A stretch of DNA of 5,587 nt from a virus. Taxonomy: Duplodnaviria > Heunggongvirae > Uroviricota > Caudoviricetes. Positions within the stretch are counted from its first letter, which is position 1, and each line of letters starts with the position of its first letter. The notes under the pieces are model-generated. The model ran no database searches, was not told the DNA's origin, and saw only the letters and a program-made list of their open reading frames with translations. Location of the stretch: IMG/VR virus record IMGVR_UViG_2700989170_000003. One strand, written 5' to 3'. The position numbers and the translations under genes were made by a program. This document shows, in pieces, positions 1 through 5,587 of this stretch.

Positions 1-203
1 CTTCTGATGCCATTCTATTTCAGGAAGGAGTGTCCGTTAAACTCAGGCTACCTCAGTCAGCGCTGGAACGACGAGAAGCCAGAAACCATTCAACCACAAT
101 CCAGACCATCATCCGCAATCACCGTATCGAAAACTGGCTATGTGTTTTTCGACAGGTGAACCATGAAATCAAAAATCAAATCGCTACTGGTCGCTGGTTA
201 TAA
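1..203 (+). CDS. Possible 3' end of an upstream gene running off the left edge; frame unresolved
   Basis: Two + frames are open from the window edge: frame 3 to a TAA at 201-203 and frame 1 to a TGA at 157-159. No motif or homolog recognised, so this is weak ORF-only evidence. Confidence 0.25.
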   Translation, partial: SDAILFQEGVSVKLRLPQSALERREARNHSTTIQTIIRNHRIENWLCVFRQVNHEIKNQIATGRWL

Positions 204-266
204 CCACGGCTGGTTAAGTATTTCGTTTGTCGATTTCTGGTTTAAAAATCTCAATCTGAGGGAATC

Positions 267-2147
267 ATGAGGCCAAGTGAACTTAGCGACCTGCTTTGGG
301 CGCAGGTTGACAGGGTGGCTCCGCACCTGTTGCCAAACGGCAAGATAGAGGGGCATGAGTGGGTTGCCGGTAACGTCAACGGTGACAAGGGAAACAGCCT
401 TAAGGTCAACCTTATCGGCAAGAAAAAATGGGCTGATTTCGCTGAGGGAGACGGCGGTGACATGCTTGATTTGTGGATGGCATGTCGTGGAATTAACCTG
501 CATCAGGCTATGCAGGAAGCGAAAGCATTTCTCGGTATCAAGGATGACGATCACCATTTCGATGCCAGACGTGAGAAGAAATTCTCCAGACCTGATCGTA
601 AGAAAATCGCCCGCTACGTTACCAGAACAGAATCCCATCTTGAGTACCTGCAATCGCGTGGCATATCGCCAGAAGTCGTAAAGCGCTACGAGGTTGTCAG
701 CGGCAAGGTGTGGAATGGAGAACGAGAACTGGATGCTCTGGTGCTTCCGTACAAACGCGATGGTGAGTTGTTGCAGGTCAAGCGAATCAGCACTGAGCGC
801 CCGGACGGGAAGAAAGTCATTATGGCAGAAGGTGATTGCGAACCTTGCCTGTTCGGATGGCAGGCTCTGGACGCTGGCGTGAGGGTGGTTGTGCTTTGCG
901 AAGGCGAAATTGATTGTATGAGCTATGCGCAATACGGCATCTCGGCGTTATCCGTGCCGTTTGGTGGCGGGAAAGGCGCTAAGCAACAGTGGATTGAGTT
1001 TGAGTATCACAACCTCGACAGGTTTGAGGAAATATTCATCTCGATGGACGTTGATGATGTTGGTCGTGAAGCCGCAAGGGAAATCGTAAGCCGACTCGGT
1101 GAACATCGTTGCCGTCTTGTTACTCTGCCGTACAAAGACATCAACGAATGCCTGATGAACGGTGTTACCGAGGATGAAATCTGGCAGTACATCGGCACGG
1201 CATCCTACTTCGATCCTGAAGAACTCTACAGCGCGCGAGAGTTTTACCAGGACACTATCAACGCTTTCTACGGCAAGCAGCAGTATCTGTTTAATCCACC
1301 GTGGGAATCTCTCGCAGATAAATTCCAGTTCCGTGAGGCCGAGTTGACGCTGGTCAATGGTGTGAACGGTCACGGAAAAACGGAGGTTGTCGGGCATATG
1401 GCACTTGAGGCAATGCGTCAGGGTGTGAAGACGTGCATCGCGTCACTTGAGCTGAAGCCAGGCATTCTCCTTAAGCGACTTACCCGTCAGGCAACGTGCT
1501 GCAAGATGCCGCCAGTGCTGGAAATTGACTCTGCATTTAAATTTTATGACGAAAGACTTTGGGTGTTTGGCCTGACCGGAACGGCGAAAGCCGACAGGCT
1601 GATCGAAATATTCGACTACGCTCGCCGCCGATACGGCATCCAGTTATTCATCATCGACAGCCTGATGAAATGTGGCATAGGCGACGATGACTATAACGGG
1701 CAGAAGGCGTTTGTTGACTCGATTTGCGACTTCAAAAACAAAACAAACTCCCACGTCATTCTCGTTACTCACTCGCGAAAAGGAGACAGCGAAGAAAAAC
1801 CAACCGGGAAAATGGACGTAAAAGGCTCTGGAGCGATAACAGACCTGACAGACAACCTTTTCATCATCTGGCGTAACAAGGCTCGCGAGAGAGCGTTACA
1901 GAGAGTTCAGAGTGGTGAAAAGATGTCAGAGAAGGACGAACAGCTACTGGCATCTCCGGCATCTGTTTTGATGCTTGAAAAACAACGTAACGGTGAAGGT
2001 TGGGAAGGTGGTGTCCCGTTGTTCCTTGACGAGCAATCGCACCAGTTCCTGCAACTTGAATCAGGATCGCCATATAGCTACATCGCCAATATGCCGAAAT
2101 CGGAATATGACGAGGCGTGGCGACAGGAAAACGTGACAGAGTATTAA
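267..2147 (+). CDS. Bifunctional DNA primase-helicase, T7 gp4-like (TOPRIM primase domain plus RecA-fold/DnaB-like helicase domain)
   Basis: 626-aa ORF; ATG at 267 is the first in-frame start after a stop at 243-245, with GAGGG 4 nt upstream. TOPRIM motifs VVLCEGEID (about nt 883-909) and SMDVDD (about 1039-1056); Walker A GVNGHGKT (1359-1382); Walker B-like LFIIDSL; KGSGAITDLTDN helicase motif. By-eye colinear with T7 gp4. Confidence 0.85.
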   Translation: MRPSELSDLLWAQVDRVAPHLLPNGKIEGHEWVAGNVNGDKGNSLKVNLIGKKKWADFAEGDGGDMLDLWMACRGINLHQAMQEAKAFLGIKDDDHHFDARREKKFSRPDRKKIARYVTRTESHLEYLQSRGISPEVVKRYEVVSGKVWNGERELDALVLPYKRDGELLQVKRISTERPDGKKVIMAEGDCEPCLFGWQALDAGVRVVVLCEGEIDCMSYAQYGISALSVPFGGGKGAKQQWIEFEYHNLDRFEEIFISMDVDDVGREAAREIVSRLGEHRCRLVTLPYKDINECLMNGVTEDEIWQYIGTASYFDPEELYSAREFYQDTINAFYGKQQYLFNPPWESLADKFQFREAELTLVNGVNGHGKTEVVGHMALEAMRQGVKTCIASLELKPGILLKRLTRQATCCKMPPVLEIDSAFKFYDERLWVFGLTGTAKADRLIEIFDYARRRYGIQLFIIDSLMKCGIGDDDYNGQKAFVDSICDFKNKTNSHVILVTHSRKGDSEEKPTGKMDVKGSGAITDLTDNLFIIWRNKARERALQRVQSGEKMSEKDEQLLASPASVLMLEKQRNGEGWEGGVPLFLDEQSHQFLQLESGSPYSYIANMPKSEYDEAWRQENVTEY

Positions 2148-2176
2148 ATGACCATCTACATCACTGAGCTAATAAC

Positions 2177-2209
2177 AGGCCTGCTGGTAATCGCAGGCCT
2201 TTTTATTTG
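2177..2209 (+). terminator. Intrinsic terminator, lambda tR2-like
   Basis: Perfect 8-bp stem AGGCCTGC (2177-2184) / GCAGGCCT (2193-2200), 8-nt loop, then TTTTTATTT. Lies between the replication gene and ninB, where lambda has tR2. Confidence 0.7.
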
Positions 2210-2224
2210 GGGGAGAGGGAAGTC

Positions 2225-2665
2225 ATGAAAAAACTAACCTTTGAAATTCGATCTCCGGCACATCAGCAAAACGCTATTCACGCAGTACAGCAAATCCTTC
2301 CAGACCCAACCAAACCAATCGTAGTAACCATTCAGGAACGCAACCGCAGCTTAGACCAGAATCGAAAGCTTTGGGCTTGCCTTGGTGACGTCTCTCGTCA
2401 GGTTGAATGGCATGGGCGCTGGCTGGATGCAGAAAGCTGGAAGTGTGTGTTTACAGCAGCATTAAAGCAGCAGGACGTTGTTCCTAACCTTGCCGGGAAT
2501 GGCTTTGTGGTAATAGGCCAGTCAACCAGCAGGATGCGTGTAAGCGAATTTGCGGAGCTATTAGAGCTTATACAGGCATTCGGTACAGAGCGTGGCGTTA
2601 AGTGGTCAGACGAAGCGCGACTGGCTCTCGAATGGAAAGCGCGATGGGGAGACAGGGCGGCATGA
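2225..2665 (+). CDS. ninB: NinB (Orf-family recombination protein)
   Basis: 146-aa product [23 protein letters not shown]... matches lambda NinB as I remember it. GGGAGAGGGAAG Shine-Dalgarno precedes ATG 2225; the ORF-track start at 2207 is an upstream in-frame extension. Confidence 0.93.
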
Positions 2666-2844
2666 GACGACAGCGACGAAGTTTCACCGACATCATCTGC
2701 GAAAACTGCAAATACCTTCCAACGAAGCGCTCCAGAAATAAACGCAAGCCAATCCCAAAAGAATCTGACGTAAAAACCTTCAATTACACGGCTCACCTGT
2801 GGGATATCCGGTGGCTTAGAGAACGTGCGAGGAAAACAAGGTGA
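2662..2844 (+). CDS. ninE: NinE
   Basis: 60-aa product [23 protein letters not shown]... matches lambda NinE from memory. ATG 2662 overlaps the ninB stop (ATGA). Confidence 0.88.
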
Positions 2845-3011
2845 TTGACCCAAATCGAAGTTACGAACAAGAAAGCGTCGAGCGGGCTTTAACGTGCGCT
2901 AACTGCGGTCAGAAACTGCATGTGCTGGAAGTTCACGTGTGCTCCGATTGCTGCGCAGAACTGATGAGCGATCCGAATAGCTCAATGTACGAGGAAGAAG
3001 ACGATGAATGA
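2841..3011 (+). CDS. ninF: NinF-like small Cys-rich protein
   Basis: GTG start at 2841 overlaps the ninE stop (GTGA), with GAGGA about 7 nt upstream. 56-aa product [42 protein letters not shown]... resembles lambda NinF. Absent from the ORF track because of the GTG start and short length. Confidence 0.78.
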
Positions 3012-3726
3012 GTTAATAAATGGCAATGCCATCAAAATGACAAGCATTGAAATCGCTGAGTTGGTGGGTAAGCGTCATGACAATGTGAAACGTACCATCG
3101 AAACGCTGGCTAAAAATGGTGTTATCCGGCTTCCTCAAATTGAGGTTTCCGAAAGAATCAATAACTTAGGGTTCAATGTTCAGTACGAGCATTACGTCTT
3201 CGAGGGCGAACAAGGTAAGCGAGACAGTATTGTCGTTGTTGCCCAGTTGTCGCCAGAGTTCACCGCTCGCCTTGTTGACCGCTGGCGAGAGCTTGAAGAA
3301 GCTGCGGTTAATATCCCCAAAACGCTACCGGAAGCGTTGCGCCTTGCTGCCGATCTTGCTGAGCAGAAAATGCAACTGGAAAACCAGCTCGCAATTGTCG
3401 CACCTAAAGTTGAGTTTGCCGATCGCGTTGGCGAGGCCAGCGGAATTTTGATTGGAAACTTTGCAAAGGTTGTTGGTATTGGTCAAAACAAACTGTTTGC
3501 GTGGATGCGTGATCACAAAATCCTTATTGCTTCAGGTTCCCGGCGCAATGTGCCAATGCAGGAATATATGGATCGCGGCTATTTCACAGTGAAAGAAACA
3601 GCGGTCAACACAAATCACGGAATACAGATATCGTTCACCACAAAAATCACCGGGCGCGGTCAACAGTGGCTGACCAGAAAGTTGCTCGATAACGGAATGC
3701 TGAAAGTAACAGGGGAGGCTGCTTAA
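3004..3726 (+). CDS. Antirepressor-like protein: N-terminal Rha-family regulatory domain plus C-terminal KilAC (Ant C-terminal) domain
   Basis: 240-aa ORF. N-terminus TSIEIAELVGKRHDNVKRTIETL is the characteristic Rha/Bro-N-like signature; the C-terminal half (ALRLAADLAEQKMQLENQLA...KLFAWMRDHKILI...) is KilAC-like. ATG 3004 lies inside the ninF 3' end, with GAGGA about 10 nt upstream. Confidence 0.82.
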   Translation: MNELINGNAIKMTSIEIAELVGKRHDNVKRTIETLAKNGVIRLPQIEVSERINNLGFNVQYEHYVFEGEQGKRDSIVVVAQLSPEFTARLVDRWRELEEAAVNIPKTLPEALRLAADLAEQKMQLENQLAIVAPKVEFADRVGEASGILIGNFAKVVGIGQNKLFAWMRDHKILIASGSRRNVPMQEYMDRGYFTVKETAVNTNHGIQISFTTKITGRGQQWLTRKLLDNGMLKVTGEAA

Positions 3727-4059
3727 TGGCTAACCTACGCAAAGAAGCACGCGGCAGAGAATGCCAGGTACGTATTTACGGCGTATGCAATGGCNNNNNN
3801 NNNNNNNNNNNNNNNNNNNNNNNNNNNNNNNNNNNNNNNNNNNNNNNNNNNNNNNNNNNNNNNNNNNNNNNNNNNNNNNNNNNNNNNNNNNNNNNNNNNN
3901 NNNNNNNNNNNNNNNNNTGCATGGGCTTGTAGTGCGTGTCACGATGAAATCGACCGACGCACCCATAATCTCGACAACAAAGACGCCAGACTTTACCACC
4001 TCGAAGGCGTGATCAGAACGCAGGCGATACTGCTGAGGGAGGGGAAGATTAAGTCATGA
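3726..4059 (+). CDS. ybcO: YbcO-like (DUF1364) putative metal-binding nuclease; CDS interrupted by an N-run
   Basis: N-terminal MANLRKEARGRECQVRIYGVCNG and C-terminal ACSACHDEIDRRTH...EGKIKS both resemble DLP12 YbcO. The two parts are in different frames across the 123-N gap. Start overlaps the upstream stop (TAATG); stop overlaps the rusA start. Confidence 0.72.
3795..3917. other. Run of 123 N (assembly gap or masked bases) inside the ybcO-like gene
   Basis: Direct observation: n at every position 3795-3917. Confidence 0.99.
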
Positions 4060-4418
4060 ACGAATATCAGTTTGTGCTTCCATACCCGCCGTCGGTGAAT
4101 ACCTACTGGCGAAGACGGGGAAGCCAATATTACATAAGCGATAAAGGCCAGAAATACCGAAAAGACGTTCAGCAAATCATCCGCCAACTCAAGTTAGACA
4201 TTTTCACCAAATCACGACTCCGCATCAAAGTCATCGCAGACGTTCCAGACTCCCGCCGCCGCGACCTCGACAACATCCTGAAAGGTTTACTCGACTCCCT
4301 TATCCACGCCGGATTTGCGGAAGACGACGAGCAATTCGATGACATTCGCGTAATTCGTGGTGTGAAAGTACCAGGCGGACGGCTTGGAATAAAAATCACC
4401 GAACTGGAGAACGCATGA
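4056..4418 (+). CDS. rusA: RusA Holliday-junction resolvase
   Basis: 120-aa product; motifs PPSVNTYW, RRRDLDN and GGRLGIKITE are colinear with E. coli RusA. ATG 4056 overlaps the ybcO stop (ATGA), with GAGGGAGGGG upstream. Confidence 0.93.
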   Translation: MNEYQFVLPYPPSVNTYWRRRGSQYYISDKGQKYRKDVQQIIRQLKLDIFTKSRLRIKVIADVPDSRRRDLDNILKGLLDSLIHAGFAEDDEQFDDIRVIRGVKVPGGRLGIKITELENA

Positions 4419-4603
4419 ACGCCACAATTCAAACGATACCAGAGCTTCTTATCCAGACACGAGGCAATCAGACCGAAGTGGCAAGGATGCTTTCCTGCGC
4501 AAGAGGAACAGTGCTCAAGTACAACCGAGACAGCAAAGGCGAGCGTCACGTAATAGTTAACGGCGTCCTGATGGTCAAACAGGGCAAGAGGGGAAGACGA
4601 TGA
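4415..4603 (+). CDS. ninH: NinH (small HTH protein)
   Basis: 62-aa product; ...GNQTEVARMLSCARGTVLKYNRD...VIVNGVLMV matches lambda NinH from memory. ATG 4415 overlaps the rusA stop (ATGA), with GGAGA 4 nt upstream. Confidence 0.85.
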   Translation: MNATIQTIPELLIQTRGNQTEVARMLSCARGTVLKYNRDSKGERHVIVNGVLMVKQGKRGRR

Positions 4604-5223
4604 GACTAGAAAGCGTAGCTAAATTTCATTCGCCAAAAAGCCCGATGATGAGCTACTCACCACGGGCTACGGCTTCTGACTCTCTTTCCGGTACTGATGT
4701 GATGGCTGCTATGGGGATGGCGCAATCACAAGCCGGATTCGGCATGGCTGCATTCTGTGGTAAGCACGAACTCAGCCAGAACGACAAACAAAAGGCTATC
4801 AACTATCTGATGCAATTTGCACACAAAGTATCGGGGAAATACCGTGGTGTGGCAAAGCTCGAAGGAAATACTAAGGCAAAGGTACTGCAAGTGCTCGCAA
4901 CATTCGCTTATGCGGATTATTGCCGTAGTGCCGCGACGCCGGGCGCAAGATGCAGAGATTGCCACGGTACAGGCCGTGCGGTTGATATAGCCAAAACAGA
5001 GCAGTGGGGGAGAGTTGTTGAGAAAGAGTGCGGAAGATGCAAAGGTGTCGGCTATTCAAGAATGCCAGCAAGCGCTGCATATCGCGCTGTAACGATGCTA
5101 ATCCCAAACCTTACCCAACCCACCTGGTCACGCACTGTTAAGCCGCTGTATGACGCTCTGGTGGTGCAATGCCACAAAGAAGAGTCAATCGCAGACAACA
5201 TTTTGAATGCGGTCACACGTTAG
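4600..5223 (+). CDS. Q: Late-gene antiterminator Q (lambda-type)
   Basis: 207-aa product MRLESVAKFHSPKSPMMS...CRDCHGTGRAVD...CGRCKGVGYSR is near-identical to lambda Q as I recall it, including the zinc-finger Cys motifs. ATG 4600 overlaps the ninH stop (ATGA). Confidence 0.95.
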   Translation: MRLESVAKFHSPKSPMMSYSPRATASDSLSGTDVMAAMGMAQSQAGFGMAAFCGKHELSQNDKQKAINYLMQFAHKVSGKYRGVAKLEGNTKAKVLQVLATFAYADYCRSAATPGARCRDCHGTGRAVDIAKTEQWGRVVEKECGRCKGVGYSRMPASAAYRAVTMLIPNLTQPTWSRTVKPLYDALVVQCHKEESIADNILNAVTR

Positions 5224-5265
5224 CAGCATGATTGCCACGGATGGCAACATATTAACGGCATGATA

Positions 5266-5306
5266 TTGACTTTTTGAATAAAGTTGGGTAAATTTGACTC
5301 AACGAT
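5266..5306 (+). promoter_or_regulatory. Late promoter pR' with qut (Q-utilisation) site
   Basis: -35 TTGACT (5266-5271), 17-bp spacer, -10 TAAATT (5289-5294), then the pause-inducing AACGAT element (5301-5306). This matches the lambda pR'/qut arrangement immediately downstream of Q. Confidence 0.78.
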
Positions 5307-5327
5307 GGATAAATGCACTCGTTAAAT

Positions 5328-5365
5328 AAAGCCCTGAGTTAATAGCTCGGGGCTTTTTGCGTTTT
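5328..5365 (+). terminator. Intrinsic terminator about 30-60 nt downstream of the pR' start (tR'-like)
   Basis: 8-bp stem GCCCTGAG (5331-5338) / CTCGGGGC (5346-5353) with one G-U pair, 7-nt loop, then TTTTTGCGTTTT; an AAA tract sits upstream. Confidence 0.55.
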
Positions 5366-5501
5366 AAGCACGACCTTTCTGAAAGCGCATCAAACCAAAT
5401 ACCAGACAGACCAAAATAATCACCTTATCCGCTGTGGCTACGGTGCGGTGTGCTTTGCATAAAAGAAAACCAGCTCAATGGCTGGCTTCGTGAAAGCGGG
5501 T

Positions 5502-5537
5502 GGCAAGAGGTTGCGCTAACAACCTGATGCCGTTTTG
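5502..5537 (+). terminator. Terminator-like hairpin plus GTTTTG, homologous to a lambda hairpin upstream of the lysis genes
   Basis: Arms GGCAAGAGGTTG (5502-5513) and CAACCTGATGCC (5520-5531) give 4 bp, a 2x2 internal mismatch, then 6 bp; loop CGCTAA; followed by GTTTTGCCC. The sequence from about 5484 to the end matches my recollection of lambda just upstream of gene S. Confidence 0.35.
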
Positions 5538-5587
5538 CCCGTGCATATCGGTCACGAACAAATCTGATTACTAAACACAGTAGCCTG

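Follow-up and report, generated by a model that had tools for sequence, protein, structure and literature searches.

The 5,587-nt stretch of DNA analysed here (hereafter the window), which is the early-right region of a lambdoid phage or prophage, encodes a 626-aa protein that is, judged from its sequence, a bifunctional primase-helicase of the T7 gp4/Twinkle kind, and whose N-terminal domain appears to descend from the zinc-binding domain of DnaG-type primases while lacking all four metal ligands. We consider it reasonably likely that this protein is an active primase-helicase in which the domain holding template and primer has kept its fold and works without a metal.

Genes on the + strand of the window run from the 3′ end of an O-like initiator through the primase-helicase ORF [Table 1] to ninB, ninE, ninF, a Roi/Ant-like gene, a NinG-like ORF, rusA, ninH, Q and a PR′/tR′-like promoter-terminator pair. 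The primase-helicase gene occupies the ‘P’ slot of the lambdoid replication module, and in the Stx2 phages Min27 and phi24B the gene is named ‘P’ by position. Together with these two, the closest phage genomes include mEp043, Sf101, epsilon34 and g341c. Gp55 of mEp043, annotated as a ‘toprim domain-containing protein’, corresponds to the window gene with 98% nucleotide identity; directly upstream of it lies a Phage_rep_O ‘replication protein’, the end of which is identical, bar a few substitutions, to the translated tail of the O-like gene of the window. The terminator-like hairpin found 30 nt past the primase-helicase stop codon, before ninB, has a position like that of lambda tR2, and the two elements downstream of Q correspond to the annotated PR′/qut region of mEp043. 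A run of Ns (3795-3917) masks the middle of the NinG-like ORF (3726-4059), such that this gene cannot be read through.

Table 1. Features of the window and of its primase-helicase gene (positions in nt of the window).
Feature	Position	Strand	Basis or remark
O-like replication initiator, 3′ end	7..159	+	Ends 108 nt before the primase-helicase start
Primase-helicase ORF	267..2147	+	Complete, 626 aa plus stop; ORF list
N-terminal domain, residues 1-95	267..551	+	Predicted DnaG-type zinc-binding-domain fold without metal ligands
Stretch with the four codons replacing the CHC2 ligands	369..446	+	hhalign register against E. coli DnaG C40/H43/C61/C64
Ligand-replacing codons G35, N38, D57, E60	369-371, 378-380, 435-437, 444-446	+	
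Flexible linker, residues about 96-110	552..596	+	pLDDT 60-70 at residues 91-110; alignment variable, gapped
RNA-polymerase (primase catalytic) domain, residues about 111-300	597..1166	+	hhalign against T7 gp4; Pfam Toprim_2; N-terminal subdomain (K172, K182/K183) and TOPRIM fold 207-296 (E212, D261, D263, D291)
SF4 (DnaB/gp4-type) helicase domain, residues about 355-594	1329..2048	+	AAA_25, DnaB_C; aligned to T7 gp4 helicase
Terminator-like GC-rich hairpin and T-run	2177..2200	+	Consensus scan, pattern match only
PR′-like promoter match	5266-5294	+	Downstream of Q; consensus scan
Strong terminator-like hairpin	5328-5356	+	Downstream of Q; consensus scan

The 626-aa protein matched PHROG 239, ‘DNA primase/helicase’, with an E-value of 2e-170. 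When the PDB was searched with phmmer, T7 gp4 (E 6e-23, residues 191-539 aligned) and Twinkle (2e-13) were retrieved with the N-terminus left unaligned, and Pfam recognized Toprim_2 at residues 209-296 followed by AAA_25 and DnaB_C at residues 355-594. Walker A (GHGKT, 368-372) and Walker B (FIIDS, 461-465) motifs are present in the helicase domain. The region of interest, codons 25-78 of the ORF, lies within the N-terminal domain (N-domain).

Pfam yielded no match to residues 1-120 at E<=10, its zf-CHC2 (PF01807) and Prim_Zn_Ribbon (PF08273) models included, and hmmsearch of all PDB sequences with a profile of the N-domain returned none at the same threshold, making a comparison of folds necessary. 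AlphaFold2, run on residues 1-200 with a 24-sequence alignment, predicted residues 1-90 at pLDDT values of 91-95 and assigned to the N-domain a topology of two helices, five short strands and two helices, in keeping with the zinc-ribbon fold with flanking helices of DnaG-type domains. In Foldseek searches the model matched solved DnaG zinc-binding domains (1d0q, 2au3) and also Twinkle, and its best matches among viral predicted structures were phage ‘zinc finger CHC2-type’ primases. A profile of 300 family sequences was compared by hhalign with three DnaG zinc-binding domains, two of which were checked against the PDB; residues 26-93 aligned with residues 30-97 of E. coli DnaG (E 8.3e-6, probability 83.5%). 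The curated NCBIfam model TIGR01391 (dnaG) was in turn matched by residues 39-143 over profile positions 41-155, a partial match of 34 bits against a cut-off of 283.6 bits. The position of the domain, N-terminal to the TOPRIM fold and joined to it by a segment that the pLDDT profile marks as flexible, is that of CHC2-family domains. Three independent lines, predicted structure, profile-profile alignment and a curated model, thus support the descent of residues 1-95 from a DnaG-type (CHC2) primase zinc-binding domain.

It would be most improbable for residues 1-95 to be an unrelated small alpha/beta domain, with the AlphaFold2 model and the by-eye alignment of an earlier note on this DNA both being artefacts that reflect no homology; the missing Pfam and PDB sequence matches and an hhalign probability no higher than that given above are what speak for such a view. 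The missing matches to the zinc-ribbon models and the PDB also weigh against the descent that we favour, as does the fact that the structure is a prediction in which AlphaFold2 may lean on DnaG folds from its training. The earlier note had likened the N-terminus to the zinc-binding domains of both T7 gp4 and DnaG. A relationship to primase zinc-binding domains was indeed recovered by the profile comparison, and it is of the DnaG (CHC2) type; the likeness to the T7 ribbon is less clear, the alignment of the N-domain to T7 gp4 residues 1-56 (Cys4 ribbon) being of low confidence, and DnaG was adopted as the template for the N-domain in its place. T7-like primases were matched by tblastn of phage genomes only from residue about 105 on, and no more than 96 of the 2,122 matching records covered the N-domain. 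Separately, residues 41-94 (nt 387-548) showed a weak match (E 3e-4) to positions 1591-1645 of NCBIfam TIGR02760 (conjugative relaxase/helicase TraI), possibly pointing to a related domain without Cys at the C-termini of TraI proteins.

In the hhalign register, ligands C40, H43, C61 and C64 of E. coli DnaG fall on G35, N38, D57 and E60; hence Gly, Asn, Asp and Glu stand here where the DnaG zf-CHC2 domains (1d0q, 2au3) have Cys, His, Cys and Cys. Nor does the N-terminus harbor a Cys4 ribbon of the Prim_Zn_Ribbon type, there being neither a Pfam match nor Cys pairs: C73 is the sole Cys of the first 180 residues, which contain no CxxC, as the earlier note had read correctly. Its central proposal, that all ligands of a primase zinc-ribbon domain have been replaced here, agrees with the profile-profile alignment, the partial dnaG match and the predicted structural resemblance to DnaG domains. 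In its account of the replacements, DFAEG in place of CFGCG is reproduced by hhalign; the residues that it gave for the first knuckle (A/V/N) need correcting to G-N-V-N. A candidate for a compensating Cys cluster, CEPC at residues 191-194 (nt 837-848), located before the TOPRIM fold in the RNA-polymerase domain, was rejected. With C191 found in 29 and C194 in 39 of 72 sequences, the motif is common yet not conserved and is therefore unlikely to be a metal site, and does not represent a displaced zinc site.

The same replacements characterize the family. When 1.84 billion representative proteins were searched with a profile of residues 1-99, 4,974 clusters were retrieved at E<=1e-3, 2,202 of them at E<=1e-10; inspection covered the 150 top-scoring clusters, and Cys-bearing intermediates may exist among the weaker matches. 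Among the 300 members collected, position 35 was Gly in 298 and position 57 Asp in 296. Position 38 was occupied by Asn (138), His (46), Ala (26), Asp (25), Ser (20) and others, and position 60 by Glu (157), Thr (67), Ser (26), Ala (15), Gly (14) and others. The possibility that homologues might carry a Cys motif had been raised by the earlier note; no Cys was found at or near the ligand positions in the 300 members or in 80 genomic loci, and the occasional Cys residues of relatives map to buried hydrophobic core positions (33, 48 and 56), none of them restoring a knuckle. About 20 further positions were near-invariant in the 300 members, including P23, G25, E31, W32, G39, G42, S44, L45, W55, F58, G64, D65, L69 and W70. 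The 80 loci carrying the N-domain were found by scanning one genome per species with a 4-sequence alignment and search patterns from which the ligand positions had been left out; G35 and D57 are present in all 81 aligned rows (80 loci plus the window). The hosts comprise enterobacteria, Xenorhabdus, Arsenophonus, Variovorax, Bartonella, Legionella, Pseudomonas, Achromobacter and Methylomonas, and further loci were found in metagenome-assembled genomes of Verrucomicrobia, Geobacteraceae, Ignavibacteriales and others. Ten longer members were compared with Pfam, and a helicase followed the N-domain in all ten, with a Toprim match in eight. On the evidence of these alignments, the N-domain is a large conserved domain family for which the copy of Pfam searched holds no model, and not a decaying remnant.

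Some members depart from the standard length. Long members (P0196, P0214, P0250, P0282 and P0244) carry either an intein-like insert, of the LAGLIDADG type and located in the helicase in P0196, or an insert of 200-300 aa between the N-domain and the Toprim fold. Loci L002 (E. coli ECMA0423) and L003 (Shigella flexneri SFBU1023) have at 3001-4860 an ORF of 619 rather than 626 aa with an identical N-domain, and a simple ORF rule found no O-like ORF immediately upstream of it. Odd Pfam tags on P0011, P0018 and P0041 were traced to fused tail or ejection proteins and set aside, and a homologue search with residues 1-200 was discarded as it yielded fragments and misassembled chimeras only.

A metal-free fold is the simplest reading of this pattern, and on sequence grounds the N-domain is most likely devoid of metal. 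Its fold would probably be held by the conserved hydrophobic and aromatic core formed by W32, L45, W55, F58, L69 and W70, with D57 possibly bridging the two former knuckles through hydrogen bonds, perhaps to the backbone of the first. We regard as very unlikely that the site still binds Mg2+, Mn2+ or Fe2+ through oxygen or nitrogen ligands provided by D57, E60 and N38 or H38. The invariance of D57, the prevalence of Glu at position 60, where it is the commonest residue, and the His found at position 38 in part of the family would suit such a site; the first ligand position, however, is an invariant Gly unable to ligate, position 60 is Thr, Ser, Ala or Gly in about 40% of members, position 38 is Ala, Gly or Ser in about 20%, and the single conserved carboxylate left is too few for a structural site of four or three ligands. 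An invariant Gly at one ligand position and free variation at two others therefore disfavour the alternative metal that the earlier note had put forward, and among the three readings that it offered the zinc-free one appears to fit best.

Loss of the ligands is not accompanied by loss of the primase active site. A 72-sequence profile of residues 1-335 aligned with T7 gp4 residues 1-260 (sequence checked against PDB 6n7i) at a probability of 99.6% and an E-value of 1e-24. T7 K122, K128, E157, D207, D209 and D237 correspond to K172, K182, E212, D261, D263 and D291, which are conserved in 69, 60, 71, 70, 71 and 71 of the 72 sequences, respectively. The TOPRIM acidic residues and RNA-polymerase domain lysines of T7 gp4-type enzymes are thus all present, with an SF4 helicase fused C-terminally. 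The protein shares with Twinkle-type enzymes the loss of zinc ligands from the N-terminal domain; it differs from them in that its sequence gives no sign of an inactivated primase, and primase activity would be expected given the presence and conservation of the catalytic residues.

The presumably metal-free N-domain remains flexibly linked to an SF4 helicase and to a TOPRIM RNA-polymerase domain with an intact catalytic centre. We infer that it would keep the single-stranded DNA template and the nascent primer in place on the RNA-polymerase domain, either that of its own subunit or that of a neighbour in the hexamer. Template-directed primer synthesis by T7 gp4 requires the zinc-binding domain, which acts via a flexible linker and can also do so in trans (PMC2910064); primases of this kind are expected to depend on a domain that holds the template (PMC2910064). 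Given the low confidence of the T7 ribbon alignment, the N-domain has no clear counterparts of D31, H33 and an aromatic cluster, which are reported to read the template in T7 (PMC10557236), a point against a retained priming role. A further one comes from metazoan Twinkle, a gp4 relative with a zinc-binding-domain-like N-terminal region in which three of the four Cys are absent and ligand loss is accompanied by loss of primase activity (PMC7231222), unlike the family described here with its conserved catalytic residues.

It seems rather unlikely that the zinc-binding-domain fold has instead been kept but repurposed as a docking or loading module that does not read the template, for example by binding the C-terminal domain of the upstream O-like initiator or by regulating the loading of the hexamer on DNA, with priming becoming sequence-unspecific or partner-dependent. 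The organization of the loci nonetheless lends this idea some substance. An initiator gene lies directly upstream of the primase-helicase gene in most of them (for example at 2171-3004 in L044 and 1718-3004 in L030, among loci L004-L081), and 64 of the 80 upstream proteins were linked by BLAST. Their N-terminal DNA-binding domains differ (Phage_rep_O, DUF1376, HTH_36), yet 33 of the 80 have in common a C-terminal domain of ~80 aa (mEp043 O residues 184-263), a region without a Pfam match in the ten upstream proteins scanned. This combination suggests a conserved contact between initiator and primase-helicase; the shared domain may be a module recruiting this helicase family, for which the Cys-free N-domain would be one candidate docking site. 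In the window, all 20 phage megablast matches listed start at nt 56, which falls among the final ~35 codons of the O-like gene, at what looks like a mosaic joint keeping the initiator tail together with the primase-helicase gene. As the matches listed begin within the tail, the tail appears to travel with that gene. The Cys-depleted N-terminal domain of Twinkle, moreover, has been proposed to regulate hexamer loading on DNA, and acts on loading and processivity rather than priming. Against repurposing, the part of the primase-helicase that is contacted is not pinned to the N-domain, the initiator C-terminal domain was detected in only the 33 loci whereas the N-domain core is near-invariant in all, the catalytic residues of the primase are strongly conserved, and a template-holding domain is expected as outlined above. 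Docking and a retained zinc-binding-domain role are in any case not mutually exclusive, and the metal-free, template-holding domain remains the reading that we prefer.

The resulting protein combines features of several known systems. DnaG is free-standing and its zinc-binding domain is recognized by the Pfam zf-CHC2 model; the related domain found here escapes that model and is fused to an SF4 helicase. With T7 gp4 the protein shares a small N-terminal domain, an RNA-polymerase domain with a TOPRIM fold and an SF4 helicase, the latter two clearly homologous (E 1e-22 to 1e-24) and all catalytic residues being retained, but in place of the short zinc-binding Cys4 ribbon of T7 (residues 1-54) it has a longer, DnaG-like domain free of ligand Cys. 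As in DnaG and T7, a linker joins the N-domain to the RNA-polymerase domain, and here it is variable and predicted with low confidence. T7 does without a separate origin initiator; the gene studied here, in contrast, follows an O-like initiator gene within a lambdoid module. This module follows the lambda order, cII, O-like initiator, replication gene and ninB, with a self-contained primase-helicase in the slot that in lambda is taken by P, a loader for host DnaB, priming being left to host DnaG. A phage equipped in this way with an O-like initiator would bring its own helicase and primase, replacing host DnaB and DnaG.

The gene itself is ordinary and already carries a primase/helicase annotation, and zinc ribbons are known to lose their Cys ligands in the course of evolution; our surprise is therefore moderate. 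The zinc-binding domains of DnaG, T7 gp4, T4 gp61 and plant Twinkle are regarded as indispensable for recognizing the template and handing off the primer, and metazoan Twinkle is, to our knowledge, the one well-known relative to have lost the ligands, having lost priming too. Nowhere in the full-text literature searched was a phage primase-helicase described whose zinc-binding domain lacks Cys, which is not proof of absence. It is quite possible, if still a tentative proposal, that the phage and prophage primase-helicases of a very large clade, for which the copy of Pfam searched has no model, carry out template-directed priming by means of a domain that descends from the DnaG zinc-binding domain but binds no metal. 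Zinc would then be dispensable for the function of this class of domains, and the clade would lend itself, as a natural system, to the question of what the metal does: a family devoid of the four ligands but endowed with the fold and an intact catalytic centre would allow the part played by the fold to be told apart from that of the metal, and the coexistence of ligand loss and an intact primase in thousands of clusters, including those of Stx-converting phages, would make for a clean test of the contribution of zinc. The finding also draws attention to a domain that is common in Stx-converting and other enterobacterial prophages yet unannotated in the copy of Pfam searched. As a further possibility, the same domain may dock the conserved C-terminal domain of the initiator, coupling origin recognition to the loading of the primase-helicase.

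Follow-up and report, generated by a model that had tools for sequence, protein, structure and literature searches.

An ES18/mEp043-type primase-helicase replication module joined to lambda-type sequence at ninA, and its IS600-cut remnant in a Shigella flexneri prophage

Lambdoid phages are textbook mosaics in which replication modules are exchanged at gene boundaries, initiators have two domains and a conserved ninA-tR2 segment serves as linker. Lambda (O-P-ren) and P22 (gene 18-gene 12) share with the module described here the slot between cII and ninA/tR2/ninB, the module end at the ninA ATG, a two-domain initiator and iterons inside the initiator gene. They differ in how the helicase is supplied: lambda P is a loader for host DnaB and P22 has its own DnaB-type helicase while still using DnaG, whereas in the present module type helicase and primase form one protein and the initiator C-domain differs accordingly. 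The gene order pR-cro-O-P-ren-tR2 has been described (PMC3640518), as has a module composed of an O-like protein plus a primase-helicase (PMC10307801); the replication module of Sf101 is >90% identical to that of mEp043 (PMC4159516), and the Eru5 type combines an HTH_36 protein with a primase (PMC8951638). A gp4-like primase-helicase cassette in the place of lambda P is already known and ordinary among lambda-like phages.

The window analysed here, a 5,587-nucleotide stretch from contig AZQA01000232.1 (Shigella flexneri), belongs to a decayed prophage (Table 1). With a probability of about 0.85, we read the locus as the right-hand part of an ES18/mEp043-type lambdoid replication module, spliced at ninA and preserved here as an IS600-cut remnant, with direct support from domain homology, catalytic-residue conservation, co-occurrence with the initiator C-domain, the position of the junction and the IS600 truncation. 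Genes and order are shared with the ES18 module (gp59 initiator, gp60, gp61 primase-helicase, gp63 NinA), whose relatives are mEp043, Sf101, epsilon34, g341c, SEN22 and the Anderson typing phages STMP5/17. At the DNA level, mEp043 and Sf101 are 96-98% identical to the window, as is ES18 over the part compared, window 56-300; for epsilon34 the figure is about 90%. The ninA/tR2 joint of ES18/mEp043-type phages is as in the window wherever compared. The window departs from ES18-type modules in that IS600 has reduced its initiator to 34 codons and the origin is missing, and its downstream nin region is a mosaic of its own, without dam methylase and with a Rha/KilAC antirepressor-like gene at 3004-3726. 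Among 5,426 complete E. coli genomes, 286 have the module, and at ≥90% identity the protein is found in about 38 phage records. In Stx2a_F403 (AP012529.1), the Eru5 type phage, the initiator is an HTH_36 protein and the next gene encodes a primase-helicase 96-97% identical to that of the window. An intein of 342 aa (Hint plus LAGLIDADG), placed after the Walker A lysine K371, brings this protein to 968 aa, and what lies downstream of it is another gene instead of ninA/tR2. The Eru1-3 Stx phage types (PMC8044961) were also considered as a match and rejected, as their gene sets are different and it is Eru5 that matches.

Table 1. Features of the replication module and its right-hand junction, in window coordinates
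Feature	Position	Strand	Evidence
IS600 (IS3 family), terminal 55 bp; reverse complement starts TGAGGTAGCCTGAGTTTAACGG	1..55	-	repeat copies, neighbouring transposase
O-like initiator gene 3' end, last 34 codons + stop	56..159	+	C-terminal match to mEp043 gp54
35-codon ORF (MKSKIKSLLVAGYNHGWLSISFVDFWFKNLNLRES), between initiator and primase-helicase	163..270	+	conserved open frame
Bifunctional primase-helicase, 626 aa	267..2147	+	domain, profile and fold matches
Mosaic junction	2147..2148		alignment with lambda and mEp043, blastn segments
ninA, 26-codon mini-gene enclosing tR2	2148..2228	+	deposited NinA peptide, PHROG 5907
tR2, putative intrinsic terminator, lambda-type	2177..2209	+	terminator scan, lambda identity, RNA fold
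ninB (Orf recombination mediator), first large nin-region gene	2225..2665	+	Pfam NinB, E 1.1e-54

The first-pass annotation had a single protein replacing O, P and ren. This does not hold, as the window itself retains an O-like initiator 3' end and a 35-codon ORF ahead of the primase-helicase; nor was O as a whole replaced, since a full initiator lies just upstream in 22 of 22 intact related loci among the matches listed, a count of sequences and not of independent events in a sample rich in near-identical prophages. Compared with the C-terminal end of the Phage_rep_O protein mEp043 gp54, the window has 36 of 41 residues (88%) identical; megablast matches to relatives all start at position 56, and the corresponding C-domain is PHROG 33384. 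The initiators of the intact loci have three alternative N-domain types and a shared C-domain (87.5-96% identity over the last ~127-144 aa); among them are mEp043 gp54 (Phage_rep_O), the HTH_36 proteins of E2348/69 and FDAARGOS_943, and the 'replication protein O' of Stx2a_F403. In the initiator of one relative, aa 17-155 share 90% identity with lambda O, and aa 156-282 share 96% with the primase-helicase-associated domain type. This hybrid of a lambda-O-like N-domain and the shared C-domain indicates that the unit exchanged relative to lambda is the O C-terminal domain plus P plus ren. Iteron-like triple repeats are found inside the initiator genes of both relatives checked: mEp043 has three copies of TGTCACC-N5-GGTGACA followed by A-rich repeats, and E2348/69 has three copies of GGGGTGGGGCAGGAGCTGCCC.

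The TGA of the 35-codon ORF overlaps the primase-helicase ATG (ATGA). Its frame is open at equal length in 22 of 23 related copies, among them a diverged one that agrees in frame and length and has 24 of 35 identical residues (manual count). The source assemblies call this ORF as a gene, and the ES18 record annotates three genes (gp59, gp60, gp61) across the stretch. No promoter is claimed for the 160-266 gap, since the promoter scan returned sigma-70-like sites at the level of shuffled sequence (5 vs 4.9). An Rfam scan of the whole window gave no family at gathering score.

The left contig end, which is also the cut point of the initiator gene, coincides with an IS600 end, of which the window contains 55 bp. 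Positions 1-62 yield 6,252 matches, spread over 3,169 of 5,426 E. coli genomes with a maximum of 43 in a single genome; in both of the records inspected, the match and an annotated IS600 transposase gene are about 10 bp apart. In CP034931.1, a complete S. flexneri genome where the sequence is identical to that of the window, the immediate left-hand neighbour is a 376-aa IS3-type transposase; in the 8 kb inspected on that side, the initiator is absent and late-gene remnants are found instead. Of the O-like initiator gene with internal iterons that stands immediately upstream in the relatives, the window has the last 34 codons. As the initiator is cut by the IS600 end and the origin is gone, this copy of the module is a remnant: an IS600-associated rearrangement took the immunity region, the origin and all of the initiator except for 34 codons. 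What is left of the module is an intact but stranded primase-helicase ORF, and origin-specific replication of the prophage should not be possible. The rest of the initiator gene could sit elsewhere in the S. flexneri chromosome, beyond the 8 kb inspected. Neither the IS600 end with the remnant status of the copy nor the prior literature on the arrangement figured in the initial description of this DNA.

On the right-hand side, a sharp junction with lambda sequence had been placed at about 2150-2170. The junction is indeed sharp and abuts tR2/ninB, but three-way alignment sets the breakpoint at 2147/2148: as far as the TAA stop (2145-2147) the window bears no relation to lambda, and from 2148 onward the two are essentially identical, so that the last base of the stop directly adjoins the ninA ATG, where the lambda-identical block begins. 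By blastn, window 2148-2665 corresponds to lambda 40567-41084 at 96.3%, spanning ninA, tR2 and ninB, and window 1-2147 has no match to lambda 37800-45000. The lambda homology looked for at 2150-2225 is thus present, and the match at the junction is not due to chance.

The TGA of ninA overlaps the ninB ATG. The 26-codon ORF across tR2 was considered as a new gene and rejected when an exact-sequence look-up returned a deposited 'NinA protein' (UniRef K7PHM1_9CAUD); variants of the peptide include ES18 gp63 and Sf101 NinA, and PHROG 5907 matches it at E 1.6e-19. Of the changes among distinct ninA variants, 13 are synonymous and 11 non-synonymous, where a synonymous share of 27% would be expected (P 0.005); neither of the other two frames shows such an excess. 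The tR2 candidate, found by the terminator scan, consists of a AGGCCTGC-N8-GCAGGCCT hairpin (2177-2200) with an 8-bp G+C-rich stem and an 8-nt loop, followed by TTTTTATTT, and the hairpin is kept in the RNA fold centroid (MFE -17.5 kcal/mol). Positions 2177-2209 are base-for-base identical to lambda between ren and ninB, a site that we take to be tR2 from the gene order, without an annotation in the lambda record used. It seems improbable to us that ninA translation and linker function go together, with a translating ribosome modulating the tR2 hairpin to give translation-coupled read-through into nin and Q, and with the ~75-bp cassette acting as a universal recombination linker. If true, ninA translation would control read-through of the nin and Q genes, and the ninA-tR2 cassette would let lambdoid phages swap replication modules.

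The view of the 626-aa protein as a gp4-like primase-helicase is borne out by Pfam, PHROG and matches to T7 gp4 and Twinkle. Its sequence is identical to WP_032322952.1 (Shigella flexneri), whose 90%-identity cluster has 5,632 members. Pfam places Toprim_2 at aa 209-296 (E 6.5e-12) and AAA_25/DnaB_C at aa 355-594, and PHROG 239 'DNA primase/helicase' covers aa 4-622 (E 1.6e-170). Among proteins of solved structure, the best matches are to T7 gp4 (E 6e-23; profile E 5e-26 over aa 108-539) and to Twinkle, and T7 gp4 also ranks top in Foldseek (E 1e-20) with an AlphaFold model of moderate confidence (mean pLDDT 67, helicase domain 35-80). The N-terminal domain (aa ~1-95) is DnaG-like and lacks zinc ligands. 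Next come the TOPRIM RNA-polymerase domain (aa ~100-310) and, after a linker, the SF4 RecA-type helicase domain (aa ~350-595); the protein ends in a conserved tail of acidic/aromatic character. As in T7 gp4 and Twinkle, to which identity is 21-26% over about 350-430 residues, TOPRIM primase, linker and SF4 RecA-type helicase are thus on one polypeptide, the helicase with its Walker A, Walker B and motif 3 His downstream of the primase. The catalytic acidic residues, Walker A/B, the motif 3 histidine and the KQRNG arginine are likewise retained, and the EGEID, DxD and KDxN motifs line up with T7 gp4. Across 21 homologues (68-98% identity), the TOPRIM residues E212 and E214 (CEGEIDC), D261, D263 and D291 are invariant, as are K371 (GVNGHGKT), E395, D464 (FIIDSL), H502 and R574 (EKQRNG) in the helicase domain. 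R574 was assigned as the arginine finger by recognising the DnaB/gp4 motif, not by tool alignment; K519 was considered as a substituted T7 arginine finger and rejected, since it aligns with T7 R487 (motif 4) and the finger motif is EKQRNG. T7 gp4 and Twinkle differ from the window protein in their C-terminal tail and lack its insertion of ~26 residues ahead of the arginine-finger strand.

The N-terminal 200 aa and the C-terminal 88 aa searched alone gave no Pfam match even at E≤10, and phmmer found no PDB match for the N-terminal 200 aa. Only NCBIfam (TIGR01391, E 1.4e-8 over aa 39-143) and comparisons of profile and of fold (2au3 in both cases) bring out the DnaG relationship, and the AlphaFold model of this region contains a beta-ribbon plus helices. 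Unlike T7 gp4, the protein lacks a Cys4 zinc finger; a Cys4/Cys3His zinc-binding domain is absent, DnaG C40/H43/C61/C64 being aligned, at low hhalign probability, with G35/N38/D57/E60, and no cysteine in aa 1-190 is conserved across the 21 homologues. With the four zinc ligands for template recognition of T7 gp4/DnaG missing, priming is possibly altered or absent.

These missing ligands favour a helicase-only protein as in metazoan Twinkle, with an inactive or structural primase half and primers supplied by host DnaG, as with P22 gp12. T7 gp4 without its zinc-binding domain is not known to make template-directed primers, which counts in the same direction. So does P22 gp12, which works with DnaG (Wickner 1984, as cited in PMC8022706). 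However, the metal-binding acidic residues of the TOPRIM domain (E212/E214, D261/D263 and D291) are all invariant, and across the homologues of 68-98% identity the whole N-terminal half is no less conserved than the helicase half, which points to selection for catalysis; invariance extends to D57 and E60, a hint that the N-terminal domain has kept a defined role. We therefore regard a helicase-only protein as unlikely, while leaving it some weight beside a bifunctional primase-helicase. Far less probable is a role outside replication, in which the gene would be a moron of the early operon and its Toprim-plus-ATPase product would serve defence or exclusion. Toprim and P-loop ATPase combinations are known in the OLD and Gabija defence families, PADLOC gives a weak domain-level match to the DnaG-like domain of a DRT model (E 8e-9), and lambda ren, nearby in position, is an exclusion-related gene. 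Yet no PADLOC family covers the whole protein, which speaks for rejecting this explanation, and the order of primase then SF4 helicase with full-length similarity is that of gp4/Twinkle, the reverse of the N-terminal ABC-type ATPase and C-terminal Toprim nuclease of OLD/Gabija. In the related loci examined, moreover, the gene always follows the initiator, no other helicase or helicase loader is encoded, and the slot is that of P or P22 gene 12-type helicases in other lambdoid phages. The defence or exclusion explanation is largely refuted.

The single-base precision of the 2147/2148 breakpoint at a stop/start boundary would suit a recent recombination event unique to this prophage, but the distribution of the joint leaves hardly any room for one. 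The identical joint occurs in mEp043, Sf101, phiKp_30, epsilon34, g341c and APC_JM3.2, in at least 26 IMG/VR loci and in the 286 complete E. coli genomes, and this wide distribution refutes a unique recent event. Matching likewise starts at 2147 or 2148 in HK97, HK140, HK542 and others. In IMG/VR contigs, at least seven unrelated upstream sequence classes (six distinct gene types including the primase-helicase) end at the ninA ATG, of which at least six (five distinct gene types) are other than the class seen here; these other genes are ren, two DnaB-like helicase types, a second ren-like gene and two small unknown genes, and the primase-helicase class itself has three stop-codon variants. By its distribution, the junction is a long-established joint between genes, widely inherited and of a sort familiar from classical descriptions of lambdoid phages. 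The ninA-tR2 cassette is highly conserved and common to phages whose replication genes differ widely, so it provides homology at which they can recombine; of the resulting joints, only those in frame at a gene boundary would be expected to survive.

In intact relatives, the early rightward operon runs cII - O-like initiator - 35-codon ORF - 626-aa primase-helicase - ninA/tR2 - ninB. Taking lambda O-P-DnaB, P22 gp18-gp12 and T7 gp4 as models, we infer all the biochemical steps that follow. The initiator N-terminal domain is expected to bind the iterons inside its own gene, whereupon adjacent A/T-rich DNA would be opened. The C-terminal domain would then recruit the phage's own hexameric SF4 helicase, not a P-DnaB complex, so that, unlike in a T7-type replisome, the helicase would be brought to a defined origin by an O-like initiator. 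Unwinding would proceed 5'→3', with RNA primers provided by the fused TOPRIM domain. Unlike T7, this module encodes no cognate phage DNA polymerase, and primer extension would therefore fall to host DNA polymerase III. Lower dependence on host DnaB/DnaG had been proposed from the first reading of the sequence, and independence from them is plausible.

For annotation, a 'toprim domain-containing protein' in this context should be read as a phage replicative primase-helicase, an upstream 'HTH' or 'replication protein' as its origin-binding partner, and the Shigella copy of the module as a dead remnant; beyond correct annotation, the module matters little. The literature searched yielded no experiment on any member of this gp4-like family. 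Conceivably, though with low probability, the zinc-less family primes DNA through a zinc-independent mode of template recognition, which would free lambdoid replication from DnaB, DnaC and DnaG. The biochemistry of this very common gp4-like family without a zinc finger bears on the post-induction replication of Eru5-type Shiga-toxin phages.

The window, which is the entire small contig AZQA01000232.1 (5,587 bp) of a Shigella flexneri draft assembly, holds a replication module of lambdoid phages that is already known, here as a remnant truncated by IS600.

Features of the window, in window coordinates
Feature	Position	Remark
IS600 end	1..55	
Initiator gene, last 34 codons	56..159	
35-codon ORF	163..270	overlaps primase-helicase start as ATGA
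626-aa ORF (primase-helicase)	267..2147 (+)	
26-codon ORF (ninA)	2148..2228	hydrophobic mini-gene enclosing an intrinsic terminator, the tR2 hairpin
Hairpin and T-run	2177-2209	predicted tR2
ninB	2225..2665	TGA of the 26-codon frame overlaps its ATG
Rha + KilAC gene	3004-3726	240 aa, Roi/antirepressor-like, between ninF and the YbcO gene
YbcO/DUF1364-family gene	3726-4059	broken by the run of N
123-N run	3795-3917	assembly gap of the deposited contig
Late-operon control region	4590-5356	Q, PR'-like promoter, terminator-like hairpin
PR'-like promoter	5266-5294	TTGACT-17-TAAATT
Terminator-like hairpin	5328-5356	strong

The matches of relatives to the window all begin at base 56. E. coli genomes match window 1-62 at thousands of sites, with as many as 43 in a single genome; in the two records examined, the site lies some 10 bp beyond an annotated IS600 transposase gene. 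The reverse complement of 1..55 begins with TGAGG, the expected end of the IS3 family. Base 1 of the window falls within the terminal inverted repeat of an IS600 copy, which accounts for the contig ending there. The complete S. flexneri genome CP034931.1 contains the identical sequence with an IS600-type transposase directly to its left; the left-flank IS600 stretch in the complete genome lies at about 6526-7789 of comparison locus L192. Beyond IS600 are late-gene fragments (holin, DUF1133, Rz1 and terminase) and further IS copies, while neither the rest of the initiator nor the immunity region was found in the 8 kb inspected on that side. Given these late-gene remnants, the event was not a plain IS600 insertion but a deletion or rearrangement. 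The copy in the window is a remnant, with an intact primase-helicase ORF and with the initiator and origin missing at this locus.

The 626-aa ORF reported in the first-pass annotation is present, and its product is identical to WP_032322952.1 of S. flexneri. Its assignment as a gp4-like primase-helicase is borne out by Pfam (Toprim_2 at residues 209-296 and AAA_25/DnaB_C at 355-594) and by a nearly full-length match to PHROG 239 'DNA primase/helicase' (E 1.6e-170). T7 gp4 (E 6e-23) and Twinkle are the top solved relatives by sequence, and a profile of 21 homologues aligns residues 108-539 with T7 gp4 residues 62-507 (E 5e-26). The AlphaFold model has a mean pLDDT of 67, with values of 80-92 for the primase domain and weaker confidence for the helicase domain; its fold matches are, in order, T7 gp4, Twinkle, Aquifex DnaG and DnaB. 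Using tblastn, about 1,500 phage records were retrieved, chiefly T7-like, at about 25% identity over residues ~100-540. The helicase-motif residues K371, E395, D464, H502 and R574 (in EKQRNG) are invariant in the 21 homologues (68-98% identity). Residues 596-626 form a conserved acidic and aromatic tail (SPYxYIANMPxSEYDEVWxxENVTEY) reminiscent of the partner-binding tails of gp4 and SSB, yet no phage polymerase is encoded.

The N-terminal domain is DnaG-like (TIGR01391, E 1.4e-8; 2au3 by profile and by fold). In contrast to T7 gp4, however, the four zinc-ligand positions correspond to G35, N38, D57 and E60 in a profile alignment of low confidence that is consistent with the motif pattern. Among the 21 homologues, D57 and E60 do not vary, and the first 190 residues hold no conserved cysteine. 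Template-directed priming is thus in doubt, and the protein could be a helicase only, a reading that we consider unlikely; the acidic TOPRIM residues E212/E214, D261/D263 and D291 are invariant in the same 21 homologues (68-98% identity). A role in defence was ruled out by the wrong domain order and the replication-gene context, and PADLOC gave no whole-protein match. The primase-helicase domains and this context also speak against a non-replicative ATPase.

The first-pass annotation further proposed that this single protein replaces O, P and ren of lambda. This does not hold: the relatives carry an initiator upstream, and the window retains its C-terminus. No likeness to lambda O, P or ren was found within 1-2147 at the DNA or protein level. 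The closest phage, mEp043, is 97.6% identical in DNA; there, the Phage_rep_O initiator gp54 precedes the primase-helicase gene, with its stop 107 bp upstream, and window 56..159 matches the C-terminus of gp54 at 36/41 residues. A 258-aa HTH_36 protein takes the place of gp54 in the E. coli E2348/69 prophage, FDAARGOS_943 and the Stx phage Stx2a_F403. Taking the ORF upstream of the primase-helicase from each related locus among the matches listed, we obtained 22 intact initiators with three types of N-terminal domain (mEp043-type Phage_rep_O, HTH_36 and lambda-O type) and a single C-terminal domain, some 130 residues long, common to all; at these loci, the primase-helicase strictly co-occurs with this one C-domain. 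The most informative of the three types is the lambda-O-type initiator, from IMG/VR contig L135: its residues 17-155 share 90% identity with lambda O 19-157, and its residues 156-282 share 96% with the C-domain found in HTH_36 initiators. It is a chimera, produced in nature by an exchange of domains at the O linker.

In the two comparison loci checked (L004:3617-3682 and L001:2618-2683), the initiator gene contains iteron-like triple repeats where it encodes the linker joining its two domains, and the repeats are not the same for different N-domain types. HTH_36 initiators come in lengths of 243, 251, 258 and 259 aa; the differences lie in a Gly/Ala-rich linker that the repeats encode, and suggest that the number of iterons varies. 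The initiators match the layout of lambda O: an N-domain that binds the origin, an origin located within the gene, and a C-domain specific for its partner. Relative to lambda, the exchanged unit is therefore the O C-domain, P and ren, bounded on the left within the initiator gene and on the right at 2147/2148. The 35-codon ORF is putatively translationally coupled to the primase-helicase. Its frame stays open, with no change in length, in 22/23 related copies, one of them clearly diverged, so the module may have this ORF as a third component; in RefSeq, the mEp043 record and those of the E. coli prophages examined leave it unannotated.

Aligned with lambda, the window shows no relationship as far as the TAA at 2145-2147; from 2148 onwards the two are practically identical, with 96.3% identity between 2148-2665 and lambda 40567-41084. 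The lambda homology expected past the stop codon is thus found, and the junction is sharp as claimed but lies at 2147/2148, more precisely placed than the 2150-2170 first guessed. The hairpin and T-run match base for base the stretch of lambda between ren and ninB, which by gene order (pR-cro-O-P-ren-tR2; PMC3640518) is the position of tR2. The lambda-identical block opens with the ATG of the 26-codon frame. This frame was considered as a new gene and rejected, its exact peptide being deposited as NinA (K7PHM1_9CAUD; PHROG 5907), with one-residue variants in ES18 gp63 and Sf101 NinA; ninA is listed among the nin genes of lambda and P22 (PMC8022706).

The ninA-tR2 cassette was surveyed in 120 + 120 IMG/VR contigs among the matches listed, with the hairpin and the ninB start as probes. 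Upstream of it are lambda-type ren (at least 55 loci), two types of DnaB-like helicase (at least 33 loci each), the window-type primase-helicase (at least 26), a second ren-like gene (at least 4) and two types of small unknown gene (at least 5 and at least 3). In these matches, all seven classes stop exactly at the ninA ATG (ATGA, TGATG or TAAATG); in one more type (at least 5 loci) the joint falls at the hairpin, and to the right the ~75-bp cassette runs on into at least seven different sequences. At least 80% of window 1-2300 is carried by 286 of 5,426 complete E. coli genomes. With so many upstream genes ending at the same ATG, the junction is a commonplace of lambdoid mosaicism, an old and widespread joint between genes at a conserved linker.

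In codons 1-23 of ninA, the distinct nucleotide variants among 50 distinct copies comprise 13 synonymous and 11 non-synonymous changes against 27% synonymous expected (binomial P 0.005), counted as variants among related sequences rather than independent events and in a region partly constrained by the hairpin. Third codon positions account for 14/24, and the same set shows no synonymous excess in the other two frames. This in-frame excess hints that ninA is translated, and a ribosome on it could in theory disturb tR2. A strong effect is made less likely by the requirement for N in passing the nin terminators.

The gene order 3' of ninB is ninE, ninF, Rha/KilAC antirepressor-like, YbcO-family, rusA, ninH and Q, then the PR'/qut/terminator region. 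Further blocks match lambda at 2669-3006 (ninE, ninF) and 4590-5323 (Q and PR'), the latter at 96.6% to lambda 43875-44609 by blastn. Compared to lambda, ninC, ninD, ninG and ninI are absent, making this a different nin-region mosaic. The YbcO/DUF1364-family gene is intact (96 aa) in the complete genome, the gap length in the window being out of frame.

Regarding earlier descriptions, the arrangement is already in print (PMC10307801), the replication modules of Sf101 and mEp043 share >90% identity (PMC4159516), the Eru5 type of Stx phages is defined by an HTH_36 protein and a primase (PMC8951638), and several GenBank records already label the gene 'DNA primase/helicase'. The protein of Stx2a_F403, the Eru5 type phage, is 96-97% identical to that of the window but carries a 342-aa intein after Walker A K371. 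This intein (Hint and LAGLIDADG homing endonuclease, Ala at its start and His-Asn at its end) splits Walker A between K371 and T372 and occurs in Eru5-type Stx2a phages; it brings the orthologues at three comparison loci (L003:4335-7241, L195:6577-9483 and L088) to 968 aa.

By analogy with lambda, P22 and T7, the initiator of such a module would open the origin, its C-domain would recruit the phage helicase, the fused primase would prime, and host Pol III would carry out extension. DnaB, DnaC and DnaG would be dispensable under this scheme, much as the first-pass annotation had guessed.

Follow-up and report, generated by a model that had tools for sequence, protein, structure and literature searches.

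The locus studied here raises the question of what a protein with an N-terminal Rha domain and a C-terminal KilAC domain does when it is encoded in the nin region of a lambdoid phage, and whether it antagonizes repressors, as its automated annotation has it. The window, i.e. the whole stretch of 5,587 nucleotides of DNA that was analysed (IMG/VR virus record IMGVR_UViG_2700989170_000003), had been given a preliminary description in which positions 3004-3726, between ninF and ybcO, held a two-domain antirepressor-like gene of the delayed-early operon that was called the clearest accessory cargo present. The list of open reading frames and Pfam gave the same coordinates and the same neighbours, and the genes, domains and signals that define the locus are as follows.

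3004-3726, plus strand: coding sequence of roi, stop included (240 aa; ATG at 3004, TAA at 3724-3726; from the list of open reading frames).
2991-2995, plus strand: Shine-Dalgarno sequence GAGGA of roi, read from the sequence, 8 nt before the ATG and within the end of ninF.
3037-3300 (aa 12-99), plus strand: N-terminal Rha-type domain, a predicted winged helix-turn-helix (Pfam PF09669).
3379-3687 (aa 126-228), plus strand: C-terminal ANT/KilAC domain (Pfam PF03374).
2841-3011, plus strand: ninF (PF05810), directly upstream of roi.
3004-3011, plus strand: overlap of the roi start with the ninF stop, ATGAATGA (open reading frames and sequence; also annotated as an overlap in CUS-3).
3724-3728, plus strand: overlap of the roi stop with the start of ybcO (hkbD), TAATG (open reading frames and sequence).
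2177-2210, plus strand: tR2-like intrinsic terminator, which separates the replication gene from ninB (terminator scan).
4600-5223, plus strand: late antiterminator gene Q, the final gene of the operon of roi (PF03589, 192 bits).

The HMM search that had been proposed as a check placed both domains above the Pfam cut-offs, with Phage_pRha (PF09669) scoring 36.7 bits against a gathering threshold of 29.9 over the full profile (1-91), and ANT/KilAC (PF03374) scoring 113.5 bits against a threshold of 25.3 over profile positions 1-106 of 108. The protein also matched PHROG 63, labelled 'anti-repressor Ant', at E = 9e-100. It fell below the curated cut-off of the NCBIfam phage_pRha subfamily TIGR02681 (18 bits against 45.95, with aa 12-36 only being matched), and by these profile comparisons the N-terminal domain of Roi belongs to the Rha family as one of its divergent branches. 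Searching the PDB by sequence gave no match for the single Roi protein, and a 13-sequence profile returned noise only (E about 1).

By homology, the open reading frame is roi, orthologous to roi of CUS-3, HK620 and HK022. The studied orthologue, Roi of HK022 (Clerget & Boccard 1996, J Bacteriol 178:4077), was 88% identical to the window protein at the amino acid level over 240/241 residues (E = 4e-157), with about 98% identity from residue 66 on and a different allele at residues 22-65. It shares both domains and occupies the same slot, with ninF on one side, a YbcO-like gene on the other and rusA-ninH-Q further downstream. The roi genes of CUS-3, HK620, HK633 and HK140, at 98-99.3% nucleotide identity to that of the window, represent the same allele with the same internal palindrome and the same neighbours (CUS-3, 99.3% at the nucleotide and 99.6% at the amino acid level; HK620, 98% at the nucleotide level), whereas the replication module of CUS-3 consists of O/P genes and that of the window of a Toprim primase-helicase. 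The gene, which received its name in 1996, is already known, and its finding in the window is a rediscovery of roi. At no less than 80% nucleotide identity, roi was found in 220 phage records and in 1112 of 5426 complete E. coli genomes, or about a fifth of these, which rules out that the gene is a product of chance. Few optional genes in the nin region of lambdoid phages are as common, and it should be seen as a standard alternative module of its slot rather than as the clearest accessory cargo. In CUS-3, HK620 and Stx phages it is annotated as 'DNA-binding protein Roi'.

The position of the gene within a delayed-early operon, as first described, held up well. The gene overlaps both neighbours, the one on its 3' side (start at 3726) being YbcO/DUF1364 (Pfam PF07102), and its start/stop overlap with ninF indicates, to judge from the sequence, translational coupling. 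Scanning the window revealed no promoter-like site near roi. With the tR2-like terminator lying upstream, expression of roi would depend on antitermination; downstream the operon ends in Q, beyond which the signal scan placed a pR'-like promoter (5266-5294) and then a terminator (5328-5356). The gene order ninB-ninE-ninF-roi-hkbD-rus-ninH-Q was identical in CUS-3, as annotated, and in HK022, as deduced from open reading frames. Among 80 IMG/VR loci used for context statistics, all of which carry the roi allele of the window itself, NinF was directly upstream in 77 and YbcO together with RusA downstream in 72. In lambda ninF directly adjoins ninG, and the earlier statement that lambda has no such gene in its nin region was therefore correct. 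Two terminator-like hairpins within roi, at 3426-3442 (plus strand) and 3389-3374 (minus strand), were rejected as being consensus matches in conserved coding DNA.

Could Roi nonetheless be a true antirepressor that, via its KilAC domain, would inactivate the CI-type repressor of its own phage or of co-resident prophages, with cross-induction during lytic growth as the result? The linker and KilAC domain of Roi (aa 61-234) were 54% identical to P7 Ant1 over 189 aligned residues; antirepressor activity of Ant1/Ant2 is documented for P1/P7, the P7 record annotates Ant1 as a C1 antagonist acting through an Ant1/Ant2/C1 complex, and automated annotation names the family of Roi 'anti-repressor Ant' or 'antirepressor KilAC domain-containing protein'. 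The N-terminal part of P1/P7 Ant1 is however unlike that of Roi and gave no Pfam match, the contact with C1 may lie in either part of Ant1, and KilA shares the KilAC domain but differs in phenotype. The P1/P7 ant genes moreover are part of immI, where the c4 antisense RNA and icd precede them and a C1 operator controls them, whereas roi lies outside the immunity region, is subject to no dedicated regulation of the kinds known from Mnt/Arc, c4 antisense RNA or LexA, and is transcribed only once the phage's own repressor is gone; in the middle of the nin operon, roi does not belong to a unit under immunity or SOS control that would have a promoter and a negative regulator dedicated to it. Two phages furthermore carry an ant gene in addition to roi, CUS-3 having a separate P22-type ant/mnt immunity region and the Stx phage WGPS6 having another 'Ant' (ORF6N plus P22_AR_C) right upstream of roi, and full-length Roi homologues occur in virulent-type phages such as S100 (Jerseyvirus), KpV79 (Jedunavirus) and ICP1. 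P22 Ant itself (P22_AR_N plus P22_AR_C) is not homologous to Roi and has only the automated functional label in common with it. A literature search gave no report of Roi binding or inactivating a repressor, nothing seen in the analysis pointed to cross-induction, and the papers that cite the work on HK022 Roi present it as a protein that binds DNA rather than as one that antagonizes a repressor. An antirepressor function is on these grounds very improbable, and the unnamed antirepressor of the preliminary description is instead roi. The antirepressor label has been inherited from KilAC as a Pfam family name, a widespread transfer of a domain name that gives no evidence for prophage cross-induction; P7 Ant1 (a real antirepressor), KilA (host killing) and Listeria AriS (SOS dampening) share this domain.

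We instead consider it quite likely that roi, which belongs to the delayed-early genes in lambdoid phages of the HK022, P22 and Stx types, encodes a regulator of lytic development that has two domains and binds DNA in a sequence-specific manner, and which would act through an internal palindrome and a site for IHF. According to PMC4587872 and PMC3430580, HK022 Roi is a DNA-binding protein that affects lytic growth in IHF mutants, and the wild-type protein blocks lytic growth in IHF-deficient hosts, a roi phenotype that is known from HK022 alone. The elements within roi that bear on such a mechanism are listed here.

3067-3198 (aa 22-65), plus strand: hypervariable patch separating roi alleles (DNA alignment with HK022 and CUS-3; protein alignments).
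3076-3114 (aa 25-37), plus strand: predicted recognition helix, HDNVKRTIETLAK (AlphaFold2 model, low confidence).
3133-3145 (codons 44-48), no strand assigned: 13-bp perfect palindrome CCTCAA-A-TTGAGG, candidate Roi operator (cross-allele comparison).
3156-3168, plus strand: IHF consensus core AATCAATAACTTA (WATCAANNNNTTR), encoding I52-N-N-L55 and with an A-rich tract ahead of it.

A protein search returned 120 Roi homologues, all of them at least 84% identical, which fell into at least seven allele classes; alleles other than that of the window were taken from the encoding contigs and from phage records. The roi palindromes were found at gene offset +130 to +142, with 6-bp arms around a 1-nt centre. 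Their arms differed between roi alleles and distant homologues yet remained complementary, reading CCTCAA/TTGAGG in the window, CUS-3, ENT47670 and KpV79, CCTGCA/TGCAGG in WGPS6 and HK022 (CTGCA-T-TGCAG in HK022, as opposed to CCTCAA-A-TTGAGG in the window), ACTCCG/CGGAGT in allele G, CCCCCA/TGGGGG in allele H and, with one mismatch, in allele B, CCACCA/TGGTGG in SSU5 and CCCCA/TGGGG in ICP1. Internal CTCAA/TTGAG palindromes were also present in the rha homologue of CUS-3 and in a stand-alone Rha gene. Given the encoded peptide, the probability of obtaining such a palindrome by synonymous codon choice alone was 0.004-0.02 per gene, and the background rate of palindromes was 0-10% per 42-nt window. 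Allele E had neither the palindrome nor the IHF core, and no clear palindrome was found in P22 rha, Acinetobacter AP22 or Vibrio 1.162.O when these homologues were compared. In the CUS-3 genome the only perfect copy was that within roi; of possible extra operators there was one site with 2 mismatches, no more than chance would allow (3 matches, with 1.18 expected).

The IHF core at 3156-3168 was the sole match in the window, 10 bp downstream of the palindrome, and it was found at the identical offset in CUS-3, HK022, WGPS6 and EH2197. In the HK022 record the palindrome occupies positions 34785-34795 and the IHF core positions 34807-34819. Its synonymous positions ATC/AAT/TTA were fixed in six of six alleles, with the third base of GGN being variable, and the same module of about 25 nt, encoding EKINNLG, is carried by P22 rha. 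Because the core also encodes a conserved I-N-x-L-G peptide, its conservation may in part act on the protein. The palindrome and the core both bear signs of selection acting on the DNA itself, and the palindrome at 3133-3145 is probably the operator of Roi itself. In the work of Clerget and Boccard (1996), Roi is reported to bind within roi at a site close to one for IHF, and IHF to stabilise this binding. Our literature search for a described internal operator of Rha or Roi returned nothing relevant.

The palindrome could alternatively act as a hairpin in RNA or single-stranded DNA, serving for example as a processing, pausing or stability signal of the delayed-early transcript, or be the site of another protein. 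Minimum-energy predictions folded it into a hairpin in every allele, the stem being 5 bp or longer and reaching 11 bp in allele H (z = -3.8), and the palindromes of SSU5 and of stand-alone Rha genes spanned 22-23 nt. In most classes, however, complementarity reached a centre of 0-2 nt, where RNA cannot pair, a pattern that agrees with duplex DNA being recognised with dyad symmetry. Regional folding was also unremarkable in five of six alleles (z of -0.5 to -1.3, and +0.3), and the arms tracked the encoded helix across very distant genes, as a hairpin would not require. We consequently hold the hairpin, or the site of another protein, to be quite unlikely and return to the palindrome as a candidate operator of Roi.

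This tracking between protein and DNA concerned the predicted recognition helix. A winged HTH lies inside the Rha domain (PMC8951638), and AlphaFold2, run on a 38-sequence alignment (pLDDT 42, pTM 0.35), modelled aa 11-70 with a strand-helix-helix-strand-strand topology at low confidence (pLDDT 59-80); with a model as poor as this overall, the helix assignment is tentative. Across homologues, including genes only 33-44% identical, helix class tracked the class of palindrome arms, such that the helix HDNVKRTIE was paired with arms CTCAA in KpV79, ENT47670 and APSE-7, and the helix DKVKQS with arms CCCCA in ICP1. The code is imperfect, as SSU5 has an A-like helix (DSVKRTIERL) together with B/H-like arms, and among close E. 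coli alleles the association could be due to linkage since helix and palindrome are only about 30 nt apart.

In the mechanism that these observations suggest, a Roi dimer would bind the palindrome through the winged-HTH recognition helix at aa 25-37, while IHF would bind and bend the adjoining site and thereby modulate the Roi complex, and every roi allele would bring along a helix and an operator of its own in a single cassette. The complex of Roi and IHF on this DNA might then tune expression of roi itself and/or read-through towards Q, this step of roadblock or autoregulation being wholly conjectural, and could thereby render lytic growth IHF-sensitive in the way known from HK022, whose wild-type Roi prevents growth if IHF is absent. 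Such a model for DNA recognition by Roi and Rha, with a palindrome and IHF core covarying with a helix in enterobacterial and Vibrio phages, can be tested, and it would also cover why both proteins make phage growth dependent on IHF. The Rha proteins of P22 (orf201) and phi80 have the N-terminal Pfam family in common with Roi, their N-terminal domains being only distantly related to that of Roi, and belong to the same class of phenotype as HK022 Roi with phage growth blocked in IHF-deficient hosts; their genes follow those for lysis in the late operon, and their C-terminal domain is ORF11CD3, not KilAC.

The model can be carried further, to a notion that we find rather doubtful, namely that roi and more widely Rha-domain genes would be self-contained specificity cassettes in which the helix is accompanied by a private operator about 10 codons downstream, and in many alleles by an adjoining IHF site. 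A cassette of this type could act as an IHF-sensing checkpoint for read-through to Q, or interfere in trans only with co-resident prophages of the same allele. If this is true, and the covariation is undescribed, it would add a layer not seen before to the regulation of lambdoid phages, as well as a ready-made set of orthogonal pairs of protein and operator.

The KilAC domain of Roi may have a role in oligomerisation or as an effector. Protein alignments showed it to be nearly unchanged between the E. coli alleles of roi, in contrast to the variable N-terminal domain, as would be expected if it had a conserved host target, and Roi could then be a dual regulator resembling AriS of the Listeria phage phi10403S (PMC9043618), with its N-terminal domain acting on phage genes and KilAC dampening the host SOS response, probably at RecA, thus aligning lytic development with other SOS-responsive elements. 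Roi, with its combination of pRha and KilAC, falls within the definition of that family (PMC9043618), and KilAC alone inhibits SOS upon overexpression, a property conserved in a 30%-identical homologue (Azulay et al., PMC9043618). This activity was, however, seen in Listeria only and on overexpression, with no SOS effect at native level (PMC9043618); AriS has an AntA/B N-terminal domain and a Firmicute host whereas Roi has pRha, and the KilAC domain of Roi is only about 33% similar to that of a Listeria phage homologue. A function of this sort in Roi seems unlikely to us, and it would be compatible with our preferred explanation for the N-terminal half of the protein.

A site within the gene encoding its own ligand also brings to mind the KilA-N proteins of BstA type, which mediate exclusion or abortive infection and have a self-immunity site in their own gene. 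By analogy, Roi could be a prophage exclusion or abortive-infection factor, with the candidate cis site inside roi providing self-immunity and with the harm to phage growth in an IHF-deficient host, as described for HK022 Roi, reflecting such an activity. This we find scarcely credible, as PADLOC matched none of its defence-protein families to the window Roi at E <= 0.01, there is no promoter for expression from a repressed prophage, and roi of the LF82 Gally prophage is given simply as one of five regulators. The reading of Roi as a DNA-binding regulator of lytic development is the one that we retain.

A few further sites in the window and in roi were considered as operators and set aside. 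The sites at 249-261 and 3403-3415 were weak, with 2-3 mismatches, and not convincing as extra operators, and the other palindromes within roi (+17, +456, +486 and +579) were uninformative, with DNA identical among the E. coli alleles and with no counterpart in ENT47670. Natural knock-outs of roi are found in Stx phages, with IS629 insertions being described in PMC4587872 and a nonsense allele present in Stx1_EH2197. As roi lies upstream of Q, and hence of stx, the proposed model may be relevant to when these phages express their toxin.

We found that the gene between ninF and ybcO, previously proposed to be an embedded Rha/KilAC antirepressor gene, encodes a protein of 240 residues in which an HMM check against the curated Pfam-A cut-offs recovered both of the proposed domains. 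Its neighbors NinF and YbcO were likewise matched by Pfam, within a gene order of primase-helicase, NinB, NinE, NinF, roi, YbcO/DUF1364, RusA, NinH and Q.

Features of the window around roi, in order of position.
267-2147, Toprim/DnaB-like primase-helicase gene (Pfam)
2177-2200, tR2-like terminator, upstream of roi (terminator scan)
2841-3011, NinF gene, directly upstream of roi (Pfam)
8 nt 5' of the roi ATG, plus strand, Shine-Dalgarno GAGGA (read from sequence)
3004-3726, plus strand, roi ORF, ATG at 3004 to TAA at 3724-3726 (ORF list)
Roi aa 12-99, Phage_pRha domain (Pfam-A, 36.7 bits; cut-off 29.9)
Roi aa 126-228, ANT/KilAC domain (Pfam-A, 113.5 bits; cut-off 25.3)
3133-3145, perfect 13-bp palindrome CCTCAA-A-TTGAGG within roi, 10 bp upstream of the IHF core
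3156-3168, IHF consensus core AATCAATAACTTA, within the variable patch of roi
from 3726, YbcO/DUF1364 gene, directly downstream of roi (Pfam)
4056-4418, RusA gene (Pfam)
4600-5223, Q gene (Pfam)
5266-5294, pR'-like promoter TTGACT-17-TAAATT, after Q
5328-5356, strong terminator, 3' of the pR'-like promoter

The stop codon of ninF overlaps the start of roi (ATGAATGA), the stop of roi overlaps the start of ybcO (TAATG), and a promoter scan of the window revealed no sigma-70-like site near roi. Together with the tR2-like terminator upstream and the signals following Q, which at 5266-5356 have the arrangement expected of a Q-dependent late promoter with tR', these features establish that roi lies in an antitermination-dependent delayed-early operon, in agreement with the preliminary description. 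Its premise that lambda has no antirepressor gene in the nin region also holds, since lambda NinF passes directly into NinG.

By sequence, the ORF is the named gene roi. Megablast found roi in 220 phage records, the closest match being CUS-3 (99.3%, annotated as 'roi: DNA-binding protein'), with copies at ~98% in HK633, HK620, HK140, N7 and Kapi1 and at ~97% in many Stx1 and Stx2 phages, where it is annotated as 'DNA-binding protein Roi'. Of 5426 complete E. coli genomes, 1112 (~20%) carried it as well. The annotated order in CUS-3, ninF-roi-hkbD-rus-ninH-Q, is comparable to that of the window, and HK022, the phage in which Roi was first studied, matches the region in ORF sizes and order, with 88% identity between the two Roi proteins. 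Among 80 IMG/VR loci, all having the window's own roi allele, NinF was found immediately upstream in 77, and YbcO and RusA downstream in 72. Orthology with a gene named and studied 30 years ago is hence established; what had been described was correct and already known, and the idea of a distinctive accessory cargo had to be abandoned, the roi slot being a well-known mosaic position in hundreds of sequenced phages. The phage nearest to the entire window was mEp043, with 97.6% identity across 84% of its length.

The HK022 study reportedly found a helix-turn-helix in Roi, a target site for Roi within roi itself and closely linked to an IHF site, stabilization of Roi-DNA binding by IHF, and single amino-acid changes in roi among mutants growing on IHF-deficient hosts. 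Rha, the namesake of the N-terminal domain, shares the phenotype of HK022 Roi, in that its product blocks phage growth in IHF-defective hosts. The Rha domain has been described as a winged helix-turn-helix (PMC8951638). One report links Roi to lytic growth and states that the Roi proteins of HK022 and of Stx phages have only the N-terminal 125 residues in common (PMC3430580).

In alignments of the roi alleles, most variation fell within aa 22-65 and within the linker (about aa 99-125), with the KilAC half nearly invariant, and 120 database proteins gave at least seven N-terminal allele classes. Within the variable patch, the IHF core, which is the sole IHF consensus match of the window, forms an island of identity, and CUS-3, HK022, WGPS6 and EH2197 each have one match at the same offset. 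The core codes for I-N-x-L-G, with the synonymous positions of ATC, AAT and TTA fixed in six of six alleles and variation at the third base of the next codon, GGN; this points to selection on the IHF-core DNA itself, an argument that has its weak point in the conserved peptide that the core also encodes. An IHF-core module of about 25 nt (TTTCCGAAAAAATCAATAACTTAGGG, encoding EKINNLG), as in roi, is found in rha of P22 (L104:3076-3681), an otherwise distant gene in a different operon. The 933W-like allele E has neither palindrome nor IHF core.

The perfect palindrome occurs as a single copy in the 40-kb CUS-3 genome. In other roi alleles, precisely this position is taken by a palindrome of another sequence.

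Palindromes of other roi alleles and of related genes.
WGPS6 roi, CCTGCA-T-TGCAGG
HK022 roi, CTGCA-T-TGCAG
Allele G, ACTCCG-C-CGGAGT
Allele H, CCCCCA-A-TGGGGG
Allele B, the allele H version with one mismatch
Cronobacter ENT47670 and Klebsiella KpV79, TCCTCAA-A-TTGAGGA
Salmonella SSU5, CTTTTCCACCA-A-TGGTGGAAAAG
ICP1 gp112, CCCCA-G-TGGGG
S100, CCTCAA-TT-TTGAGG
APSE-7, TCCTCA-ATC-TGAGGA
Vibrio 1.231.O, GCTCA-GAT-TGAGC

The probability of obtaining each palindrome by synonymous codon choice, given the respective encoded peptide, was 0.004-0.02, and as a control a six-pair palindrome was seen in 0-10% of the 42-nt windows taken elsewhere in these genes. The remaining palindromes in roi are identical in DNA across the E. 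coli alleles and are not kept in ENT47670. We consider it established that roi contains two cis elements, palindrome and IHF core, under selection at the DNA level. Comparison with the predicted recognition helix (aa 25-37) revealed that helix HDNVKRTIE pairs with arm class CTCAA, NVK[IV]SI with CTGCA, DKVKQS with CCCCA and ANIIRS with ACTCCG; among close alleles this pairing is confounded by linkage, the helix being encoded about 30 nt from the palindrome, and it is kept in KpV79 and ICP1, having genes only 33-44% identical, with SSU5 as an exception to a simple code. That the palindrome would instead be an RNA hairpin, or the site of another protein, is distinctly unlikely: it can be drawn as a hairpin, with a strong fold in allele H (z = -3.8), but for most alleles the predicted fold is a weak one (z = -0.5 to -1.3), complementarity in most classes reaches a center of 0-2 nt, and the arms track the helix sequence. 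Palindrome and IHF core are probably the sites already published for Roi and IHF, and no description of an allele-specific palindrome beside an IHF core was found in the accessible literature on Rha/Roi internal operators. The helix-arm covariation across alleles and distant phages, which lends itself to simple tests, may be the one novel part.

The best-supported model is one of self-binding by Roi together with IHF. The delayed-early transcript would give rise to Roi, a dimer of which would bind the palindrome inside roi via its Rha-type winged helix-turn-helix, whereupon IHF would bind and bend the adjacent site and modulate the complex. The resulting Roi-IHF-DNA complex could tune roi expression and/or read-through towards Q, which would explain IHF-dependent lytic growth. 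We infer Roi as the palindrome-binding protein, the assignment of its helix and the regulatory consequence alike; the structure model of Roi was poor (pLDDT 42), and PDB sequence searches gave no related solved structure.

The label 'antirepressor', also obtained for the full protein with PHROGs (phrog_63, 'anti-repressor Ant', E = 9e-100), is a name transfer from the KilAC domain. The part of the earlier claim that stands, and the only real support for this reading, is homology of KilAC and linker to P7 Ant1 (54% identity over 189 aligned residues), which the P7 record describes in an Ant1/Ant2/C1 complex. However, KilAC is also found in the host-killing protein KilA, there behind a KilA-N domain, and in Listeria AriS, behind AntA/B, Bro-N or pRha domains. 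Moreover, roi is under no private control, unlike P7 ant, which is placed in immI after the c4 antisense RNA and a C1 operator. Alongside roi, CUS-3 has a P22-type ant of its own (P22_AR_N/C) together with mnt, and in Stx phage WGPS6 a further 'Ant' (ORF6N + P22_AR_C) immediately precedes roi. Jerseyvirus S100, Jedunavirus KpV79 and ICP1 encode full-length Roi homologues of 30-44% identity; we take these phages to be non-temperate, so that there would be no repressor to antagonize. It is therefore very unlikely that Roi is a true antirepressor. In Listeria, the KilAC domain of AriS alone dampens the SOS response when overexpressed, and its N-terminal domain regulates phage genes (PMC9043618). 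By analogy the Roi KilAC domain might be an SOS modulator, an unlikely role that the domain architecture fits and that would be compatible with the self-binding model. A defense or exclusion factor is extremely improbable, as roi has no prophage-active promoter; PADLOC gave no defense-protein match for Roi.

In the Stx1a phage Stx1_EH2197, roi (L006:2501-3223) has a premature stop at codon 45 (CAA to TAA), and the same base change breaks one palindrome arm. IS629 insertions in roi of Stx2a phages have been reported (PMC4587872), and together these alleles show that roi is dispensable for keeping a prophage.

Palindromes were also seen in two stand-alone Rha genes.
L088:2076-2504, 142 aa, directly upstream of roi allele G (metagenome contig ERZ19693148)
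L092:23178-23789, minus strand, CUS-3 late-region rha (Phage_pRha + ORF11CD3)
Both have 22-bp perfect palindromes, ATTCACTCAAATTTGAGTGAAT and CAAAGCTCAACTTTGAGCTTTG, just after the part coding for the helix-turn-helix, with CTCAA/TTGAG half-sites as in roi. Rha-family genes may in general encode an operator within themselves. In the nin region of the metagenome contig, three regulators of this domain-shuffled kind are clustered: the stand-alone pRha gene, roi with its pRha and KilAC domains, and, downstream of these, a Bro-N protein and an AntA + KilAC protein. In the window, TCTCAATCTGAGG at 249-261, a few bases 5' of the primase-helicase ATG at 267, is a relative of the roi palindrome with two to three mismatches and differs little from the palindrome of APSE-7; sites of this kind were not convincingly more numerous in the window than expected by chance.

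Within the P0006, P0007, P0001 and P0002 set of database proteins, those of 294 aa join NinB (PF05772) to the KilAC half of Roi, and those of 304 aa consist of Roi extended at its N terminus; both probably arose by fusion within the nin region, through deletion or frameshift. The 123 N at 3795-3917, inside the ybcO/hkbD-like gene, form a run that has flanks aligning to CUS-3 positions only 80 nt apart, and thus preserves neither length nor frame; the YbcO ORF appears split into 3726-3794 and about 3918-4059. The mechanical ORF starts of 2207-2665 and 2602-2844 are probably too far upstream. The NinB match begins at ATG 2225, and the NinE match covers only aa 21-78 of an 80-aa ORF, with CUS-3 NinE having 58 aa, so that ninE probably begins at around 2662-2668, where it would overlap the stop codon of ninB. 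The replication gene at 267-2147 encodes a 626-aa Toprim and DnaB-like primase-helicase (phrog_239) rather than lambda-type O/P, is found in only 3 of the 80 IMG/VR loci, and resembles the non-lambdoid 'Eru' modules described for Stx phages (PMC8951638).

Follow-up and report, generated by a model that had tools for sequence, protein, structure and literature searches.

Proteins of the DUF1364/YbcO family have been classed in the treble-clef zinc-finger / His-Me-finger (HNH-like) nuclease superfamily; that they act as nucleases has been predicted from the fold, and genes for RusA, Q and antirepressors are their typical neighbours (PMC4999995, PMC5714182). A conserved histidine on the first beta-hairpin of these proteins has been predicted to be catalytic (PMC4999995). 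The family includes YbcO of the DLP12 prophage of E. coli K-12 (PDB 3G27; PF07102), whose gene has rusA directly downstream (neighbours in PMC5714182), as well as HkbD of the phages CUS-3 and HK620, gp66 of HK97 and the DUF1364 homologue of HK022.

The DNA investigated here is a stretch of 5,587 nt, which is called the window in the following. It contains the lambdoid nin-region module roi - ybcO - rusA with its gene order and its overlapping stop and start codons. The ybcO-like gene is interrupted by a run of exactly 123 N (3795..3917), the sole non-ACGT stretch of the window as read from the sequence. The features around this run are:

3004..3726, plus strand: roi, encoding a phage antirepressor with KilAC/ANT domain, 240 aa (ORF list, Pfam, annotation in relatives as roi or KilAC antirepressor)
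3714..3718, plus strand: GGAGG, a Shine-Dalgarno-like motif 7 nt 5' of the ybcO-like ATG (read from the sequence; putative function)
3726..3794, plus strand: N-terminal 23 codons of the YbcO/DUF1364 gene, MANLRKEARGRECQVRIYGVCNG, with Cys13 and Cys21 (identical to 4723..4791 of L006, a locus from a finished chromosome, see below)
3795..3917, no strand: 123 N, very probably a scaffold gap; relatives have 80 nt here, which together with T3918 encode NPETTVLAHYRMAGICGTGMKPDDLIG (residues 24-50, including His32 and Cys39; from the spacing in relatives)
3918..4059, plus strand: C-terminal part of the YbcO/DUF1364 gene, with 3919..4059 forming 46 codons (AWACSACHDEIDRR...) and TGA (Pfam PF07102, alignment with relatives)
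4056..4418, plus strand: rusA, encoding a Holliday-junction resolvase, 120 aa (Pfam PF05866 RusA, 62 bits; annotation in relatives)

The roi product was recognized by the Pfam families PF03374 (ANT, 113.5 bits) and PF09669 (Phage_pRha, 36.7 bits). The TAA stop codon of roi and the ATG of the ybcO-like gene have one base in common (TAATG, 3724..3728), and the ATG of rusA overlaps the ybcO-like stop codon (ATGA, 4056..4059). The gene lies between these two neighbours, in a lambdoid prophage's nin region, and overlaps both with its start and its stop. The order roi - ybcO - rusA was also found in 10/10 contigs that encode an identical Roi protein and in the phages CUS-3, HK97, HK022 and HK620.

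In all ten contigs encoding the identical Roi, the gene between roi and rusA belongs to PF07102 and encodes 96 aa (10/10). One of them, L006, stems from a finished chromosome (CP034931.1), and its gene order is as in the window. Comparison of the two sequences revealed 100% identity over 3794 nt for window positions 1..3794 and a single difference in 1670 nt (99.94%) for positions 3918..5587, which is a synonymous change at 4223 in rusA. CP034931.1 has 80 nt between the two matching blocks and carries an intact 96-aa gene. When these 80 nt were inserted in place of the 123 N, a single ORF of 291 nt was obtained that is identical to the L006 gene. The reconstructed protein of 96 aa scores 149.4 bits against Pfam PF07102, covering profile positions 2-91 of 92, and the C-terminal fragment encoded by 3919..4059 alone scores 54.8 bits, above the cut-off (the curated gathering score of this family is 29.9 bits).

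The reconstruction has the same length as YbcO of DLP12 (96 aa) and aligns with PDB 3G27 without gaps over residues 1-95 (E = 4.8e-40), residues 24-50 of the window being N with a length taken from the relatives. Cys13, Cys21, His32 and Cys54-x-x-Cys57 are located at the same positions in both proteins, and rusA follows directly downstream in both. The window allele is of the HK97/HK022/CUS-3 type, most of its differences from DLP12 YbcO being located in the C-terminal third, and 27/96 codons are hidden by the gap in the window. Compared with CUS-3, HK620, HK97 and HK022, the nucleotide identity over roi-ybcO-rusA is 96.5-99.1%; these phages share the overlapping starts and stops with the window and have 80 nt in place of the gap, and apart from a few synonymous changes and the assembly gap no difference from the window was detectable.

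The product is predicted to be a small zinc-binding His-Me-finger (HNH-like) nuclease of the YbcO/DUF1364 family. Cys13, Cys21, Cys54 and Cys57 are readable in the flanks in the window and align with the cysteines of 3G27; from the fold classification in PMC4999995, we infer that they are the cysteines of the treble-clef zinc site. His32 and Cys39 lie under the N-run. According to our reading, His32 (in the motif LAHYR) is the conserved, predicted catalytic histidine of the family, and the translated 27 aa of 202/202 relatives with the 81-nt spacing described below contain it. That this conserved residue is hidden is the sole cost of the gap.

As written, the two halves of the ybcO-like gene are in different frames (3726 mod 3 = 0, 3919 mod 3 = 1). 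The left part (3726..3794) consists of 69 nt, the right part (3919..4059) of 141 nt with the TGA at 4057..4059; the frame ending at this TGA translates as AWACSACHDEIDRRTHNLDNKDARLYHLEGVIRTQAILLREGKIKS from 3919. The first base after the run, T3918, occupies the third position of the Gly50 codon, and 123 N together with T3918 make 124 nt, a length of the form 3n+1 that corresponds to the out-of-frame state. Since T3918 completes the Gly codon, the sequence that fills the N-run must have a length of 3n+2 nt (80 nt), or of 3n nt (81 nt) with T3918 included. An earlier sequence-only reading had described the frame mismatch between the N-terminal (3726..3794) and C-terminal (3919..4059) parts, with which our coordinates and the mod-3 check agree, and had expected ~80-85 nt in the gap, a range into which the 80 nt of the relatives fall. 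Its fill length of 3n+1 nt has to be corrected to 3n+2 for the N-run, given that T3918 belongs to the Gly codon.

Taken at face value, the N count would imply a short duplication or insertion of ~43 nt, or some other indel, and a frameshifted pseudogene, as would Ns that mask real sequence while preserving its length. The mismatched frames of the two halves are in line with this, and so is the number itself, which is somewhat informative since it differs from the conventional placeholder of 100 N. The spacing between the flanks in relatives argues against it. A megablast search of complete E. coli genomes and of phages with positions 3500..4300 (801 nt) as query yielded hundreds of matches with at least 80% query cover. 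Among the matches listed, the query (801 nt, or 798-799 nt) corresponded in 60/60 cases to a record stretch that is 43 nt shorter, that is 758 nt for the full query. Alignments with E. coli ATCC 11775 and phage CUS-3 showed that the whole 43-nt difference sits in the N-run; both have 80 nt at the gap, and their gene, annotated as DUF1364 or hkbD, encodes 96 aa. A length of 80 nt in place of the N-run was seen in 14/14 loci of the nearest relatives.

In addition, the exact flanks with a variable spacer were searched in metagenome_contigs (241 million records) and viral_contigs (2.9 million). With a spacer of 66-96 nt, 70 matches were found in metagenome_contigs and at least 120 in viral_contigs; with a spacer of 101-131 nt, a range that includes the 123 nt, there were 0 matches in metagenome_contigs and 0 in viral_contigs. 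In genome_contigs the exact left flank was matched in two organisms, and the 80-nt stretch is present in each: Shimwellia pseudoproteus and a Bacillota-labelled MAG. Altogether, 202/203 loci from three collections have exactly 81 nt between the flanks (80 nt and the base matching T3918; 27 codons).

The 202 loci with this standard spacing contain 43 nucleotide versions of the 81 nt, and 190/202 encode the same 27 aa NPETTVLAHYRMAGICGTGMKPDDLIG. An intact 96-aa ORF is present in 195/196 complete related genes, the common polymorphisms of which (n=196) are nearly all located at third codon positions. The intact ORFs, the third-position variation and the shared residues therefore point to purifying selection and a fixed gene length. 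Complete E. coli genomes (rank-spread sample) gave single-piece matches across the gene, with a record span equal to the query span. The sole deviant, a human gut metagenome contig (L163), has 80 instead of 81 nt owing to a 1-nt deletion, and a substitution nearby. This deletion at the very place of the gap would be a precedent for a genuine indel; since the coverage of the contig is very low (1.25x), it is most likely a sequencing error.

According to INSDC rules a gap of unknown size is given as 100 N, and any other number stands for an estimate based on paired reads. Such paired-end gap estimates are commonly off by tens of nucleotides. An estimated-length scaffold gap in the INSDC/AGP sense is an uninterrupted run of N whose flanks are collinear with finished genomes, as is the case in the window: the flanks are contiguous in a finished genome, with a constant spacing other than that of the window (80 nt in L006 and all close relatives vs 123 N). 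The length of the run is neither 100 nor the true length, and its origin from paired reads would follow from the convention.

We consider it highly probable (roughly 0.93), judging from the sequence comparisons, that the N-run is a scaffold gap, that 123 is an estimate 43 nt above the true 80 nt and that the gene is intact, encoding a YbcO/DUF1364 protein of 96 aa. The hidden sequence comprises almost certainly 80 nt, as in the relatives. A scaffolder would have joined two short-read contigs, leaving the N-run as the gap between them, and the length of 123 would be its estimate, which overshoots the 80 nt by 43 nt. The sequence-only reading had preferred a placeholder N count and an intact gene. 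Its view that the count is not the real length and that the gene is intact is borne out by the 81 nt in 202/203 loci, the 195/196 intact genes and the 80 nt of the finished chromosome CP034931.1; its notion of a pure placeholder does not hold up as well, because 123 is unequal to the 100-N convention and thus more likely the estimate of the scaffolder.

A true length of 123 nt is very unlikely in the light of the same data, that is the exact 81-nt spacing, the 80 nt in the near-identical finished chromosome, the empty range of 101-131 nt in 241 million metagenome records and 2.9 million viral contigs, and the usual error of paired-end estimates. If the hidden stretch were truly ~123 nt long, the strain would have a specific insertion or duplication of ~43 nt that inactivates the DUF1364 gene, and the lost translational coupling might reduce expression of the downstream rusA; we give this outcome a very small chance. 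Deliberate length-preserving masking is likewise unlikely and would need a 123-nt sequence that is absent from all relatives. Hardly credible is a mis-join, in which the contigs to the left (ending at 3794) and to the right (starting at 3918) of the run would stem from two lambdoid prophages of one genome and no gene would span the gap: the ybcO-rusA region occurs up to four times per E. coli genome, nin regions are mosaic with many partial matches to the window and scaffolders are able to join across shared repeats, but both flanks are contiguous in the finished chromosome over the whole 5.5 kb, with 100% and 99.94% identity and the same gene order, and a chimera would hardly reproduce an existing arrangement so exactly.

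We regard the N-run as an assembly artefact that covers part of a conserved and well-known prophage gene, without novel biology. Its importance lies in annotation only, since the gap would lead an automatic pipeline to label the ybcO-like gene as partial or as a pseudogene. The N count almost certainly departs from the real length, and a pseudogene annotation of this gene should therefore not be based on it; N counts in draft scaffolds are unfit for judging reading frames.

With a scaffold gap as the preferred reading, the position of the break may be explained by repeats. The roi-ybcO-rusA region is present in 1-4 copies per E. coli genome, and the N-run covers the best-conserved block of the ybcO-like gene. 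Among lambdoid prophages the central gene block hardly varies, and the region is often found in more than one copy per genome; a short-read assembler would probably collapse this block as a repeat and leave a gap, which we infer to be the likely cause. Two synonymous sites that are commonly polymorphic, 3797 (hidden) and 3918, lie at the ends of the N-run. T3918, the first base after the gap, varies more than any other site in the central part of the gene, and 71% of 196 relatives have another base there than the window; position 3797, which is the third base of codon 24 and lies 3 nt into the gap, differs from L006 as a proxy in 33% of 196 relatives. That the block between these polymorphic sites is the most conserved part of the gene suggests that the gap arose by collapse of a repeat; we conjecture that this repeat is the central block, common to two lambdoid prophages residing in the same genome, and that the assembler collapsed it.

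The boundaries of exact-match blocks between L006 and 201 relatives were determined as well, with left extensions of 45, 30, 60, 21 nt and others, and right extensions of mostly 0. Several values of k for the k-mer size of the assembler are compatible with these boundaries. A decomposition of 123 into 80 + 43 as gap + k (k = 43) was rejected as numerology.

The window starts ~55 nt inside the end of the multicopy element IS600 (IS3 family), which is likewise found in L006 (1..~1055), and matches of E. coli prophages to the window begin at position 56. Such an IS600 end is a typical stop for a short-read scaffold. The element abuts the region 5' of a gene for a 626-aa toprim primase/helicase (267..2147). 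In two relatives (L009 and L014) a Phage_rep_O gene is located at the corresponding region upstream of the primase/helicase. Since IS600 borders on the region in which these relatives carry Phage_rep_O, the prophage is probably interrupted or truncated on this side.

A search for structured RNAs and tRNAs across the whole window returned no Rfam family at the gathering score and no tRNA. A MAG contig labelled 'Bacillota bacterium' (L004, JAEZCC010000011.1, 3903 nt) carries an enterobacterial lambdoid nin region with ~92-97% identity to the window and is probably a mis-binned Enterobacteriaceae prophage contig.

Positions 2207..5223 of the window form a tight gene chain consisting of ninB, ninE, ninF, roi, ybcO, rusA, ninH and the gene for a 207-aa Q-like antiterminator (PF03589), in which almost all stops overlap the next start (for instance at 2841/2844, 3004/3011, 3726, 4056/4059, 4415/4418 and 4600/4603). 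Where the window has ybcO and rusA (3726..4418), many E. coli prophages (O157, O103, O145 and others) have ninG directly after roi. Because of this arrangement, the pair of predicted His-Me nuclease and RusA on the one hand and NinG on the other look like alternative modules for the same slot of the nin region.

What the first reader, a model, noticed from the sequence alone, without database searches (positions are those of the whole stretch)
5224..5365. pR'/qut is followed by a terminator only about 30-55 nt downstream
The promoter and qut elements are lambda-like, but the first strong intrinsic terminator (5331-5358 plus U-tract) lies far closer than lambda tR', which ends the 194-nt 6S RNA. 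Without Q the leader would be only about 55-60 nt. The Q engagement pause at about +16/+17 would sit just ahead of the hairpin. Sequence after the AACGATGG element is not lambda-like, so this is a different leader/terminator module paired with a lambda-type Q.
Basis: partly seen in the sequence, partly recalled or inferred. Interest (0 to 1): 0.5.

Follow-up and report, generated by a model that had tools for sequence, protein, structure and literature searches.

The report
P22-type late terminator tR' after pR'
The hairpin right after the phage late promoter is real. It is the well-known short "tR'" terminator of phage P22, HK97 and HK022, already annotated in public records and common in E. 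coli prophages, so the finding is correct but ordinary.

Summary
A lambda-identical Q gene (4600-5223, 99% to lambda Q) is followed by a lambda-type pR'/qut: -35 at 5266-5271, -10 at 5289-5294, inferred +1 at A5301. A strong intrinsic terminator follows: core stem 5331-5338/5346-5353, extended 5328-5356, U-tract 5354-5358. The hairpin folds at -18.7 kcal/mol (z -4.2). It spans +28/+31 to +53/+56, so a Q-less transcript should be about 58-65 nt, against 194 nt in lambda.

This is not a new module. P22 carries the same sequence with one extra loop base. Its RefSeq record marks it "t late or tR'; antiterminated by gene 23 protein" at +31..+59, and a 1990s P22 record calls it "terminator tR'; tQ". 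Phage Emek annotates a terminator at exactly the window-equivalent 5331-5358.

The module occurs in HK97, HK022, HK544, mEp235 and others. It is in 99 phage records, 334 of 5426 complete E. coli genomes, and 101 of 126 sampled sequences that carry the exact lambda qut core (120 IMG/VR stretches plus reference loci and the window).

Most likely mechanism: a constitutive pR' transcript ends here unless Q, loaded at the +16/+17 pause, carries RNA polymerase through. Novelty: already known. Interest: low.

The parts
4600..5223 (+). Q antiterminator gene (207 aa), lambda-type
   Evidence: ORF. 99.0% identical to lambda Q (2 substitutions) and 97.1% to P22 gp23.
5266..5294 (+). Late promoter pR' (-35 TTGACT 5266-5271, -10 TAAATT 5289-5294), with the Q-binding element in the spacer
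   Evidence: for the hexamers. 75/77 identical to lambda from the Q stop codon to -1. Annotated as PR'/qut in HK544, HK140 and P22.
5294..5306 (+). Sigma-dependent pause element: -35-like TTGACT (5294-5299) and -10-like AACGAT (5301-5306). Inferred transcript start is A5301.
   Evidence: Identical to lambda at these positions. P22 RefSeq marks the equivalent base as 'similar to phage lambda P late RNA 5' nt'. The role of these elements is taken from PMC9388147 and established lambda work.
5309..5323 (+). Early transcribed region +9..+23, still lambda-homologous; includes the inferred pause site +16/+17 (5316/5317) and the invariant TCGTT (+19..+23)
   Evidence: 11/15 identical to lambda in +9..+23, with no similarity from +24. 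TCGTT is kept in all four leader families.
5328..5356 (+). tR' terminator hairpin (core stem 5331-5338/5346-5353, GCCCUGAG/CUCGGGGC; loop region 5339-5345; flanking A/U pairs 5328-5330/5354-5356)
   Evidence: The same element is annotated as terminator in P22 and Emek. The stem is kept and the loop varies among relatives.
5354..5365 (+). U-tract TTTTT (5354-5358), then GCG and a second T-run (5362-5365); predicted release zone, giving an RNA of about 58-65 nt
   Evidence: Read directly from the sequence. The tract is kept in relatives. Recombinant joints to lambda-type downstream sequence fall inside or just after it.
5366..5485 (+). HK97/P22-type spacer of the late leader, with no lambda counterpart and no conserved ORF
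   Evidence: Alignment. 96-99% identical in HK544, HK97 and HK022. P22 is diverged here. The ORFs are not conserved.
5486..5587 (+). Conserved block upstream of the holin gene, shared with lambda; the window ends inside it
   Evidence: the block starts at +186 in 55 of 85 short-type leaders.

Best explanation
This is the P22/HK97/HK022-type late regulatory cassette of a lambdoid (pro)phage. It consists of the Q gene, the constitutive late promoter pR' with its Q-binding element, a sigma70-dependent pause element at +1..+6, and the intrinsic terminator tR' at +28..+58.

Without Q, RNA polymerase starts at A5301, pauses near +16/+17, and is released at the U-tract after the GCCCUGAG/CUCGGGGC hairpin. 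That leaves a leader RNA of about 60 nt and keeps the lysis and virion genes silent.

With Q, the protein binds between the -35 and -10 hexamers and loads onto the paused polymerase. By 15-16 nt the nascent RNA has threaded through the Q nozzle. All RNA made afterwards, including both hairpin arms (+28 onward), therefore emerges through a channel too narrow for a duplex. The hairpin cannot form at the exit channel and transcription continues into the late operon.

Shown here: the sequence elements, the fold, identity with annotated P22 tR', and wide conservation. Inferred: the start site, the pause site, termination at this hairpin and Q-dependent read-through in this particular phage.
For: - Q is 99% identical to lambda Q and 97% to P22 gp23.
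- pR'/qut is 75/77 identical to lambda and +1..+8 is identical.
- The hairpin is the strongest terminator-like site in the window: -18.7 kcal/mol, z -4.2, 0/200 shuffles.
- P22 RefSeq annotates the same sequence (one extra loop base): promoter 'P late or P R'', qut, RNA 5' nt, and 't late or t R'; antiterminated by gene 23 protein action' at +31..+59. X78401 says 'terminator tR'; terminator tQ'. Emek annotates a rho-independent terminator at the window-equivalent 5331-5358.
- Among relatives the stem is kept while the loop varies (TTAATAG / TTTAACCG / GATAACAC). One variant carries a compensatory A-U to C-G change plus two one-sided changes. 96.9% of cells are paired, against 20-55% when partners are slid.
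- The two G-U pairs make the + strand hairpin stronger than its complement (-18.7 vs -13.5 kcal/mol), which fits rightward function.
- The leader plus hairpin moves as a unit. ZF8-1, VE-F5 and HK620 share it up to the T-tract and then switch to other downstream sequence.
- Literature: lambda and P22 Q proteins substitute for each other (PMC8022706). Short antitermination-regulated RNAs are made from the late promoters of 21, phi80, 82 and P22 (PMC7547250). The RNA 5' end is predicted to pass through the Q-lambda torus by 15-16 nt, and the torus blocks hairpin formation (PMC9388147).
Against: - Nothing here measures transcription. The start site, the pause position and termination efficiency are inferred by homology.
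- At +16/+17 the window (like P22) has C-A where lambda has C-G, so the exact pause position may differ.
- The U-tract is only five U before GCG, so termination may be incomplete.
- Covariation support is thin because the relatives are nearly identical: 1 compensatory pair, and 27-29 of 500 shuffles reach the observed values.
- I could not read the primary P22 papers (Roberts et al. [quoted passage not shown] 2003). The claim that a short P22 RNA was actually seen therefore rests on a secondary citation.
Confidence: 0.9

Rival explanations
1. The hairpin is mainly, or additionally, a bidirectional terminator or insulator. It would stop leftward (antisense) transcription from the late region from running into Q and the nin genes, with its role in Q control secondary.
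For: The hairpin is flanked symmetrically by an A-tract (AAATAAA, 5324-5330) and a T-tract. On the minus strand the core stem would be followed by TTTATTTA. The minus-strand RNA still folds at -13.5 kcal/mol, z -3.5. A second, leftward-facing terminator-like hairpin lies at 5489..5466 and is kept in P22, so leftward transcription may be an issue here.
Against: The two G-U pairs become C-A mismatches on the minus strand, which weakens it by 5 kcal/mol. No minus-strand promoter was found downstream in the window. The only minus-strand ORF between the hairpins (19 codons) is broken in P22. The element always travels with pR'/qut, not with the downstream sequence.
Confidence: 0.12
2. The leader RNA of about 60 nt is not just a by-product. 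It would act in trans as an Hfq-binding small RNA in lysogens, as StxS does in Shiga-toxin phages.
For: pR' is constitutive in lysogens, and its short RNA has a function in Stx phages (PMC7547250). Lambda 6S RNA was recovered with Hfq and had RIL-seq partners (bioRxiv 10.1101/2024.10.31.621285). The window RNA has a terminator hairpin with a U-tail, preceded by an A/U-rich single-stranded stretch. The leader is very strongly conserved: 37 + 17 identical 70-mers.
Against: There is no match to any Rfam family (best E = 0.5, far below gathering scores). Conservation is equally explained by the DNA-level pause and terminator functions and by recent common descent. No target or Hfq data exist for this RNA. 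The U-tail is short.
Confidence: 0.1
3. The hairpin is a chance inverted repeat, and the real Q-controlled terminator lies further downstream (as the HK620 record implies by placing tQ about 650 nt downstream).
For: Terminator-like sites in the window as a whole are not enriched over shuffles (9 found vs 6.1 expected). The HK620 record labels this stretch 'qut' and puts tQ elsewhere.
Against: 0/200 shuffles fold as well. The stem is kept across four leader variants with loop changes and one compensatory pair. Three independent records annotate it as the terminator. In the window no other convincing rightward terminator lies before the end of the sequence. HK620 keeps the hairpin and the T5 tract intact.
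Confidence: 0.02

Closest known systems
Phage P22 late control region: P late (PR'), qut, t late / tR' (NC_002371 37852-37945; X78401 5525-5626)
   Same: The sequence from the promoter to the end of the U-tract is essentially the same. P22 has one extra base and two substitutions in the loop. The spacing is the same (terminator +31..+59), the Q protein is of the same type (97% identical), and the downstream T-run is the same.
   Different: The spacer after the terminator (5366-5485) is diverged in P22; window and P22 show no significant match there, and the flanking pre-S block is about 72% identical. There the window matches the HK97/HK022/HK544 version at 96-99%. The surrounding nin genes are a different mosaic.
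Phage lambda pR' - 6S RNA - tR'
   Same: Same Q (99%) and same promoter, QBE and pause element. Homologous transcript to +23. Same logic of a constitutive short transcript ended by an intrinsic terminator that Q overrides. Same conserved block upstream of the holin gene.
   Different: The lambda leader is 194 nt with a larger, branched terminator hairpin (-26.9 kcal/mol for the region folded) and contains the start of orf-64. The window lacks lambda +24..about +135, and the distance from +1 to the pre-holin block is 186 nt against 429 nt.
StxS / PR' short transcript of Shiga-toxin phages (PMC7547250)
   Same: A short RNA from the constitutive, antitermination-controlled late promoter, ended at tR'.
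   Different: The Q family and sequence are different. The StxS primary transcript is 258 nt and is cut by RNase E to 74 nt, with shown Hfq binding and targets. None of this is known for the window RNA.
Late regulatory regions of phages 82 and 21
   Same: Same cassette architecture: Q gene, pR', sigma-dependent pause, nearby terminator (PMC9388147; PMC7547250 refs 51, 53).
   Different: These are unrelated Q protein families with other QBE sequences and pause positions. No sequence similarity is expected. I did not compare them directly.

Membership tests
Lambda-type (Q-lambda family) Q-dependent late regulatory cassette | Gene for a Q-lambda family protein immediately upstream of the late promoter | tested here: met
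   ORF 4600-5223, 207 aa, 99.0% identical to lambda Q over its full length.
Lambda-type (Q-lambda family) Q-dependent late regulatory cassette | pR' promoter with the Q-binding element between the -35 and -10 hexamers | tested here: met
   75/77 identical to lambda from the Q stop codon to -1. The two differences (A to T, A to G) lie in the spacer and are shared with P22, whose Q is interchangeable with lambda's (PMC8022706).
Lambda-type (Q-lambda family) Q-dependent late regulatory cassette | Sigma70-dependent pause element (-10-like AACGAT at +1..+6, adjacent TTGACT) | tested here: met
   Bases 5294-5308 are identical to lambda. Pausing itself was not measured.
Lambda-type (Q-lambda family) Q-dependent late regulatory cassette | Intrinsic terminator between the pause site and the late genes | tested here: met
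   Hairpin 5328-5356 plus U-tract.
Lambda-type (Q-lambda family) Q-dependent late regulatory cassette | Q- and NusA-dependent read-through of that terminator | not testable with these tools
   Needs in vitro transcription or reporter assays.
P22-type tR' (short-leader) module | Sequence identity with the annotated P22 t late/tR' and the same distance from +1 | tested here: met
   Window 5301-5365 matches P22 37887-37952 apart from one extra base and two substitutions in the loop. P22 annotation places the terminator at +31..+59.
P22-type tR' (short-leader) module | A short RNA (about 60 nt) actually made from the late promoter | not testable with these tools
   Only a secondary citation is available: PMC7547250 states that short antitermination-regulated RNAs are made by P22, citing Roberts et al. 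1976. The primary papers are not held.
Lambda 6S RNA / lambda tR' | Homology to the 194-nt lambda 6S RNA over its length, including the tR' hairpin | tested here: not met
   Identity stops at +23 (19/23, then 1/17 over +24..+40). MAFFT places the window hairpin under the 3' half of lambda tR', but this is not a significant match.
Curated RNA families (Rfam 15), including known sRNAs and leaders | A covariance-model hit at or above the gathering score | tested here: not met
   Best hits are NsiR1 at 17.9 bits (gathering 39) and SpF01 at 21.4 bits (gathering 55). All are generic terminator matches.

The most novel reading that the evidence does not exclude
The pR' leader RNA of about 60 nt would be made constitutively from this module in roughly 6% of complete E. 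coli genomes and in P22-like Salmonella prophages. It could be an Hfq-dependent trans-acting small RNA that changes host or phage gene expression during lysogeny, a functional counterpart of StxS and possibly of lambda 6S RNA. The shortness of the leader would then be a selected feature of the RNA rather than only a compact terminator.
Probability: 0.1. Interest if true: 0.45.

Novelty: already known. Interest (0 to 1): 0.08.

Why it matters
It matters little as a discovery. The element is the textbook Q-controlled terminator in its P22/HK97 form, and public records already label it.

The survey does add one useful point. Among sequences carrying the exact lambda qut core, the short leader is the common arrangement and lambda's 194-nt 6S leader is the minority. 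Templates and models built on lambda tR' therefore represent the less frequent design.

The close spacing (hairpin starting 11-14 nt past the pause) is a natural test case for the nozzle model. That model predicts Q must be fully loaded and threaded before +28.

If the short RNA turned out to act in trans, it would be a widespread prophage sRNA.

Tried and rejected
- Rfam scan of 5100-5587, both strands, at permissive E-values: only sub-threshold generic terminator matches.
- A minus-strand 19-codon hydrophobic ORF (5420..5364, VIILVCLVFGLMRFQKGRA) looked like a small toxin ending just before the hairpin. It is interrupted by a stop codon in P22, so I treat it as chance.
- The plus-strand ORFs in the leader (5357-5419; 5450-5527, annotated as a 51-aa hypothetical protein in HK140) are not conserved in length or frame.
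- Covariation analysis on 16 distinct short-leader variants is compatible with the hairpin but statistically weak, because the sequences are nearly identical.
It gave no taxonomic information.
[quoted passage not shown] 2003.
- The BTP1 prophage transcriptome paper was checked for a late-leader RNA. BTP1's late operon starts after two tRNA genes, an arrangement also described for phage L, so it is not informative here.
- A tRNA-like stretch in the longer leader of E. coli VE-F5 was not called by ARAGORN.
- I considered that lambda tR' and this hairpin might be homologous, with lambda carrying an insertion. The MAFFT alignment suggests this, but I found no significant pairwise match, so the question stays open.

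Full report
**What is in the window.** The window is the right end of the early-right operon and the start of the late operon of a mosaic lambdoid (pro)phage. It carries a toprim/primase-helicase gene, ninB, ninF-like and KilAC-antirepressor genes, a DUF1364-like ORF (partly masked by N), rusA, ninH and Q. The Q ORF (4600-5223) encodes a 207-aa protein that is 99.0% identical to lambda Q (two substitutions) and 97.1% identical to P22 gp23. Large parts of the window recur at 97-98% identity in E. coli prophages.

**Checking the observation.**
- The promoter scan finds TTGACT-17-TAAATT at 5266-5294. That scan as a whole is at chance level (5 found, 4.9 expected), so I do not rely on it.
- The evidence is homology. 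From the Q stop codon to -1 the window is 75/77 identical to lambda pR', and +1..+8 (AACGATGG, 5301-5308) is identical.
- Taking the lambda start point, +1 is A5301. P22 RefSeq marks the equivalent base.
- The inverted repeat 5328-5341/5343-5356 gives a 13-pair hairpin. Its core is GCCCUGAG/CUCGGGGC (5331-5338/5346-5353), followed by UUUUUGCGUUUU.
- It is the best terminator-like site in the window. It folds at -18.7 kcal/mol with z = -4.2 and 0 of 200 shuffles as stable. The +1..+66 leader folds at -23.3 kcal/mol, z = -4.6.
- The hairpin occupies +28/+31 to +53/+56 and the first U-run +54..+58. The expected Q-less RNA is about 58-65 nt. The lambda-equivalent pause site (+16/+17 = 5316/5317) lies 11-14 nt before the first arm.
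Lambda-likeness does not stop at AACGATGG. It continues to +23 (19/23 identical) and ends abruptly at +24.

**What it is.**
- A search of the phage collection with 5224-5480 gives full-length matches at 96-99% identity in HK544, mEp235, HK140, HK97, HK022, mEpX1, Sf101, Salmonella phage Emek and others.
- P22 RefSeq (NC_002371) annotates the promoter 'P late or P R'', the qut site, the RNA 5' nucleotide (37887) and the terminator 37917-37945: 't late or t R'; antiterminated by gene 23 protein action to allow full late transcription'. That is +31..+59.
- The P22 sequence there is the window sequence with one extra base and two substitutions in the loop.
- An older P22 record (X78401) labels the same inverted repeat 'terminator tR'; terminator tQ'.
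- The element is therefore the known P22-type tR'.

**How common it is.**

| Collection | Short (P22-type) leader | Lambda-type leader |
|---|---|---|
| Phage records | 99 records match the leader/terminator segment 5309-5400 (Salmonella 44, Escherichia 30, Enterobacteria 19, also Klebsiella, Hafnia, Cronobacter, Pantoea) | 30 records, mostly lambda and its derivatives |
| Complete E. coli genomes (5426) | 334 genomes match 5296-5470 | 416 genomes match the lambda-specific +24..+200 |
| 126 sequences with the exact lambda qut core (120 IMG/VR stretches plus reference loci and the window) | 101 | 22 (3 other) |

The distance from +1 to the conserved pre-holin block is typically 186 nt in the short type and 429 nt in lambda.

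**Support for the structure from variation.**
- Among 16 distinct short-leader variants the stem is kept while the loop changes (UUAAUAG, UUUAACCG, UUUAACAG, GAUAACAC).
- One divergent family (AAGCCCCGCGGAUAACACCGUGGGGC) has an A-U to C-G compensatory change, a U-G to C-G change and a G-C to G-U change, and folds at -21.2 kcal/mol.
- Overall, 96.9% of cells pair, against 20-55% when partners are slid.
- With one compensatory pair, and 27-29 of 500 shuffles reaching the observed values, the covariation evidence is only modest.
- The two G-U pairs make the + strand hairpin 5 kcal/mol more stable than its complement, which fits rightward function.

**The module as a mosaic unit.** E. coli prophages in strains ZF8-1 and VE-F5, and phage HK620, share the leader and hairpin up to the T-tract. 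They then switch to lambda-like or other downstream leader sequence. Some IMG/VR variants have the joint inside the T-tract (…GGGGCTTTTTTGTATCTGCACA, a lambda-like tail). The pR'-pause-tR' segment therefore travels as one unit. The region after it is a variable insertion site.

**Mechanism.**
- Established for lambda: RNA polymerase starting at pR' pauses at the sigma-dependent pause element. Q bound at the QBE loads onto the paused complex, and with NusA it forms a nozzle on the RNA-exit channel. The RNA 5' end is predicted to have threaded through the nozzle when the transcript is 15-16 nt. The nozzle then sterically prevents terminator hairpins (PMC9388147).
- Lambda and P22 Q proteins are interchangeable (PMC8022706).
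- Inferred here: because both hairpin arms (+28 onward) are made after loading, a terminator this close is fully compatible with the mechanism.
- Not shown here: the actual start, the pause position (the window and P22 have C-A at +16/+17 where lambda has C-G), termination efficiency (only five U before GCG) and Q dependence.
- A secondary source states that short antitermination-regulated RNAs are produced from the late promoters of 21, phi80, 82 and P22 (PMC7547250). The primary papers were not available.

**Rivals.**
- A bidirectional-terminator role is possible, because the A- and T-tracts are symmetric and the minus-strand fold is -13.5 kcal/mol. It is weakened by the G-U asymmetry. No minus-strand promoter or conserved minus-strand gene was found.
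- A trans-acting sRNA role is suggested only by analogy with StxS and with Hfq-associated lambda 6S RNA. No Rfam family matches.
- A chance hairpin is excluded by the fold statistics, the conservation and three independent annotations.

**Verdict.** The feature is the already-annotated P22/HK97/HK022-type tR'. Novelty: already known. Interest: low.

Noticed in passing
window 4827-4900 and 4645-4663, minus strand: The antisense paQ/'a23' module inside Q is kept. A CII/C1-type site TTGC-N6-TTGC (reverse complement of 4887-4900), a minus-strand promoter-like site at 4855..4827 and a minus-strand terminator-like hairpin at 4663..4645 match the positions of the a23 promoter, C1 site and terminator annotated in P22.
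   Followed up: partly
window 3795-3917: A run of 123 N masks the middle of the DUF1364-like ORF between the KilAC antirepressor gene and rusA.
   Followed up: no
window 5502-5531 (plus GTTTTGCC to 5540): A hairpin in the conserved block upstream of the holin gene (GGCAAGAGGTTG/CAACCTGATGCC) is perfect in lambda (GGCAGGAGGT/ACCTCCTGCC, followed by GUUUUGCC). It has two mismatches in the window. P22 carries a compensatory G-to-A / C-to-T pair, and two IMG/VR contigs have the loop inverted. It might be the 3' end of a processed late-leader RNA, such as the roughly 63-nt lambda LPR2 reported near 6S RNA, but the coordinates of LPR2 were not available.
   Followed up: partly
window 5466-5489, minus strand: A leftward-facing terminator-like hairpin (GAAGCCAGCC..GCTGGTTTTCTTTTATG) lies between tR' and the holin gene. 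P22 keeps a hairpin plus T-tract here with a shifted stem (CCCAG/CTGGG) despite heavy divergence of the surrounding leader. Its purpose is unknown.
   Followed up: partly
window 5319-5323 (+19..+23) with 5301-5305 (+1..+5): TCGTT at +19..+23 is invariant in all four leader families paired with the lambda qut (lambda, P22-type and two rarer variants), while +9..+18 varies. It is complementary to AACGA at +1..+5, so the leader is predicted to form a small 5' hairpin. It could equally be a DNA-level part of the pause signal.
   Followed up: partly
L128-L150 (genome-contig hits): 21 of 23 representative-genome contigs that contain the lambda qut core are lambda DNA itself. They sit on low-coverage contigs, several about 48.4 kb long, in unrelated taxa (Pseudomonas, Shewanella, Bacillota, Bradyrhizobium, Kitasatospora and others). 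This is most likely lambda spike-in or reagent contamination of those assemblies.
   Followed up: partly
L007:2570-2660, L006:2570-3060, L152:1290-1400, L005 about 990-1070: In relatives that have lambda-type sequence after tR', a long inverted repeat (lambda CACAACAGGTAAGAGCA…TGCTCTTTCCGTTGTG) brackets a variable insert. In E. coli ZF8-1 both arms are changed in a compensatory way to a perfect 16-bp stem (CACAAAAGGAAGAGCG…CGCTCTTCCTTTTGTG). It is possibly one of the RNase III processing sites reported for the lambda late leader. The window lacks this element.
   Followed up: no
window 5364-5420, minus strand: A 19-codon hydrophobic ORF (VIILVCLVFGLMRFQKGRA) ends 8 nt before the hairpin and resembles a small membrane peptide. 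The frame is interrupted by a stop codon in P22, so it is probably chance.
   Followed up: yes
L152:908-950 and 1539-1565 (phage HK620 record): The HK620 record labels the stretch containing this same hairpin and T5 tract as 'qut' and places the late terminator 'tQ' about 650 nt further downstream. HK620 may have two terminators in series, or the proximal one was overlooked in that annotation.
   Followed up: partly
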